Shown: positions 1 through 64,000 of the stretch, one piece after another
Layout of the letters: the number at the start of each line of letters is the position of its first letter
How positions within the stretch are numbered: the stretch's first letter is position 1
Source of the DNA: an uncultured Candidatus Binatia bacterium
GTDB lineage: Bacteria > Desulfobacterota > Binatia > UBA9968 > JAJDTQ01
Assembly (NCBI GenBank): GCA_965204505.1
Contig: CBDBFB010000004.1
Coordinates: 235,449 to 299,448, forward strand
Length of the DNA: 64,000 nt
Reading direction: 5' to 3'
Position numbers and translations under genes: made by a program
The notes under the pieces: generated by a model
Told to the model about the DNA's origin: nothing
Database searches by the model: none
What the model saw: only the letters and a program-made list of their open reading frames with translations

Positions 1-60
1 TCCACGTCGCGGTGGAACCCGCCGGGGGGCGACCGCCGGTCGCCCCTACCGATTCGGTTC

Positions 61-528
61 CTACGCCATCCGCTTGGCGGCCAGCTCCACCGCGTCGAAG
101 ATCTTGGTGTAGCCGGTGCAACGGCAGATGTTGCCGGAGATAGCCTCCTCGACCTCCTCGGCCGTGGGGGTCTTGGTGCGGTCCAGCAGCGCCTTGAGGG
201 AGACGATGAAGCCCGGCGTGCAGTAACCGCACTGCACCGCGCCGGTGTCGATGAAGGCCTGCTGCACCGGGTGCAGCTCCTCGCCGTCGGCGATGCCCTC
301 CACCGTGACCACGTCGGCCCCGGCGGCATCCGCTCCCAGCACCACGCAGGAGTTCACCGGCTTGCCGTCCATGATGATGGTGCAGGCGCCGCACTCGCCC
401 GTGTTGCAGCAGAGCTTGACGCCCTTGTAGCCCAGCGTGTCCCGCAGGAAGTCCACCAGCGCGGTGGACGGCTCCAGCTCGGCCGTGTGGGTCTTTCCGT
501 TTACCGTCAGTGTGATCTCCAGGCCCAT
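61..528 (-). CDS. [2Fe-2S]-binding small subunit of a xanthine dehydrogenase/CO dehydrogenase-family molybdoenzyme (CoxS/CutS-like)
   Basis: 155 aa; CNTGECGACT and CGYCTPG cysteine motifs, plus NICRCTGY; ATG at 526-528 preceded by GGAGG; overlaps upstream FAD-subunit stop by 1 nt; large subunit presumably lies beyond the window start. Confidence 0.85.
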   Translation of the reverse strand: MGLEITLTVNGKTHTAELEPSTALVDFLRDTLGYKGVKLCCNTGECGACTIIMDGKPVNSCVVLGADAAGADVVTVEGIADGEELHPVQQAFIDTGAVQCGYCTPGFIVSLKALLDRTKTPTAEEVEEAISGNICRCTGYTKIFDAVELAAKRMA

Positions 529-1397
529 CAGGCCACCTCCTTGCCGGTCAACGCTTGCCAGCACTGTTCCAGCCCACGGCGCGTCAGCGCGTCGACGATC
601 CAGCCGCGGTACTCGCCGCTGCTCCGCTGGTCGGTAATGGGACTCGATTCGGAAGCCGCGCTCGCTCCCGCTTCCTTCACCAGGGCGGCGTCCAGCGCCT
701 TGCCCGAAACCAGCGCCTCGGTCTTGGGGGCGCGGATGGGCGTGGGCGCCACCGCTCCCAGGCCGATGCGGACGTCGTCCAGCCCGGTCTTGTCCGCGTT
801 GGCGGCGGCCATCACCGCCACTCCCACCATGGCGATGTCCATGGGGCCGCGCACCGCGTGCTTGAGGTACACGGCGTGGCTTCCGTCGGCGGGGAAGGGC
901 ACGTTGATGCCCGTGAGCAGGCCCTTGGAGCCGAGGCTGGTCTCGCCCGGCCCCTTGAAGAACACGCTGAACGGCTCGGTGCGGGCGCCGTCGGAGAACG
1001 TCACCTCGGCCTCCGCCTCCAGCACCAGCAGCGGCGCCAGGGTCTCGCCCGAAGGAGAGGCCCGGCAGATGTTGCCGCCGATGGTCGCGGTGTTCCGGAT
1101 TTGCAGCGAAGCGAACTGGTGCGCCGCCGACCACAGGAGCGGCAACCGCTCGCGTACCAGGTCGCTCTCTTCGAGCTCGTGGATGGTGGCCAGCGGGCCG
1201 ATGCGGACGCCGCCGTTGCTCTCGCGGATGGCGTTCAGGTCCGGAATGCGCTTGATGTTCACCAGGCACCCGGGCTCGTCCTGGTACTTGATGTCCACCA
1301 TCACGTCCGTGCCGCCGGCGATGACCTCCGCCTGCTCGCCGTGCCGGTCGAGCAGCGAAAGCGCTTCGCTCACGGTCTTGGGTTCGAAGTAGTCCAT
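528..1397 (-). CDS. FAD-binding medium subunit of xanthine dehydrogenase/CODH family (CoxM/CutM-like)
   Basis: Start MDYFEPKTV at 1397 with GGAGG upstream; AGGTDV... and TIGGNI motifs typical of FAD-binding PCMH-type subunits; coupled to downstream CoxS-like gene. Confidence 0.8.
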   Translation of the reverse strand: MDYFEPKTVSEALSLLDRHGEQAEVIAGGTDVMVDIKYQDEPGCLVNIKRIPDLNAIRESNGGVRIGPLATIHELEESDLVRERLPLLWSAAHQFASLQIRNTATIGGNICRASPSGETLAPLLVLEAEAEVTFSDGARTEPFSVFFKGPGETSLGSKGLLTGINVPFPADGSHAVYLKHAVRGPMDIAMVGVAVMAAANADKTGLDDVRIGLGAVAPTPIRAPKTEALVSGKALDAALVKEAGASAASESSPITDQRSSGEYRGWIVDALTRRGLEQCWQALTGKEVA

Positions 1398-1502
1398 GGG
1401 GTGGGTGCCTCCCTGTGATTGGTTCCCCGAGTCTGACGCTTCTCTTAGCCCAGTCGCATGGCGAATGGCAAGACGCGCGGAGCGCGACGCCGACCCGGGA
1501 CC

Positions 1503-1745
1503 CGTCATTCCCGCGCAAGCGGCTGTCTCAATTCTCTCCGTGGTTAACGGACATGGCACCGACGCCCGCTATCGTCATTCCGGCGAAAGCCGGAATCCAG
1601 GAGGGAGGGGGCAGGGAATCACTCCCGTTTGCCCCTCCGACCCTTGGATTCCGGCTTTCGCCGGAATGACGATAGCGGGCGTCCTTGCCATTCCGTATCC
1701 AACAGCAGTTTGACACGGCCTGGCAAGCGGGAATCCAGGGAGCGG
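1503..1745. repeat. Composite palindromic REP-like element (family A): two ~100-bp arms in inverted orientation, each carrying hairpin tcattccggc-gaaa-gccggaatga
   Basis: Arm 1503-1601 is the near-exact reverse complement of arm 1643-1745; same ~100-bp unit recurs at 48592-48690 and the hairpin core at 20179-20207; six-frame translations give the spurious GESRNP...WIPAFAGMT peptides. Confidence 0.8.
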
Positions 1746-1874
1746 GGCAGGGCCGGGAAGGCGTAGCGGTCAAGTGCCCCAGGGTTCCAGTTGTCCGGCG
1801 GCAGTGTTATTGTCGTGGCGGGTCGTCGGCGGACTTGGTCGGTGCCCTTGGACATTCACTTGGGAGGAACGGCC

Positions 1875-2897
1875 ATGGCGAAGGAAAGCACGGAGTACCG
1901 GGAGCACTGGGGCAGGGAAGGGTTCGCGGGGACCGGGGTGAACGTCGCTCGAACGCACCACAGCCCCGACTTCATTTCCGTCACCGGCCCGCACGTCCCG
2001 CACCGGCTGAACGTCGGCGCCGTGGCTCTGCCGGATCGAGACGATGCGGCAGCGCTGGCGGTCCCGATCCACACGGGCCGCACCGGTGTTCAGCTCGGCG
2101 TTTCCGGGCGCACCCAACCCATGCCCTTCGTGCTGTCCAACGTCGAGGCCGACGAGGTGCATTTCGTGCACGAAGGGGAGCTGGAGTTCCGCACGGCCTA
2201 CGGCACTCTCACCGGGGAACCGGGCGACTTCGTGGTGATTCCGCGCGGCATTCCTTACCGCGTCCGCCCACAGGCAGGCACGAGCCTCTCGGTTATAGTT
2301 GAAACTCCCGGAGCGGTCCGCTTCGAGCCGTCGCCCACGTTCGGCACCGGGTTGCGGCGCGCGGTGATCGGCGAGGACGAGGCCCAGGACGTGGAGACGG
2401 TACTGCTGCTCAAGTCCCTCGACGGCGTCACCCGGTACGTCAAGCCGACGAATCCATTGGCGACCCAGGCCCTCCTGGACGGACCCAGCCCGGTGTGGAA
2501 GCTCAATCTCAGGGACGTCCCTACCGATCCAAACGGTCCTCCCGTTCAGTTCATCACCTCGCCCGGCCGGGACGAGCTGTTCTACAACCTGAGCGCCCGC
2601 CACAAGCGCCGGCCGCCCATCCACAACAACGTGGACTACGACGAGCTGATCTACTACTTCGAGGGCCCGGGCGCGTGGGGCGGCGTGAGCGAGCCGGGCA
2701 TGTTGACCTGCGTGCCCAAGGGCGTGATGCATCACGGGCCGTCCGAGGACGTGCCCGAGGGCTACTACGCCTGGATGCTGGAGTCGCGCTGCACCCTGCG
2801 CCTTACCGACGCCGGTGCCGCTGTCGCGGAGCTCATGGAGACCGATCTGTACGGCCCCCACGTTGCGGGCGGGAACGGCAAGGCCAACGGCCGGTAG
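1875..2897 (+). CDS. Cupin-fold dioxygenase, homogentisate 1,2-dioxygenase-like bicupin
   Basis: ATG 1875 after GGAGG; motifs HFVHEGELEF and VDYDELIYYFEG resemble cupin metal-binding motifs of HGD-like proteins; shorter (340 aa) than canonical HmgA so family assignment is tentative. Confidence 0.45.
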   Translation: MAKESTEYREHWGREGFAGTGVNVARTHHSPDFISVTGPHVPHRLNVGAVALPDRDDAAALAVPIHTGRTGVQLGVSGRTQPMPFVLSNVEADEVHFVHEGELEFRTAYGTLTGEPGDFVVIPRGIPYRVRPQAGTSLSVIVETPGAVRFEPSPTFGTGLRRAVIGEDEAQDVETVLLLKSLDGVTRYVKPTNPLATQALLDGPSPVWKLNLRDVPTDPNGPPVQFITSPGRDELFYNLSARHKRRPPIHNNVDYDELIYYFEGPGAWGGVSEPGMLTCVPKGVMHHGPSEDVPEGYYAWMLESRCTLRLTDAGAAVAELMETDLYGPHVAGGNGKANGR

Positions 2898-2909
2898 GCT
2901 GTAAAGCCG

Positions 2910-4142
2910 TTGCGTTGGCGTCCCCGACGTTCCCTGGACCGGGACGGCGGCCTGTCCTCCCTGGCCGTCCGTGACTTCCGGCTGCTCTACATCGCCCTTT
3001 TCGGAACCTCGGTCAGCTACCAGCTCCAGCGCACCATCGAGCTCTGGCTGGTCTACCAAATCACCGGCTCCCCCCTGTTGACGGGGTTCACCGGCTTGGT
3101 CCGCGGCTTGGCCACGGTGGTATTCCAACTGGCCGGAGGAGTCGTGGCGGACCGCATCGACCGGCTGCGGTTCGTGATCCTGGTCCAGGGCGTGAATGCC
3201 CTGATTACCCTGTCGCTGGGAACGCTGGCCCTCACCGGCCTGATCCAGGTGTGGCACATTTACCTGGCGGCCTTCGTGAACTCGACCCTGACCACCGCGG
3301 CCGAACCGGCGCGGACCGCCATGATCCCCGGGCTCGTGCCGCGGGAACTGCTGGTCAATGCCTTCGCCCAGGTCGCGTCCGTGCGCAAACTGTCGCAACT
3401 CGTCGGCCCCGCGGTGGGCGGTATCCTGATCGGCGCCGCCGGCTCCGGATGGACCTACGGGGTGGCCTGCCTGATCTATATCGTGTCCGTCCCGATCATG
3501 GTCTGCATGCGCTACCAGTCCGGGCCCCTGGACCGGGAGCAGCCCCCGGTAAAGAGCCTGCTCGAGGGGATCGACTTCATCCGGCGCAACTCGCTGATCG
3601 TCGTGCTGCTGGTGACCGAGTTCGCGGCGGTCTTCTTCGGCAGCTACCGCGCGCTGCTGCCGATCTTCGCCGTGGCCATGGGACTCGGGCCCGAGGGCCT
3701 TGGCATCCTGCTGGCCGCGCCGGCGCTGGGCTCGCTCCCTGGCGTGGCCGCGATCATGTGGCTGGGGAATATCTCCTACAAGGGCCTGTTCATCGCGTTC
3801 AGCGTCATGGCCTACGCCGGCTGCCTTTTCGGGCTGGCGTTCTCGACATGGTTTCTCGGATCGGTGGCGATCCTGTTCCTGGTGGGTGTTTTCGACGCCC
3901 TGCAAGCCGTGGTGCGCCAGGTCGTGATCCAGGCCCGCACCCCGGACAACCTGCGAGGGCGCGCCGCGAGCTTCCAGCGCATCCTGGGCGTAGGCGCCCC
4001 CTCCCTCGGCGAGGCCCATTCCGGCGCCATCGCCGCGCTGATCGGCGCGCCGTGGACGCTGATGGTGACGGCGGCGGTCTGTATCGGGCTGACCGCGGGG
4101 CTGGTGGTCAAGCGGCCGGATCTGCGGGATCGGGATTTGTGA
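2910..4142 (+). CDS. MFS transporter (12-TM, EntS/MFS_3-like efflux permease)
   Basis: Hydrophobic 410-aa protein with MFS-like N-terminal FRLLYIALFG..., DRIDR(L)R loop motif; only start available is TTG at 2910 (no in-frame ATG/GTG near N-terminus), so start uncertain. Confidence 0.7.
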   Translation: MRWRPRRSLDRDGGLSSLAVRDFRLLYIALFGTSVSYQLQRTIELWLVYQITGSPLLTGFTGLVRGLATVVFQLAGGVVADRIDRLRFVILVQGVNALITLSLGTLALTGLIQVWHIYLAAFVNSTLTTAAEPARTAMIPGLVPRELLVNAFAQVASVRKLSQLVGPAVGGILIGAAGSGWTYGVACLIYIVSVPIMVCMRYQSGPLDREQPPVKSLLEGIDFIRRNSLIVVLLVTEFAAVFFGSYRALLPIFAVAMGLGPEGLGILLAAPALGSLPGVAAIMWLGNISYKGLFIAFSVMAYAGCLFGLAFSTWFLGSVAILFLVGVFDALQAVVRQVVIQARTPDNLRGRAASFQRILGVGAPSLGEAHSGAIAALIGAPWTLMVTAAVCIGLTAGLVVKRPDLRDRDL

Positions 4143-4219
4143 CGCCGTTTCGATTGGGCGTTTGATTTCCCGTGACACTGACGAGCCAGAACGACGATGG
4201 TACAATGGAAGCATAGATC

Positions 4220-4241
4220 GGCAACCACGTTGCCGTTTGTC
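4220..4241 (+). terminator. Putative intrinsic terminator after MFS gene
   Basis: Perfect hairpin cggcaac-cac-gttgccg followed by TTTGT; lies at the high-GC/low-GC boundary of the islet. Confidence 0.35.
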
Positions 4242-4363
4242 CCGAAATCTGTCACGGAAAGACTTCACCACCGGTATGCAAGTGCGGGCGGCGGCGATCT
4301 TCGACTGTTTGCCTTGGATTTTGAATCTGCCGCGCGTCTTAAAGTCATGCGGGAGGCGTCGCT

Positions 4364-5491
4364 ATGAGTAAAGAACCATTCGTGAGGTTGCGTCTAGTCG
4401 GAGCGCGCTACGATGACCATTCTGTACCGCTAGAATTCTTGAGGGATATCGCCGTATTGGAAGAAATGATCGTCGAAGTCGCTAAGTTCATGTTTCTTCG
4501 GGATAATCCAGACCGGCAGCGGTCGCCCCGTGGATTCACTAAGGACATCCGCCTAGCGCTTGCGACGATTAGTCCCGGAAGTACAGCTCTGGAAATCCTA
4601 CTTGTCTCGGAGCCGCCGACTTTGCTTCCGACCACCAACCAAGCGTACTTCGGGAAGGCACGTGATCTGATCATCAGTGCGATTGATGCAGCAGAACACG
4701 AAGACCCCCTTCCACAGGAACTGCCGGAGACGACCCTGAGCTACTTCGATAAGGTCGGTAGAAGCCTCAAAGACGGCGAAGCTATCGAATTCGACAGTCC
4801 GGACCATAAGACCACGGCTACGCTCAACAGAGAGATTCGACGACGTTTGGTCCTTGCATCGTCCAAAGTGAAGGAACTCACCGAGGAGATAGCCATTCGA
4901 GGCACGGTTCCCGAGGCTGATCAGGACGATATGACTTTCGAGATTCTGTTGGCTGATCGCCACAAAGTACAGGCTCCGGCCTCGCCACAGCATCTCGACA
5001 CGATTCTCAGGGCATTCAACGGTTATGTGGACGGAATGCACGTGCTCTTTCAGGGAATTGGTCGCTTCAGTCGCAACGAGCAACTAGTCGGTTTTGATTC
5101 GATCGAGCACTTGAGTATTCTCGACGCGCTAGATGTTGGTGTACAGATCGATGAGTTGAGGTTGTTGGAGGATGGGTGGCTTGACGGAGAAGGACTAGCG
5201 CCCCCTTCGGATGGCCTCGACTGGCTGTACAGCGCGTTCGATCGACACTATCCCGACGAGGTGCCGTTACCGCACCTCTACCCTACAGAAGGCGGTGGCG
5301 TTCAGGCCGAGTGGTCCCTAGGTCCAAACGAGGTCACGTTTGACATTGACCTCGCCACCCACGTGGGCGAATGGCATGTACTCGACACGGAGTCCGACGT
5401 CGACAGCCAACGTACGCTGAACTGTGACAACAACGACGATTGGACGTGGCTGGTCGCGGAGATCGAGGCCATGATGTCGGGCAACGTATGA
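4364..5491 (+). CDS. Hypothetical protein (375 aa), no recognizable domain; first gene of low-GC two-gene islet
   Basis: ATG 4364 preceded by GGGAGG; local GC ~55% vs ~68% background; stop overlaps start of next gene (ATGA at 5488-5491). Confidence 0.6.
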   Translation: MSKEPFVRLRLVGARYDDHSVPLEFLRDIAVLEEMIVEVAKFMFLRDNPDRQRSPRGFTKDIRLALATISPGSTALEILLVSEPPTLLPTTNQAYFGKARDLIISAIDAAEHEDPLPQELPETTLSYFDKVGRSLKDGEAIEFDSPDHKTTATLNREIRRRLVLASSKVKELTEEIAIRGTVPEADQDDMTFEILLADRHKVQAPASPQHLDTILRAFNGYVDGMHVLFQGIGRFSRNEQLVGFDSIEHLSILDALDVGVQIDELRLLEDGWLDGEGLAPPSDGLDWLYSAFDRHYPDEVPLPHLYPTEGGGVQAEWSLGPNEVTFDIDLATHVGEWHVLDTESDVDSQRTLNCDNNDDWTWLVAEIEAMMSGNV

Positions 5492-5865
5492 CACCTGATA
5501 CCTTACTCCTCCGGCAGATCAATCCACGCTGGATACGAGAAGGAAGAGTCACGTCGCAGGCGTTTAAGCCGACCGCAAAGGACAACAAGAGACTGTCCGT
5601 GCATGACGGCGACCAAACGACAGCCGAGGAGGCGTATCGTCGCTACACCGAACAACTAGGGTTGACCTCGTCTGGCGTCATGGCCGTGACAGTCCAAGAA
5701 TGCCAGAAACAGAGTTTACCAGTGACGCCCGATCCGGAGCCGTTCCCGGAACATGTCGTAATCGATTTCGTTTCGTACTCCAACGCGCAGATTGAGGCGA
5801 AGGCGAAGCAGTTGACAAAGGCGGCTCGACTGCGGGACTGGCTTTATCAGAGGGACGACCAGTAA
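5488..5865 (+). CDS. Hypothetical protein (125 aa), translationally coupled to upstream gene
   Basis: ATG at 5488 overlaps upstream TGA (ATGA); ORF-track version starting at 5440 is an upstream extension; no recognizable motif. Confidence 0.5.
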   Translation: MTPDTLLLRQINPRWIREGRVTSQAFKPTAKDNKRLSVHDGDQTTAEEAYRRYTEQLGLTSSGVMAVTVQECQKQSLPVTPDPEPFPEHVVIDFVSYSNAQIEAKAKQLTKAARLRDWLYQRDDQ

Positions 5866-5928
5866 GCATGCCGCTATTGGGCACCAGAGGCCATTCGGAC
5901 TGTCCGTATACAGGAAGCTAAAACGTAC

Positions 5929-7371
5929 CTAACGCAACTCCGGCTTCCTCTTATACCATCCCGCCGCCTGCTCATAAGCGTGGGCCACCTGGAACACCTG
6001 GTTTTCCCGGAAGCACGCCCCGACGATCTGCAACCCGATGGGCAGTCCGCCGTCCGTGAACCCGCAGCACACGCTCAGCACCGGCAGGCCGGTGACGTTG
6101 AAGGGGATGGTGCAGCGGGTGCCGATGCTGCCGCTGGGGTGGCGGAAGGGGATGCGGCGGCCGTCGATTTCGGCGAAGCCCTGCTTGCATTCCTCGATGG
6201 TGGGGGCGGCGATGCCGACGGTGGGAGCGACGATCACTTGCACGTCGTGGAGGGCCTCCTCGAACTCGCGGCAGATGACGCGCCGGACCCGCTGGGAAGT
6301 GACGTAGGTCGAGGCGGGTATGGTTAGGGAGGCGATGTTGCGGTGCAGCAGTTCGCGGCTGTAGTCCCGGGGCTGTTTACGGATGTAGGGCTCGTGGGCG
6401 ACGAGGTTCTCGCACCGGCTGGTGGCGGTTTGCACCGCGGGGACCATATCCATGTGGGGTATGGTGACGTCCTTGACCTGCATGCTCAGGGCCTCCAGGG
6501 CGACGAGGGCGTCCCGGAATGCCTTGTCGACCTCGTCCACCATGAGTTCTTGAAAGTAGCTGTCGACGACGCCGACTTTCATGCCGGCGACGGCGGCGCC
6601 CAGGCTTTCCGTGTAGGCGGCCACCGGCTCGGCTGAGCATAGGGGGTCGTTGGGGTCCTCCCCGGCGATGGCCGCCAGCACCAGCGCGCAATCCTCCACG
6701 GTCTTGGTGAAGGGGCCGAAGTGGTCGGACGAGAAACCGCCGGTGCCGGCTACCCCGCCCCACCGGCTTACCCGGCCGTAGGTGGCCTTGAGGCCCACGG
6801 TGCCGCACCAGGCTGCCGGGTTGCGCACGGAGCCGGCGTTGTCGGTGCCGATGGAGACCGGGCACAGGTCGGCGGCCACCGCGGCCGCCGAGCCGCCGCT
6901 GGACCCTCCCGGCACGCGGGTCGTATCCCACGGGTTGTAGGTCGTGCCGAAGTAGGGGTTCATGGTGGTGCCGCCGCCGGCCCACTCGTGCATGTTGTTC
7001 TTGCCCAGGACGATGGCTCCGGCCTCCCGCAGGCGGGTGACCACGGTGGCGTCGAAGTCGGGTTTCCAGTCCGCGAGGATTTGGCTCCCGGCCGTGGTCG
7101 GGTAGCCCTTGACGGCGAGGTTGTCCTTGATGGACACCGGCACGCCGTGCAGCGGGCCGCGGTAGTTGCCGCCGGCGATCTCCTCTTCGGCGCGCCCGGC
7201 CTCTGCCAGGGCCTCGTCCTCCATGACGGTGCTGTAGGCGTTGATCACCGGGTTGAGGCGCTTGATTCGCTCCAGGTAGCAGGTGGTGACCTCCACCGGC
7301 GAGACCTCACGGGAGGCGATACGCGGGGCGAGGTTCGCGATGGTGAGGGTTGTGGGGTCCAGATCGGGCAT
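5929..7371 (-). CDS. Amidase (amidase-signature family, GatA-like)
   Basis: 480 aa; GGSSGGSAAAVA amidase-signature motif with catalytic Ser-cisSer-Lys context (SIKDN...GGSSGGS); ATG at 7369-7371. Confidence 0.85.
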   Translation of the reverse strand: MPDLDPTTLTIANLAPRIASREVSPVEVTTCYLERIKRLNPVINAYSTVMEDEALAEAGRAEEEIAGGNYRGPLHGVPVSIKDNLAVKGYPTTAGSQILADWKPDFDATVVTRLREAGAIVLGKNNMHEWAGGGTTMNPYFGTTYNPWDTTRVPGGSSGGSAAAVAADLCPVSIGTDNAGSVRNPAAWCGTVGLKATYGRVSRWGGVAGTGGFSSDHFGPFTKTVEDCALVLAAIAGEDPNDPLCSAEPVAAYTESLGAAVAGMKVGVVDSYFQELMVDEVDKAFRDALVALEALSMQVKDVTIPHMDMVPAVQTATSRCENLVAHEPYIRKQPRDYSRELLHRNIASLTIPASTYVTSQRVRRVICREFEEALHDVQVIVAPTVGIAAPTIEECKQGFAEIDGRRIPFRHPSGSIGTRCTIPFNVTGLPVLSVCCGFTDGGLPIGLQIVGACFRENQVFQVAHAYEQAAGWYKRKPELR

Positions 7372-7400
7372 GGGGTTTCCTTTCCCTGACTGTTGGAATG

Positions 7401-7584
7401 GCGTCCTTCGACTTCGCTTCGCTGGCGCTCCGCTACGCTTAGGACGAACGGCAAGAGGCTACCACACCTTTCGTTCCGATCCCTTCGACAAGCCTGTCCT
7501 GAGCTTATCGAAGGGTCAGGACCAACGGGAAATGGCTGTCACACCCGTTCGTCCTGAGCGTAGCGAAGCGAAGTCGAAGGACGC
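7401..7584. repeat. Composite palindromic element (family B): ~50-bp inverted arms flanking core cccttcgacaagcctgtcctgagcttatcgaagggtcagg
   Basis: Arm 7401-7451 is reverse complement of 7545-7584; core hairpin recurs at 16742-16770 and 22957-22980; source of spurious PVLSLSKG / CPEPVEG peptides in six-frame ORFs. Confidence 0.75.
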
Positions 7585-7587
7585 AAG

Positions 7588-8589
7588 TCAGTCGAGGTCC
7601 GCGCAGGCCGGGATAACCTCGCGCCCCCAGAGATCCATGACTTGGTCGAACACGCCCATGGGGGGCGTCAGCAGCACGTGGGAGACACCGGCCTCCGCCA
7701 GCGCACGGACACGCGCCGCGCACTCATTCGGCGTGCCGGCGATGGCGAAGCGTTGCAGCAGGTAGTCGGTGATGAGGGCGGGGTCGGCCCGTTCCTCCAG
7801 CGGCTTGCTGATGTCGAAGGCGGCCATGAAGCGCTCGACGCCGGCGCGCTCGTCCCGTGGTACGGTTTCCATGGTGAAGCGGAAGTTGTGATGGGCGCGG
7901 TTGGCCAAGCGGGCGCGCACCAGCTCGCGGGCCCGGTCGCCGTCCTGGTGGACGCAGATCATCCCCGCCAGGGCGATGTCGATGTCGGACGGCTCGCGTC
8001 CGCCTTCCCTGGCGCCGTCGGCGATTCGCGCTTGCGCCCACTCCAGCACGTCGATGTCGAACCCGGTGCCCAGCATGATGCCGTCGGCGTAGCGTCCGGC
8101 CACCCCCAGGCTCCGCGGTCCCACCGCGGCGACATAGACGGACACCGGCAGCCTGCCGGCGTTGAGAGCAACCGCGCCGGCTCCTTCCCGGCCCCGCGGC
8201 ACCTCGATAGAGCGTTCCTGGAGCAGCTCGCGGATGGTCGCCAGTCCGGCCGCGAATTCGGTTAGTGGCGTGGCCTTTCGTCCCAGCCGGTAGGTGGAGC
8301 CGTCGCCCGTCCCCAAGCCGAGGATTGCCCGGCCGCCGGAGAACTCGTTGGACGTGGCCGCGGACAGGGCCAGGGTCGTGGGGTCGCGGTAGGCCATGGT
8401 GGTGGCGGCGATGCCGAAGCGAAGGCGCTCCGTTCGCAGCGCGCACACCGTCATGGCCTGGAAACCGTCCAGGTTGTTCAGGTGGCCGTCGGCGAAGAAC
8501 AGGGCGTGGAAGCCCAGGGCTTCGGCGGCGACAGCCCTGCGCGTGATCTGGTCGGCGTTGCGAGCGGGGGAATGAATGGAGAAACGCAC
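7588..8589 (-). CDS. LLM-class (luciferase-like) flavin/F420-dependent oxidoreductase
   Basis: 333 aa with luciferase-like TIM-barrel signatures (ILGLGTGD, FAIAGTPNE); GTG start at 8587-8589 as in ORF track; start uncertain. Confidence 0.65.
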   Translation of the reverse strand: MRFSIHSPARNADQITRRAVAAEALGFHALFFADGHLNNLDGFQAMTVCALRTERLRFGIAATTMAYRDPTTLALSAATSNEFSGGRAILGLGTGDGSTYRLGRKATPLTEFAAGLATIRELLQERSIEVPRGREGAGAVALNAGRLPVSVYVAAVGPRSLGVAGRYADGIMLGTGFDIDVLEWAQARIADGAREGGREPSDIDIALAGMICVHQDGDRARELVRARLANRAHHNFRFTMETVPRDERAGVERFMAAFDISKPLEERADPALITDYLLQRFAIAGTPNECAARVRALAEAGVSHVLLTPPMGVFDQVMDLWGREVIPACADLD

Positions 8590-8677
8590 ACATGACTCCT
8601 TGCAGGGAGGTGCAAAGGATCGTTGGGGCGGGTTTCAGACCCGCCCGTGCATCGGACCGGCGGCCCGGGGCGGGCCT

Positions 8678-9715
8678 TTACATGGCGAACAGCCGCATGG
8701 CGTTGCCGCCCAGGATCTTCTCCTTGTCGTCGGTCGAGATACCTTCCAGCTCCTGCACCATCCGCACCGTGCCTTCCTTCCAGGTGCCCGACGGGTCGTT
8801 GTGCGGGTAGTCGCTGCCCACCGTCAGGTTGTGGTCCTTCCAGAAGTCGCAGGCGTAGCGGATGGAGGTCTCGGCCGCGAAGGCCGACACCCAGATCTGG
8901 CTGAAGAACTCGCTGGGGGTCTTGCCCAGCTTCTTGCGGGCGTCGGGGTCCATGTCCAGGCGGTTCATGAGCCAGGGCACGAACGCTGCCGACCCCTCCA
9001 CGAAACAGATGCGCAGGTCGGGGAACTCCTTCAGGGCGCCGCGCAGGATCAGGCTGCCCATGTCGACGATGTAGCGGAACGGGAACGCCAGCAGGAAGGG
9101 CAGGGCGTTGTTGTCGGCTTCCAGGAAGAGTTGCTCGATGCCCACCAGCGCCGGGTTGGGATGGCCTTGGCGGTCCGACGCCGTGTCGTGCACCAGGATC
9201 GGGACGTCGAGCTGGCACACCTTGTCGTAGAAGGGCCACAGCCGCTCCGCTCCGAGGTTGGCGTCCTCGAAGCCGCCCATGAACTTCACCGCCTTGAGCC
9301 CGAGCTGGTTCACCATCCGGTCCAGCTCCTTGCAGGACTCTTCCACGTCCGGCAGGAACACCCAGCCGACGCCGATGTAGCGCTCGGGATGGGCGCATTC
9401 AGCGAGGTCCCGGGCCACCGCGTCGTTGTAGCGCCGGGCCAGCTCGCAGCCCAGATCCCGGTCCCAGGTGTACAGCAACTCGCGGTTCTCCGGGATGAGC
9501 ACGTGCTTGTCGAAGCCCTCGAAGTCGGCCTGCGCCACCCGGGTGTCCAGGTCCCAGCGCCCCTTGGGCGCCTGGTCCTTGATCAGCGTGCCATCCGGCA
9601 GCACCGACTTGACCTCGTCGCCGTTGCGCACCACGCGCGGCGACTCGGGGTACTGGTCGCTGATGCCTTCCAGGAACTTCACCGGGAAGTAATGAGTGTC
9701 GCAGTCGATGTACAT
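8678..9715 (-). CDS. Amidohydrolase-2 family metal-dependent hydrolase/decarboxylase (ACMSD-like)
   Basis: N-terminal IDCDTHYFP (IDxHxH) motif, HD...D downstream; ATG 9713-9715 with GGAGG. Confidence 0.8.
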   Translation of the reverse strand: MYIDCDTHYFPVKFLEGISDQYPESPRVVRNGDEVKSVLPDGTLIKDQAPKGRWDLDTRVAQADFEGFDKHVLIPENRELLYTWDRDLGCELARRYNDAVARDLAECAHPERYIGVGWVFLPDVEESCKELDRMVNQLGLKAVKFMGGFEDANLGAERLWPFYDKVCQLDVPILVHDTASDRQGHPNPALVGIEQLFLEADNNALPFLLAFPFRYIVDMGSLILRGALKEFPDLRICFVEGSAAFVPWLMNRLDMDPDARKKLGKTPSEFFSQIWVSAFAAETSIRYACDFWKDHNLTVGSDYPHNDPSGTWKEGTVRMVQELEGISTDDKEKILGGNAMRLFAM

Positions 9716-9728
9716 GAGCCGTCCTCCG

Positions 9729-10826
9729 TTACGAATACGTGAAGATCGCCCGCCCCAGGATCTTGCCTTCCTCGAGGTCGGCTACCGCCTCGTTGACCTG
9801 GTCCAGGCTGTAGCGGCGTGTCACCAGGTCGTCGAGCTTGAGCTTGCCTTCCCGGTACCAGCGCACGAACGTGGGGAAGTCGCGGTCCGGGAGGCAGTCG
9901 CCGGCGTGGGTGCGGGTGAAGTAGCGCCCGCCGGCGAAGAGGTTGGTGTTGATCAGCGGTGTGGCACCCGGGGGCGGCAGGCCGATCAGAAGGGCGGTGC
10001 CGCCGCGCTCGAGCCCGGGCGCCCCGGTGCGCACGGAGCGCAGGATCTGGTCCTGGGTGGTGGGATGCCCTACCGCGTCCAGGGCGTAGTCCGCGCCGCC
10101 GCCGGTGAGCTCGGTGATGGCCTCTACCGGATCCACCTTGCCGGCGTTGATGCAGTGAGTGGCGCCGAAACCCTTGGCGAACTCCAGCTTCTCGTCGTCC
10201 AGGTCCACGGCGATGAGCGGATAGGCGTCCACCACGGCCGCGGCCGCGATGGCGCACATGCCGATGCCGCCCACCCCGTAGACCGCCACCGACTGCCCCG
10301 GGCCCACCCGCAACGTGTTGATGATGGCGCCGGAGCCGGTGGTGACCGCGCAGCCGACGACGGAGGTCACCTCCGTGTCCACGTCGTCGTCCATCGGCAA
10401 GACCACCCGCTCGGACGCCACCAGGTGCTCGGCCCAGGTGGACGCCGACGCCCAGATGGACTGTTCGCGCCAGATGGCCGGAATCGGCGGCCGCATGTTG
10501 AGCGCGTGGGAGACGGGCGGCAGCGGCGACTCCGGGGCGTTGCGGTCCACCCAGGTGGTGAAGACATGGTCACCCTCCTTGACGTGGGTGACGTCGCGGC
10601 CCTTGGCCACCACCACGCCGGTGGACTCGTGGCCCAGGAGCGCCGGCAGCTTGGAGCGCTGCTCCTCCGGCGAGCGCTGGATCTGGTGGAGCTGGGAATG
10701 GCAGATGCCGCTGGCGAAAAGCTTCACCAGCACCTGATCCGGAGCCGGGTCCGGAAACGTGACCTCGTCCACCACCAGAGGCTTGCGCGATTCGACCAGG
10801 ATTGCGGCACGGGACTTCGTAGGCAT
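9729..10826 (-). CDS. Zinc-dependent alcohol dehydrogenase (MDR family)
   Basis: GHESTGVV zinc-ligand motif, GVGGIGMCAIAAAA Rossmann motif; start MPTKSRAAIL at 10824-10826 preceded by GGAAAGGAAAC; upstream extension in ORF track rejected. Confidence 0.8.
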   Translation of the reverse strand: MPTKSRAAILVESRKPLVVDEVTFPDPAPDQVLVKLFASGICHSQLHQIQRSPEEQRSKLPALLGHESTGVVVAKGRDVTHVKEGDHVFTTWVDRNAPESPLPPVSHALNMRPPIPAIWREQSIWASASTWAEHLVASERVVLPMDDDVDTEVTSVVGCAVTTGSGAIINTLRVGPGQSVAVYGVGGIGMCAIAAAAVVDAYPLIAVDLDDEKLEFAKGFGATHCINAGKVDPVEAITELTGGGADYALDAVGHPTTQDQILRSVRTGAPGLERGGTALLIGLPPPGATPLINTNLFAGGRYFTRTHAGDCLPDRDFPTFVRWYREGKLKLDDLVTRRYSLDQVNEAVADLEEGKILGRAIFTYS

Positions 10827-11042
10827 GGTGGTTTCCTTTCCGTCGGACGGCCCGCAGGGCCGCGCCGGCCTGGGGCCGTGTCGCCGCATGGTAGGCGGCT
10901 TCAGCAATTTCGTGACTAGTTGCCGGCGGGTGGTTTGTCAAGGGAACGCGGGCGGGGTTTCCGCTGGTTCCGTGGCCGAAAAGGTGGTATCCACGACTAC
11001 GGAATTCAGTGCCCCGTCATCAGAAATCGGGAGGTAGCGATC

Positions 11043-12119
11043 ATGTCGATTATCGATGCCGACGCCCACGTCGTCGAGTCCGAGCACACTTGGGACTACA
11101 TGGAACCGGCCGACCGGAAGTATCGCCCGTTGGTCGTCAAGCCCACCGGCGAGGGGGGCGGCGAGTACTGGTTCATCGACGGCAAGATCCGGGGACTGGT
11201 GCGGATCGTCATGACCGCCCAGGAGCTGGGCGAGGTGGCGGACCGCACCGGCCGTGTCATGTTCACTCCCCAGGAAACGCGCGAGATGGAGAACGTCGAG
11301 GCCCGCCTCAAGCACATGGACGAGCTGGGCATAGACGTCCAGGTGCTCTATCCCACGATCTTCATCGAGCAGGTCACCGACAAGGCCTCGGTGGAGATCC
11401 CCCTCTGCAAGAGCTACAACCGTTGGCTCGCCGACCTTCACAGCCGGGGGAAAGGACGGCTGCGCTGGATCTGCGTGCTGCCGCTGCTCGACATGAGCAC
11501 GGCCCTGGAGGAGCTGGAGTACTGCAAGCAGAACGGCGCCTGCGGGGTCTTCATGCGCCCCATCGAGGGCCATCGCCTGCTGACCGATCCCTACTTCTAC
11601 CCGCTGTACGAGAAGGTGAGCGAGCTGGACATGGCCGTGGGCGTTCACGTCGGCAACGGCAACCCGCAGGAGCTGGACCTCGTCTCCCAGTACAACGGCG
11701 GCGGCAGCTTCTGGAAGTTCCGCATCCCGGTCATCGGCATGTTCCACTCGGTGATCATGGGCGAGATCCCGAAGATGTTCCCCAAGCTCCGCTTCCACTG
11801 GGCCGAAGCCGCGGCGCTCTGGGTCCCCTACGTCGTCAAGGATCTCCAGCGCCGCTGGGGCGCGCAGAACAAGGACCTGCCGGACAACATCCTGAAGGAG
11901 TACCGGCAGTACGTGTCATGCCAGACCGACGACGACGTGGACTACGTCCTCAGGTACTCGGGAGAGGACAACATCGTCATCGGCACCGACTACGGCCACA
12001 ACGACCAGTCCACCGAGATCGAGGCGCTGCAGAACCTGAAGGAACTGGGCAGCATCACCGAGCCGCAGTACGAAAAGATCGTGACGCAGAACCCGAAGGA
12101 ACTGTTTGCATTGAACTAG
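11043..12119 (+). CDS. Amidohydrolase-2 family protein
   Basis: Start MSIIDADAHVVE (IDxHxH) at 11043 after GGGAGG; TDYGHND near C-terminus; 41-aa upstream extension rejected. Confidence 0.8.
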   Translation: MSIIDADAHVVESEHTWDYMEPADRKYRPLVVKPTGEGGGEYWFIDGKIRGLVRIVMTAQELGEVADRTGRVMFTPQETREMENVEARLKHMDELGIDVQVLYPTIFIEQVTDKASVEIPLCKSYNRWLADLHSRGKGRLRWICVLPLLDMSTALEELEYCKQNGACGVFMRPIEGHRLLTDPYFYPLYEKVSELDMAVGVHVGNGNPQELDLVSQYNGGGSFWKFRIPVIGMFHSVIMGEIPKMFPKLRFHWAEAAALWVPYVVKDLQRRWGAQNKDLPDNILKEYRQYVSCQTDDDVDYVLRYSGEDNIVIGTDYGHNDQSTEIEALQNLKELGSITEPQYEKIVTQNPKELFALN

Positions 12120-12169
12120 GTATCGGGAAGGTTGCCCGCGTCGCGCGGACAGCGGCCTACACGACAGTC

Positions 12170-12256
12170 GATTCCCGTAGGGCCGACCGGCCGGTTGCCC
12201 TACACGCGCTACTCTGCGGTGGAATTCCGGTAGGGGCGACCGGCGGTCGCCCCTCA
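12170..12256. repeat. Two tandem palindromic repeats of family C (taggggcgaccggcggtcgcccct-type)
   Basis: gtagggccgaccggccggttgccctac then taggggcgaccggcggtcgcccctca; same palindrome at 26-47 and twice at 49465-49531. Confidence 0.7.
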
Positions 12257-12264
12257 GCGGCAGG

Positions 12265-12807
12265 CTAGTCAGCCTCGGTACGCACGCGCCAGCGCTGGTA
12301 GTTGGACTGCCCCGCGTCACAAGGCTCCAGGGTCAGACGCCGTATGAGATGCACCGGCCGGCCGCCCCCTCCCTCGCGCGACTTGCCGCCCGCCACCGTC
12401 ACGCACAGCTTCGGCGCGGCCTTGGCAACGATCGTGCCGTCGGCCGTCATCGAGAAGCCCTGCCCCGGAGACCCGTCACACTTGGCCAGCCCGAGCCGGG
12501 CACCCGCCTCGGCCGCAGCGGTCATGCACACGTCGAACCCCGGCATGTGGAACCGCCCCACCTTGATGGCGTCGCTGTCGAACCCCTGGTCAACGCCGAT
12601 CTGCCCCTGATAGCTGTAGCAACTGTGGGCCTGAAGCCCCCTGTCGGGCTTGGCGCGCTGCTTGTAACCGCGAATGTCCAGGCAAAAACCCCGCTGGTCG
12701 TCCAGCCGGTCGACGAGGAGCACCTCCACCACATCGCCCGCGTATGCCGGGCCGGCAAGCGGAGCGCCGGCGAGCATGGCCACCAGAATGAGTCCAAGGG
12801 TTTTCAT
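12265..12807 (-). CDS. Secreted protein with ricin-B-like (beta-trefoil) lectin features
   Basis: Signal peptide MKTLGLILVAMLAGAPLAGPAYA; spaced Cys and QxW-like (QRW, GFCLD) pattern; ATG 12805-12807 after GGAGG. Confidence 0.45.
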   Translation of the reverse strand: MKTLGLILVAMLAGAPLAGPAYAGDVVEVLLVDRLDDQRGFCLDIRGYKQRAKPDRGLQAHSCYSYQGQIGVDQGFDSDAIKVGRFHMPGFDVCMTAAAEAGARLGLAKCDGSPGQGFSMTADGTIVAKAAPKLCVTVAGGKSREGGGGRPVHLIRRLTLEPCDAGQSNYQRWRVRTEAD

Positions 12808-12880
12808 GAGGCCTCCGTTCGTAGACAACGCGTTCAATTTTTCGAGCTTCAGCAAACGTGCGGACGCACCTTTACGCTGA

Positions 12881-13867
12881 TTAGACGCGGCGAGGTTCCT
12901 CCCCGAGCTTCAGCAACCGCGCCGCCGTGCCCCCGAGGATATCGTTCTTGACCTGCTCGGCAAGGTCGAGGCCCCTGACCGCTTCGATGTATTCGCGGAT
13001 GGCCTGGTTACCCTTGCCCCCCTGGGTGCTCACGCCGGTGAAGTTCTGCGGATAGTCCGTGGCGAACACCAGCCGTTCCGGCCGGATGCCGAGCAACCCG
13101 CAACGAAAAGCCGTGATTCCGCCTTCGAAACCCGATAGGTCGAAGTAGAGCCGGTCGAAGTATTCCTCGAACGGATGTTTCAAGGTGCCGAACCGGTGCG
13201 CCATGGCCACCAGCCGGTCCTTGAACGCGGCGATGCCGCCGCCGAAGTGCCCGATGATGAAGTCGATCTCCGGGTGGCGGTCGAGCACGCCGCCGGCGAT
13301 CAACCGTATGGTGGCGATGGTGAGGTCGATCTCCCTGCCGATGATGCGCGGCAGATCGTAGCCCTGGATCGAATCGTAACCCTTGGGCACGAGCGCCGGG
13401 TGCACGAAGATCGGAACGCCGAGCCGCGCGACCCGCTCGTAGAACCGGTCCAGCTCCGACGCATCGAGAAAGAGGCCGCCCACCTGCGAAGTGATGGTGA
13501 CGCCGTGGAGCCCGCGCTCCAGGACCGCCCGATTCAGCTCGTCCAACGCCGTGTCGCCTTCGAGGACGGGCGCATGCGCCAGCCCCACGAACCGCCCGTC
13601 GTACCGTCGTTCCAACTCAGCGTAACTGTCGTTGATGACCCTGCAATCCTCGAGACTCCCGTCCCACCCCAAGTGGCAGGACACCACCGACACGTCCACC
13701 CCCGCCTCGTCCATGTCCCGAAGCTGCGCATCCGCGTCGTAGAGCTTCGAGTGAAGCGTCATCCGCGGCACCCCGCCCTCGGTGGCCACGGCGACCTTGT
13801 CGGAGTAGAGACCCTTCTCTCGGGCCAGCTTCTCGGGCACGTAGTGATGCTGGAAGTCTATGACCAC
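12881..13867 (-). CDS. Amidohydrolase-2 family protein
   Basis: N-terminal VIDFQHHYVP (IDxHxH); FATDYPQN near C-terminus; GTG start at 13865-13867. Confidence 0.75.
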   Translation of the reverse strand: MVIDFQHHYVPEKLAREKGLYSDKVAVATEGGVPRMTLHSKLYDADAQLRDMDEAGVDVSVVSCHLGWDGSLEDCRVINDSYAELERRYDGRFVGLAHAPVLEGDTALDELNRAVLERGLHGVTITSQVGGLFLDASELDRFYERVARLGVPIFVHPALVPKGYDSIQGYDLPRIIGREIDLTIATIRLIAGGVLDRHPEIDFIIGHFGGGIAAFKDRLVAMAHRFGTLKHPFEEYFDRLYFDLSGFEGGITAFRCGLLGIRPERLVFATDYPQNFTGVSTQGGKGNQAIREYIEAVRGLDLAEQVKNDILGGTAARLLKLGEEPRRV

Positions 13868-13870
13868 AGG

Positions 13871-14224
13871 TTAGCCCATTGAGCGAAAGCCGAGGAGCAC
13901 GCGTAGGCTCTCCTCGACCTGTCGCATGATTGCGTCGGAGGCTCGCCCCACCCGCTCGATGAGGTATTCTTTGTCCAAGGTGATGATCTGCGACACGTTT
14001 ATCACAGACGCCCGTGGCAAGCCTGTCCCTCGCCGGGCAAGGGAGACATTGCCAGGCGCCTCAGCCAGTCTGAGGTTGGAGGTGATGGCCAGCGCGACCA
14101 CGGTCCGAATTTGGCTTCGGTTGAAGCCGTCGGATTGAACGATCAGAACAGGGCGGCGGTACCCGGGCTCTGATCGCCCCGGAACCGGTAAGTCCGCCCA
14201 CCAGATCTCACCACGATTCACCAC
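13871..14224 (-). CDS. MazF/PemK/Kid-family type II toxin (mRNA interferase)
   Basis: GEIWWADL...GYRRPVLIVQSDGFN motif characteristic of MazF/PemK; overlaps upstream antitoxin gene by 7 nt; lower GC than surroundings. Confidence 0.75.
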   Translation of the reverse strand: MVNRGEIWWADLPVPGRSEPGYRRPVLIVQSDGFNRSQIRTVVALAITSNLRLAEAPGNVSLARRGTGLPRASVINVSQIITLDKEYLIERVGRASDAIMRQVEESLRVLLGFRSMG

Positions 14225-14463
14225 TCGTCCTCGGCGGGCAACGAGAGGAATTGGAGGGCCTCGAGCCGTTTGTCGAGCATGGAGATCGAGGGGTCTTCGC
14301 CGTACACGGCGTTGAGCCGTTCAGTCAACTGGTCGCCAGCGTGCCGTGCAACGAACTCACCGACGGCCTTCGTGTAGAGCTCGCTCCGGGACATACCGAG
14401 GTCCTTCGCCGTACGCTCCGCGGCTTCGAAGACCTCGTCTCGAATGGATATGGCCGTTTTCAT
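14218..14463 (-). CDS. Type II antitoxin (RHH/MazE-PemI-like) paired with MazF-like toxin
   Basis: 81-aa protein MKTAISIRDEVFEAAERTAKDLGMSRSELY (ribbon-helix-helix-like N-terminus); immediately upstream of and overlapping toxin gene. Confidence 0.6.
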   Translation of the reverse strand: MKTAISIRDEVFEAAERTAKDLGMSRSELYTKAVGEFVARHAGDQLTERLNAVYGEDPSISMLDKRLEALQFLSLPAEDEW

Positions 14464-14560
14464 AATGCTGGAGTATGACGCAGGTTATACTCCTCGGCAA
14501 CCTGTGTGGTGATGACGCTCGCGATTGACCGGCAACCCGTGGACGTGGGAATATTGCGCC

Positions 14561-16708
14561 ATGGAATCCGGCACGGCCATCATCCCCAGCACCTGCTGGG
14601 AATGCAGCGCCCACTGCGGATCGCTGGTGACCGTCGAGGACGGGCGGGTGACCAAGGTGTCGCCCTACCCGGAGCACCCGGCGTCGCTGGGGGCGTTCTG
14701 CGTGAAGGGGATACGGGGGTTGCCGGAGTTGACTTACCATCCGGACCGGGTGCTGTATCCCATGAAGCGCACCGGGCCGCGGGGCGGGGGACGGTGGCAG
14801 CGGGTGTCGTGGGACGAGGCGTTGGACGAGATGGCAGAGGCGATGCTGGCGGTGCGGGAGCGGTACGGCCCCGTGGCGTTGTGCGGAGCGGTGAGCAACG
14901 CGCATTTCAGCCGCGGGGTGATGCTGGCGTTGCTCCTGCGCGCATTCGGGTCGCCCAACTGGATGATGAACCAGGACCTGTGCGGCGGGTGCCGGGCGCT
15001 GAGCGACCGGATCACGGGGCTGGCCATCAGCAAGGGCGAGGACATCGACAACACCCGTTGCGCGCTGGTCGTGGGGCGGAATCCTTATGCGGCCGACCCG
15101 CCGCAGTGGCAGGCTCTCAAGCGCGCCAAGGCCAAGGGGGCGCGCGTTGTCGTGCTGGATCCGGGCGAGACGCCGGCGTCCACCATGGCTGACCTCTGGC
15201 TGCGGCCGCGGCCGGGCACGGATGCGGCCATCGGGCTGGCGATGATCCACTGGCTGGTGGAGCACGGTCGCTATGACCGCGACTTCGTGGAGCGCTGGTG
15301 CCACGGCTTCGACGCGCTGGTGGAGCGGGCGGCGCAGTACCCGGCCGAGCGCGCGGCGGAGCTCACCGGGGTGCCGCGGGAGGACATCGAGAAGGCGGCG
15401 GAGTATTACGCCGACGGCCCTTCCTGCTTCGTGAGCGGGCATGGCATCGACGCCTTCAGCGCCGGCGTCCAGACCTTCCGCGCGTTCCATTGCCTTGTGG
15501 CCATCAGCGGCAACCTGGACCGCGAGGGCGGCAACCGGCGCGTCAAGAAGCCCGCGGGGTTCACCAACTACATTGAGGTGCTGCACAAGCCCGAGTTCCG
15601 GCTGCCCCTGGAGGTGGAGAACCGGACCATCGGCGCGGACCGCTTCCCGCTGTGGGCGGGACCCGAGGGGTGGCAGACGGCGTGCCACAATCCGTCGGTG
15701 ATCGAGGCGGTGTTAAGCGGCAAGCCCTATCCCGTGCGCGCCATGTACGTCAGCGGCGTGAACATCGTGGTGACCTATCCCGACACGCAGAAGACCCTGG
15801 CGGCGCTCAAGTCCCTGGACTTCCTCGCGGTGGCCACGCACATGATGACCCCGACGGCCGAGTACGCGGACATCGTGCTGCCCAAGACCACCGGGCTGGA
15901 GGACGAGGAGGTGTCGCTGGAGGGGTCCGGGCCGTGCCTGAGCCTCATCCAGCCTGCGGTGGAGCCGCTGGGGGAGGCGCGCGGCGACTTCCGCATCGCC
16001 CATGACCTTGCCCGGCGCATCGAAACCCGGGGGCTCACCGAGGCGCGGCGTTTCATTCCCTGGGAGACCAAGCGCGAGTTCAACGAATTCCTGCTGGGCG
16101 ACTGCGGCGTCACCGTGGAGCAGATGCGGGAGAAGGGGTACGCGAACTTTCCGTTCACCTACGGCGATTTCGAGAAGGCCGGGTTCAAGACCAAGACCGG
16201 CAAGGTGGAGCTCTACTCCGAACGTCTTGCCGAACTGGGGCTGGACCCGCTGCCCGACTACACGCCCACCCGCGCCGAGCGCGAGACCCCTGCGGTGCGC
16301 AGCGCCTACCCTCTGACGCTGCTTACCGGGGTGCGGGAGCGCACCTACCACCACTCCCGGTTCCGCGACCAGGGCTGGGCGCGCAAGGTCTCGCCGGACC
16401 CGTGGCTGCAACTGCACCCGGAGACGGCGACGCGGTACAGCCTGGCGGAAGACGACTGGGTATGGGTGGAGACCGCCGGCGGCCCGGGCCGCTGCCGCCT
16501 GAAGGTCCGGGTCACGGAGGCGACCCTGCCCGGGGTGGCACGCACGGGCATGGGGTGGTGGTACCCGGAGGCCGAAGCGCCGCACCGGGGCGCGCTGGAG
16601 GTGAACATCAACGCCGCCATGCGCTATGATGGGCCGTGGGATCCGGTGACGGGGTCCGCGGATACGCGCGGGCTGCCGTGCCGCATTGCCAAGGTCGAGC
16701 GCTTGTGA
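14561..16708 (+). CDS. Molybdopterin oxidoreductase catalytic subunit (MopB/DMSO-reductase superfamily), cytoplasmic
   Basis: N-terminal CWECSAHCG [4Fe-4S] motif, no twin-arginine signal; 715 aa with MopB-like conserved blocks; no partner subunits adjacent. Confidence 0.8.
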   Translation: MESGTAIIPSTCWECSAHCGSLVTVEDGRVTKVSPYPEHPASLGAFCVKGIRGLPELTYHPDRVLYPMKRTGPRGGGRWQRVSWDEALDEMAEAMLAVRERYGPVALCGAVSNAHFSRGVMLALLLRAFGSPNWMMNQDLCGGCRALSDRITGLAISKGEDIDNTRCALVVGRNPYAADPPQWQALKRAKAKGARVVVLDPGETPASTMADLWLRPRPGTDAAIGLAMIHWLVEHGRYDRDFVERWCHGFDALVERAAQYPAERAAELTGVPREDIEKAAEYYADGPSCFVSGHGIDAFSAGVQTFRAFHCLVAISGNLDREGGNRRVKKPAGFTNYIEVLHKPEFRLPLEVENRTIGADRFPLWAGPEGWQTACHNPSVIEAVLSGKPYPVRAMYVSGVNIVVTYPDTQKTLAALKSLDFLAVATHMMTPTAEYADIVLPKTTGLEDEEVSLEGSGPCLSLIQPAVEPLGEARGDFRIAHDLARRIETRGLTEARRFIPWETKREFNEFLLGDCGVTVEQMREKGYANFPFTYGDFEKAGFKTKTGKVELYSERLAELGLDPLPDYTPTRAERETPAVRSAYPLTLLTGVRERTYHHSRFRDQGWARKVSPDPWLQLHPETATRYSLAEDDWVWVETAGGPGRCRLKVRVTEATLPGVARTGMGWWYPEAEAPHRGALEVNINAAMRYDGPWDPVTGSADTRGLPCRIAKVERL

Positions 16709-16741
16709 GAAGAATGCGCCCCTTGATTTCGCTTCGCGAAA

Positions 16742-16770
16742 CCTGTCCTGAGTTTGTCGAAGGGCTCAGG
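16742..16770. repeat. Family B repeat core (cctgtcctgagtttgtcgaagggctcagg)
   Basis: Copy of the 7481-7520 core; preceded by near-palindrome tttcgcttcgcgaaa. Confidence 0.7.
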
Positions 16771-16817
16771 GCGAACGGCGTTTGGAAAGCGCGGGTTAGG
16801 ACCGCGGAGGAAGAACC

Positions 16818-17891
16818 ATGAGTAACCGAAACAGACAACCGGCCGTGCTGAGTGAACCCGTCGTGGACCCAGCGGCCTGGACCGCGGAGGATCTGGACGC
16901 CGATCAGAGCTGGATCTACCAGTTGACCGGAAGTGATATCGCGGAGCTGGATGCGGCCGTGGCGCGGGTGGAGGAGCGCGGGCTCGACACTATGGACATC
17001 AGCCGGGACGACTTCGTGCTACCGACTCTGGGCGGCCGGCTGGACGACGTCGCCGACGAGGTAGTCAACGGTCGCGGCATAGGGCTCATACGGGGCGTGC
17101 CGGTGGATCGCTACAACCGCGTTCAGGCGGCCATCGCCTTCTGGGGAATCGGCACCTTCCTGGGCGTTCCCGTCTCCCAGAACGCCAAGGGACACCTCCT
17201 GGGCCACGTGGCCGATCTAGGCTCGCACTCTCTCAAGAACCCGAAGCATCGCGGCTACCAGACCCACGACATGCTGCCGTTTCACTGCGACTCCAGCGAC
17301 GTGGTGGTGCTGATGTGCCTTCACCCGGCCAAGTCCGGCGGCTTGAGCCGTTTCACCAGCGCCCTCAACGTCTACAACGAGATGCTGAAACGCCGCCCCG
17401 AGCTGGTGCCGGAACTGGCCGCCCCCATCTACCGCGACCGGCGCGGCGAGATCCCGGTGGGGAAGGACCCGTGGTGGCGGCTCCCGGTGTTCAACTTCTA
17501 CGAGGGCTACCTGACCGTGAACGTGGGCGGCACCTACATCCGCTCGGCGCAACGTTTCGAGGAGTTGCCGCGCCACTCCGAGGCCCTCAAGGAGGCCCTG
17601 GACCTCTGCAGCCACCTCTGCGACGAGCTGTCGTACGACATGGAGTTCCTGCAAGGAGACGTGCAGGTACTGCACAACCACGTCACCTGCCACTCGCGCA
17701 CCGAGTTCGAGGACTACCCCGAGCCCGAACGCCGGCGCAACCTGCTGCGCCTGTGGCTTGCCACCCCCGAAGGGCGTCCACTGCCGCCGACGTACCGCGA
17801 CCGTTACGGCCATCTGAACGATGGCGAGCGGCCCGGAGGCGGCATCGTCGTGCCGGGAACCGTGTACACGGCGCCGTTGTATCCGGAGTAG
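16818..17891 (+). CDS. TauD/TfdA-family Fe(II)/2-oxoglutarate-dependent dioxygenase
   Basis: HCDSSD (HxD) and HNHVTCHSR motifs with clavaminate-synthase-like spacing; ATG after GGAGG. Confidence 0.75.
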   Translation: MSNRNRQPAVLSEPVVDPAAWTAEDLDADQSWIYQLTGSDIAELDAAVARVEERGLDTMDISRDDFVLPTLGGRLDDVADEVVNGRGIGLIRGVPVDRYNRVQAAIAFWGIGTFLGVPVSQNAKGHLLGHVADLGSHSLKNPKHRGYQTHDMLPFHCDSSDVVVLMCLHPAKSGGLSRFTSALNVYNEMLKRRPELVPELAAPIYRDRRGEIPVGKDPWWRLPVFNFYEGYLTVNVGGTYIRSAQRFEELPRHSEALKEALDLCSHLCDELSYDMEFLQGDVQVLHNHVTCHSRTEFEDYPEPERRRNLLRLWLATPEGRPLPPTYRDRYGHLNDGERPGGGIVVPGTVYTAPLYPE

Positions 17892-17900
17892 GGAGAGGGG

Positions 17901-19202
17901 CTAGTACGGCCGGCAGAGGCGGTCGCGGCCGCCCCAGATGTCGATGCCGCCGGCGATGACGTCGCGGGCTTCCATGGTCAAGGGGTCGCCGGCGGCCACG
18001 TAGGGGGCGCCGGGGTAGCCGATGAGTTGCAGCTGGTCGTAGGCGCCTACCACGCGGTCGGCCGCGGGCAGTTCCACGACGATGTCGCGGTTGCCGGTGC
18101 TGATCACGGCGTCCGCCTCCTTCTCGTAGTAGAGCAGCGGAGCGTCCGCGCCGTCCTTGCCGCCGTACTCGTAGGTGACGAGGACGGTCTTGATGCCTTT
18201 CTCCTCGCAGCCTTTCACCGTCAGCATGACCTCGATGAAAGCGTTGCCCGACCCGGTGCGGGTGATCAGGGCGGCGTCGGCGCCCAGGGACATGGCCACC
18301 CGCACGGCGTTGTGGGCGGCGATCTCCTTTTCGCGGGAGGTCTCGAAGCCGATGCGCTGGAGGATGACCCCCGCGCATCGGTAGCGCTTGTCGCGCAGGA
18401 GCCCCAGCACTAGGGGCTGGTGTTGCCAGTTCCAGGTGATGGGGTGGTAGCTGACGGTGCGGATGGTGCTGGGGGTGATGGCGCCGTCGGTCAGCTCGTT
18501 GGGATGGATTACCGTGGACAGCGATTCTTGCACCGGGAAGCCGTAGTAGGCGACGTTGGACGGCCGGTTGTCGGGTTCGGTGAACACGCCGATGATGACC
18601 ACGGCGCACGGGAGATCGTCTCCGGCGGCGTCGGGGTCGTGGATTTCCATGCTGTCGGGCGCAAGCCCCGTGGTGGTCTCGGCCAGGCGTAGCGCCGTGC
18701 CGAACTCCGCATGCTGGATGGCCTGATGCGCCTCGTAGGCGGACAGTCCGTCCTCCAGGTCCAGGGTCATGACCAGGTTGTTCAGGGAGCTGAACGGAGT
18801 CATGTCGGCGCCCGGTCCCCACATGTCCAGGATGGCGCTGCGCTGGGCGGTGGTGCCGGTGCGGACGGTGCCCTCGTAGGCGACCGCGGTGACCAGCGCC
18901 ATGCCCGACAGCCGGTGGGTGCGGCCTTGGCCGACGGGGGCAACCGGCCCCAGGATTCCTGGAAATACCTGTCCGGTGCCGGAGGTCTTGATGCGCGGCT
19001 CCACCACGTCGCGGATGCCGGTGACCCGCGCCTTCTCGCCGGGGCGCACGACGTCGAAGGCGGCGGAGCGCACGCGGGGATCCTGCTCCGCCAGGGCGGC
19101 GAGCGCGTCGGCGTCCACCTCCAACGCGCCGGAGTCATAGCGCGTCTCCCGGCCGAGGCGGATCTCGCGCACGCGGTACTCTGCCAATTCAAGGGCTGTC
19201 AT
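17901..19202 (-). CDS. Glycine/sarcosine/betaine reductase component-B (GrdB/PrdB)-like family protein, Cys (non-selenocysteine) form
   Basis: 433 aa; C-terminal block TVKGCEEKGIKTVLVTYEYGG... resembles Gly_reductase family; no in-frame TGA so no selenocysteine; family assignment from memory only. Confidence 0.4.
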   Translation of the reverse strand: MTALELAEYRVREIRLGRETRYDSGALEVDADALAALAEQDPRVRSAAFDVVRPGEKARVTGIRDVVEPRIKTSGTGQVFPGILGPVAPVGQGRTHRLSGMALVTAVAYEGTVRTGTTAQRSAILDMWGPGADMTPFSSLNNLVMTLDLEDGLSAYEAHQAIQHAEFGTALRLAETTTGLAPDSMEIHDPDAAGDDLPCAVVIIGVFTEPDNRPSNVAYYGFPVQESLSTVIHPNELTDGAITPSTIRTVSYHPITWNWQHQPLVLGLLRDKRYRCAGVILQRIGFETSREKEIAAHNAVRVAMSLGADAALITRTGSGNAFIEVMLTVKGCEEKGIKTVLVTYEYGGKDGADAPLLYYEKEADAVISTGNRDIVVELPAADRVVGAYDQLQLIGYPGAPYVAAGDPLTMEARDVIAGGIDIWGGRDRLCRPY

Positions 19203-19297
19203 AGTTGATTCCCGCGTCCGTCATTCGCGCGGAACGGGCTGTGTCGTGTGCAAGCCCATTCGCCCTGGGAGAGGGTGGCCGAAGCACCCTCACCCCA

Positions 19298-19319
19298 ACC
19301 CTCTCCCAGAGGGAGAGGG
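19298..19319. repeat. Family D palindrome (accctctcccagagggagaggg)
   Basis: Perfect palindrome ccctctccc-aga-gggagaggg; second copy at 46851-46877 with shared flanks ggcc..caccctc; yields spurious NPLPEGEGV peptide. Confidence 0.7.
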
Positions 19320-19371
19320 GGTTTCTTGCCATTCCAGAGGAGAGGGGGTTCGCTGCCATTCCACGCCGGCG

Positions 19372-20130
19372 TCAGTGCATGTGCTGGCCGCCGTCCACGC
19401 TGATGGACTGGCCGGTGACGAAGTCGCTGTCGTCGGAGGACAGGAAGATGACCGTGCCGACGAGGTCGTCCGGGTACTGGTCGCGCTGGAACGCGCGGCT
19501 CTTGCGCCGGTTTTCCAGTTGCTGGGGGGTGGTGACGCCGTCCTGGTTGTCGCTCGATATGGTGAGGCCGGGCATGATGGCGTTGACGCTGATCCCGTCG
19601 GGTCCGATCTCGCGCGCCAGCGCGCGGGTGAATCCCAGCACGCCGGCCTTGGAGGTGACGTAGTGCAGGAACATCGGCGTCCCGCCCAGGATCGTGCCCG
19701 AGGAGATGTTGATGATCTTGCCCTTGCCCTGCTCCTTCATGGCCGGATAGACCGCCTGCACGCACAGGTGCAGGCCCTTGACGTTCACCGCCATGACCCG
19801 GTCCCACTCGTCCTCGCCGATCTCCATGAAGGACTTCTTGGTGAGCGCGGTGTACAGGGCCGCGTTGTTCACCAGGACGTCGATGCGGCCGTAGGCCTTC
19901 AGCACCGCGTCCGCCATCTCGCGGGTCTTCTCGGGGGATGCCACGTCCACCGCCACCGGGATGGCGTCGCCGCCGTCCTTCTTGATCTCCTCCGCCACCT
20001 GGCTGGCGGCCTCCACCTGGATGTCGGCTACGGCGACCTTGGCGCCTTCCTTTGCCAGCCCCTTGGAATAGGCGCGGCCGATGCCGACGCCGCCGCCCGT
20101 TACGATCGCCACCTTACCGTCCAAACGCAT
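19372..20130 (-). CDS. SDR-family oxidoreductase
   Basis: MRLDGKVAIVTGGGVGIGRA (TGxxxGxG) and YxxxK (YVTSKAG) motifs; ATG 20128-20130 after GGAGG; long N-terminal extension in ORF track rejected. Confidence 0.85.
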   Translation of the reverse strand: MRLDGKVAIVTGGGVGIGRAYSKGLAKEGAKVAVADIQVEAASQVAEEIKKDGGDAIPVAVDVASPEKTREMADAVLKAYGRIDVLVNNAALYTALTKKSFMEIGEDEWDRVMAVNVKGLHLCVQAVYPAMKEQGKGKIINISSGTILGGTPMFLHYVTSKAGVLGFTRALAREIGPDGISVNAIMPGLTISSDNQDGVTTPQQLENRRKSRAFQRDQYPDDLVGTVIFLSSDDSDFVTGQSISVDGGQHMH

Positions 20131-20178
20131 GGTTGAATCCTCCTTTGATTGTGCCTGTGTTCCCCGCCCGCACCCAAC

Positions 20179-20207
20179 CTGGATTCCGGCTTTCGCCGGA
20201 ATGACGG
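20179..20207. repeat. Family A hairpin core (ctggattccggctttcgccggaatgacgg)
   Basis: Identical core to 1643-1670 and 48592-48620. Confidence 0.75.
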
Positions 20208-20257
20208 ATTCAGGAAATGGTAGGGATCTTCGTATCAGATAATGCCCTGCCTGTTCC

Positions 20258-21178
20258 CTACAGCCCATACAACTCCACCGCCGTCTTCCACAGCACCTGC
20301 TCCACGTCTTCTTCCGAGATGCCGCACTCCCTGACGACCTTGATCCTTGCCGGGTACAGCGGCTCCGGCACTTCGATGCACCTCCACGTCGGCGACCAGT
20401 CGGTGCCGAACATGATGCGGTCCGCGCCGATGGTCTCCACCGCCCGGCGCAGGTGTTCGGCCGTGGTGGAGGTCGTATCGAAATACACGTTGGGGTTGCG
20501 CATGGCAACGATCAGCGCCGATTCGAAGTAGTGCTGGATGGCGCGCCCCATCTTGGTGAGGACGATGGGGACGTCGGGATAACGCCCGGCGATCTCGTCC
20601 ACGTAGATGGGGTCGGCGTAGTACATGCGGCCGGGGAACTGGGTCCAGCCGGTGGCGATCAGCAGCGGCACTCGGTAGTTCGCCAGGGTCTCCATGATGG
20701 GCCGCAGGTCGTCGGCGATCTTGACCGGATGCGTCTCTGTGGTGAAAGGGCCGCCGTGGGATTCGCCGATGCCCTTGAAGCCCAGCCGCTCGATGCGGTC
20801 CGCGATCTGCGCCGGCGCGGCCTCGCGCAGCGCTGGCGCGTTCTCCCACACGCCGTTCCCCGAATAGTCCTCGCCCAGGCTCGCCAGCCCGTACAGCCGG
20901 TCCGGATACCGCGCCACCGCCGCCGCGGTCTTCCCGTCCTTCTCGTCCGGGCTGTCGCAACTGCCGGTGGTCATGATCAGCGCCTTGTCCACGCCGTACC
21001 GGTCCATGTCGGCGATCAGCTCGTCCACGTAGTCCACCAGCGGCTCGGTGTCCCGAGCCCGGTACAGCTCGGGATGGTTGCGGCGGAAGCCTATGAGGTC
21101 CGGGATGCTGCGTATCTTGTCGCGCAGGTCCCGGTAGGCGGGCGGCCCGAAGGGATGGCAATGGACCTCGACGATCAT
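20258..21178 (-). CDS. Amidohydrolase-2 family protein
   Basis: N-terminal EVHCHPF and FGTDW near C-terminus; ATG 21176-21178. Confidence 0.8.
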   Translation of the reverse strand: MIVEVHCHPFGPPAYRDLRDKIRSIPDLIGFRRNHPELYRARDTEPLVDYVDELIADMDRYGVDKALIMTTGSCDSPDEKDGKTAAAVARYPDRLYGLASLGEDYSGNGVWENAPALREAAPAQIADRIERLGFKGIGESHGGPFTTETHPVKIADDLRPIMETLANYRVPLLIATGWTQFPGRMYYADPIYVDEIAGRYPDVPIVLTKMGRAIQHYFESALIVAMRNPNVYFDTTSTTAEHLRRAVETIGADRIMFGTDWSPTWRCIEVPEPLYPARIKVVRECGISEEDVEQVLWKTAVELYGL

Positions 21179-21218
21179 GCGCGTCCTTCGCTGTCCGCCC
21201 GCCTCAGCCTGGAGGCGG

Positions 21219-22262
21219 TCACTGTTTCGGCACCAGGATGCTCCTCAACCTGGCCATCAGCTCGGCGTCGAGCTGGAAGAACTCGTTCACCGCCTCGGCG
21301 ACCCGGGGGCCGGGAATGGGGTTGATGATGAGCCTGGACTTCTTCGCCTCGGCCAGCAGTTGTGGGTCCTTGAAGGTGTCGGCGAAGGCCTTGCGCAGGA
21401 GTTCCACGCGGTCCTTCGGCGTGCCCGGAGGCAGCGAGAAGGCCCGCAGGATCTCGTGGGCGTTGCGGCCCACCACGCCGGCCAGTTGCCGCTGCGCGTC
21501 GTTCTTGGCGTATTCCAGGAGGTTCGGGACGTTGGGGAAACTGGGGTGCCTTCCGACGCCCACCTGGATCACGAAGTTCAGCTCTCCCGCGGGGATCCGC
21601 TTCGGCCAGTACGAAAAGATGACGTCGGGGCTCCAGCAGCCGCCCATGACCTCCCGCTTCTCGATGGCCAGGCGGATCCTGGCGGCGCCGCCGTAGCCCT
21701 CGATCAGTTGGAGGGGAACCCCCGTGATGTTTACGAGCAACCTGGGAATGTCCGAGATGGAGCTGCCCGGTCCCATGCCGCCGAGCTTGAGCGGCTTCTT
21801 GGCCGCGAGCCATTCGTCCATGTTGGTGATGCCGCTGTCCTTGGCCACGATGCACGCCGTGTAGCTGGGCTTGGGGACGGTGATCCAGTTGAACTTCCGG
21901 GCATCGAACTTGACCCGCTTGTTCCCCAACACCTGCTGCAGCACCAGGGTCCCCACCCAGTGGCCGATGGTCAGGCCGTCCGGCTTGGCCTTGTTGTACA
22001 TGTAGTTGGCGGCGATGAGGTTGCCGGCCCCGGTCATGCTGGTCACCAGCGTCCTGGGAGTCCCGGGTATATGCTTGGGGAGGTGCCGGGCCACCAGCCG
22101 TGCGTAAGTATCGAAGCCCCCGCCAGGGGCGGAGCCCACGATGATGCGGATGGTCTTGCCCTTGTAGAAATCAGCGGCGGCCGCCGCGGTGGCGGTCATG
22201 CAGACGAAGGCAATGCCCAAGGCAAGGGCGATTCGGAGCACGGAAACACGATTGGGTCGCAT
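21219..22262 (-). CDS. TctC/Bug-like periplasmic substrate-binding protein (tripartite tricarboxylate transporter family), paralog 1
   Basis: Signal peptide then KTIRIIVGSAPGGGFDTYARL motif; ATG at 22260-22262 after AGGAGG (the 8-aa extension to 22286 rejected); two paralogs at 40769 and 45252. Confidence 0.6.
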   Translation of the reverse strand: MRPNRVSVLRIALALGIAFVCMTATAAAAADFYKGKTIRIIVGSAPGGGFDTYARLVARHLPKHIPGTPRTLVTSMTGAGNLIAANYMYNKAKPDGLTIGHWVGTLVLQQVLGNKRVKFDARKFNWITVPKPSYTACIVAKDSGITNMDEWLAAKKPLKLGGMGPGSSISDIPRLLVNITGVPLQLIEGYGGAARIRLAIEKREVMGGCWSPDVIFSYWPKRIPAGELNFVIQVGVGRHPSFPNVPNLLEYAKNDAQRQLAGVVGRNAHEILRAFSLPPGTPKDRVELLRKAFADTFKDPQLLAEAKKSRLIINPIPGPRVAEAVNEFFQLDAELMARLRSILVPKQ

Positions 22263-22302
22263 GGTCTTTCCTCCTGTGTAACGCAACGGCGTCGACCGGC
22301 CC

Positions 22303-22884
22303 TCAGGCCGGAGATTTCGGTTCGTCAGGCATCACGAGCCGGCAGTGTACGGCTTCCGCCAGCAGATCGGTGATCAGGAACGCCTCCTGCAAGTCGCGTC
22401 CGCGGGCGACCGTGCCGTGGTCCCGCAGGATCACCACCGGGTGATGGCGCAACTGCTCGGCCACCGGTGCGGGGTCCGCGACCGTCGGGCCGTCGTGTGG
22501 GATCACCGGCACCCGGCCCAGACTATACTCCTCTTCGAAGCTCAACGGTACGAATTCGTCGCGGCCGCGGCAATAGGCGATGATCTCCGCCGGATGCACG
22601 TGGACCACCGCCCGGGCGTCGGTGGCCGCGTACACGGCCAGGTGGAGCGGGGTTTCGCTCGAAGGGCGCTGCTTTGGATTCAAGGCCTTGCCGCGAGCGT
22701 TGATCTCGACGACATCCTTCGTGCTCAGGAACCCCAGCGCGGCGTGCTGACCGGTGATCAGGTAGCGGCTCCGGCCGTAGCGGCAACTCAGGTTGCCGCC
22801 CCAACCGCTCACCAGACGGCGCTCGAACAGCTTCTCGCCCCATCGGATGATCTCGGCACGCGATCCTTTCGAACGCTCCGGCAT
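22303..22884 (-). CDS. Class II aldolase/adducin-family protein (fuculose-1-P aldolase / MtnB-like)
   Basis: GNLSCR...YLITG and HVHP metal-binding motifs; ATG 22882-22884. Confidence 0.75.
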   Translation of the reverse strand: MPERSKGSRAEIIRWGEKLFERRLVSGWGGNLSCRYGRSRYLITGQHAALGFLSTKDVVEINARGKALNPKQRPSSETPLHLAVYAATDARAVVHVHPAEIIAYCRGRDEFVPLSFEEEYSLGRVPVIPHDGPTVADPAPVAEQLRHHPVVILRDHGTVARGRDLQEAFLITDLLAEAVHCRLVMPDEPKSPA

Positions 22885-22956
22885 GGCTCCGTTCAGTCCT
22901 GCCTGACGGACTTCCAAGAAATTTGTACGGGCGCCCTTCGACTTCGCTCCGCCACG

Positions 22957-22980
22957 CCTGTCCTGAGCCTGTCGAAGGGC
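22957..22980. repeat. Family B repeat core (cctgtcctgagcctgtcgaagggc)
   Basis: Preceded by gcgcccttcgacttcgctccgcc matching left arm of 7401-7451. Confidence 0.7.
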
Positions 22981-23010
22981 GCCATCTTGCTCGGCGGCAA
23001 TTGATCAGAG

Positions 23011-23051
23011 TTTCCCTAATACGAAACCCGCGGTTCGCCAAATCCGCGGGT
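23011..23051 (-). terminator. Putative intrinsic terminator downstream of nucleoside phosphorylase-like gene
   Basis: Hairpin acccgcgg-N10-ccgcgggt immediately after stop, followed on minus strand by UUUCGUAUU. Confidence 0.35.
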
Positions 23052-23785
23052 CAGAGCCACTCCACCGCCTTGAGGGCGATCGCCATGATCCGCTCCTCGG
23101 CGTCGCGGAACGACGGGTGGCGGAAACCCAGCCTGCCGGTGAGGCATTCGTCCGAGACCGCCAGGATCGCTCCCGCCCTGGCGTTCCGAACCTGGGCCAC
23201 GGTCAGAAACGCGGAGGTCACCATGTCGATGGCCGTGATCCCCTCCCGCTCCAGGCCGGCTAGTAGTTCCGGCGTCTCCCGGAACAGCGCATCGGTGGTG
23301 AATACCCGGCCGTGGTGCACCGGAACCCCGAGGCTTTCGGCCGCCCGCGCGAGCGCCTCCACCACCCGCGGGTGGGGGAGGGTGGCGAAGTCTTCCGGGA
23401 CGTAGCGCGGGCTGGCGCCGTCGCCGCGGACCGCGCCGGTGGTGATGACGATGTCGCCGAGCTTCACCGCCTCCTGAAGCGAGCCGCAGCTCCCCACCCG
23501 CACCAGGGTCTCCACTCCGCCGGCGCACAGCAGCTCCGTGGTGATGGCCGACTCTGCGGCGTAGCGCCCGCCGTTGCCCACGGTGACGCGGTGGGAGCCC
23601 AGCGAGCCCGTGTACATCTCGTGGTCCTTCGAGGCGAAAGCCTTCCGAGGCGCCTCCAGCGCGCGCCGCAGCTTCGCGGCGCGGTCCCGGGGGCCGGGAA
23701 CCAGCGCGACCCTGCCGAGACAACCGGGCTTGAAACCCAGCCGGGACAGCATCTTCTCCGCGGTGATGTGGGGCTCGCTTCTCAT
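23051..23785 (-). CDS. Nucleoside phosphorylase (PNP/UDP/MTAP family-1 fold)
   Basis: 244 aa with RVGSCGSL and GDIVITTGAVR blocks typical of PNP_UDP_1; start ATG overlaps addA-like stop (ATGA). Confidence 0.7.
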   Translation of the reverse strand: MRSEPHITAEKMLSRLGFKPGCLGRVALVPGPRDRAAKLRRALEAPRKAFASKDHEMYTGSLGSHRVTVGNGGRYAAESAITTELLCAGGVETLVRVGSCGSLQEAVKLGDIVITTGAVRGDGASPRYVPEDFATLPHPRVVEALARAAESLGVPVHHGRVFTTDALFRETPELLAGLEREGITAIDMVTSAFLTVAQVRNARAGAILAVSDECLTGRLGFRHPSFRDAEERIMAIALKAVEWL

Positions 23786-26700
23786 GGCTCCGTGCCGGCA
23801 ATCCCGGGGGGCACTTCCACGCCGCGGCCGAGCCGCAACAGCAGCAGCTTGAACCCGGCCACGTCCCGGCCGAGGGTGCGCCGCACGGCCTCGGTGTAGA
23901 TCCGCGCTTGGTGGCGGTAGTCATGCATGATTCGGTCGATGTCGCCGTCGGTCACCTGGTCGGTCTTGTAGTCGGCCACGTACAGTTGCCCGTCCCGCTC
24001 GTAGACCACGTCGATGACGCCTTCCATGATCTGCCCGTTCCAGGGCATGACGAAGTGCATCTCCCGCCCCAGGATTTGCGCGGATCGCAGCTCGTCGTAG
24101 ACGGCGGACTCGGTCAGGGTGGTCCAGATGTCCTTCAACTCCCGGGCGACGGTTTGCTGTCGCGCTGCCGGGAGGTCGGCGCCATGTCTGGCGATAGCCT
24201 GGTCGAGGTCTTCCTTGACGCGGTTGGTCTCGAAGTCCCAATGTTCCAGCACCCGGTGGGCCAGCGTGCCGAGCATCCGCGCGGCGTCGCGCTCCAGGCC
24301 GCCGCCGCGCGCTCGGTCCGTGTCGATCTCTTCCACCTCGCCGGCGGCCTTGAGGCGGGTAGGAGTGAGGAACAGAGGGGTCTGGCGGCGGGTTTTGCAG
24401 TCATCCCATCGCCGGTGCCACATCTCCTCGTACCAAGTCCAGTCACCCGCATCCTGCGCCGCTTTCCGCCGGCCGCCTTTTGCCGCGCCATCCTCCACCA
24501 CCACTTCGACTTCCATCTCACCCGTGCCGCAAGGGACAATGCCCGGCCCGGCCTGCGCGAGGCTGACGCCCGTCGCCTCATCCAGCATGGACAGCAGGCT
24601 GTCGCTCCGCGCCTTCACCTCGCCCTCGGAGGCGAAGGAAATCACCAACCGTTCACGCGGCCGGGTCATGGCCACGTACAGAAGCCGGCTGCGTTCGTAC
24701 GCCTCCCGGTCGCGACGTTTCGCATCGAGAAAGACGCCGGCGAGGCTCGATACCTCTCCGATGCGCAGGCCGGCCAATCCCGTGGCCCAGTCCCGCCGCA
24801 CCTCGACCTCCGGGGAGCGGTTGCCGCCGGTGCCGCCCAGGGCGTCGACCAGCACCACCATGGGGAACTCCAGGCCCTTGGCCCGGTGGATGCTCATGAT
24901 CCTCACGGCGTCCAGGGTCTCTTCCTCCAGCGGGCTCTCGGGCTCGTTGTCCCTTTCCAAGACCCGGCGTTCCAACTCGGCGACCACGTCCTTCAGCGTC
25001 CCGCTACCTTCGGAGCCGGTCTCCTCGGCCACGAGGCGTATCTTCTCCAGGTTGGCAACCGCCTGCTGGCCCGCCCCCGTGCTCGCCGCCAGGACGGACA
25101 GCGGCAGCTCCCGGAAGACCCGCTCCACCGCCTGTCCGGCCTCGAGGAAGCGCGCCTCGCGGTGCAGGCGATGGAGCCGCTGGTAGAGATCCAGGGTCGC
25201 CCTGGGAAGGTCCACCCAGCGGGGGTCGGCCGCCAGGCGGTAGCTGAGAAGCCTCTTCCGGCTCAACTCGTAGATCTCGACGTCGTCGTGTCCGCCCAGC
25301 GGCGAGCGCAGCACGCCCACCAGCGCCAAGCGGTCGTGGGGGTTGTCGATGGCTCGCAGCAGATTGACGGCGTCGACGACTTCCTGGGTGGCGTAGAAGT
25401 CGCGCTCGCCTTCCACCACGTAGCCGATGTCCCGCCGGCGCAGCGCGTCCAGGTAGACCTGCACGTTGGTGAGGGCGCGCAGGAGAAAGGCGACGTGGCC
25501 AGGCCGCGCCGGCACGAGGTCACCGTCCCGGTCGTGGAAGTGGACACGGCCCACGACTTCCTCGTCGAGCCAGCGGGCCAGGGATTCCGCCTCCAGCCGG
25601 CGCCCCGCGTCGGCGTTGAGCTTGTGCCCCGTGGCCGTTGCCCGGCGCAGTCGCACCGGCCCTGGCGCGTGAACGGAAGTTGCCTCCGAGGCGCTGTCGA
25701 CGCCGGGCTGGAGCGCGATGTACTCCGGTTGAAGGCCGGGCCGTTCCCGGATCAGGTTCGAGAAGACACCGTTCACCACGTCCAGGATACGGGGGTGGCT
25801 GCGGAAGTTGGCGGTCAACGGGTAGCGGGTCCCGCCCTGGGCCTCGATCACTTCCTGGATGACCTTCAGGTAGGCTTCGATGTCGGCGCCGCGGAACCCG
25901 TAGATGGACTGCTTGGGGTCTCCCACCACGAAGAGCTTGTCGGCGGCCAGTCGGATGTCGCGCCAGGTTGCCGCGAGCCGGGAGCGCTCCTCGCACAGCC
26001 ACAGCAGGATCTCGTACTGGAGCGGGTCGGTGTCCTGGAACTCGTCCACCAGGATGGCCTTGTAGCGGTCCTTCAATTCTTCGCGGATGCGCGGGTGGTC
26101 GCGCAGGAGGTCGCGCGCGCGCACGAGCAGGCCGTCGAAGGTCACCAGGCCCTTGCGGGCGAAGTCCGCGCGGCATTGCCGGGCAAAGGGCGTCACGAGG
26201 GCGCAGAGCCGGCCGGTCTCCTCGTAGTCGACCTGGACCAGCGCGCTCGCGGCCTTCAGAAGTGTGGCGGCGCGGTCGAGATCATCCCCGTTCCACCCTT
26301 TCACGCGGGACGGTTTCCATTGCAGAAGGCTCGATTCGTCGGCGTCCACCGAAACGGGTGCCGCGGGATTCGCTCGGATCGACCGTACCACCTTCCGCGC
26401 CACCGCCAGCGCCCGTTCGTTTTTCCGTTGTTCCGGGTGACGCGTGATGAGATCGGTCACGGTTTCTTCCAGCCCGCCCAGCCACTCCGCAAGGATGTCG
26501 GCCGGGTCACCGGATAACCCGGCGCGCGGAATTCCTTCCAGGTCGACGTTCTCGGCGCACAGGCCCAGCGCCAGCTCCCCGATCCGCTCAAGGGGAAAGC
26601 GCGCGAGCACGTGCTTCCACTCCTCGGTCCTCGGCCCCGCGCTGGACAGCTCGCCGTCGAGCCACAGGCCCCAGGCGGTGTCGAAGTGCCTCGTCAGAAG

Positions 26701-27171
26701 CCGTTCGTCGCCCTCGCGGAACCCCGGGTCGAGTCCGGTCTCCAGGGGGTAGAGCCGCAGCAGCGACGCGGCGAACCCGTGGATAGTGCCGATCTGGGCC
26801 TGCTCCAGGTGTCGCAGCGCCGAGTCGGCGCGGCCGCGCACGTCGTCAGGCGCGAGTCCGTAGCGTCCGCACAGGGCCTCGATCTCGTCGGCCCCGCCGT
26901 CCTGCCGCGGGGGCGCGGCCCCGTGCTCGGCGAGCACTTCCAGCCGGTCGCGCAAACGCGCCTTCATCTCGTTGGCCGCCTTGTTGGTGAAGGTCAGGGC
27001 CACGATCTCGGTCATGGCCACGGGCGCCGGCTCGCGCATCAGCAGGTTCACGCAGCGCTCCACCAGCAGGGTCGTCTTACCGGTGCCGGCCGCCGCGGTT
27101 ACCACCACGTTGCGGTCGAAGGTGGTGGAGGCCAGGCGGCGTTCGCTGTCGTCGGTAGGCGGAGGAGTCAT
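23782..27171 (-). CDS. addA: AddA/UvrD-like ATP-dependent helicase with C-terminal PD-(D/E)XK nuclease
   Basis: Walker A AAAGTGKTTL near N-terminus, UvrD motifs, C-terminal VDVVYERDGQLYVADYKTD nuclease motif; ATG 27169-27171 after GGGAGG. Confidence 0.8.
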   Translation of the reverse strand: MTPPPTDDSERRLASTTFDRNVVVTAAAGTGKTTLLVERCVNLLMREPAPVAMTEIVALTFTNKAANEMKARLRDRLEVLAEHGAAPPRQDGGADEIEALCGRYGLAPDDVRGRADSALRHLEQAQIGTIHGFAASLLRLYPLETGLDPGFREGDERLLTRHFDTAWGLWLDGELSSAGPRTEEWKHVLARFPLERIGELALGLCAENVDLEGIPRAGLSGDPADILAEWLGGLEETVTDLITRHPEQRKNERALAVARKVVRSIRANPAAPVSVDADESSLLQWKPSRVKGWNGDDLDRAATLLKAASALVQVDYEETGRLCALVTPFARQCRADFARKGLVTFDGLLVRARDLLRDHPRIREELKDRYKAILVDEFQDTDPLQYEILLWLCEERSRLAATWRDIRLAADKLFVVGDPKQSIYGFRGADIEAYLKVIQEVIEAQGGTRYPLTANFRSHPRILDVVNGVFSNLIRERPGLQPEYIALQPGVDSASEATSVHAPGPVRLRRATATGHKLNADAGRRLEAESLARWLDEEVVGRVHFHDRDGDLVPARPGHVAFLLRALTNVQVYLDALRRRDIGYVVEGERDFYATQEVVDAVNLLRAIDNPHDRLALVGVLRSPLGGHDDVEIYELSRKRLLSYRLAADPRWVDLPRATLDLYQRLHRLHREARFLEAGQAVERVFRELPLSVLAASTGAGQQAVANLEKIRLVAEETGSEGSGTLKDVVAELERRVLERDNEPESPLEEETLDAVRIMSIHRAKGLEFPMVVLVDALGGTGGNRSPEVEVRRDWATGLAGLRIGEVSSLAGVFLDAKRRDREAYERSRLLYVAMTRPRERLVISFASEGEVKARSDSLLSMLDEATGVSLAQAGPGIVPCGTGEMEVEVVVEDGAAKGGRRKAAQDAGDWTWYEEMWHRRWDDCKTRRQTPLFLTPTRLKAAGEVEEIDTDRARGGGLERDAARMLGTLAHRVLEHWDFETNRVKEDLDQAIARHGADLPAARQQTVARELKDIWTTLTESAVYDELRSAQILGREMHFVMPWNGQIMEGVIDVVYERDGQLYVADYKTDQVTDGDIDRIMHDYRHQARIYTEAVRRTLGRDVAGFKLLLLRLGRGVEVPPGIAGTEP

Positions 27172-27188
27172 GACGTCCCGGCCTCCCG

Positions 27189-27353
27189 CTAGTGTCGCGT
27201 CCCATGATTTCCTGGCATAAGTTGCGCAGGATTTTTTGTTGTCGGCAAGGCGCGATGACGAGCAGTGGCGGGTACCACGCGAGGAAGAGCAACGCAGCCG
27301 ACGGCGAAAAAGACAAGCAAATTATGCCAGGAAATCATGGGACGCGACACTAG
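27189..27353. mobile_element. MITE copy E1 (165 bp, 32-bp perfect terminal inverted repeats ctagtgtcgcgtcccatgatttcctggcataa)
   Basis: Internal 85 bp is reverse complement of the cores of copies at 31279-31443 and 36255-36419; sits between addB stop and addA start; no transposase ORF. Confidence 0.8.
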
Positions 27354-30300
27354 AGCCTCGTCCGCCGGATACTCGCCAACGCCTCCGCCGCGGGATGTGT
27401 GGCGGCGCGCGTGTTCGACGGAAAGTGATCCTTGCGGCAGATCTCCGATACCCGGCAGAAGCGGCAGTAGTCGTCGCTTGGCATTATCGGGAACTCACCG
27501 TCCCGGATGCCCCTGAGCAGGCGCGCCACCGTGTCGCGAATCTTCTCACCCTCGGACTCCCGCCACGAAGATCCCGTGAACGTATTCGCGACCAGCGGTC
27601 CTTCGTCCCAGCGGGGCGCGAGAAAGTACCAGGTAGCGTCGATGACCGCCCCGGCGGCCGCTTCCCTGCCCAATTCGTCACCGGCGGCCAGCAGCAGGTA
27701 GACGGGCAGTTGCAGTCGCCGTCCCTGCACTGCGGCGAGCACCGGGTTCCGGTCCACCGCCCCGGGTTCCTTGCCGCTCTTGTACTTGTAGTCGATGACC
27801 CGGTAGCGGTTGCCGCGCGCATGGTGGTCGATACGGTCGAGCCGGCCCTGAAGCGGGAGCCCGCGCAGGTCCTGCGGCCAGTCCGCGTCGAGCTCCGCGG
27901 TCAGGTTTTTCTCCAGCCCCACCGGGCGGAAGCCGGAGCCGGCCATTTCCTGCCGGTCCACCCGCACCGCCTCGCGCAGCATCGCGAGCATCTCCTCCTT
28001 GGCGGTTTCCCACGCCGCCGGGTAGCCCGTGGGGGCGCGTGTTTCGAAGGCGGACAACACCCCGGCGGCGGCGCCGTCGAGCCACTCGCGCCAGCCGTCC
28101 CCGAGGGCGCGGTCCAGGTCCTCGTAGAACGCCTGAAGGATTTCGTGACAGATCTGGCCCTGCTCCAGCGCCTGGACCGGCGCGGTCCACTCGGGCCGCT
28201 CCAGCCGTTCCAGTTGAAGCACGCGGCCGGCGAAGTACTGGAAGGGGCAGCGCCCGTAGGCCTCCAGCATCGTCGGCGAGATACGGCGTTCCAGGAGTTG
28301 GTCCCATGCTTCCGGCAGGGGGCCGGTGACGCCGTCGAACGGCCCCGGCACGCCGGCGGGGTCGTCGAGCGCGCGGATGGCCGCGAGGCTTCTCTCGAAG
28401 TTGTCCATGGATGCGCCGGCGATGCGCGCTTGCGGGCGCGGGTCCTCGCCGCTCAGCGCCCGCCGCACCGCCAGCTCTTCGGGCAGGAGCCACCGGGGGT
28501 CGTCAAAGGGCGGGGTGTCACGCTTGCCGAGGACGCTCTTGGGAATGGCGCGGGAGTCCGCGTCCGTGGCGGGAGCCAGTTCGCGGAGGTACCACGACGG
28601 CGCCAGCGCCCGTCCGGCCGAATCGGCCCGCGGCCACGTGCAACAGAGGCGCTCGCCGGCCGAACCCGACAGCAGGGCGAACAGCAGCTTCTCCTCGTCG
28701 TAGCCCGCCAGCTTCGAGGAGATCTTGTACCCCAGAACGGTTTCCAGCGTGCGCCGGGCACGGTCCGGCAGGAACGGGTCCTCGCGGATGGTGCGGGGAA
28801 ACACGCCTTCGTTCATGCCTACCAGGAAGAGGGCACGGAACGGGATGCCCCGAGCCGCCCCGGCATCCAACACCTGCACGCCGGGCATGGGAACACGCAC
28901 CAGCGGCACCGAGCCCCGGTCCAGGGCCTTGCGCAGGGCGGCGACGAAATCCGGCAGCGGCACCTTCCCGCCGACGGCGTCCAGGGCGGCCAAACCGTCG
29001 AAGGCATCTTCGAAGGCGCGGGCCACGTCGGCTTCGCCGTCGCCCGGGTCCGTGATGAGGAAGCGGTGGATGATCGCGCGCCAGCGGGCCGCGAGATCGG
29101 ACCAGGCGCCTTCCGGTGGCAGGGCGCTCAGAGCCGCGTGCAAGGCCTCGACGGTGTCCATCAGCGCGCCGATCTGCTCCGGCGCTACGCGGAGGCGCCG
29201 GCCTTCGTCCTCCTCGTCCACCAGGCTCAAGTCGAGTCCGGTGTCGCGGTAGCGTTCCAGGCGCCGCCACTCGCCCATGCCGCGGCCGATGCCCAGCCAC
29301 CGAGTGGCCACGTCCCACAGTTCGGGCCGGGGCTCGGCTGCGCCGCCCCGGACCTCGGCGAAGTTGAAGTGATGGGATGCCAACAGGTCGACGACGCCGG
29401 CGCGTGGATAGTCCCGGACCGGCAGGTCCAGCAGCGCCAGCACGGCCCGGACCCGCTGGAAGCGATTAAGCGGCTCCCGCGCGGGGGTGTGATAGGGGAT
29501 GCCGTGGGCGGGAAAGATCTCCCTGATCCAGGGAAGGTACGGGTCGAGGGTGCGCGCCACTACCCCCACGTGCCGGAAATCGAGACCTTCCTCCTCCGCC
29601 AGCCGTAGCGCCTGCTTGGCCACGGTCACGATCTCGTCCCGCGGACCGGCGCAGCTAAGGACCTCGCGCCGGGGCATGGGGCCGGCGCCGGTTTCCGCGT
29701 CGCCGTCCAGCAGGTCCACGACGTCGTCCGTCCCGGCAAGGCCGCGCAGGTAGCGGTCATGGAAGTCCTGGGCGAAGGACCAGTCCGGGTGTCCTTGGGC
29801 GAGCGGGTAGAAGAGGGTCACCGGGAAGCTGGCGGCAATGCTCCGGAAGAGCTCCAACTGCGTCTGGGTCAACTCGTAGAAGCCGTAGTAGCAGATGCGC
29901 TCGAATTGCCCGAGCCAGCGCGAGAGAGGCGCCTCGGCCGCCGCCTGGCCGTCGAGGTCCTGGTGGTCTCGGGCCTGCCATTCGGCGAAGCGGCGTGTCA
30001 CCTCCCGGTACAACACGAACAGATCGTACAGCGCGTCCCGGTCCCTGCCCGCGAAATGCCCTTCACGCACTGCCTCCAGCGCCGGCTCGGGATCTACCAT
30101 GGCGTCCTTGAGATCGCGCAGGCTCTGCCACAGCGCGGCGCACCCCCCGTCATTGTCCGCGATGCGCGCGAAACGCCCATGGCCGGGGAGCACGCGTTTC
30201 AGCGCCTCCTCCAGGAAGGTCTCGTCGCGGACCGAGGGTTCCGCCCCGCGCGCCTCCCGAAAGAGTTCCTTGGTGAGCTGGGAAAAGCTCAGGATGCGGA

Positions 30301-30478
30301 AGTTCAACAGGTGGAGGCCGTGTTCATGCGCCAGCAGGACCTTGACGCGCCGCCGCAGGGTCTCCGAGGGCACCACCAGCAGCAGCGGGGCGAGCGGGTC
30401 CCTCTCGCGGTGCTCCCGGATCTCCTCCGCAAGGGCGCCTTCCAGTTGGGGGTGGTAGGGACCAAGAACGATTTTCAT
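27350..30478 (-). CDS. addB: AddB-like PD-(D/E)XK nuclease/helicase subunit with C-terminal Fe-S Cys cluster
   Basis: Start MKIVLGPYHP at 30476-30478; C-terminal RVIDYKYKSGK nuclease motif and CRFCRVSEIC cluster; stop TAG lies inside MITE E1 terminus; N-terminal 240-aa extension in ORF track rejected (overlaps MBL gene on other strand). Confidence 0.75.
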   Translation of the reverse strand: MKIVLGPYHPQLEGALAEEIREHRERDPLAPLLLVVPSETLRRRVKVLLAHEHGLHLLNFRILSFSQLTKELFREARGAEPSVRDETFLEEALKRVLPGHGRFARIADNDGGCAALWQSLRDLKDAMVDPEPALEAVREGHFAGRDRDALYDLFVLYREVTRRFAEWQARDHQDLDGQAAAEAPLSRWLGQFERICYYGFYELTQTQLELFRSIAASFPVTLFYPLAQGHPDWSFAQDFHDRYLRGLAGTDDVVDLLDGDAETGAGPMPRREVLSCAGPRDEIVTVAKQALRLAEEEGLDFRHVGVVARTLDPYLPWIREIFPAHGIPYHTPAREPLNRFQRVRAVLALLDLPVRDYPRAGVVDLLASHHFNFAEVRGGAAEPRPELWDVATRWLGIGRGMGEWRRLERYRDTGLDLSLVDEEDEGRRLRVAPEQIGALMDTVEALHAALSALPPEGAWSDLAARWRAIIHRFLITDPGDGEADVARAFEDAFDGLAALDAVGGKVPLPDFVAALRKALDRGSVPLVRVPMPGVQVLDAGAARGIPFRALFLVGMNEGVFPRTIREDPFLPDRARRTLETVLGYKISSKLAGYDEEKLLFALLSGSAGERLCCTWPRADSAGRALAPSWYLRELAPATDADSRAIPKSVLGKRDTPPFDDPRWLLPEELAVRRALSGEDPRPQARIAGASMDNFERSLAAIRALDDPAGVPGPFDGVTGPLPEAWDQLLERRISPTMLEAYGRCPFQYFAGRVLQLERLERPEWTAPVQALEQGQICHEILQAFYEDLDRALGDGWREWLDGAAAGVLSAFETRAPTGYPAAWETAKEEMLAMLREAVRVDRQEMAGSGFRPVGLEKNLTAELDADWPQDLRGLPLQGRLDRIDHHARGNRYRVIDYKYKSGKEPGAVDRNPVLAAVQGRRLQLPVYLLLAAGDELGREAAAGAVIDATWYFLAPRWDEGPLVANTFTGSSWRESEGEKIRDTVARLLRGIRDGEFPIMPSDDYCRFCRVSEICRKDHFPSNTRAATHPAAEALASIRRTRL

Positions 30479-30559
30479 GGCGCAGCCGGAATCTCCGAGA
30501 AATTTGGCAGACCCGGCACGCGTTGCCAAGGTCAATCCGGCGCTGCTAATCTCCGCCCC

Positions 30560-31282
30560 GTGAGAGTCCATTTTCTCGGCTCCGGCGATGCCTTCGGCAG
30601 CGGCGGCCGCAACCAGACCGCCTATCTTCTGGAGGACCACTCGCGCCTTCATCTCCTCGACTGCGGGCCGTCCACGCTGCCGGCCTTCAGGCGCGCCGGT
30701 CTGGACCCGGCGGCGCTGGACGCCGTGATCCTGAGCCACCTCCACGGCGACCACTTCGGCGGCTTGCCCTTCTTCTTCATCCACTACCTGTATGATCGGC
30801 CCCGGAGCCGTCCGCTGGAGGTGGCGGGCCCGCCCGGCACCGAAAGGCGCGTGCGCGATCTCATGAGGCTGATGTACGGGGAGAAGGCGCTGTCCTTCGT
30901 CGCCTTCGTCGAGCTGGTGCCGGACGCCGTCACCGCCGTGGCCGGGGCCGAGGTGCTGGCCTTCCGTGTTCCGCACCAGACCGACGCCGTCTCCCTCGGA
31001 CTCAGGGTCACGGTGGCGGGACGCACGGTGCTCTTCTCCGGCGATTCGAGCTGGACGGACCAGTTCATCACCCACAGCCGGGGCGCCGACCTGTTCATCT
31101 GCGAGTGCTGCCACTACGACGCCCCGTCCCCCTCGCACATGAGCTATGTGGAGATCGCCGCGCGCCGGGAACGCCTGGAGTGCAAGCGGCTCATCCTGAC
31201 CCACATGGGCGAGGAGATGCTGGCCCGGCGCGGGTCGTTGCCGGTCGCCACCGCGGAGGACGGCCTGGTGTTGGAAGTCTAG
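30560..31282 (+). CDS. MBL-fold metallo-hydrolase
   Basis: HLHGDH motif, N-terminal VHFLGSGDAFGSGG; GTG start at 30560 (uncertain); stop TAG coincides with CTAG terminus of MITE E2. Confidence 0.6.
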   Translation: MRVHFLGSGDAFGSGGRNQTAYLLEDHSRLHLLDCGPSTLPAFRRAGLDPAALDAVILSHLHGDHFGGLPFFFIHYLYDRPRSRPLEVAGPPGTERRVRDLMRLMYGEKALSFVAFVELVPDAVTAVAGAEVLAFRVPHQTDAVSLGLRVTVAGRTVLFSGDSSWTDQFITHSRGADLFICECCHYDAPSPSHMSYVEIAARRERLECKRLILTHMGEEMLARRGSLPVATAEDGLVLEV

Positions 31283-31443
31283 TGTCCTGTCCCACGTAAT
31301 TCATTACCGATATGCTTGTCTTTCTTGTCGTCGGCTGCGTTGCTCTTCCTCGCGTGGTGCCCGCCACTGCTCGTCATCGCGCCTTACCGACCACAAGAAA
31401 TCCTGCGCATCTTGGTAAAGAATTACGTGGGACAGGACACTAG
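31279..31443. mobile_element. MITE copy E2 (165 bp, 24-bp TIR ctagtgtcctgtcccacgtaattc)
   Basis: Near-identical to copy E3; same internal core as E1. Confidence 0.85.
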
Positions 31444-31644
31444 GGCAGGCTGGGGCGCGTCCCGGAAATCAGTTGACGGCGGGCGGACGTGATTCGTGCC
31501 CTGGATCGACCACCCGTCCCTTGCGCGAAGCACGACGCGCGGTCCTGCTGCAACCGTCTCCTGATTTCAGGGACGCGCCCCAGCCTGCCCCCGCCGCAGC
31601 GCCCAAAACTTGACATCCCGCCGTGCGTCTCCTACAACCCCGCC

Positions 31645-31929
31645 ATGCCTAGAGTCACTTTCATGCCGCTGGGGCAGAGCTTCGAGGTCGAGGACGGCAC
31701 CACCATCCTGGTGGCGGCGATACGCAACGGCGTCAAGCTTCGCCACGACTGCACCGAAGCCATCTGCGGTACCGACAAGGTGAAGATCCTGGCGGGCGAG
31801 AACAACCTGAGCCCCATGGACGACAACGAGGAGCTCACGCTGTCCATGCTCGAGTCGGACGCCGCGGACCGCCTGGGATGCGTGGCCAAGGTGCTCGGTG
31901 ACGTGATCGTGGAGATTCCCGCCGAGTAG
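31645..31929 (+). CDS. Small ferredoxin-like (beta-grasp, possible 2Fe-2S) protein
   Basis: 94 aa MPRVTFMPLGQSFEVEDGTTIL... with HDCTEAICG; only three Cys so cluster type uncertain. Confidence 0.35.
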   Translation: MPRVTFMPLGQSFEVEDGTTILVAAIRNGVKLRHDCTEAICGTDKVKILAGENNLSPMDDNEELTLSMLESDAADRLGCVAKVLGDVIVEIPAE

Positions 31930-31960
31930 CCCCCATGTCGACGACAACCTGGAGGCCCAA

Positions 31961-32815
31961 ATGAGCAGAGTCAAGGAAGCTCTCGACCGCAAGGGAACCC
32001 TGGTCATGCCCGGGGTCTACGACGCCCTGAGCGCGCGCATTGCCGAGCGCGCCGGCTTCGACGTCATCTTCACCACCGGCTACGGCATCTCGGCGACGCT
32101 GTTGGGGGAGCCGGACTTCGGCATCCTGACCCAGAGCGAGATGCTGAGCACCATCTACCGCATCTGTGGGGCGGTGCCCACGCCGGTCATCGTGGACTCG
32201 GACACCGGCTACGGCAACGCAGTGAACGTGGTCCGCACCGTCACCGAGCTCAAGCGGGCGGGGGCGGCCGGCATGTTCCTGGAAGACCAGATCTGGCCCA
32301 AGCGCTGCGGCCACATGAGGGGCAAGCAGGTGGTGCGGCTGGACGAGTATCTCAAGAAGCTCAACGCCGCGGTGGGCGCGAGGGAAGACGGCGACCTCTT
32401 TATCGTGGCGCGCACCGACGCCCGCCAGGCCCTGGGCCTGGACGAGGCCATCCGGCGCGGCATCGCCTTCAAGGAGAACGGCGCCGACGCGGTGTTCATC
32501 GAGGCGCCGGAGACCCGCGAGGAGATGCGGGAGATCGCCCGCAACATCCCGGGGCCGCTGGTGGCCAACATGATCGAGCGCGGGGTCACGCCGCTGATGA
32601 CGCCGGCGGAGCTGGCGGATCTGGGTTTCGCGCTGATCGTCTGGCCCGTGGGTCCGCTCTACTCCGCGGCCATGGCCCTCAAGAACTACTACTCCAACCT
32701 CAGGGAGCAGGGCACCGGCGAGGCCCTCATGGACCGGCTGCTGCCGTTTGACGAGTTTCACCAGATCGTGGGGCTGGAGGAGAAGTACGCTCTGGACGAA
32801 AAGTACCGGACGTGA
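31961..32815 (+). CDS. Isocitrate lyase/PEP mutase superfamily enzyme (2-methylisocitrate lyase / carboxy-PEP mutase, PrpB-like)
   Basis: KRCGH catalytic motif, DSDTGYG, EDQ blocks; ATG after GGAGG. Confidence 0.8.
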   Translation: MSRVKEALDRKGTLVMPGVYDALSARIAERAGFDVIFTTGYGISATLLGEPDFGILTQSEMLSTIYRICGAVPTPVIVDSDTGYGNAVNVVRTVTELKRAGAAGMFLEDQIWPKRCGHMRGKQVVRLDEYLKKLNAAVGAREDGDLFIVARTDARQALGLDEAIRRGIAFKENGADAVFIEAPETREEMREIARNIPGPLVANMIERGVTPLMTPAELADLGFALIVWPVGPLYSAAMALKNYYSNLREQGTGEALMDRLLPFDEFHQIVGLEEKYALDEKYRT

Positions 32816-33749
32816 GGTCCTCCCTCAGCGGTAGCGGAGTCATGACCCCGTCCGGCAGGTCCAGCAGCAGCCGGCGCAACTCTCTCAGGTCGGCTTTCAG
32901 GTTCAAGCCGGCGATCTGGCCCATGAGGTCCGTCATGAGCCGGGCGTCGTCCGCGACGCCGTAACGGTGGACCTGGAAGTAGGCCTTCCCTTCGCTCACA
33001 CCCACCTTGGCGTGCTGGTAGAGCACCCGCACGGGCGTGCCTTTCGGCACCCGTGGATACAGGTAGGCGATGTCCTCGGGATACAAGCGAATGCAGCCGT
33101 GGGTCACGCGGCGGCCGATGGCCCAGGGGTTGTTGGTGCCGTGGATGCCGTAGGTGGTGTGGGACAGCCGCATCCAGTATTTGCCCAGCGGGTTGTCCGG
33201 TCCCGGCGGGACCACCTTGCGCGGCACCTCCATCTCCGCCTGGATCGATTTCGGTACGTACCAGGTGGGGTTCGTGCGCTTCTGCCCGACTCGATAGGTC
33301 CCGTCCGGCGTGTTCTGGCCCTCCCTGCCCACCCCGAGCGGGAAGGTCATCACTCTTGAATCGGGCAGGTAGTAGTAGAGCCGCATCTCGGGAATGTTGA
33401 GAACGAGTCCCTCCCTCGGGGCGTCGGGAAGAATCCACCGGGAGGGGAGGGTGACCCACGTGCCTTCGCCGGGGAGCCAGGGGTCGACGCCGGGGTTGGC
33501 CCGTTTCAACTCCCGGTAGCCGAGGTGATACAGGCGGGCGATGTCGAGGAGGGTGTCCTTGTGCTCGGCCACGTGTATCCCCGGGAGGCCGATGATGGTG
33601 GAAGCGGCGTCCGGGTCCGCGGCCTCGGTTTCCGGGGGCTCCCGATATTCGAAGACGGTAGTGGCCGGCGTCCACTCGTACGCCAACGCGGGCAGCCCCA
33701 ACGCCGCCAGCCCAACGGCCATCAACACCCCCAGAGACATTCCCTTCAT
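32727..33749 (-). CDS. L,D-transpeptidase (YkuD domain) with LysM-like domain, secreted
   Basis: Signal peptide MKGMSLGVLMAVGLAALGLPALA; HGTNNPWAIGRRVTHGCIRL catalytic His/Cys motif; 3-prime end overlaps convergent PrpB-like gene by 89 nt. Confidence 0.75.
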   Translation of the reverse strand: MKGMSLGVLMAVGLAALGLPALAYEWTPATTVFEYREPPETEAADPDAASTIIGLPGIHVAEHKDTLLDIARLYHLGYRELKRANPGVDPWLPGEGTWVTLPSRWILPDAPREGLVLNIPEMRLYYYLPDSRVMTFPLGVGREGQNTPDGTYRVGQKRTNPTWYVPKSIQAEMEVPRKVVPPGPDNPLGKYWMRLSHTTYGIHGTNNPWAIGRRVTHGCIRLYPEDIAYLYPRVPKGTPVRVLYQHAKVGVSEGKAYFQVHRYGVADDARLMTDLMGQIAGLNLKADLRELRRLLLDLPDGVMTPLPLREDLTSGTFRPERTSPPAPRSGETRQTAAAGP

Positions 33750-33901
33750 CGCACCCCCCTGCTGGGATCGTACCGGCTACGGAAACCCCGCCTCGCGCGG
33801 ACCCTGAAATGCCCGGCTCGGTTCGAGCTCCCAAGGACGGTTGAAATGTGTAGCCCCGGATTATACCATCTTTTGCGCACACCGTTTAGAAAGGACCGCA
33901 A

Positions 33902-34765
33902 ATGCCGTTCGTCGCCGCGATGGCCGCAAGCCACGCACCCAACATGCTGCTCGATCCGGGCGCCGAGTGGGAGGAGTTCATGAAGCTCCACTACCGCATG
34001 GCGCCGCAGGCGGCCGGCGGGAAGCCTTCCCTGGAGACGCAGCAGAAGCTGCGCGAGGACGCGGAGGGCGCCTTTTCCGTGCTTCGCGCCGACATGGAAG
34101 CCGCCCGGCCCGACGTCCTGATCGTGGTCGCCAACGACCAGTTCGTGAACTTCTTCTTCGACAACATACCGACCTTCTTCGTCACCCTGGCGGACGAGGT
34201 CCGCGGCCGGTTCACCCGCTACGACTTCCACTACCGGAATCACCCCGAGCTGGGGCGGGCCATCCTGGAGGCCGGCGTGGCAGCCGGGCTGGACCTGTCC
34301 TTCGGCGAGGACATCGAGCTGCAGCACACGCAGATGGTGCCGCTCCACTTTCTGCTCCCGGAGCCCGAAATCCCCATCCTGCCCATTTTCGTCAACACCT
34401 GGATCGACCCGCTGCCGACACCTGCCCGGTGCTACGCGCTGGGAGGCCTCATCCGGCAGGTGGCGGACGCCGCCGCCGAGCGGGTGGCCATCCTCGCCAC
34501 CGGCGGCCTGTCGCACTTCCCGGGCTCGCCGCGCATCGGCGAGATCGACACCAGCTTCGATGAAGGGCTACTCCGGCAGATGCGCGCCGGCGAGGGCCCC
34601 GCGTTGGCCGGCCTGACCCTGGAGGAGTTGCGGCAGTCGGGAAACTCCGAGTTCCTGAACTGGATGGTCACCATCGGCGCCGTCAGCGACACTCCGGCCT
34701 CCGCCACCTTCTACATGCCCGACCACGTCGCCACCGGGTGGGGGTTCGTGAGCTGGAAGCTCTGA
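33902..34765 (+). CDS. Class III extradiol ring-cleavage dioxygenase catalytic subunit (LigB family)
   Basis: N-terminal AASHAPNM, later HTQMVPLHFL and ATGGLSHFPG blocks typical of LigB/DODA. Confidence 0.75.
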   Translation: MPFVAAMAASHAPNMLLDPGAEWEEFMKLHYRMAPQAAGGKPSLETQQKLREDAEGAFSVLRADMEAARPDVLIVVANDQFVNFFFDNIPTFFVTLADEVRGRFTRYDFHYRNHPELGRAILEAGVAAGLDLSFGEDIELQHTQMVPLHFLLPEPEIPILPIFVNTWIDPLPTPARCYALGGLIRQVADAAAERVAILATGGLSHFPGSPRIGEIDTSFDEGLLRQMRAGEGPALAGLTLEELRQSGNSEFLNWMVTIGAVSDTPASATFYMPDHVATGWGFVSWKL

Positions 34766-34808
34766 TTCGCGGACCCGCGGGCCGGCACCAGGAACACGGG
34801 AGCATCGC

Positions 34809-35054
34809 ATGAGCCGCTACCATCTGAACCGGTTTCTCTTCGACCTCAAGATGAAGCCGGCCACCCTGGACCGGGCGCGCGTCGACCTGGACGGGGCCTT
34901 GTCGGGCTATGACCTGAGCGCGGAGGAGATCGCCGCCGTCAAGAGCGGAGATCCGCGGCAGTTGAGGCCGCTGGGCGCCCACGGCATGCTGTCGCTGTAC
35001 CTGATGCGGCTGGACTCGGAGTTCGACGACAACATCTACTGGACACAGAAGTGA
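34809..35054 (+). CDS. LigA-like small subunit of aromatic ring-opening dioxygenase
   Basis: 81 aa MSRYHLNRFLFDLKMKP... resembles LigA N-terminus; located downstream of LigB-like gene (order reversed from canonical ligAB). Confidence 0.5.
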   Translation: MSRYHLNRFLFDLKMKPATLDRARVDLDGALSGYDLSAEEIAAVKSGDPRQLRPLGAHGMLSLYLMRLDSEFDDNIYWTQK

Positions 35055-35126
35055 AGGCGGGCGTCCGCCGGCACGCCGCCCGAAGGCGGGCGCGGCGGAT
35101 GCGGTAACCTAGAAAGAGGAGCTTGG

Positions 35127-35918
35127 ATGGACCTGGGACTGGCAGGCAAGGTGGCGCTGGTGGGCGGCGCGAGTCAGGGGATGGGAAAGGCGATCGCCAA
35201 GGGTTTCGCCGCGGAGGGGGCGAAGGTGAGTATTTGCGCCCGCGGCGGCGAGGCGCTGGAACGCGCCGCGGACGAGATCCGGAAAGAGACGGGGGGCGAG
35301 GTTCTCGCCACCGTCGCGGACATGTCCAAGTACGATGATATACGGAACTTCGTCGACAAGAGCGTCGACGCCTTCGGGCGGGTCGACGTCATCGTGAACA
35401 ACGCCGGCGGACCGCCGTTCGGCGCGTTCGATGCGTTGAGCGAGGACGACTGGAGCGCGGCCTACAACCTGAGCCTCATGGGCACGGTCAGGCTGACGCG
35501 CGAGGCGGTGCCGCACATGAAGAAGGTGGGGGCGGGGCGCATCATCAACATCACCTCCTACGGCATCAAGGAGCCCATTCCCAACCTGATCCTGTCGAAC
35601 ACGTTCCGCACCGGCGTGGTGGGATGGACCAAGACGCTGTCGCGCGAGCTGGCGCCCGACAACATCCTCATCAACACGGTGATGCCCGGACGCATCGACA
35701 CCGAGCGCCATCACAACCTCAACGTGGCGCGGGCCAAGCGGCTCAACCTGCCGCTGGAGCAGGTTCAGGAACAGAGCAGGGCGGAGATCGCCCTGGGCCG
35801 TTTCGGGCAGTCCGAGGAAGTCGCCGACCTGGTCGTGTTCCTCGGCTCCGACCGCGCGAGCTACATCACGGGGACGGCGCTCCTGATCGACGGCGGGCTG
35901 GTCAGGACACTCATGTAG
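35127..35918 (+). CDS. SDR-family oxidoreductase (3-oxoacyl-ACP reductase-like)
   Basis: GGASQGMGKA glycine motif, NNAG, YxxxK (YGIKE?) region; ATG after GAGGAG. Confidence 0.85.
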   Translation: MDLGLAGKVALVGGASQGMGKAIAKGFAAEGAKVSICARGGEALERAADEIRKETGGEVLATVADMSKYDDIRNFVDKSVDAFGRVDVIVNNAGGPPFGAFDALSEDDWSAAYNLSLMGTVRLTREAVPHMKKVGAGRIINITSYGIKEPIPNLILSNTFRTGVVGWTKTLSRELAPDNILINTVMPGRIDTERHHNLNVARAKRLNLPLEQVQEQSRAEIALGRFGQSEEVADLVVFLGSDRASYITGTALLIDGGLVRTLM

Positions 35919-35928
35919 GGAGGCGATC

Positions 35929-36258
35929 ATGGTCACCTATGTCGTTCAGTGGGACCTGCCCGACCAGAAGGCGAACCTGACGATCTACAGCAACAAGGCC
36001 AAGAACGACTGGCTGCCCATGACGCTGGCGGCGCCCGGGGTCAAGGAAATCCGCAATCTCCGAAACCCGCTGGAGGTGAGCCCCCAGGTCGCCATCATGA
36101 TCGAGTTCGATACCCCGCAGGCGTGGGAGAGCTACATCGAGTCGCAGGACTACATCCGCATCATGCGCGAGCTGAGAATCCTCGGCTGCACCAACTTCAA
36201 CGCCCAGGTCTGGTTCCCGTCCCGCTACTTCCCGGAATCGCTCAAGCCGGGGAACTAG
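35929..36258 (+). CDS. Hypothetical protein (109 aa)
   Basis: ATG after GGGAGG, coupled to SDR stop; stop TAG coincides with CTAG terminus of MITE E3. Confidence 0.45.
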   Translation: MVTYVVQWDLPDQKANLTIYSNKAKNDWLPMTLAAPGVKEIRNLRNPLEVSPQVAIMIEFDTPQAWESYIESQDYIRIMRELRILGCTNFNAQVWFPSRYFPESLKPGN

Positions 36259-36419
36259 TGTCCTGTCCCAGGTAATTCTATACCGATATGCTTGTCTTTC
36301 TTGTCGTCGGCTGCGTTGCTCTTCCTCGCGTGGTGCCCGCCACTGCTCGTCATCGCGCCTTGCCGACCACAAGAAATCCGGCGCATCTCGGTAAAGAATT
36401 ACCTGGGACAGGACACTAG
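36255..36419. mobile_element. MITE copy E3 (165 bp)
   Basis: ~95% identical to E2 including 24-bp TIRs. Confidence 0.85.
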
Positions 36420-36447
36420 CCTGTACCCGTTTCCCATTGCTCCCGAC

Positions 36448-37032
36448 GTGGATGTCTGCGCAAACAGATTCGATATTCTCGGGACCCGGGCGCCGAAGAC
36501 CGTCGCCGGCGACGACTTCCGGCCCGCGGCGGTTCTGGCTCCCATTCAGGAGCGCCGCGACGGAGACCACCTCATCCTGACGTTGCGGGCGGACAACCTG
36601 AGTTCCCACAGCGGTCAGGTGGCGTTTCCCGGCGGCAGGGTCGACCCGGACGACGACGGCCCGCTGGCCACGGCGTTGCGGGAGACGGAGGAAGAGATCG
36701 GCGTCGATCCCGGCCACGTGCGCGTCCTGGGCCAGCTCGACCAGGTGTTCGCGGGCTACAACTTCCTGGTGACCCCTTTCGTGGGGCTGATTCCCTACCC
36801 GTACGAGTTTCGTCCCGACCCGCGGGAGACGGCCGAGGTGTTCTCCGTGCCGGTGGCCGCGCTGTTGCGCCAGGATGCGCTCACGCTCGACTCCCGCCTG
36901 TCGCAGAGGTCGGAACCCATCTACCACTTTCAATATCGGGAGTGGGACATCTGGGGGGCCACGGCGCGGATGGTCAAGCAGTTGCTCGAGCTCGTGTACG
37001 GCTACGAGGCGAAAGCGGCAAGGCCGTCGTGA
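36448..37032 (+). CDS. NUDIX hydrolase, CoA pyrophosphatase (NudL)-like
   Basis: Nudix box GGRVDPDDDGPLATALRETEEEIGV; GTG at 36448 is first start after MITE E3 (ORF-track start at 36292 lies inside the MITE and is rejected); start uncertain. Confidence 0.6.
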   Translation: MDVCANRFDILGTRAPKTVAGDDFRPAAVLAPIQERRDGDHLILTLRADNLSSHSGQVAFPGGRVDPDDDGPLATALRETEEEIGVDPGHVRVLGQLDQVFAGYNFLVTPFVGLIPYPYEFRPDPRETAEVFSVPVAALLRQDALTLDSRLSQRSEPIYHFQYREWDIWGATARMVKQLLELVYGYEAKAARPS

Positions 37033-37068
37033 CGGCCGGCGGAAGCTCGGCGCGGGGTCTGGACGGCG

Positions 37069-37377
37069 TCAGTCGAGGTCGATGTCCTTGAGGGGCTTCT
37101 CGATGGGCTCGGCCTTGGCCTTCTTGAACAGCTCCTGGAACTTGCGGTCCAGCACCTTGCCCTTGTCCTTTTCCGCATCGAGAATGTGGCGGTACTTCTG
37201 ATCGCGCTGTGTCGCCTCTTCCCGGAGCAGGCGGCCGGCGTCCTTGAGATCCGGCGCCCTGTGCTGCGGCGGCGGCACCTCGTGCCGCAACACCACCGCC
37301 AGCGACGGGTCCACGATCAGGGTCGCGCCGCAGCAGGGGCAGTCCAGCTTGATCGTCGTGGCTTCCTGGTCCGGCAT
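37069..37377 (-). CDS. Small zinc-ribbon protein, hypothetical
   Basis: 102 aa with CPCCGATL CxxC motif; ATG 37375-37377. Confidence 0.4.
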   Translation of the reverse strand: MPDQEATTIKLDCPCCGATLIVDPSLAVVLRHEVPPPQHRAPDLKDAGRLLREEATQRDQKYRHILDAEKDKGKVLDRKFQELFKKAKAEPIEKPLKDIDLD

Positions 37378-37411
37378 GGGATCTTCCTCGCCGCGCTGCC
37401 GGCGGCATCGG

Positions 37412-37780
37412 CTAGCCGCGGAGCTCGATCTGCTCGCCGTCGGGGCCGCCGAAGACGACCCGGCGCCAGCCTTCCTCCCGCGGCTCCCGCGCCGCGGTCC
37501 GGTGGGGTTCCCTCAACAGCGTCACGCCGCGCCGTTGCAACTCCGCGACGGTCTCGTCGAAGCTGTCGGTCTCAAGACAGAAGTGAAAACCGGCCATGGA
37601 GCCGTCGCTCCTGTGAGTCAGCTCCAGCACGGTGTCTCCCAGCTTGAGGTACGCGATCTGCATCCCCGCCGTGGCCTGGTGCTGGAAGTATCTCCGGAAG
37701 CCGAAGTTCTCCTCGTAGAAGGCAATGGTACGATCCAGATCCGCGACATGGAGCGCGACGTGGTCGATCCTCTTGAACAT
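37412..37780 (-). CDS. VOC-family (glyoxalase/bleomycin-resistance/dioxygenase fold) protein
   Basis: MFKRIDHVALHVADLDRTIAFYEENFGF typical VOC N-terminus; ATG 37778-37780. Confidence 0.7.
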   Translation of the reverse strand: MFKRIDHVALHVADLDRTIAFYEENFGFRRYFQHQATAGMQIAYLKLGDTVLELTHRSDGSMAGFHFCLETDSFDETVAELQRRGVTLLREPHRTAAREPREEGWRRVVFGGPDGEQIELRG

Positions 37781-37890
37781 GGCCGTGTCCCTGTCCCCGT
37801 ATAACACGATTGCGGTGTAAAGTCCCGGTTGTTCGTTTCATCGCCACCTTCCCGCCGCGTTCCTTGCATCCCTTCGGTCGATTCTGCACC

Positions 37891-38586
37891 ATGGTCCGGT
37901 CCATGCCTGTCTATCGCTTGACCCGGGAGCTCGTTTTCCCCCACCCTCGCGAGGCGGAACCGAACGGGCTGCTGGCGGTGGGTGGCGACCTCGGCAGCGG
38001 GCGTCTCCTGCTGGCGTACTCCATGGGCATCTTTCCCTGGTACAGCGACGGGCAGCCGATCCTGTGGTGGTCCCCGGACCCCCGTTGCGTCCTGGAACTG
38101 GAGGACTTCCACGTCTCCAGGCGGCTGCGGCGCGTGTTGAACCAGGGGCGGTTCCGGGTGAGTTTCGATGAAGACTTCCGCGCCGTGATCCGTGCCTGCG
38201 CTGCCGTCGAGCGGCCGGGTCAGGAAGGCACGTGGATTACCGCTGAAATGGAACAGGCCTACGTGCTTCTTTACGAAGCAGGCCTGGCCCACTCGGTGGA
38301 ATGCCGGCTCGGCGCCGACCTTGTCGGAGGCATCTACGGGATCGCCCTGGGCCGGGGGTTCTTCGGCGAGTCGATGTTCCACCGGGAGCGGGACGCCTCC
38401 AAGGTGGCGCTGGCGCGGCTGGTGGAACGGCTCGCGGGTTGGGGCTTCCATTTCATCGACGTGCAGGTTACAACCTCCCATATGCTGAGCCTCGGCGCCC
38501 GGGAGGTGCCGCGGACGGCCTTCCTGGAGAGGCTGGAAGCGGCGTTGCGCCATCCGACCCGGCGCGGCAGTTGGCGGGACGTGTAG
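37891..38586 (+). CDS. aat: Leucyl/phenylalanyl-tRNA--protein transferase
   Basis: EPNGLLAVGGDL, GIFPWYSDGQPILWWSPDPR and FGESMFH motifs characteristic of Aat; start ATG 37891 or 37903 uncertain. Confidence 0.8.
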   Translation: MVRSMPVYRLTRELVFPHPREAEPNGLLAVGGDLGSGRLLLAYSMGIFPWYSDGQPILWWSPDPRCVLELEDFHVSRRLRRVLNQGRFRVSFDEDFRAVIRACAAVERPGQEGTWITAEMEQAYVLLYEAGLAHSVECRLGADLVGGIYGIALGRGFFGESMFHRERDASKVALARLVERLAGWGFHFIDVQVTTSHMLSLGAREVPRTAFLERLEAALRHPTRRGSWRDV

Positions 38587-38663
38587 GGGCGGGTTTCAAA
38601 CCCCCGCGGCCGGCCAACACCCGAGAGCCGGCAGACCATCCACGATGAAGGGAGGGGCCTCGG

Positions 38664-38849
38664 ATGGCCACGGTCAAGCAAGCGTTTACCTACAAGTATC
38701 AGTCAACCAAGAACTCGGAAATCGAGGAAGCGAGCTTCTCGCCGGGGGACGAGGTAGAGGTGGTGAAGGAGTGGGACAACGATATGGCCCTGGTGAGGAA
38801 CGGCGACGGCGTCGTTTTCAACGTGCCGAAGAAAAACCTCGACATGTAA
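38664..38849 (+). CDS. Small hypothetical protein (61 aa, SH3/Tudor-like)
   Basis: ATG preceded by GGGAGGGG; lower local GC. Confidence 0.4.
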   Translation: MATVKQAFTYKYQSTKNSEIEEASFSPGDEVEVVKEWDNDMALVRNGDGVVFNVPKKNLDM

Positions 38850-38880
38850 GATGCGTGTGGGCAGGCAGGCCTGCCGCCGG

Positions 38881-40113
38881 TCACCCGCCGCGGAACTCGT
38901 CCGGGAAGAGCCGGAGGGCGCTCTCGATGGGCGGGCCGGGCATGTTGATCAGGCTGCAGAAACCTTTCCCCTTGTTGAACTCGATCACCTTCCCGAACTG
39001 CTCCAGCAGCGCATCGTTCCCCTGGCCCTCCTGAACCTTCTTGAGCAGCGCCACCAGCATGTTGGTTTCCATGCGGCAGGCCGGGCACTGGCCGCAGGAT
39101 TCCCGAGCGAAGAAATCCGCGATCCGCGCCACCTCATCCACCACCGAGTCGTCTTCGGTCAGGACCTTGACGACGCCGCAGCCGATGGACGAGGCCGCCT
39201 CGCGCAGGGAATCGTGATCCAGCGGAATGTCGAGGTTTTCGGGCAGCAGGAACCCCGATGACGGGCCTCCCGGCAGAACGGCCTTGATGCGCTTGCCGCC
39301 CTTCAGGCCGCCGCCGCATTCCTCCACGAGGTGGCGCAGCGGGGTGCCCAGGGGGAGCTCGTAGACCCCGGGCCTCTCCATCTCGTCCCCGAGCGAGAAG
39401 ATCATGGTCCCGGTGCTCTCGGCGGTGCCGAAGGACCGGAACCACTCCGGTCCCCTGGCGACGATGGGCGCGATATTGGCCAGCGTCTCCACGTTGTTGA
39501 CCAGGCTGGGCTTGCCGAACAGGCCTTCGGTCACCGGAAACGGCGGCTTCTGCCGGGGCAGCGGCTCCTTCCCCTCGATCACCTCCAGCGCGGCGGTGTC
39601 CTCTCCGGCCACGTAGTTGGACGGCGCCGCAACGATCACGAGCTCCAGGCTGAAACCGGAGCCGGCGATGTCATCGCCCCAGTAGCCGGCCTCCCGGGCT
39701 TCGCGCATGGCGTTCTCGACCGCGCCGGTGGCGGCGTCATAGCCGTGATTGATGTAGAGGTAGGCATTCTCCGCCTGCACCGCGTAGGCCGCGAGAATGA
39801 TCCCATCGAGGATGAGATGGGGGACGTTCTCCATGAGGACGCGGTCCTTGTGGCTGCCGGGCTCGTCCTCGCCTCCGTTCATGACCACGTAGTGGGGGGT
39901 ATCGGGACATTCCAGGGTCAGGGCGAGCTTCCTGGAGGCGGGAAACCCCGCGCCGCCCCGGCCGCGCAGGCCGGAGGCTTCCACTCTCGCGATGACTTCT
40001 TGGGGGGACAGCTCTCCCAGGCGCGCAAGAGCCTCGTAACCGCCTCTCGAACGGTAGGCGTCAAGCCCCTCGAGTCCCTCCACCACGCCTCGCGGGAACA
40101 GGATGCCTTCCAT
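38881..40113 (-). CDS. NuoF-like NADH-binding flavoprotein (51-kDa subunit family; FMN, 4Fe-4S)
   Basis: GRGGAGFP FMN/NADH motif, ESCGQCPACR 4Fe-4S motif. Confidence 0.85.
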   Translation of the reverse strand: MEGILFPRGVVEGLEGLDAYRSRGGYEALARLGELSPQEVIARVEASGLRGRGGAGFPASRKLALTLECPDTPHYVVMNGGEDEPGSHKDRVLMENVPHLILDGIILAAYAVQAENAYLYINHGYDAATGAVENAMREAREAGYWGDDIAGSGFSLELVIVAAPSNYVAGEDTAALEVIEGKEPLPRQKPPFPVTEGLFGKPSLVNNVETLANIAPIVARGPEWFRSFGTAESTGTMIFSLGDEMERPGVYELPLGTPLRHLVEECGGGLKGGKRIKAVLPGGPSSGFLLPENLDIPLDHDSLREAASSIGCGVVKVLTEDDSVVDEVARIADFFARESCGQCPACRMETNMLVALLKKVQEGQGNDALLEQFGKVIEFNKGKGFCSLINMPGPPIESALRLFPDEFRGG

Positions 40114-40118
40114 GACGG

Positions 40119-40442
40119 CTAGAACACTCCGGTGTCGAGCAACTGGTAGATGAGCTCCTTGAGGGAAGGATCGATCTTGTCGAGACGTTCCACGTGCGGG
40201 CCGCCGGCCAGGTGTTCGACGATCTCGTCAACGTCCTCTTTCTTGACTCCGGCATACCAGCACTTGTCGGGATAGACGACCATGTTGGGGCCTTCCTGAC
40301 AGGCGCCGAAACACATGTAGGAACGCACCTCCACGTCGCCCAGCCCCTTGGCCGCCACCCGCTCCTGCAGCTCCTTCATCAACTCTTCGGAGCCTCGACT
40401 CTTGCAGTCGACATTCTGACAGACGAGGCAGAAACGATTCAC
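40119..40442 (-). CDS. NuoE-like thioredoxin-fold [2Fe-2S] ferredoxin (24-kDa subunit family)
   Basis: CLVCQNVDC...CFGACQEGP Cys pattern; GTG start; 5 nt upstream of NuoF-like gene. Confidence 0.7.
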   Translation of the reverse strand: MNRFCLVCQNVDCKSRGSEELMKELQERVAAKGLGDVEVRSYMCFGACQEGPNMVVYPDKCWYAGVKKEDVDEIVEHLAGGPHVERLDKIDPSLKELIYQLLDTGVF

Positions 40443-40663
40443 GAGATTCTCCTTGCTCGCAACGGGAGAAAAACCGCACGGCCGGCGCGGTCTTTCGAGG
40501 GATTCTCCGTCCGCGAGGAGGCGGGCGACCAGTTCATCTGAAGAACCCAGTCCTTGAAGGTCTCGTTCAGGACGCGCTCGTCCCCGGCGTCGGGAAGCAC
40601 CCTGGAAAGATGTTTCTCATATTCCGACTCGGAGAGCAAATCGCCGTGGACGCCGTAGCGCAT
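40439..40663 (-). CDS. Small hypothetical protein, possibly coupled upstream of NuoE-like gene
   Basis: 74-aa ORF, stop overlaps NuoE-like GTG (GTGA); no motif. Confidence 0.25.
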   Translation of the reverse strand: MRYGVHGDLLSESEYEKHLSRVLPDAGDERVLNETFKDWVLQMNWSPASSRTENPSKDRAGRAVFLPLRARRIS

Positions 40664-40768
40664 TCCGGCGTGGTCTTTGCTCTTTTCTTTGGCCCGGATT
40701 TGTGAAAGAAAGCAGGTTCAAGTTCGTGCGACATCTTGCAACGTGAAAGAAAACTCAGGAGGTTCGTT

Positions 40769-41803
40769 ATGACCAGTCGATTTCTCCGTATCCTCATGGT
40801 TTCGGCGCTTGTCCTTGCGCTGGTCCCGTCTCTGGCGATGGGAGCTGACGACTTCTTCAAGGGCAAGACCATTCGTTTCGTGGTCGGATTCTCTCCGGGC
40901 GGCGGGTTCGACACCTACACCCGGCTGATTGCCCGCTACTTCGGCAAAAATGTCCCCGGCAACCCCAGGACGGTGGTCCAGAACCGGACCGGCGCCGGCA
41001 GCATGATCGCCGCCAACTACATCTACGCCAAGGCCAAGCCCGACGGCCTGACCATCGGCAACTGGATCGGCCCCCTGGTGCTGCAGCACGTGCTCGGCAA
41101 GAAGGGCATCCGGTTCGACGGGCGCAAGTTCAACTGGCTCGGTGTCCCGTCCACGGACGACAACACCTGTGCGCTCACCAAGGCCAGCGGCATCAGCAAC
41201 GTCAAGGAGTGGCTCAACTCCAAGAGGCCGGTCAAGATCGGCGCCACCGGTCCCGGCTCGACCACCGATGACGTGCCCAAGCTGATCAAGGCCGCAACGG
41301 ACCTGCCGATACAGATCATCGAGGGTTACGGCGGTACCGCGATCATACGGCTGGCGGCGGAAAAGGGCGAGATCGACGGCGGCTGCTGGGCGTGGCAGTC
41401 CATCAAGCCGACCTGGAGCCAGGGTATCGAAAGCGGCAACGTCAAGCCCGTCCTCCAGGTGGGCCCCGACAAGCATCCTGACCTCAAGGACGTGGGGGTG
41501 GCATTCGATTTGGCCAAGGGCGACACCGGCAAGAAGCTGTTGGGGGTGGCGGCTGACGTCTACCGCGCCCTGTCGCGGCCCTACAGCCTGCCGCCCGGAG
41601 TGCCCGCGGACCGGGTCAAGACGCTCCAGAAGGCGTTCGCGGATACCTTGAAAGACCCCGAGCTGGTCGCCGCCGCCAAGAAGGCGAAGGTGGAGTTGAA
41701 CCCGCACGACGGCAATTGGGTGGCGAAGAAGATGCAGGGGCTCTACGACATGGACGCCGACACGTTGGCCTTGTTGAAGAAGACCCTATTGCCGAAAAAG
41801 TAG
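40769..41803 (+). CDS. TctC/Bug-like periplasmic substrate-binding protein, paralog 2
   Basis: ATG 40769 after AGGAGG; signal peptide; KTIRFVVGFSPGGGFDTYTRL; directly upstream of TctA/TctB permease gene. Confidence 0.65.
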   Translation: MTSRFLRILMVSALVLALVPSLAMGADDFFKGKTIRFVVGFSPGGGFDTYTRLIARYFGKNVPGNPRTVVQNRTGAGSMIAANYIYAKAKPDGLTIGNWIGPLVLQHVLGKKGIRFDGRKFNWLGVPSTDDNTCALTKASGISNVKEWLNSKRPVKIGATGPGSTTDDVPKLIKAATDLPIQIIEGYGGTAIIRLAAEKGEIDGGCWAWQSIKPTWSQGIESGNVKPVLQVGPDKHPDLKDVGVAFDLAKGDTGKKLLGVAADVYRALSRPYSLPPGVPADRVKTLQKAFADTLKDPELVAAAKKAKVELNPHDGNWVAKKMQGLYDMDADTLALLKKTLLPKK

Positions 41804-41926
41804 CTACGCATCACGGGGAGGAGACGGTCTTCCGGCCACGCGTGGCGTGTGCCGGGAGACCGTTCAGCGTTTACCCGGGTCCTCTCTTTGACCCGGGTTC
41901 ATTTCCTTCGCTGAAAGTCAGGCATC

Positions 41927-43951
41927 ATGGGCGAAATGGTTCAGGCCTTCGGGGCCGGCCTAGCACAGGTTTTCACGGCGACCACGTTCACGCTCATGAT
42001 TCTGGGCATCGTGATCGGTTTCGCCGTGGGCATTCTGCCCGGCCTCGGCGGCCCGGTCACGCTGGCGCTGATGCTGCCGTTCATCTTCAAGATGGAGGCG
42101 GTGGAAGCGTTCGCCTTCCTCCTGGGCATGTCCGCGGTCACCGCCACCACCGGGGACATCACCTCCATCCTGTTCGGCATACCGGGCGAGGCCATTACCG
42201 CGTCCACCATTGTCGACGGCCATCCCATGGCCAAGAAGGGCGAGGCCGGGCGCGCTCTGGGGGCGTCGCTCATGAGCTCGCTGGTGGGGGCCATCTTCGG
42301 CGCCTTCGCCCTCGCCCTCGCCATCCCCATCGTCCGGCCGCTGGTGCTGGCCATCGGGTCGCCGGAGTTCTTCATGCTGGCGCTCCTGGGGGTGACCTTT
42401 TTAGCCTCCTTGAGCGGTGAGGCCGTCATCCGGGGCCTCACCGCCGCCGCCCTCGGGCTCATGCTCGCAACCGTGGGACTCGATCCGATCTCCGGCATCG
42501 AGAGGTTCACCTTCGACAATCTCTATCTATGGGACGGCATCAAGCTGGTGCCGGTGACCCTCGGCCTGTTCGCCATCCCCGAGGTCATCGAGCTCTCGGT
42601 CAAGGGGTCCAGCATCGCGGAAGGGAAGGTGGAGAAGCTGGGCGGGGTGATGGAGGGCATCAAGGACACGTTCCGCCACTGGGGACTGGTGCTGCGCTGC
42701 AGCGCCATCGGCACCTACATCGGGATCATTCCCGGCATGGGAGGCGCCGTCTCGCAGTGGGTTGCCTACGCCCACGCGGTGCAAAGCTCCCCGGACAAGG
42801 AGCGCTTCGGCAAGGGGGCGGTGGAAGGCGTGCTGGGCCCGGGCGCGGCCAACAACTCGAACTTGGGCGGGGCCCTGGTCCCCACCATCGCTTTCGGCGT
42901 CCCGGGCAGCGTCACCATGGCCATCCTGCTGGGGGCTTTCATCATCCAGGGTCTCGTGCCGGGACCGCCGATGCTGGAACCGGCCAGTCGGGGAGGCAAC
43001 CTCGACCTTACGTTCTCGTTCGTATGGATCGTGGTGGTCTCGAACATCATCACCGTCTCCATCTGCATCATCTTCCTCAAGCAACTGGCGCGCATCACCG
43101 AGGTGCGCGGCAGCCTGGTGCTGCCGTTCCTGCTGGTGCTCATCTACCTGGGCGGGTTCGCCCAGAACAACGCCTTCGAGGACCTCATCGTGGTGCTGGC
43201 CTTCGGGCTCCTGGGCTGGGTCATGGTGCAGCTCGACTGGCCGCGGCCGCCGCTGCTGCTGGGGTTGGTGCTGGGCTCGCTGGCGGAGAAGAACCTCTTC
43301 CTGGCTACTGACAACTACGGCTGGGTGTGGGTGGGCTTCCCCGGGGTCCTGGTCATCGGAACGATCATTCTGGCGGGCATCCTCTATCCCGTCTACCAGC
43401 GGCGGCGCGATGAAAAGCGGAAGTCCGCCGGAGCCGCGCCCGCGGCCGTCCCCGTGCCGGAGATGGAGATGGGCGAGGGCCCCAAGACCCTCAACGTCTG
43501 GCATATCGTCTTCACGGGTGTGCTCCTGGCGGGTTTCACATGGGGCGTGTGGGAGGCGAGGGACTGGGGCTTCCGGGCCAGCCTGTTCCCCTGGGTGATC
43601 GGCTTTCCCGGGATCGTGCTGGCCCTGGCCCAGCTCGAGATCGACGCTGTCGGATTTCTCAAGCAGCGGAAGGCCGCGGTGCCTTCCGAGGCCGTGAACC
43701 CGGTGGTCGTCAGGCGGACGCTGGACATCGTGGGCTGGATCCTCGGCTTCTTCGTGTCCATCTGGCTGCTCGGCTTCTCCATCACGGTGCCGCTTTGCAC
43801 CTTCCTCTTCCTCAAGGTAGGGGCCGCGGAGAAGTGGTTCATCAGCGTCCTGCTGACGCTGGTGGCATGGGCGGGATTCTATTTCGTCTTCGTCTACTCG
43901 TTGAGCCTGCCGTTTCCGCCCGGAACGCTCGTTGAGATGTTCACGGAGTGA
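41927..43951 (+). CDS. Tripartite tricarboxylate transporter permease, TctA fused to C-terminal TctB-like 4-TM domain
   Basis: 674 aa; TctA-like blocks (GILPGLGG, GIPGEAITAS, twofold internal repeat) through ~500 aa, then extra ~170-aa hydrophobic domain. Confidence 0.8.
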   Translation: MGEMVQAFGAGLAQVFTATTFTLMILGIVIGFAVGILPGLGGPVTLALMLPFIFKMEAVEAFAFLLGMSAVTATTGDITSILFGIPGEAITASTIVDGHPMAKKGEAGRALGASLMSSLVGAIFGAFALALAIPIVRPLVLAIGSPEFFMLALLGVTFLASLSGEAVIRGLTAAALGLMLATVGLDPISGIERFTFDNLYLWDGIKLVPVTLGLFAIPEVIELSVKGSSIAEGKVEKLGGVMEGIKDTFRHWGLVLRCSAIGTYIGIIPGMGGAVSQWVAYAHAVQSSPDKERFGKGAVEGVLGPGAANNSNLGGALVPTIAFGVPGSVTMAILLGAFIIQGLVPGPPMLEPASRGGNLDLTFSFVWIVVVSNIITVSICIIFLKQLARITEVRGSLVLPFLLVLIYLGGFAQNNAFEDLIVVLAFGLLGWVMVQLDWPRPPLLLGLVLGSLAEKNLFLATDNYGWVWVGFPGVLVIGTIILAGILYPVYQRRRDEKRKSAGAAPAAVPVPEMEMGEGPKTLNVWHIVFTGVLLAGFTWGVWEARDWGFRASLFPWVIGFPGIVLALAQLEIDAVGFLKQRKAAVPSEAVNPVVVRRTLDIVGWILGFFVSIWLLGFSITVPLCTFLFLKVGAAEKWFISVLLTLVAWAGFYFVFVYSLSLPFPPGTLVEMFTE

Positions 43952-44047
43952 CCGCCACGCGATTGACAGTGCCCGAGGGATGGGACTAGGTTAGTCGTTC
44001 GGCTTCGGCAGGTCCGCCGCCCACGCTCGCAAAGGAGATCGAACCGC

Positions 44048-45190
44048 ATGAAAGTCTACAACTTCGACCTTTTGGCCTATCCGGAGGTCCCCGAGGATGT
44101 CCCCGGTACACCGGTTCCGAGCTCCTACTTCGACCCGCCGGTGGGCTCGCGGAACTACCGGGAGCACCTCGACGAGATGGCCTACTGCGAGGAGTTGGGG
44201 TTCGAGGGCGTGGTCTTCAACGAGCACCACTACAGCGCCTACGGCACCATGCCGTCCCCCAACCTCATCGCCGCGGCCCTGAGCCAGAAGACCAAGCACA
44301 TCAAGATCGGCGTGCTCGGCAACATCCTGCCGTTGCGCCAGCACCCCGTGCGCGTGGCCGAAGAGTACGCCATGATCGACTGCCTGTCCGAGGGCCGCCT
44401 GATCGCCGGCTTCGTCCGCGGCATTCCCTCGGAGTACCTCTGGTACAACGTCAAGCCCCAGGAGTCGCGTGGACGGTTCGGGGAAGCGTTCGACGTTATC
44501 ATGAGAGCTTGGACCGAGCCGGTATGGAGCTACGAGGGCGAGTTCTTCCGGTTCGAGAACTGCGCCATTTGGCCGCGCCCGGTTCAGCAGCCGCACCCGC
44601 CTATCTGGGTGGCGGCGCGCAGCGCGGAGTCCATCGAGTGGTGCGTCAAGCGCCAGGTTCCCATCGCGCAGGTGTACCAGACCACCGACCAGATCGAGGA
44701 CACCTTCAACTACTACCGCAAGGTTGCCAAGGAAGACGGCTGGGAGGGCGGCCCCGACAAGTTCGTCCTCTGCCGCCACATCTACGTGGGCGAGACCGAC
44801 GAGCAGGCCCGCGCCGTCGCCGAGCCGCCGTTGCGGTATTTCTTCACGTTGTGGAACCGCGGCTTCAACGAGGCCAAGACGGAGATCGCCGTCGACCAGC
44901 GCAAGGTCAAGGAAGCCATGGTCAGCGCCAGGTCCGCCAGCTACTTCCGCCCCGGCAACGAGGAACGGGTCAATTTCCACCCCATGAGCTGGGAGCAGCT
45001 CATCGACTCGGGGTTCGTCATCGCCGGCAGCCCCGACACAGTGGCGCGGCAGGTCAACCAGCAGATGAGCCAGATCGGCGCTGACCATTTCATGGGCATG
45101 TTCCACATCGGCAATCTCGCCCACGACAAGGTCATCGACTCCCTGAACCTCTTCCACAAGGAGGTCATGCCAAGGCTGAACGGGGCCTGA
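44048..45190 (+). CDS. LLM-class flavin-dependent oxidoreductase
   Basis: 380 aa with luciferase-like blocks (GFEGVVFNEHH, IGVLGNILPL, IAGSPDTV); ATG after AAAGGAG. Confidence 0.8.
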   Translation: MKVYNFDLLAYPEVPEDVPGTPVPSSYFDPPVGSRNYREHLDEMAYCEELGFEGVVFNEHHYSAYGTMPSPNLIAAALSQKTKHIKIGVLGNILPLRQHPVRVAEEYAMIDCLSEGRLIAGFVRGIPSEYLWYNVKPQESRGRFGEAFDVIMRAWTEPVWSYEGEFFRFENCAIWPRPVQQPHPPIWVAARSAESIEWCVKRQVPIAQVYQTTDQIEDTFNYYRKVAKEDGWEGGPDKFVLCRHIYVGETDEQARAVAEPPLRYFFTLWNRGFNEAKTEIAVDQRKVKEAMVSARSASYFRPGNEERVNFHPMSWEQLIDSGFVIAGSPDTVARQVNQQMSQIGADHFMGMFHIGNLAHDKVIDSLNLFHKEVMPRLNGA

Positions 45191-45251
45191 ACCGAAGAAA
45201 CGGCCGCGTTCCCGACGAGCCTTCGTCAAACAACCCGCGAGGCGGACCAAC

Positions 45252-46301
45252 GTGCCCATGTTCCCCACGCGTATTCTCGCGGCAGTCCTGGTACTGGCGC
45301 TCCCGCCGCTCCTCGGCGCGGGCGCCTCGGCGCAGGAGCGCACCCTGACGTTTGTGGTGGGCGCCGGCGCCGGAAGCGTCTTCGACAACTACACCCGCGT
45401 TCTCGCCCGGCACATCGGCCGCCATCTCCCGGGCCGCCCCAAAGTCACGGTCAGGAACATGGTAGGGGGAGGCGGCACGGTCGCCGCCGAGTACCTCTAC
45501 CGCGAAGCCAAGCCCGACGGACGGACGGTGGGCAACTGGCCGGGCGACATCATTCACAACCAGATATTCGGCAGCAAGGAAGTGCGGCTCGACACCCGGC
45601 GCTTCGGGTGGGTGGGCGCCGTCTCCACCCTGCATCCCGTATGTATCCTCACCAAGGCAAGCGGCATCGGCGATGTGGCGGGGTGGGCCGGCGCCAAGAA
45701 ACCCGTCAAGCTCGGGGGCGTCGGCCGCAACGACGCCACCACCAACATGTCGCGCGTCCTGGGCGCTGCCCTGGCCCTGCCCATCAAGCTCATCCACGGG
45801 TTCAAGGGTCCGGAGAACGTGCGCCTGGCCGCCGGCAACCGGGAGTTGGAAGGCGGGTGCTGGTACTGGCAGGACGTGAAGAACGGGTGGGGGAAGATGC
45901 TCGCCGCGAGGGACGCCAAGGTCGTGCTGCAGGCCATGGCCGAGCCTCACCCGGACCTGCCTTCGGTGCCCAACGCCATGGACCTGGCCAAGTCTCGGGA
46001 CGACCGGATGCTTCTCAGGTACGGCGTCCACGACCCGGCGAAGATCGCGCGCGCCTACTCGCTGCCGCCCGGCACCCCGGACACGCAGGTGGCCATGCTG
46101 CGCAAGGCGTTGGCCGCCGCCGTGGCCGACCCGGCGTTCGCCGCCGAGGTCAACAGCCAGGGTCTGGAGGTCCGGCCGTTGGCCGGCGCGGCGATCGAAG
46201 AGACCGTCAGGCGGCTGTTCGCGGTGGACCCGAAGTTCATCGTGCAACTTCGCAAATTGCTCTTCCCGGAAAAACCCGCCGGGGACAAGAAAGCTCCGTA
46301 A
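45252..46301 (+). CDS. TctC/Bug-like periplasmic substrate-binding protein, paralog 3
   Basis: Signal peptide; LTFVVGAGAGSVFDNYTRVLARH; C-terminal region alignable to paralogs 1 and 2. Confidence 0.6.
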   Translation: MPMFPTRILAAVLVLALPPLLGAGASAQERTLTFVVGAGAGSVFDNYTRVLARHIGRHLPGRPKVTVRNMVGGGGTVAAEYLYREAKPDGRTVGNWPGDIIHNQIFGSKEVRLDTRRFGWVGAVSTLHPVCILTKASGIGDVAGWAGAKKPVKLGGVGRNDATTNMSRVLGAALALPIKLIHGFKGPENVRLAAGNRELEGGCWYWQDVKNGWGKMLAARDAKVVLQAMAEPHPDLPSVPNAMDLAKSRDDRMLLRYGVHDPAKIARAYSLPPGTPDTQVAMLRKALAAAVADPAFAAEVNSQGLEVRPLAGAAIEETVRRLFAVDPKFIVQLRKLLFPEKPAGDKKAP

Positions 46302-46363
46302 CGGCGGCTTCGGACCCGGCCGACATCGCGCTGTCCAGGCACGGGCGGGTTTGAAACCCGCTC

Positions 46364-46819
46364 CTAAGCCTCCTTGCCGCGAATCAGCCGCTCCACCGTG
46401 TAGTCCATGACCGTCTCGTCGCGCTGGTTTTTCACCACGTGCCGGCAGCGGACGATTGCGGCGTTGCGGGTTTTGGTCCGGCGGCTTTCGAGCACTTCGA
46501 TCTCGACGCCGATGGTGTCGCCGACCTTGACCGGGCGGTAGAGCCGCATTCCTTGCAGGCCGACGAAGGCCAGACCCGTGCCGTGGATCATGCCGGTCTG
46601 AGTGGTCAATCCTTCGGCCAGCGCGAAGGTGAGGCTGCCCGGCGCGATGCGCCCACCGTACTCGGTCTCGTTCCGCATGTACTCCTCATCGATGAACAGA
46701 GGCTCCATGAGGCCGGCCAGGTTGACGAACTGGACCACGTCCGTCTCGGTTACGGTGCGCCGGGCTGTCCGGTGGATGTCGCCCGGCCGAAACTCCTCCC
46801 AGGTCATCCCATGTTGCAT
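46364..46819 (-). CDS. MaoC-like (R)-specific enoyl-CoA hydratase / hotdog-fold dehydratase
   Basis: 151 aa with hotdog-fold hydratase pattern (TETDVVQFVNLAG...GGRIAPG...). Confidence 0.7.
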   Translation of the reverse strand: MQHGMTWEEFRPGDIHRTARRTVTETDVVQFVNLAGLMEPLFIDEEYMRNETEYGGRIAPGSLTFALAEGLTTQTGMIHGTGLAFVGLQGMRLYRPVKVGDTIGVEIEVLESRRTKTRNAAIVRCRHVVKNQRDETVMDYTVERLIRGKEA

Positions 46820-46850
46820 GCTGACGCCCTCGTCTTGCTAGGCCCTCACC

Positions 46851-46877
46851 CGGCCTTCGGCCACCCTCTCCCAGAGG
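46851..46877. repeat. Family D palindrome copy 2
   Basis: caccctctcccagagggagagggtttg. Confidence 0.7.
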
Positions 46878-46911
46878 GAGAGGGTTTGTGTTTGACTACT
46901 CGGACAGACTC

Positions 46912-48114
46912 CTAGCCCAGCGTCCCCTTGCCTCGTAGCTCCGCGACGGCCGCGTCGTCCAGCTCCAGCCAGTCCTTCAGAACCTGCTCGTTGTGCTCGC
47001 CCAGGCGCGGTGGCGGCAGCCGGATGGAGGCGGGAGTCCTGGAGAACTTCACCGGCAACCCGGCCATGCGCACCTTTCCGGCGGTCGGGTGGTCGATCTC
47101 CCTGAGCATCCCGGTCGCCCGCACTTGCGGGGAGTCGAAAACCTGCCGGATGTCCTGGACCGGGGAGCAGGGCACTCCCGCGTCGTTGAGCAATTCGATC
47201 CAATCCCGGCCGGGGCGTCCTCGGAACATGTCGTCGAGGAGCGCGATGAGCGCGTCGCGGTTCTCCACCCGGTGCGCATTGGTGTCGAACCGGGGGTCCG
47301 CCGCCAGCTCCGGTTTGCTCACACCCTCACAGAAACGCGCCCAGATGGCCTCGTTGGCCACCGCGACGACCAGATGGCCGTCCGCGGTGGGGAAGCTCTG
47401 GTAAGGGACGATGTTGGGGTGGGCGTTGCCCCAGCGGCCGGGGACCTTGCCGGTCACGAGATAGTTGCTGCCGGCGTTGATCAGGCTGGCGATCTCCGCC
47501 TCCATGAGGGAGGTCTCGATCCGTTGCCCTTCGCCGGTCTGCTCGCGGGCATAGAGGGCCGCGGCGATGGAGTTGCCCAGCATGAGACCGGCGACGACGT
47601 CGATGATGGCCACCCCCACCTTCGCCGGCTCGCCGTCTGCGGCGCCGGTGATGCTCATGAGGCCGCCCCAGGCCTGAATGGCCAGATCGTACCCCGGACG
47701 ATCCTTCATGGGACCGCTGGAGCCGAAGGCGGAGAGCGACGCGTAGACGAGGCGAGGGTTGTCCCGCCGGATCTCCGCTTCGGAGAGCCCCCAGCCGGCC
47801 AGCGTGCCGGGCCGGAAGTTCTCCATCAGCACATCCGCCTCGAGCGCGAGACGGCGCAGCAGCTCGATGCCGTCCGGCGTCCTCAGGTCCAGGGTGATGC
47901 TGCGCTTGTTGCGGTTGACGCACAGGAAGTAGGCGCTCTCGCCTCCCTGAAAAGGCGGTCCCCAGCTCCGCGTGTCGTCCCCCAGGCCCGGCTGCTCGAT
48001 CTTGACCACCTCCGCGCCGAGATCGCCCAGGAACATGGTGCAATAGGGGCCGGCCAGGACCCGCGACAGATCCAGCACCCTGATGCCGTGCAGGGGGCCG
48101 GCGGCCTCGCTCAT
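46912..48114 (-). CDS. Family III CoA-transferase (CaiB/BaiF)
   Basis: GIRVLDLSRVLAGPYCTMFLGDLGAEV N-terminal signature; ATG 48112-48114 overlaps upstream CMD stop (ATGA). Confidence 0.85.
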   Translation of the reverse strand: MSEAAGPLHGIRVLDLSRVLAGPYCTMFLGDLGAEVVKIEQPGLGDDTRSWGPPFQGGESAYFLCVNRNKRSITLDLRTPDGIELLRRLALEADVLMENFRPGTLAGWGLSEAEIRRDNPRLVYASLSAFGSSGPMKDRPGYDLAIQAWGGLMSITGAADGEPAKVGVAIIDVVAGLMLGNSIAAALYAREQTGEGQRIETSLMEAEIASLINAGSNYLVTGKVPGRWGNAHPNIVPYQSFPTADGHLVVAVANEAIWARFCEGVSKPELAADPRFDTNAHRVENRDALIALLDDMFRGRPGRDWIELLNDAGVPCSPVQDIRQVFDSPQVRATGMLREIDHPTAGKVRMAGLPVKFSRTPASIRLPPPRLGEHNEQVLKDWLELDDAAVAELRGKGTLG

Positions 48115-48485
48115 TTGAATTCCATGCCCTGCTCGCGCAGGATCTCGTCCAGCGTCTCGGCGCCGAGCCACAGTCCGGGCATGCCGCCGGGTATGGCCGA
48201 CACCTCCACCGCCTCCAGCACCTGGCGCGGCGTGGCGCCGAGCTTGAGTGCCCGTTCGCTGTGGATCCGCACGCCGCGGGGCCGGTTCAGGGCGCAGGTG
48301 ATGCCCACCATGATGAGTTCCTTGGTCTTTCTGTCCAGCGCTCCCTCGCGCCCGAAGGTGCCGTCCACGAACAGCCCCGTGAGGTGCCGGGAGTATTCGG
48401 GATCGAGGTCGGCGATGATGTCGTAGGCCTTGTTGGTGGCGCCCAGCGATACGTCCTCGAAAGCCTTGCGCGCGTCGTCCGCCAT
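48111..48485 (-). CDS. Carboxymuconolactone decarboxylase (AhpD-like) family protein
   Basis: Start MADDARKAFEDV at 48483-48485 after AAGGAG; CMD-type helix core (ELIMVGITCALN); the N-terminal extension to 48713 overlaps repeat A4 and is rejected. Confidence 0.7.
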   Translation of the reverse strand: MADDARKAFEDVSLGATNKAYDIIADLDPEYSRHLTGLFVDGTFGREGALDRKTKELIMVGITCALNRPRGVRIHSERALKLGATPRQVLEAVEVSAIPGGMPGLWLGAETLDEILREQGMEFK

Positions 48486-48591
48486 GTCGCGTCTCCTTTC
48501 CGGGCCATGCCGCGGTGTCCGGTGTACGGGTGGTCCGTGGTTCCTTGTAGCAGTACGTCTACATGCGGCCAAGGTTTGGATGAGTCCTGGA

Positions 48592-48690
48592 TTCCGGCTT
48601 TCGCCGGAATGACGATACGGGATGTCGGAGCCATGTCCATAACCACGGAGAGTTTTGACACAGGCTGTTTCGCGGGAATTTCGCGGGAAT
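48592..48690. repeat. Family A ~100-bp arm, single copy
   Basis: ~85% identical to reverse complement of 1503-1601. Confidence 0.75.
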
Positions 48691-48773
48691 AATGGGTCTG
48701 GCGATACCGTCAATTGACACGGTAGGAGTCGGTCGTTAGTGTGATTCAGCTTCTATCGGGAGGATGCACCGCC

Positions 48774-49469
48774 ATGACCGGAAGGGAATTCGTCGAGTCC
48801 TTGTGGAGCCGGTACCACGATGAGTTGGAGGGGCCCGTCATCGCCATCCGCAAGGCGTTGGCGGAGCTCGATCCACAAAGCCCGGAATTCGTCGGCCTCA
48901 TGCAGCGGCAGGCGAAGAAGGAATTGGCCCACGCGGTGGCGTTCACCAAGGCGCTGCTGCAATACGGCGAGCTGGAGCCCCACGAGCGCGCCGGCGTGGC
49001 CGAGCAGGCGGCCGACGAGTACAAGCACTACGCGCTCATCTACGACTACCTCGCCGTCCGCGGCGCCGCCGACGATATTCCCGCGGAGGCCTACGACGGC
49101 TACTTCGGGCAGTTCCTCACCGGCGACGTGCGCGCCTTTCGGCTCTGCAACATCGCCGAGAAATCCGCGGTGGTGTTCATGGAGCACATGAGGGACGTCA
49201 CCCCCGATCCGGTGGTGCGTCAACTCGCCAAGGACATCGTCGACGACGAGGAAGGCCACGAGGACATGGTCATGGAGAAGCTGGCGCGCTTCGCCGAGGA
49301 CCCCGGCAACCGCGAGTTCCTGGAGAACATGTTCGTCCAGAGCTGGACCAGCCAGAAGGAAGGCGTGATCCGCGAAGGACGCGAGCTGGGCATCGACGTC
49401 GACGCGATCCTCGACCGGTTCAAGGACCGCGCCGCGGGCCGCCCGGCCGGCAGCCGGTCCGACCTGTAG
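48774..49469 (+). CDS. Ferritin-like di-iron superfamily protein, hypothetical
   Basis: ATG 48774 10 nt after GGGAGG; paired E..H motifs (KELAHAV, DEEGHED). Confidence 0.5.
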   Translation: MTGREFVESLWSRYHDELEGPVIAIRKALAELDPQSPEFVGLMQRQAKKELAHAVAFTKALLQYGELEPHERAGVAEQAADEYKHYALIYDYLAVRGAADDIPAEAYDGYFGQFLTGDVRAFRLCNIAEKSAVVFMEHMRDVTPDPVVRQLAKDIVDDEEGHEDMVMEKLARFAEDPGNREFLENMFVQSWTSQKEGVIREGRELGIDVDAILDRFKDRAAGRPAGSRSDL

Positions 49470-49531
49470 GGGCGACCGGCGGTCGCCCATGCGGAGGCGC
49501 CCACAAGGGGGGCGACCGCCGGTCGCCCCTA
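49465..49531. repeat. Two family C palindromes in tandem
   Basis: gtaggggcgaccggcggtcgccca and ggggggcgaccgccggtcgcccctac. Confidence 0.7.
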
Positions 49532-49599
49532 CAATGGGGTCCCCGCGATGCACCCCGGGTCCCTGCAGCGCGAGCCCCGGCCCGTTCCCGTCCACGGCT

Positions 49600-50547
49600 T
49601 CAGTGCCAGAAGCCGTGTTTCCGCACCACCTCCATGTAGTCCGCGAGCCCTTTCTCCAGCGAATACTGGGGCTTGTAGCCCAGGATACGTTCCGAAGCGG
49701 ACAGGTCGACGCGCGGCCTTGTCTCCTTCTTGCCGGCTCCCGCGGCCAGCGCGACGGCCCGGCCCGGCAGCAGCTTGCGCAGCGCCTGGAGGAAATCCGC
49801 GGGGCCGTAGTTCTTCCCGGCGCCCACGTGGAAGGCCTTGCCGGGCGCTTCCTTGGCGGTGCAGGCCAGCGCGATGCCGCGGCCGACGTCGGCGGCATAG
49901 ACGAAATCGTTGGGTCCCACGTGCCGGTCCTCGAGCTCGATGGGCGCGTCGCCCATGCACGCGCGCACCAGGTCGTTCATGGCGATGCCGCCGCCGGAGC
50001 CGCCGCGATAGTGCCCCGGGCCGTAGACGCCCGTGGGCCGGATGCGGACGCACTCCATGCCGTAATAGTTCTCGTACGCGTCCAGCAGCACCTCGTTGGC
50101 CACCTTGGTAGCGGGGTAGAACCGGTTGCCCCAGCGCGGGGCGTCCTCCTTGACCGGCCCCTTGCGGATGTTGTCCCAGTCGTAGACGCCGAACGTGCTG
50201 AGGTGAACCAGCCGCTTGATCCGGGAGATCTGGCAGGCCTCGAAGACGTTCACCGACCCCACGGTGTTGGTCTGGAAGCCGCGGTAGGGCGGGCTTTCCA
50301 CCTGGCCGCCGATGAAACCGGCGGTGTGCACCAACACGTCGGGCTTGGCCTTGGAAAGGGCGCGGAGCAGATTGGGCAGGTCCAGGAGGTCGCCGCGTAC
50401 CGTCGTGATCCGCTTCTTTCCGGCGATGGCCGCGACGTAGTCGGGATCGGGTCCGAGGTCGTAGAGGTGGACGCTGTGTCCTTTCTGCGTCAGCTCCCTG
50501 GCCGTGTGGCATCCCAGCATTCCGGCTCCGGTGATGAATACCTTCAT
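49600..50547 (-). CDS. NAD-dependent epimerase/dehydratase (extended SDR)
   Basis: MKVFITGAGMLG Rossmann motif, YxxxK (YPATK); ATG after GGAGG. Confidence 0.8.
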   Translation of the reverse strand: MKVFITGAGMLGCHTARELTQKGHSVHLYDLGPDPDYVAAIAGKKRITTVRGDLLDLPNLLRALSKAKPDVLVHTAGFIGGQVESPPYRGFQTNTVGSVNVFEACQISRIKRLVHLSTFGVYDWDNIRKGPVKEDAPRWGNRFYPATKVANEVLLDAYENYYGMECVRIRPTGVYGPGHYRGGSGGGIAMNDLVRACMGDAPIELEDRHVGPNDFVYAADVGRGIALACTAKEAPGKAFHVGAGKNYGPADFLQALRKLLPGRAVALAAGAGKKETRPRVDLSASERILGYKPQYSLEKGLADYMEVVRKHGFWH

Positions 50548-50716
50548 GAATTGCCTCCGGGTCTGTGGTTGAAGTTGCGGTCCATGGCAGCGGGCCGGCG
50601 GCGCAAGGCGCCTCCCGGCCGCAGCCCCGAAAATCTGTCACAGGTGCGGCCGAACCGTCAAGGACATGCGGATTCGCGGCACTGTCAGGCGCGCTTTGCA
50701 GGCGCTGAAATTTGAC

Positions 50717-50745
50717 TTGACCTGCGATCGGACGACGTATATTCT
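50717..50745 (+). promoter_or_regulatory. Candidate sigma70-type promoter for coxSLM-like operon
   Basis: TTGACC (50717-50722), 17-nt spacer, TATTCT (50740-50745), ~25 nt upstream of the GAGGA ribosome-binding site and ATG 50770. Confidence 0.35.
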
Positions 50746-50769
50746 CTCGACCCGAAAGGCTGAGGAACT

Positions 50770-51252
50770 ATGGCAAACACGACCAAAATCGAGGTTGCAG
50801 TCAACGGCGCCGGCCGCACGGCCGAAGTGGAGCCGCGGCTGCTGCTGGTGCACTATCTTCGGGATGTGCTCGGTCTCACCGGGACCCACATCGGTTGCGA
50901 GACCAGCCTGTGCGGTGCCTGCACCGTCATGGTGGACGGCGCGGCGGTGAAGTCGTGCACCCTGCTGGCGGTGCAGGCGGACGGCTGCGAGGTTCGGACC
51001 ATCGAGTCGCTCGCCACCGACGAAGGGCTTCATCCGATACAGGAGGCGTTCTGGGAGTGCCACGGGCTCCAGTGCGGCTTTTGCACGCCCGGCATGATCA
51101 TGGCCACGCAGCAGCTCCTCCAGGAGATTCCGAGCCCGTCGGAGGAGGAGATCCGCCACGGTCTCGAAGGCAACATCTGCCGTTGTACCGGGTACAAGCA
51201 TATCGTCGACGCGGTGCAGCAGGCCGCGGAACAAATGAAAGCTGGGACGTAA
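50770..51252 (+). CDS. [2Fe-2S] small subunit, xanthine dehydrogenase/CODH family (CoxS-like), cluster 2
   Basis: [25 protein letters not shown] motifs. Confidence 0.9.
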
Positions 51253-51255
51253 GCC

Positions 51256-53580
51256 ATGCCTGTAAGCAAGCTCGTAGGAACCAAGGTAAAGAGGCGTGAA
51301 GACCCGCGCCTGGTGCAGGGTCTCTCGCACTATGTGGACGATCTGCGGATGGCGGACGTGATGCACGTGGCCCTCCTGCGGAGCCCTCACGCCCACGCCC
51401 GCATCAACGGCATCAACACGGACGCCGCGGCCGCGCTGCCCGGGGTCGTCAGCGTCGTGACCGGCGCGGACATCGGCGACAGCGTGGGCTCGGTGCCTTG
51501 CGCCGCGGCCAATCCGACGCTGCGCACGCCGCCGCACCCCGTGCTGGCCCAGGGCGAGGTGCGCTACGTGGGAGAGCCGGTGGCCGCGGTGGTGGCCGAG
51601 GATTCGTACACGGCCCGGGACGCCATCGACTTGATCGAGGTGGACTACGAGCCGTTGCCGGCGGTCTCGGATCTTGAGAAGGCGCTGGAGCCGGGCTCGC
51701 CGCTGGTCCATTCCCAGTGGGACAGCAACCAGGCCTTCACCTTCGAGTGCGGCACGGGTGACATGGACAAGGCGCGCGCCGAGGCGGACGTCATCGTCAA
51801 GCAGAAGTTCATCCATCAACGGCTGGCGCCGATTTCGGTGGAGACCCGCGGCGTGGTGGCCCGGTACTTTCCCGGCGAGGATGAGCTGACGGTGTGGAGT
51901 TCGACGCAGATCCCGCATCTGCTCCGGGCCATGCTGGCGCTCGTGCTCGGGTTTCCGGAACATCGCATCCGCATCATCGCCCCGGAGGTGGGCGGCGGCT
52001 TCGGCTGCAAGCTGAACGTCTACCGGGAAGAGGCGCTGCTCGCCCACTTGGCGATAAAGCTCAAGGGCACGGTGAAGTGGATCGAAGGACGGCGCGAGAA
52101 CATCCAGGCGACGATCCACGGACGCGGACAGGTGGGCACGGTGGAAGCGGCGGTGAAAAAGGACGGCACCATCCTGGGCGTCACCTACGACAGCCTGCTG
52201 GATACCGGGGCCTACCACCAGCTCCTCACGCCGGGAATGCCGCCGCTCACGGGTCTGATGATCAGCGGGTCCTACAAGATCCCCACCCTGAAGTTCACTT
52301 CCACCGGCGGCTTCACCAACAAGGTCGCCACCGACGCCTATCGCGGCGCCGGCAGGCCCGAGGCCACCCTGGTGATCGAGCGGACCATGGACCTGATCGC
52401 GCACGAGCTGGACATGGACCCGGTTGAGGTGCGCCGCAAGAACTTCGCCCAGCCCGACGATTTCCCGCTGCAGGTGGCCACCGGGCTCGCCTATGACAGC
52501 GGCAACTACCAGGCGGCGCTGGACAGGGCTCTGGAGATGGTGGGCTACGAGGACCTTCGCGCCGAGCAGGCGCGGGCGCGGGAAGAAGGCCGCTACATCG
52601 GCATCGGCTTCTCCACCTATGTAGAGATCTGCGCCATGGGCCCCTCGGCGGCGCTGCCGGCGGGTGGTTGGGAGAGCGGGACCGTGCGGCTGGATTTCAC
52701 CGGCAAGACCACCGTGCTCACCGGCGTTTCGCCCCACGGCCAGGGTGAGGAGACCACCTTCGCGCAGATCGTCTCCGACGAACTGGGCGTTCCCATCGAG
52801 GACGTTGCCGTGCTCCACGGCGATACGGCGGTGGTGCCCAACGGCATCGGCACCTTCGGGAGCCGCGGCATCTCCGTCGGCGGCACCGCCGTGTACATGG
52901 CGACGCAGACGGTCAGGGAGAAGGCCGAGGCCATTGCCGCCAACGTGCTGGAATGCAGCACCGACGACCTGGAGTTCGAGGACGGCAAGTTCACGGTCAA
53001 GGGCGTACCCGACAAGGGCATCACCATCCAGGAAGTGGCGCTGCAGGCCCACGTGGCCACCAAGCTGCCGGCGGGCATGGAGCCGGGTCTGCAGGCGACG
53101 TCGGTGTTCGAGCCCTCGAACTTCACGTTCCCCTTCGGCACCCACATCTGTGTGGTGGAGGTGGATACTCAGAGCGGCGAGATCGAGATCCACAGGTACA
53201 TCGCCGTGGACGACTGCGGCAAGGTCATCAACCCCATGATCGTGGACGGCCAGGTGCAGGGCGGGATAGCCCAGGGACTCGGACAGGCGCTCCTGGAGGA
53301 GGTGGTCTACGACGAGGACGGCCAGCTCGTTACCGGCAGCCTCATGGACTACGCCGTGGCCCGGGCGGAAGACGTGCCGACCCTGGAGTTCGACCGCACG
53401 GAGACCCCGTCGCCGGTGAACCCCATGGGGGTCAAGGGAGTGGGGGAGGCCGGCACCATCGGCTCCACCCCCTCCATCGTCAACGCCGTGGTGGATGCGC
53501 TGGCCCCGTTCGGGGTCACCCATATCGACATGCCGCTCAAGCCCGAGAAGATCTGGCGCCTGTGCCAGGGCGGCAAGTAA
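51256..53580 (+). CDS. Molybdopterin-binding large subunit, xanthine dehydrogenase/CODH family, form II (AYRGAGR) type
   Basis: 774 aa; active-site loop ATDAYRGAGRPEAT (form II motif; form I CO dehydrogenases have VAYRCSFR). Confidence 0.85.
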   Translation: MPVSKLVGTKVKRREDPRLVQGLSHYVDDLRMADVMHVALLRSPHAHARINGINTDAAAALPGVVSVVTGADIGDSVGSVPCAAANPTLRTPPHPVLAQGEVRYVGEPVAAVVAEDSYTARDAIDLIEVDYEPLPAVSDLEKALEPGSPLVHSQWDSNQAFTFECGTGDMDKARAEADVIVKQKFIHQRLAPISVETRGVVARYFPGEDELTVWSSTQIPHLLRAMLALVLGFPEHRIRIIAPEVGGGFGCKLNVYREEALLAHLAIKLKGTVKWIEGRRENIQATIHGRGQVGTVEAAVKKDGTILGVTYDSLLDTGAYHQLLTPGMPPLTGLMISGSYKIPTLKFTSTGGFTNKVATDAYRGAGRPEATLVIERTMDLIAHELDMDPVEVRRKNFAQPDDFPLQVATGLAYDSGNYQAALDRALEMVGYEDLRAEQARAREEGRYIGIGFSTYVEICAMGPSAALPAGGWESGTVRLDFTGKTTVLTGVSPHGQGEETTFAQIVSDELGVPIEDVAVLHGDTAVVPNGIGTFGSRGISVGGTAVYMATQTVREKAEAIAANVLECSTDDLEFEDGKFTVKGVPDKGITIQEVALQAHVATKLPAGMEPGLQATSVFEPSNFTFPFGTHICVVEVDTQSGEIEIHRYIAVDDCGKVINPMIVDGQVQGGIAQGLGQALLEEVVYDEDGQLVTGSLMDYAVARAEDVPTLEFDRTETPSPVNPMGVKGVGEAGTIGSTPSIVNAVVDALAPFGVTHIDMPLKPEKIWRLCQGGK

Positions 53581-53600
53581 ACGAATAGCGAGATCCGATC

Positions 53601-54455
<855 letters not shown>

Positions 54456-54516
54456 CGTACCCAAGCGAGGCCGGCCACCCGCCGGCCTCGCATCAACTCC
54501 AACAAGGACCCAACTC

Positions 54517-54933
54517 ATGCCCAAGGCGCTCAGCGGCCTGATGGGAATGCGCCACATCGCCCTCAACGTCAAGGACGTCGAGCGCTCCAAAGCCTTCTAC
54601 CAGGACGTCCTGGGCATGGAAGTGGTGTGGCAGCCGGACCCGAAAAACGTCTACCTGAGCTCCGGGCCGGACAATTTGGCCTTGCACGAGACCGCTGGCG
54701 ACCGGGTGCCCGCCGCCACTTCGTCTCTCGACCACTTGGGCTTCATTGTTTCCGACATCGAACGCGTCGAGGAACTCGAAAACGAGTTCCGCGCCAGGCA
54801 GGTCACCATCATCAAACCCTTCAAGCGCCACCGCGACGGCAGCGCCTCGTTCTACTGTGCCGACCCGGACGGGGTCGTGATTCAGATGCTCTACGAGCCG
54901 ACTTTGAGCAGGCAGAGCATCAGAAGGGAGTGA
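54517..54933 (+). CDS. VOC-family (glyoxalase I-like) protein
   Basis: MRHIALNVKDVERSKAFYQDVLGM; ATG 54517 after AAGGA; upstream extension rejected. Confidence 0.7.
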   Translation: MPKALSGLMGMRHIALNVKDVERSKAFYQDVLGMEVVWQPDPKNVYLSSGPDNLALHETAGDRVPAATSSLDHLGFIVSDIERVEELENEFRARQVTIIKPFKRHRDGSASFYCADPDGVVIQMLYEPTLSRQSIRRE

Positions 54934-55106
54934 CGGGATTTGCCACCCAAGTGTGGTTCGCCGGACTCGGCAAAATGCGGTGCCCTAGTTTATCTGACAG
55001 GATGGCGGCGGAGTAAAGGCTGTACTCCAGAATCTGCGCTAGCGGTCCTTTCTCGTGGGCATCGACCAGACTCGACTCACCCAAGGCCCGTTTCTGATAT
55101 GGGCTA

Positions 55107-55520
55107 CTAACCGCCCGTGGTGGAAGTAGTAGCGCCTGCCTGTCTCTTCTTCTGTTCGTCGTCGGCTTTCTTCTTCAGCAAGTCCGGACGGCGAATGCCC
55201 ATCTTTGTAAAAAGGCTAAATACAGCATCACTGCCTCCTGCGACGAGCAAACCAGTTATTACACGTCCGAGGAAAGTACTTTGAGTCTCTTTTCCAAGAG
55301 AGGCGATTATTTCTTGAAAGAGGTCGATGTCGTAGTGGTAGAGCAAAAATATGGCGAGAATTACCGTTATTGGAGTCTTGACACCCTTTCCTTCACAGTA
55401 TCGAGCGAATATGCGCCACTGGAAGATCGGCGTTAGCGCAACTTCAAATGCTACCGCAATCACTGCTAGTACCATGACCACGTCTGCTACGTGCTGAAAG
55501 TTGACTTGTAATCCGCCCAT
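55107..55520 (-). CDS. Small integral membrane protein (3 predicted TM), last gene of CBASS-like island
   Basis: 137 aa, three hydrophobic segments, ~48% GC. Confidence 0.45.
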   Translation of the reverse strand: MGGLQVNFQHVADVVMVLAVIAVAFEVALTPIFQWRIFARYCEGKGVKTPITVILAIFLLYHYDIDLFQEIIASLGKETQSTFLGRVITGLLVAGGSDAVFSLFTKMGIRRPDLLKKKADDEQKKRQAGATTSTTGG

Positions 55521-55652
55521 GCCATCTCCTTTCTTGCGACGATGGATTCCGAGTATCGGCCTTTGTTTCTACTGGATCATCTCTTTCCCATTCCAACACA
55601 TCACCTTCCCCTCCATTTCTAATACTTCTGGCCCAGGAAGCAAAGTAGATAG

Positions 55653-56129
55653 TCACGACCGAGAGCGTGCTGCTCTCCGGACGTGTCGGTTGGGGGTCAA
55701 CGTGGGGTTCTGACCTGGATGTGTCCCTCCACCATTCCACTCACCGTGTGCGAGCCAGTCTTCGAAATAGAAGAGCCAAGTGTAGCTCCACGGCACGATG
55801 GTCTGGTCTATCCGTTTCGTGGGTGCCCATTGGCCAGTACCTGGTGTATAGAGGCACAGTCGTGTCGGTTTTTGGTAAACATGCGGCAGTTTACGCCCGT
55901 CCGCCAGGAGTTCAAGATTCGGTTCTTCGACGAAGACCTCGGGGCTCATTCCAGCACGGTATTCAATGCGCAACCGATAGCGCCGAGAGAGTACGGTCGG
56001 GCGTATGTAGAAATGCCAAACGAGTCGACTAGCAACAATTCGCCCGACACCTTGGCAATTCGGATTCCCCTTCAGCGACAAGTGCTGCTGAGGTAAGGTA
56101 AGAGCCTTCGTCCCGCGCTGTCCGATCAA
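55653..56129 (-). CDS. Putative E2 (ubiquitin-conjugating-like) protein of a type II-short CBASS
   Basis: 158 aa; HVY...TRLCLYTPGTGQW resembles E2 HPN-Cys active-site region; TTG start 3 nt after nucleotidyltransferase stop; weak assignment. Confidence 0.35.
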   Translation of the reverse strand: MIGQRGTKALTLPQQHLSLKGNPNCQGVGRIVASRLVWHFYIRPTVLSRRYRLRIEYRAGMSPEVFVEEPNLELLADGRKLPHVYQKPTRLCLYTPGTGQWAPTKRIDQTIVPWSYTWLFYFEDWLAHGEWNGGGTHPGQNPTLTPNRHVRRAARSRS

Positions 56130-56132
56130 AGG

Positions 56133-57332
56133 TTAGTCTCCGAAGAAGTCGTTCCTGGGCACTGGGGTCGTCCCAGCGAGGAAGCTCATGGACAATCCGA
56201 CATTTGGAGCAACGCGTAGCGAGCCATTCGTTCGTGCCGCAGAAACTGCCTGCGTCTGCGCTGCGGTTGCCTTCTTGACGACCGACTCGCCGAGTGCATC
56301 ATGCATTTCGTGTACAATCCTATCGATGCCAACAGCGTCGCGGATGGCTTCAAAATCTGCCAAAGCTTTGGCCTGCCACTGATAAAACGCGACGACCCGC
56401 GCGGGCTCCGCATTCCAGCGGTCGGCGAAGTTCTCGCCTTCAGTGGTCTCGTTCCAGACCGCATGAAATTCGATACCGTTTGTGATGGAATGTTCAATGA
56501 AATGAGGTAAATTCCGGATTGTCTCAATGAGGACTTCCAGTTCGTCACCAAAAATACGTCCTTGAACACAATATTCATATGAGCGCATCGCGAGGGTAGT
56601 GATGATCACAGAAATCGGCGCAAGATCTGCCGTCGTGTTCTGAAAGTGGTAGTCGCGGTGTCGCTTTAACAGTTGAATCGTGCGGCGCAGGATGCCCTTA
56701 ACGGTCTGTTGTACAGGGAAGGGTTCTACCGTTGCCGCGTCTTTTAACATGGCTAGCCGTTGCCCAGAAAGGGTGGGCTGTATGGCGGCGCGTCGTTCGA
56801 AAAGGGCCTTGAACGCGCGCGGGTTGGTTGGATGCCAACCATGAAGTTTTCGGTCGGGGACAAGTTCGCCCCCGTTAAAGCATTTCGGGTTTGAGATCGT
56901 AGGCGAAATGTCGAGGTGAAATTCACCGGTGTAGTTCAACCGCCAGCAGCGCTTCTTCTCCTCAAGAATCGCCGCATAGGACCTGTGCTCTGCAAGTCGA
57001 TCTCCGATAGACCGCTTGAGGGTTGCAGGCGGCACGCTGGTCGAGATGTATGCCGCGAAAGCGATTAAATCCACATCGAATTCGTCCTGTCGGATCGGTC
57101 GAACCGATGTGCCAAGTGCTCCAGAGCCCTGAAGGTAGACGGCTATTGCCGCTAGCAATGGGTCCTTGGAAGCTGCTAACCATTCGGCCACAGACTCGTA
57201 AGCTTGTCGGGCCCGCTCGAACTGGGTCCCGGTGAGTTCAAGTTCCTGACAGATTCTTTCGAGAATCGTGAAGATTTGCACACGTCGCTGTAGGTCAGCG
57301 TCGCGCAGGTGTGTGTGAAGTAAACTGTTCAT
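56133..57332 (-). CDS. SMODS/CD-NTase-like nucleotidyltransferase (putative cyclic-oligonucleotide synthase)
   Basis: GSGALGTS...DEFDVDL (GS...DxD) and later HLDIS acidic residue = Pol-beta-like NTase catalytic triad as in CBASS cyclases; ATG after AGGAG; overlaps patatin stop (ATGA). Confidence 0.6.
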   Translation of the reverse strand: MNSLLHTHLRDADLQRRVQIFTILERICQELELTGTQFERARQAYESVAEWLAASKDPLLAAIAVYLQGSGALGTSVRPIRQDEFDVDLIAFAAYISTSVPPATLKRSIGDRLAEHRSYAAILEEKKRCWRLNYTGEFHLDISPTISNPKCFNGGELVPDRKLHGWHPTNPRAFKALFERRAAIQPTLSGQRLAMLKDAATVEPFPVQQTVKGILRRTIQLLKRHRDYHFQNTTADLAPISVIITTLAMRSYEYCVQGRIFGDELEVLIETIRNLPHFIEHSITNGIEFHAVWNETTEGENFADRWNAEPARVVAFYQWQAKALADFEAIRDAVGIDRIVHEMHDALGESVVKKATAAQTQAVSAARTNGSLRVAPNVGLSMSFLAGTTPVPRNDFFGD

Positions 57333-58363
57333 GCTGTAGCTCCTGGTAGGTTGTGGACCGGGACAAACGGGTCTGCGGTCGTCTGGAAGAACACGGGCGT
57401 CAAGTCTGGTTTGGCATCCCGTGCTGCGGAGACACCTATGCCCTTGAGACGACTGATTCTTGACGCATCATCCATTGCGAAGAATCCAGCCGGTACAGTG
57501 GGTGCATATCGGAAGACCCTTTGTCCGTTACGAGAATCCCTCGTGAGTAGCTTTGCCATACCGAGTGCACCATGGGACTGGCCGTCCGCCAGAAGGTTCA
57601 GAATTTTCCCTTTGAGCTTGAGGTAACCTGGGTTCTCGGGAAGCATGTACACTTCGTCAGTGCAACCGAGGCTTAGTATGCGTAAATCCGCCGGATTCCA
57701 GTTGAGGAGAGCAATCGCCTCGACTGTCGCTACCGCGATGGGGTTGTTGGCCCAAGTGCCGCCGTCTAGGAGACCAACATCACTTACCGTCCGATGCCGC
57801 TTGAACTGGGTAGGTGCTGCCGCTGTGGCCAACGCAGCATCGACTACCGGCTGGCGGTAGTCAGTGCTGATCCGCTCGTGATGAGCGGTCTTGTATATGT
57901 AGGGACGGCGGCGGTCGGCGTCCCACGCTGGAATGACCAGGCGTGTCGTGGCATCTCCGATGCGCGCGCCTTTGAGAAATTTCTCCAACTCCACTTGGAG
58001 GTTTGAAGCGTCGTGCTTCGATCTGAACCAGGGCCTCAGTTTCGACAGGAGGCGTCTTCCCAGCCGTTCCAGGACACCACCAAGCATGGAGTCGGACCTA
58101 GTCGCGTCACCGAAGATGACGGGGCCACGATCCTCGTAAAGCGACAAGATCTCTTTGGCGGGATGACCGAGGGCCAATCCGATCGCGATAATGCCGCCAG
58201 TGGAGGTCCCTGCGATAAGATCGAAGTATTCGCCGATAGGTCTACCTAGGTCTTCTTCGAGAGTCGCTAGGAAAGCGGCGGGTTGTGTCCCCTTTATTCC
58301 ACCCCCGTCTAGGGAAAGCACACGCTTGATTTTGGCTTCACTCACGTCCACAGGACAACACAT
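57329..58363 (-). CDS. capV: Patatin-like phospholipase (CapV-like CBASS effector)
   Basis: LSLDGGGIKG oxyanion motif and GTSTGG (GxSxG) nucleophile elbow, DGG catalytic Asp region. Confidence 0.8.
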   Translation of the reverse strand: MCCPVDVSEAKIKRVLSLDGGGIKGTQPAAFLATLEEDLGRPIGEYFDLIAGTSTGGIIAIGLALGHPAKEILSLYEDRGPVIFGDATRSDSMLGGVLERLGRRLLSKLRPWFRSKHDASNLQVELEKFLKGARIGDATTRLVIPAWDADRRRPYIYKTAHHERISTDYRQPVVDAALATAAAPTQFKRHRTVSDVGLLDGGTWANNPIAVATVEAIALLNWNPADLRILSLGCTDEVYMLPENPGYLKLKGKILNLLADGQSHGALGMAKLLTRDSRNGQRVFRYAPTVPAGFFAMDDASRISRLKGIGVSAARDAKPDLTPVFFQTTADPFVPVHNLPGATA

Positions 58364-58478
58364 AGCCGTTCCCTTGGTATTGTCTTTCCTCCAGGACCGC
58401 TTGACCCACGATACTAGGTATGGTTCAAGCGTGCATGGATTCCAGCATACCGTACCAGTCTATGAAACACAAGTCCAT

Positions 58479-58507
58479 TTGACGAAACACATATATCGGG
58501 CTAAGAT
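58479..58507 (+). promoter_or_regulatory. Sigma70-like promoter of capH-capP-like pair
   Basis: TTGACG-17 nt-TAAGAT, ~6 nt upstream of AGGAGG ribosome-binding site and ATG 58523; short inverted repeat ggtatgg/ccatacc 40 nt upstream could be an operator. Confidence 0.45.
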
Positions 58508-58522
58508 ACACTAGGAGGTCGG

Positions 58523-58840
58523 ATGAAGATAGACGAACTGGCTTCCCTCCTCTCCCGACGACGGGGAAACATGGGCGTAAGGGCTGCGGCGCAGGAGATA
58601 GGTATCAGCCCCACCACGCTGTCGCGGATCGAGAAAGGACACGTCCCAGATGTTGGGACCCTCGAAAAGGTATGTATGTGGTTAGGGGAGGAGACATCTC
58701 GGTTCACTGGCTTGGGGAATCTTCAAATTGCGTTCAAGAACCGCAAGGCCGTTCCTCCAGATACTGCCAAGGCATTGGCATCCCTTATCGAGAATGCTTC
58801 CGAGCAATTCGCGGCCGAGGTGGCGGCTCGAGGGCACTAG
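58523..58840 (+). CDS. capH: XRE-family HTH transcriptional regulator (CapH-like)
   Basis: AAAQEIGISPTTLSRIEKG helix-turn-helix; divergent from CBASS operon; coupled to downstream peptidase gene. Confidence 0.7.
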   Translation: MKIDELASLLSRRRGNMGVRAAAQEIGISPTTLSRIEKGHVPDVGTLEKVCMWLGEETSRFTGLGNLQIAFKNRKAVPPDTAKALASLIENASEQFAAEVAARGH

Positions 58841-59431
58841 GTGGCCTTCCGCCGTGGGTTCAAGTCCCAGTGCGAGCGCCGCTCGGTGGAATTCCGAAGA
58901 CAACTCGGGATCTTGAATACTGGAGCGCTGAGTGCCAGTGCTCTCGCTAGCCAACTTGGGGTGACCGTTTGGTCTACCAGAGACATCGTGACGCTTCCTG
59001 CTGATGATCTGGCAGTCCTCAACGACCCGCATGACGATTCATGGGCGGCGCTGACCATGCGGATCGGATCGTCGAACCTAGTGGTTTACAAGCCCGTTCC
59101 CTCCGCGAGACGACAAAACAATGTGATCATGCACGAGTTGGCCCACATTATATTGGGTCACGAGTTGGCCGCGGCCTGCATTCTTGAGGACGGGTCACTG
59201 GTTCCTGGCAATTTCGATCAGGAGCAGGAAGACGAAGCTGATTGGCTAGCCGGCACCCTATTGCTCCCTAGACAGGCCTTGATGTCAATCCGCCAGCGAC
59301 GCCTCCCGATTCGTCAGGCGTGCAATGAATATATGGTCAGTGAGGACATGCTCGCTTGGCGCATTCGGATGACAGGGGTTGATTATCAGTTGTCGCGCTC
59401 GCGAGTAAATAGAGGTCGTTCCTTGAGATGA
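58841..59431 (+). CDS. capP: ImmA/IrrE-family zinc metallopeptidase (CapP-like)
   Basis: HELAHIILGH (HExxH) motif in DUF955-like context; GTG start directly after capH-like TAG. Confidence 0.7.
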   Translation: MAFRRGFKSQCERRSVEFRRQLGILNTGALSASALASQLGVTVWSTRDIVTLPADDLAVLNDPHDDSWAALTMRIGSSNLVVYKPVPSARRQNNVIMHELAHIILGHELAAACILEDGSLVPGNFDQEQEDEADWLAGTLLLPRQALMSIRQRRLPIRQACNEYMVSEDMLAWRIRMTGVDYQLSRSRVNRGRSLR

Positions 59432-59468
59432 AACAGGGCATGGGCCGCTCGTGGGCTGATTGCCACCC

Positions 59469-60893
59469 TCACGCCTCTTGGGTTAAGCTCTCGACAATCC
59501 CTTCCGCCGCCGCCTCCCCGCTAGCGATGCAGTCGGCGATGCCGACGCCGCGGTAGCTCTTGCCGGCGAGGGCGAGGGTGGGGAACTTCTGCAGCCGGGC
59601 TTCGATTCCGTCGATCCGGTCCAAATGGCCGACGTTGTACTGAGGCATACCGCAGACATAACGGGTGGTGCGGCAGATCGTCGGAGCGCCGGAGATGCCG
59701 AGGAGCGATTCCAGATCCTCCCGGACCTGGGCTTCCAGGGCCTCGTCGGGTTGGTCGAGGAGGTCCGGTTGCAGCGCTCCCCCCGCGAAGCAACGTAGCA
59801 GGGCGATTTCTTCCGGAGCTCTTCCGGCGTACTTCACGCTGCTGAAGGTGCAGGCCATGATCTTCCGGCGTTCCACGTGCGGGACCACGAATCCGTAGCC
59901 GTCGAGGGGGTGGGCGATATCGCTCCTCCGATACGCCAGGTTGACGGTGGCGGTGGACGAGAAGGGGATCGCCCGTAGCTCACCGGCCAGTTCGGGGTCC
60001 AGGGTTGTCATGGCAGCAGCCGCGGCATCGGCCGGCAGGGTGCAAATCACGGCGTTGGCTTCGAACCCGGAACGGCCGGTGTCGACCCTCCAGCGGCTGG
60101 TGTCGGGGTTCCATCCCAGTTCGCGGACCGTCTCGCCCGGATGCACCACGCCGGCACCGAGTGCCTCCTCGATGCGGCGCACGAGCACTTCCATGCCCCC
60201 GTCGATGCTCACGAACAGGCTCCAGCGCGCGCCGGTCTCGTCCGCGGCTTGGACGCGGCGCTTCTGCGCGCGGCGGGTGCCGAGGATAACGCTCCCGTGG
60301 TTGCGCTCCATTTCCAGGAACCGCGGCATGGTGGCGGCCAAGCTGAGGGTTTCGGGGTTGGAAGCGTAGATGCCGCCGATGAGGGGCTGGGCGACACGCT
60401 CCAGGACTTCGCGGCCCAGCCGGCGGCGCACGAACGAAGCGAGGCTTTCGTCGCCGTCATCGGAGCGCCTGGGCATCAGCGGCTCCAGCGCCATGCGCAG
60501 CTTGCCGCCCCAGGAGAACACGGGACTGCGCAGCACCGAGCCCACGCGCGTGGGAGCCATCAACAGAAACCCTTCGGGCAGCGGCATCAGCGCGCCCCGG
60601 TGGACGGTATACAGCTTCAACGCGCCCTGTCGCGGTGCAATGAGACGGTCGGTGAGGCCGAGGCGCTCGCAGAGACGCAGCGCCGCGGGCTTGTCGGTGA
60701 TGTAGGAATCCGGACCCAGTTCGATGAGGAGATCGCCGGCGTGCTCTGTGGCGATGACGCCTCCGAGGCGGTCGGAGGCTTCCAGCAGGGTGACGCGCAA
60801 GGCTAGCGACCCGGCGCGGCTCAGCTCCGTCAGCCGATGCGCCGCGGCGAGGCCCGAGATGCCGCCGCCGATGACGATGATGTGCTTTGTCAT
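59469..60893 (-). CDS. hemY: Protoporphyrinogen/coproporphyrinogen III oxidase (HemY-type, FAD)
   Basis: IIVIGGGISGLAAAHRL FAD dinucleotide motif; 474 aa; downstream of hemE. Confidence 0.8.
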   Translation of the reverse strand: MTKHIIVIGGGISGLAAAHRLTELSRAGSLALRVTLLEASDRLGGVIATEHAGDLLIELGPDSYITDKPAALRLCERLGLTDRLIAPRQGALKLYTVHRGALMPLPEGFLLMAPTRVGSVLRSPVFSWGGKLRMALEPLMPRRSDDGDESLASFVRRRLGREVLERVAQPLIGGIYASNPETLSLAATMPRFLEMERNHGSVILGTRRAQKRRVQAADETGARWSLFVSIDGGMEVLVRRIEEALGAGVVHPGETVRELGWNPDTSRWRVDTGRSGFEANAVICTLPADAAAAAMTTLDPELAGELRAIPFSSTATVNLAYRRSDIAHPLDGYGFVVPHVERRKIMACTFSSVKYAGRAPEEIALLRCFAGGALQPDLLDQPDEALEAQVREDLESLLGISGAPTICRTTRYVCGMPQYNVGHLDRIDGIEARLQKFPTLALAGKSYRGVGIADCIASGEAAAEGIVESLTQEA

Positions 60894-60946
60894 TCCTGCC
60901 AGGAAAAGAACCCCGGTAGGGCCATAACTTGGAGTTTAATGGACAA

Positions 60947-62008
60947 CTAGCTGATTTGATTACAAGAACCGTTATATCCGCTGAGCTCGTGCACCGCGTC
61001 CACCATGGCTCTCACGTGGTCCACGGGGGTTTCGGGGAGGATGCCGTGGCCGAGGTTGAAGATGTGGCCTGGACGGCCTTGGGCGCGGCGGAGGATGTCC
61101 CGGATCCGCCGGCGGATCTCGGTCGGGGGCGCGAACAGGGCCACGGGGTCGAGGTTGCCCTGGATGGCCACGTCATGGCCCACGCGGCTCCAGGCCACGT
61201 CCAGGTCCACGCGCCAGTCCACGCCTAGCACGTCGCTGCCGGCCTCCCGCATGAGTTCGAGCAGGCCCGCGGTGCCGGTGCCGAAGTGGATGACCGGCAC
61301 GCCTGGGGTCACCCCCGCCATCAGCCGGCGCATGTGCGGCAGCACGTACTGGCGGTAGTCGTCCGGCGCGAGGCACCCCACCCAACTGTCGAAGACCTGA
61401 AGTGCGTCGATCCCGGCCTCGATCTGGGCGTTGACATAGGAGACCGTGGAGGCCACCAGCCGCTCCATGAGCGTGTTCCAGGCGCCGGCATCGGTGTGGA
61501 ACAGGCGCTTGGTGTGGATATAGTTCCGCGAGGCGCCGCCTTCGATGAGGTAGGACGCCAGCGTGAAGGGGGCGCCGCAGAACCCGATCAGCGGCACGCG
61601 CCCGGCCAGGGCCGCGCGGGTGGCGCGGACGGCGTCGCACACGTACGAGAGGGACTCTTCCGGCACCGGATCGCGGAGCGCGTCGACGTCCCGGCCCGTC
61701 CTCACCGGCCGTTGGATCGTGGGACCTCCGTCACCATACTCCAACCCCACTCCCATGGGCTCCAGCAGCAGGAGGATGTCGGCGAAGATGATGGCGGCGT
61801 CCACGTCGAGCCGCTCCACCGGCGTCACGGTGACCTCCGCCACCAGATCCGGGGTCTTGCACAGCTCCAGGAAGCCGACCTTGGCCCGTATGTCGCGGTA
61901 GTGCTTCATGTAGCGCCCGGCCTGGCGCATGAGCCATACGGGCGTGAAAGGGGTCTTGCCGCGCCGGCAGGCAGTGAGGAACGGATGCTGTGGCGAGGTG
62001 TCGTTCAT
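60947..62008 (-). CDS. hemE: Uroporphyrinogen decarboxylase
   Basis: PVWLMRQAGRY signature motif; start MNDTSPQHPF at 62006-62008; upstream extension rejected. Confidence 0.9.
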   Translation of the reverse strand: MNDTSPQHPFLTACRRGKTPFTPVWLMRQAGRYMKHYRDIRAKVGFLELCKTPDLVAEVTVTPVERLDVDAAIIFADILLLLEPMGVGLEYGDGGPTIQRPVRTGRDVDALRDPVPEESLSYVCDAVRATRAALAGRVPLIGFCGAPFTLASYLIEGGASRNYIHTKRLFHTDAGAWNTLMERLVASTVSYVNAQIEAGIDALQVFDSWVGCLAPDDYRQYVLPHMRRLMAGVTPGVPVIHFGTGTAGLLELMREAGSDVLGVDWRVDLDVAWSRVGHDVAIQGNLDPVALFAPPTEIRRRIRDILRRAQGRPGHIFNLGHGILPETPVDHVRAMVDAVHELSGYNGSCNQIS

Positions 62009-62021
62009 GCCCGGTCCGGTC

Positions 62022-63143
62022 TCAGTGTTCCCGGTTCTTTCCCGCCCCCAGGGTGACGGTCTCCGCGCCGTACTTGTGCCGCAGCCGGTCGATGCCCTTG
62101 TAGAGCTGTTCCATGGAGGCGCGCTCGCGGTAGTCGAAGATCGAGTCCTGCCACCCCTCGGTGGAGATGCCGCTGGTGCTGACTCCCAGGAGGCGCACCG
62201 GCCGCTCCGGCGCAAGATTTGCCTCGAGCAGCTCCCGCGCGACCTTGAAGATGTCCACGTCGAAGCAGGTGGGCGCCTTCAGGGTGCGCGAGCGGGTGAT
62301 GGTCCTGAAGTCGGAATAACGCAGCTTCAAGGTGATGCGGCGGGCGCGGCCCCCCTGGCGTCGCAACCGGGCTGCCACCTCTTCGACGAGACCTCCCAGC
62401 ACCTGCTCCATGGCCGCCGTATCCAGGAGCGGCTGGGCGAGGGTGGTCTCGCTGCCGATGGAGTGCTCGTGGACGTGTCCGCTCGACTCCGGACGGTCCA
62501 GGTTCAGGAAGCGCCCTCCAAGCCGGGGGTGGGCGAGAAGCTGGGCCACCGTGGCAACGCCGCGGGCCGTCAGCTCCCGATGCGTCTTGGGGCCGATGCC
62601 GGGGACGATCGATACGTCAAGGGGCCCCAGGAAGCGTTCCTCCGAGCCCGGCGGCACGTAGAGCAGGCCACGCGGCTTCACCGTGGTGGCGGCGATCTTG
62701 GCCACGGTCGGGTGGGTGGCGAGCCCGCCGGACGACGGCAGCCCCAGCTCGCTCCGGATGCGGCCGATGATCTCGTGGGCGGCGCGGATGGGGTGCCCCA
62801 TCAGGCGTTCGGTGCCGGTCAGGTTGACCAGCCCCTCGTCGATGGAGAACGCGCGAACATCGGGCGAAAACGTGCGCAGCAGGTCGAACACCTTTGCCGA
62901 GAACTCGCTGTAGACCTTGCGCCGGCCGGGGACGAAGATTCCGTCGGGGCAGAGGCGCCGCGCCTGGAATCCCGGCATGGCGGAGCGGACCCCGAACTGG
63001 CGCGCCTCGTAGGACGCGGAGGTGACCACCCCGCGGCTGGAGCCGCCGCCCACCATCACGGGCTTGCCTTCCAGGGAAGGGTCCAGGACGCGCTCCACGG
63101 ACACGTAGAACGAGTCCATGTCGATGTGCAGGTAGAAGGCCAT
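62022..63143 (-). CDS. dinB: DNA polymerase IV (Y-family)
   Basis: HIDMDSFYVSVE catalytic Asp motif, SIDEGL, 373 aa. Confidence 0.9.
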   Translation of the reverse strand: MAFYLHIDMDSFYVSVERVLDPSLEGKPVMVGGGSSRGVVTSASYEARQFGVRSAMPGFQARRLCPDGIFVPGRRKVYSEFSAKVFDLLRTFSPDVRAFSIDEGLVNLTGTERLMGHPIRAAHEIIGRIRSELGLPSSGGLATHPTVAKIAATTVKPRGLLYVPPGSEERFLGPLDVSIVPGIGPKTHRELTARGVATVAQLLAHPRLGGRFLNLDRPESSGHVHEHSIGSETTLAQPLLDTAAMEQVLGGLVEEVAARLRRQGGRARRITLKLRYSDFRTITRSRTLKAPTCFDVDIFKVARELLEANLAPERPVRLLGVSTSGISTEGWQDSIFDYRERASMEQLYKGIDRLRHKYGAETVTLGAGKNREH

Positions 63144-63244
63144 ACGGCATCCTCATGTTAACAGCAGGGGGAAACTCCGGGCAATTGGAACGAATCCCGA
63201 TGGCATTCCTTTTGCTCCCCTCCTATGATGAACGGGGGGTGAGG

Positions 63245-64000
63245 CATGGCACGGGCCAGGGTCGTCTACGAATGTCAGAACTGCGGTTTCCAGTCCCCCA
63301 AGTGGCTGGGCCGGTGTCCGGACTGCGGCCGGTGGGACTCGCTGGTCGAGGAAGCGGTCGCGGTCCCGTCGAGCGCCCGGGGAGACGGCGATGCCGGGCC
63401 CGCGCGGGAGCCTTCGCCCATCCACGCCGTCACCACCGAGACGGGCGGCCGCCTGCGTTCGGGCATCGAGGAGTTCGACCGGGTCCTGGGAGGCGGCCTG
63501 GTGGACGGCTCCGCCGTGCTCATCGGCGGCGATCCGGGCATCGGCAAGTCGACCCTGCTGCTGCAGGCCGTGGCGGGCCTGAGCCATGAAGGTCCCCCCT
63601 GCCTCTACGTCTCCGGCGAGGAGTCCGAACAGCAGGTGAAGATGCGCGGCCGGCGCGTCTCCCTGGCGTCCTCGAACCTGCTGGTGCTGAGCGAGACGTC
63701 GCTGGAGCGCATCCTGGAGCAGGTCAGGGCGGTCAAGCCCGCCGTGCTGGTGGTGGACTCCATACAGACGGTGCACACCTCCGCCATTCCGTCCGCTCCG
63801 GGGAGCATCGGCCAGGTGCGGGAATGCTCGAGCGCGCTGATCTCCATGGCCAAGAAGACCGGCATCGCCACCTTTCTCGTGGGGCACGTGACCAAGGACG
63901 GGGCCATCGCCGGCCCGCGGGTGCTTGAGCACATGGTGGACACGGTGCTCTACTTCGAGGGCGAGCGCGGCCACAGCTTCCGCATCCTGCGGGCGGTCAA
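63245..64000 (+). CDS. radA: DNA repair protein RadA/Sms (partial, runs off window end)
   Basis: N-terminal zinc finger YECQNCGFQSPKWLGRCPDCGRW and Walker A GGDPGIGKSTLLLQ; not in ORF track because no stop within window. Confidence 0.9.

Follow-up and report, generated by a model that had tools for sequence, protein, structure and literature searches.

Here we describe a six-gene island in the genome of an uncultured organism (~66% GC) that we read, with a probability of about 0.88, as a type II-short (E2-only) CBASS which is functional, works by abortive infection and has its transcription controlled by a CapH/CapP-like pair of repressor and peptidase. The window, by which we mean the whole 64,000-nucleotide stretch of DNA that was analysed, contains the following features, each given with the evidence for it.

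54934..59468, no strand: low-GC island (GC contrast, Pfam on the flanks, shared position in the sister genome L001)
55107..55520, minus strand: 137-aa membrane protein (hydropathy; Lys-rich tail; 2-3 hydrophobic helices)
55521..55652, minus strand: spacer of 132 nt between the E2 and membrane-protein genes
55653..56129, minus strand: E2-only CBASS regulator, 158 aa, TTG start (PADLOC E2, SmE2 alignment)
56133..57332, minus strand: CdnG-like CD-NTase, 399 aa (SMODS, PADLOC, SmCdnG alignment)
57329..58363, minus strand: capV-like patatin phospholipase, CBASS effector, 344 aa (Pfam, PADLOC, NCBIfam, solved CapV)
58364..58522, no strand: divergent intergenic region of 159 nt, common to capV-cdnG-E2 and capH-capP
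58455..58492, plus strand: candidate CapH operator, two direct CCAGTCTATGAAACACA-like boxes 20 nt apart (repeat search)
58523..58840, plus strand: capH-like XRE/HTH_3 repressor, 105 aa (HTH_3 7.7e-8)
58841..59431, plus strand: capP-like ImmA/IrrE zinc metallopeptidase, 196 aa, GTG start (M78, PADLOC capP)

The six open reading frames, motifs and gene overlaps listed in an initial annotation of this DNA are all real. Its description of four tightly coupled minus-strand genes holds for the first three, since the patatin and cyclase genes share an ATGA overlap (TCAT on the plus strand, 57329-57332) and the TTG start of the E2 gene follows the cyclase stop after a 3-nt gap; it fails for the fourth, which lies 132 nt beyond the E2 stop. 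The first gene had been called a patatin, and that call is upheld: the motifs GGGIKG (20-25), GTSTG (52-56, with Ser54) and DGG (200-202, with Asp200) are accompanied by matches to Pfam Patatin (7.9e-26), to the PADLOC Effector/Phospholipase model PDLC00758 (E 1.9e-92) and to NCBIfam CBASS_lipase NF041079 (212 bits against a cut-off of 200 bits), and the solved CapV structures 8zr9 and 9wn0 are matched at 1e-25 to 1e-28. The nucleotidyltransferase call passes the HMM check as well, with QGSG at 68-71, D86xD88 and D141 in a protein that matches Pfam SMODS (1.2e-13), DncV-like NTFase and the PADLOC cyclase model PDLC00780 (9.1e-109). The third product, proposed to be E2-like, is recognised by the PADLOC E2 model PDLC00864 (1.1e-53), and its homologues carry Pfam PF26395 (E2-CBASS). 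Its catalytic Cys92 sits within PHVY...RLCLY (PHVY 82-85, LCL 91-93), and Cys92, His83 and 24 more columns are invariant across 36 homologues. The HMM E-values, running from 1e-109 to 1e-8, rule out chance. No E1 or JAB open reading frame was found in the island, and the label type II short, already suggested in the initial annotation, is therefore correct. Across 80 GTDB loci, capV-cdnG-E2 is the most frequent arrangement, and the complete five-gene cassette, with its divergent HTH and peptidase genes, recurs in the loci L087-89 at 68-83% identity.

The cyclase and the E2 protein match the two chains of one solved complex, 8hsb, from the E2-CBASS of Serratia marcescens (PDB 8hsb, 8yjy, 9kkb; Xiao et al. 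2026, PMC12948482; Yan et al. 2024 as cited there), in which, likewise, a CdnG-type CD-NTase is accompanied by an effector and by an E2 that stands alone, E1 and JAB being absent. The best solved relative of the cyclase is SmCdnG (8hsb_A, 1.1e-56), and the two can be aligned over their full length, the E2-binding extension at the C-terminus included; both share the GS/DxD/D active site, with the CdnG-specific lid residues conservatively replaced here (S167 to Thr, Y172 to Phe). Both also end in a glycine plus one residue: the C-terminus here is NDFFG398-D399, so that its penultimate Gly (FFG/D) corresponds to that of SmCdnG (FYG/E), and 83 related cyclase sequences likewise end in N[TD]F[FY]G with a short tail. 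The best solved relative of the E2 is SmE2 (8hsb_B, 2.3e-27), whose C101 aligns with Cys92 and whose PH.Y...LCL core is conserved. The proteins have nevertheless diverged, with bit scores of 196 for the cyclase and 99 for the E2, and among five interface residues that were tested in SmCdnG, E340, R360, Q368 and K380 are not conserved here, while L385 is; the SmCdnG-SmE2 interface region is one that varies (PMC12948482). The E2 tail is Arg-rich and has no Lys, so K159 of SmE2, the isopeptide acceptor, is without a counterpart; this is a common state, a tail Lys occurring in just 12 of 58 distinct E2 homologues. A further difference from the Serratia system is the divergent CapH/CapP-like pair at this locus. 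The initial annotation had left room for a new cyclase clade; judged by its best match to SmCdnG, and not from a tree, the enzyme instead appears clade-G-like, which is the usual clade for E2-CBASS (73.65% of its cyclases; PMC12948482).

The CapV-DncV type II CBASS of V. cholerae and E. coli offers a second comparison, resembling the system proposed here in having a patatin CapV effector activated by a cGAMP-type signal and a ubiquitin-like conjugation enzyme that regulates the cyclase via its C-terminus. Those systems carry Cap2 (E1-E2) and Cap3 (JAB), whereas here there is neither an E1 domain nor a JAB deconjugase, and in contrast to the clade A DncV the cyclase is CdnG-type and carries an additional domain at its C-terminus.

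The fourth minus-strand gene is a different matter. In the hydropathy profile of the 137-aa product, two hydrophobic segments are strong and a third is weaker, and the earlier description as a 3-TM protein is therefore plausible, not certain. The protein matched no family in Pfam, PADLOC or NCBIfam, and it belongs to a broad unannotated membrane family (42 close clusters, 869 representatives at 50% identity, 24 invariant residues). It had been suggested as a new part of the system, and it would then be an integral fourth component, either a second membrane-targeting effector or an anchor or modulator of CapV, co-transcribed with capV-cdnG-E2. Its position would suit such a role, since it directly follows the E2 gene on the same strand and the spacer 55521-55652 yielded no terminator or promoter match, and so would its retention in L001 under the strongest constraint of the island genes (dN/dS 0.06, 93% amino-acid identity), the 51%-identical homologue 88 nt past NucC in a type III CBASS (L096) and another homologue 143 nt past an AriAB-like (PARIS) ATPase (L004/L005). 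We nevertheless consider this unlikely, because none of 80 related E2-CBASS loci has the gene, nor does the closest cassette relative, L087-89; the protein matches neither the 2TM nor the 4TM effector models of PADLOC and, at 137 aa, is too short for a nucleotide-sensing domain; and the CBASS operons that precede its homologues already have complete effectors. Distant members of the family follow RND efflux, peptidase C25, NUDIX, multicopper oxidase and amylase genes, and many members carry unrelated extra domains. The GC content of the gene, 48.6% against 54-57% in the CBASS genes, suggests a separate origin. In L001 the spacer is shorter, and its conserved part is only the ~45 nt ahead of the downstream ATG. 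The gene for the 137-aa protein is most likely a passenger that the island carries independently of the CBASS, of which it is probably no component, though read-through may co-transcribe it with the operon.

On the plus strand, the repressor and peptidase genes abut without a gap (TAG/GTG), and the initial annotation had taken this divergent XRE and HExxH pair as CapH/CapP-like, a reading now supported by the divergent layout and by a match of the peptidase to the PADLOC capP model (2.3e-8), next to Pfam Peptidase_M78 (3.4e-11). The comparators are the CapH/CapP pairs of the E. coli MS115-1 and Thauera sp. K11 CBASS (Lau et al. 2022, 10.1101/2022.04.27.489752; Calloji et al. 2026, 10.64898/2026.05.16.725639; PDB 7t5t), which also lie upstream on the opposite strand with a promoter region in common, and which belong to a family that accompanies several different defence operons. 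The repressor here has ~105 aa, CapH 107 aa. In the peptidase the zinc motif HELAH (98-102; H98-E99-xx-H102) places the first His at H98, against H97 or H96 in CapP; the third acidic ligand region is present (E130/E132); the Cys113-x-x-E-D loop, 15 residues past the first His, corresponds to the cysteine-switch loop C114/D117/D118; and the invariant Arg91 corresponds to the ssDNA-contacting R90. Cys113 is not universal, being present in 35 of 42 homologues. The likeness to CapP stands for the switch loop and not for the canonical GAF domain: CapP has 288-291 aa, and the GAF domain at its C-terminus, which makes up one wall of the ssDNA groove, is absent from both the sequence and the AF2 model of the 196-aa protein (pLDDT 88.9), which consists of a peptidase domain and a helical domain only. 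In CapP and IrrE alike, GAF forms half of the ssDNA-binding groove. According to Lau et al. 2022 and Calloji et al. 2026, IrrE has no cysteine-switch loop. Similarity to the solved Thauera CapP (7t5t) is marginal by profile search (E 0.13), with HExxH and the Cys loop in register, and Foldseek places the model closest to IrrE and PprI (3dti, 8sln; probability 1.0, TM 0.54).

These resemblances raise the question of whether the pair is a mere neighbour of the operon, serving independently as a mobile-element switch of the ImmR/ImmA type or as a toxin-antitoxin-like module. ImmR/ImmA (ICEBs1, phage phi105) and DdrO/IrrE (Deinococcus) follow the same logic, in which an M78 metallopeptidase cleaves an HTH repressor, and the peptidase, short and GAF-less, is ImmA-like in architecture. 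There are also weak NCBIfam/PADLOC matches to the spr1629 antitoxin, RmrA and Lit, and an HTH and peptidase pair 77% identical to this one adjoins a Mu-like prophage in L090-93. We hold such independence to be a shade less probable than a fourth component. The island contains no integrase, excisionase or other mobility gene to control; unlike ImmR/ImmA and DdrO/IrrE, the pair stands beside a defence operon and not beside mobility or DNA-repair genes, sharing with it the 159-nt promoter region that is the defining CapH/CapP layout; and the switch loop of CapP that is kept here is not known from ImmA and is absent from IrrE. The same pair accompanies the same CBASS cassette in L087-89, and in L094 it is divergent to a ThsB-TIR defence operon, with operator-like boxes conserved in both contexts; across L094 and L090 the pair is 70-79% identical, and L090 has such boxes too. 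The repressor shares 83% identity with its L087 counterpart, 79% with that of L090 and 70% with that of L094, and each has the peptidase as its partner.

CapH/CapP-like control of the operon would act through the intergenic region 58364-58522, which should hold promoters and operator and in which L001, L087 and L094 show conserved blocks of sequence. GAAACACA occurs three times in the 64 kb, two of them in 58455-58492, and in L087-L094 the homologous HTH gene is preceded at an equal distance by the box or its inverted partner GTGTTTCAC, irrespective of the cargo operon. A sigma-70-like site, TTGACG-17-TAAGAT, lies at 58479-58507 on the plus strand, although promoters were not placed with confidence.

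The island sits between the convergent 3' ends of a glyoxalase/VOC gene (54517-54933, plus strand) and a protoporphyrinogen-oxidase-like gene (59469-60893, minus strand), both identified by Pfam, and the sister genome L001 has it at the identical site; a search there for tRNAs, integrases and direct repeats at the flanks found none. The low-GC contrast noted earlier is real (54.8% for 54934-59468 against 66.4% in the rest of the window, and 49 to 59% over 500-nt windows), but the figures of 47-52% against 68% were not reproduced, and only the membrane-protein gene is so low. Against L001, dN/dS is 0.12 for the patatin, 0.16 for the cyclase, 0.17 for the E2 and the peptidase and 0.10 for the repressor, so that all six genes, at 0.06-0.17, are under purifying selection. 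A reading of the island as the non-functional, decaying relic of a cassette acquired horizontally, as its atypical GC, its lack of mobility genes and the several genes missed in L001 by a gene caller might suggest, is very improbable, given that all six frames are intact in both genomes, that tblastn recovers full-length orthologues in L001, that dS (0.37-0.63) is similar to that of the flanking housekeeping genes, and that motif inspection finds the catalytic residues in every enzyme.

From the published mechanisms of E2-CBASS (PMC12948482) and CapH/CapP (bioRxiv, Lau et al. 2022; Calloji et al. 2026), the following course of events may be proposed. The CapH-like repressor would bind the GAAACACA-type boxes and keep capV-cdnG-E2 low, as Lau et al. 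2022 and the conserved boxes suggest, until DNA damage or phage stress leads the ImmA/IrrE-type peptidase to cleave it and the operon is induced; since the peptidase has no GAF domain, the activating signal may be sensed differently, as in short ImmA proteins. By analogy with SmCdnG-SmE2, the E2 would recognise the ubiquitin-like C-terminal extension of the cyclase and remove the residue after Gly398, whereupon Cys92 would take Gly398 covalently and cyclase activity would be regulated without E1 or ATP. Upon infection the cyclase would make a cyclic dinucleotide, probably a cGAMP isomer, and its trigger may be cleavage of the surface loop ~183-215, as reported for clade G (PMC12991175). The nucleotide would then switch on the CapV-type patatin (Ser54/Asp200), which would degrade membrane phospholipid and kill the cell before phage release.

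The system type has already been characterised structurally and biochemically and its architecture published, and the island would thus be an intact, ordinary example of a known anti-phage system.

To judge from its sequence, the island at 54934-59468 encodes an E2-CBASS that is very probably functional. All six open reading frames of the initial annotation were recovered at the same coordinates: on the minus strand, genes for a patatin-like phospholipase (capV), a 399-aa nucleotidyltransferase (cdnG), a 158-aa E2-like protein and a 137-aa membrane protein, and on the plus strand a regulator pair resembling capH and capP. As described there, an ATGA overlap joins the patatin gene to the nucleotidyltransferase gene, and the E2-like gene begins 3 nt past the cyclase stop; its start codon is TTG. 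The fourth minus-strand gene, listed as tightly coupled too, in fact lies 132 nt past the E2 stop. The XRE and peptidase genes are contiguous, a TAG stop being followed directly by a GTG start.

The 399-aa protein is a Pol-beta-fold CD-NTase, as proposed: it matches Pfam SMODS (1.2e-13), the DncV-like NTFase domain and the PADLOC cyclase model PDLC00780 (9e-109), and the expected GS...DxD...D site was located at QGSG 68-71, D86xD88 and D141, with QGSG, D86, D88 and D141 aligning with QGSV, D84, D86 and D138 of SmCdnG, the cyclase of the Serratia marcescens E2-CBASS. The closest solved structures, ranked as best matches, are SmCdnG (1e-56) and then BdCdnG (7ljn, 1.6e-9); clade G accounts for about 74% of E2-CBASS cyclases (PMC12948482). 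In 8hsb, the complex of SmCdnG with its E2 partner SmE2, one chain is closest to the cyclase (E 1.1e-56) and the other to the E2 (2.3e-27), a match to both chains that we regard as decisive for the identity of the system. The SmCdnG alignment reaches the final residue of the cyclase (399 vs 407), so the protein, as called from that alignment, includes the C-terminal extension that serves as an E2-binding motif unique to E2-associated cyclases (PMC12948482). It ends in NDFFG398-D399, with a glycine near the C-terminus. Across 83 related cyclase C-termini, taken from 80 related E2-CBASS loci and other fetched loci, the terminal pattern is strong, N-[T/D]-F-[F/Y]-G and then a tail of one to a few residues, and the window cyclase conforms to it; "GD" is the commonest ending. 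The FFG-D of the window cyclase parallels the FYG-E of SmCdnG, which SmE2 cuts past the glycine before being covalently joined to that same glycine (PMC12948482).

No family in the Pfam set searched matched the 158-aa protein. All of its database relatives bear Pfam PF26395 (E2-CBASS), and the E2-like call is borne out by the PADLOC CBASS E2 models (1.1e-53) and by SmE2 (2.3e-27). Both of the motifs first noticed by eye are there, PHVY at 82-85 and LCL at 91-93; Cys92 aligns with the catalytic C101 of SmE2 and is invariant in 36 E2 homologues, as are P82-H83-V84-Y85 and L91/L93. Pfam and PADLOC searches of the other island reading frames found neither an E1 (Cap2) nor a JAB (Cap3), so the stand-alone E2 places the system in type II-short, E2-only CBASS, as had been suggested; a full Cap2-type (E1-E2) system is rejected, both E1 and JAB being missing. 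The isopeptide lysine of SmE2, K159 in its disordered tail, has no counterpart in the window E2, whose tail is Arg-rich and contains zero Lys. Only 12 of 58 distinct E2-CBASS E2 homologues (the window E2 with those of the 80 related loci and of the three closest cassettes, L007-L089) have a lysine in the disordered tail past the GGGxH motif, so a lysine-free tail is typical and not odd, and the SmE2-type acceptor is not a conserved feature of the family. The lysine-free tail argues against the generality of the isopeptide step described for SmE2.

The patatin carries the GGGIKG (20-25) and GTSTG (52-56) motifs ascribed to it, and also DGG (200-202). Its assignment as a CBASS effector is upheld by the PADLOC CBASS phospholipase models (1.9e-92) and by NCBIfam CBASS_lipase ("CBASS cGAMP-activated phospholipase"), a curated equivalog whose cut-off of 200 bits it passes with 212; CapV structures are its best solved relatives, and its gene adjoins the cyclase gene, as in E2-CBASS, with the ATGA overlap. 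A role in lipid metabolism apart from defence is rejected because the protein passes the CBASS_lipase cut-off and its gene shows translational coupling with that of a CD-NTase.

Upstream of the operon, on the opposite strand and across a 159-nt intergenic region common to both, lies the pair initially compared with CapH/CapP, the repressor and peptidase of E. coli and Thauera CBASS; the comparison holds for the layout, which is the one by which capH/capP are defined (10.1101/2022.04.27.489752; 10.64898/2026.05.16.725639). The 105-aa protein is an XRE HTH (HTH_3/XRE, 7.7e-8), with insignificant matches only in the PDB, and the 196-aa protein is an ImmA/IrrE peptidase (Peptidase_M78, 3.4e-11; PADLOC capP model, 2.3e-8) whose HExxH reads HELAH at 98-102 and for which phmmer found no matches in the PDB. 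The peptidase family comprises 486 matches of about 190 aa and is very conserved, the best 120 of the 486 being 63-85% identical and 175-199 aa long. H98, E99, H102, E130 and E132 are invariant across the homologues, Cys113, followed by E/D116 and D117, is found in 35 of 42, and the HExxH and the Cys loop are in register with Thauera CapP. The cysteine-switch loop of E. coli CapP, C-x-x-D-D (C114, D117, D118), is reproduced at the same distance from HExxH. Such a loop occurs in 33% of CapPs; the canonical protein has 288-291 aa (E. coli 288), arranged as peptidase, HTH-like linker and C-terminal GAF domain, and ssDNA is held between peptidase and GAF, the GAF forming one wall of the groove (10.1101/2022.04.27.489752; 10.64898/2026.05.16.725639). 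The window peptidase, in contrast, stops at 196 aa and has no GAF domain. Its AlphaFold2 model (pLDDT 88.9) consists of the peptidase domain, then a small four-helix region and the end of the chain, and the structures it matches best are those of IrrE/PprI and of a mycobacterial XRE-M78 regulator. With the GAF domain absent, we name the pair CapH/CapP-like rather than canonical: alike in layout and probably in function, short and ImmA-like in architecture. A cysteine-switch loop in a protein without a GAF domain bears on the published ssDNA-groove model of activation.

CapH/CapP-type regulators have been reported beside 408 CBASS systems, type II and phospholipase-effector ones included (10.1101/2022.04.27.489752; 10.64898/2026.05.16.725639), and the varied neighbours of the present pair are evidence that it may be a portable defence regulator. 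In four loci (L090-93) the pair adjoins a Mu-like prophage, and in another, L094, a pair of 70% identity is transcribed divergently from a ThsB-TIR/Nmad2/MazG operon. That locus (3895-8570) comprises the HTH gene, a 189-aa peptidase and an operon for a ThsB-like TIR protein, Nmad2, MazG_C, an unannotated protein and a second TIR protein, which may be an uncharacterised TIR/nucleotide-modifying defence operon.

A box, GTCCAGTCT(A/G)T(G/A)AAACACAA, recurs about 43 nt 5' of the HTH-gene ATG in the closest cassette relatives and the loci with regulator-pair homologues (L087-L094), with an inverted partner, GTGTTTCAC, usually about 50 nt farther upstream; L094 has the same operator-like inverted boxes upstream of its HTH gene. 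The window carries two direct copies (GAAACACA), 20 nt apart at 58455-58492 within the intergenic region 58364-58522, where a sigma-70-like site, TTGACG-17-TAAGAT, overlaps them. The boxes are the leading operator candidates. The capV promoter was not located by promoter and terminator scans, whose results came close to chance.

A survey with a single genome for each species yielded 80 E2-CBASS loci, for the most part from Alphaproteobacteria and all at no more than 60% identity in the E2, with capV-cdnG-E2 as the most frequent gene order. The closest relatives (L087-89) hold the same cassette together with the regulator pair, at identities to the window of 83% for the HTH protein, 77% for the peptidase, 76% for CapV, 73% for the cyclase and 68% for the E2. 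Within the survey (L007-L086), dozens of genomes spread over different Rhodobacterales genera share an identical capV-cdnG-E2 spacing and a nearly identical similarity to the query, some of these cassettes lying on plasmids or small contigs; the identical spacing and near-identical similarity across genera suggest that one cassette has recently spread horizontally within this order. In L087 (8793-10233) and L088, a type I CBASS lies on the other side of capH-capP and is co-directional with the pair (in L087, cyclase PDLC00823, 4e-95; 2TM effector PDLC00712, 1.4e-60), the copy in L088 being interrupted by an IS21-type element. Since capH-capP there stands between a divergent E2-CBASS and a co-directional type I CBASS, a single pair may govern both systems.

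The island does have a lower GC content than its surroundings, as first noted, though the figures given, 47-52% against 68%, do not stand: 54934-59468 measures 54.8% (49 to 59% in 500-nt windows) and the remaining window 66.4%. The same six genes occupy the same site in a sister genome (L001, a 5.3-Mb metagenome-assembled contig), with glyoxalase and protoporphyrinogen-oxidase-like genes on either side. All six are intact there too, with dN/dS of 0.06-0.17 and dS of 0.37-0.63 between the two genomes, values indistinguishable from those of flanking housekeeping genes (dS 0.33-0.65); it follows that the common ancestor of the two already had the island and that selection has maintained it. A low GC content and a site between convergent gene ends mark the island as acquired. 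No integrase, tRNA or flanking repeats were found for the island, nor convincing direct or inverted repeats at its edges, and the window as a whole holds no tRNAs or Rfam families. A second low-GC islet, at 4200-5900 (53-59% GC vs about 67%), contains two reading frames, neither with a Pfam domain, that match the PADLOC candidate defence system PDC-M32.

Reading frames of the second low-GC islet
4364-5491, plus strand: match to PDC-M32A (3.4e-137)
5440-5865, plus strand: match to PDC-M32B (3.8e-53)

The 137-aa membrane protein had been taken for an extra part of the system, a view that its distribution speaks against: no homologue occurs in the 80 related E2-CBASS loci or in the nearest cassettes (L087-89). 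The protein has no match in Pfam, NCBIfam or PADLOC (the last at E<=0.1). Hydropathy gives two strong hydrophobic segments and one weaker, then a Lys-rich tail; 24 residues are invariant across 42 homologues, including FE.A, F.WR.F, G.K.P, Y..D and LL.AGGS; the AlphaFold2 model is poor (pLDDT 59), and the GC content of the gene, 48.6%, is below that of the CBASS genes. A profile search collected 869 representatives at 50% identity, many with signal peptides and unrelated extra domains, and the long relatives carry no informative Pfam domain. It shows neither a match to the profiles of the CBASS 2TM/4TM (Cap14/Cap15-like) effectors nor a conserved linkage to a CD-NTase; by comparison, a true 2TM effector in L087 scores 1e-60 against PADLOC. 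An origin as a phage holin or exclusion gene is unsupported, since no relatives were found in viral contigs or phage genomes. Plasmid matches were distant Rhizobium hypothetical proteins. Its close homologues, at 49-65% identity, have neighbourhoods that are mobile or rich in defence genes.

Settings of close homologues of the 137-aa membrane protein
L002: on a conjugative element
L003: beside N6-methyltransferase genes
L004/L005: 143 nt past an AriAB-like ATPase (PARIS-like)
L006: divergent from a Lipase_3 gene
L095: last in an unannotated operon, with a multi-ubiquitin/E2/E1 system alongside
L096: 88 nt past the gene for NucC in a type III CBASS disrupted by an IS

The type III CBASS of L096 (4980-9271) consists of cyclase, HORMA, TRIP13 and NucC, the 5' end of the cyclase gene being truncated by an IS21-family element, and past the homologue a signal-peptide Endonuclease_1 gene overlaps its stop codon. 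The operon of L095 (4494-8519) encodes proteins of 191, 135, 442 and 97 aa, the homologue overlapping the preceding gene, and is divergent from genes for a Multi_ubiq/Prok-E2_E protein and a ThiF E1; "6e"-type ubiquitin-like systems of this kind have been linked to CapH/CapP-like regulators by Lau et al. (10.1101/2022.04.27.489752). Remoter relatives sit after RND efflux operons, a C25 peptidase, a NUDIX protein, a multicopper oxidase and an amylase. When the neighbours of distant relatives in 35 metagenome loci were clustered, no common partner emerged, the sole recurrent one being the RND efflux operon in one subgroup.

The simplest reading is that the membrane protein is an independent gene that tends toward variable regions. 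Read-through from the CBASS operon may reach it in the window lineage, since no terminator was detected and conservation within the spacer is confined to the ribosome-binding region; a genuine accessory role in CBASS is unlikely. A wider, also improbable reading makes it one of an unrecognised family of small membrane proteins that, among close members (49% identity or more), recurrently take the 3'-terminal position in unrelated abortive-infection systems (E2-CBASS here, type III CBASS in L096, the AriAB/PARIS-like ATPase in L004). Such proteins could serve as a generic accessory, for instance by sensitising the membrane, by protecting against self-inflicted membrane damage or as a stand-alone exclusion factor. 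Under the same reading, and separately, the 190-aa GAF-less peptidases with a cysteine-switch loop would be a class of their own among defence regulators, responding to a signal other than ssDNA in a peptidase-GAF groove.

The analysis establishes what the components are, that their catalytic residues are intact, that the cassette and the operator-like boxes are conserved and that the genes are under purifying selection; the mechanism that we envisage is modelled on characterised homologues. The repressor would hold the operon low until stress, when the peptidase would cleave it. The E2 would remove the residue past Gly398 and join the cyclase C-terminus to Cys92, a reaction presumably needing neither E1 nor ATP, and this linkage would control cyclase activity. 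Infection would switch the cyclase on, perhaps through a phage protease cutting a surface loop, here at about residues 183-215; cleavage of this kind has been reported for clade G enzymes (PMC12991175). A cGAMP-type signal would then activate the CapV phospholipase, which would destroy the membrane.

E2-CBASS has been catalogued in 616 genomes and its cyclase-E2 complex solved (PMC12948482), and the present locus is a diverged further case of this already characterised type that does not overturn current understanding. For annotation, its value lies in a firm system call and in setting apart the neighbouring membrane-protein gene. Of modest interest are a peptidase that keeps the cysteine-switch loop but has no GAF domain, an E2 tail free of lysine, and the unannotated membrane-protein family. 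Only one E2-CBASS, that of Serratia, has been dissected biochemically; the window adds a diverged example from an uncultured high-GC bacterium, with natural variation at three points of mechanistic interest: the E2 tail, the CapP-like peptidase, and the cyclase-E2 interface, whose sequence departs from the Serratia pair.
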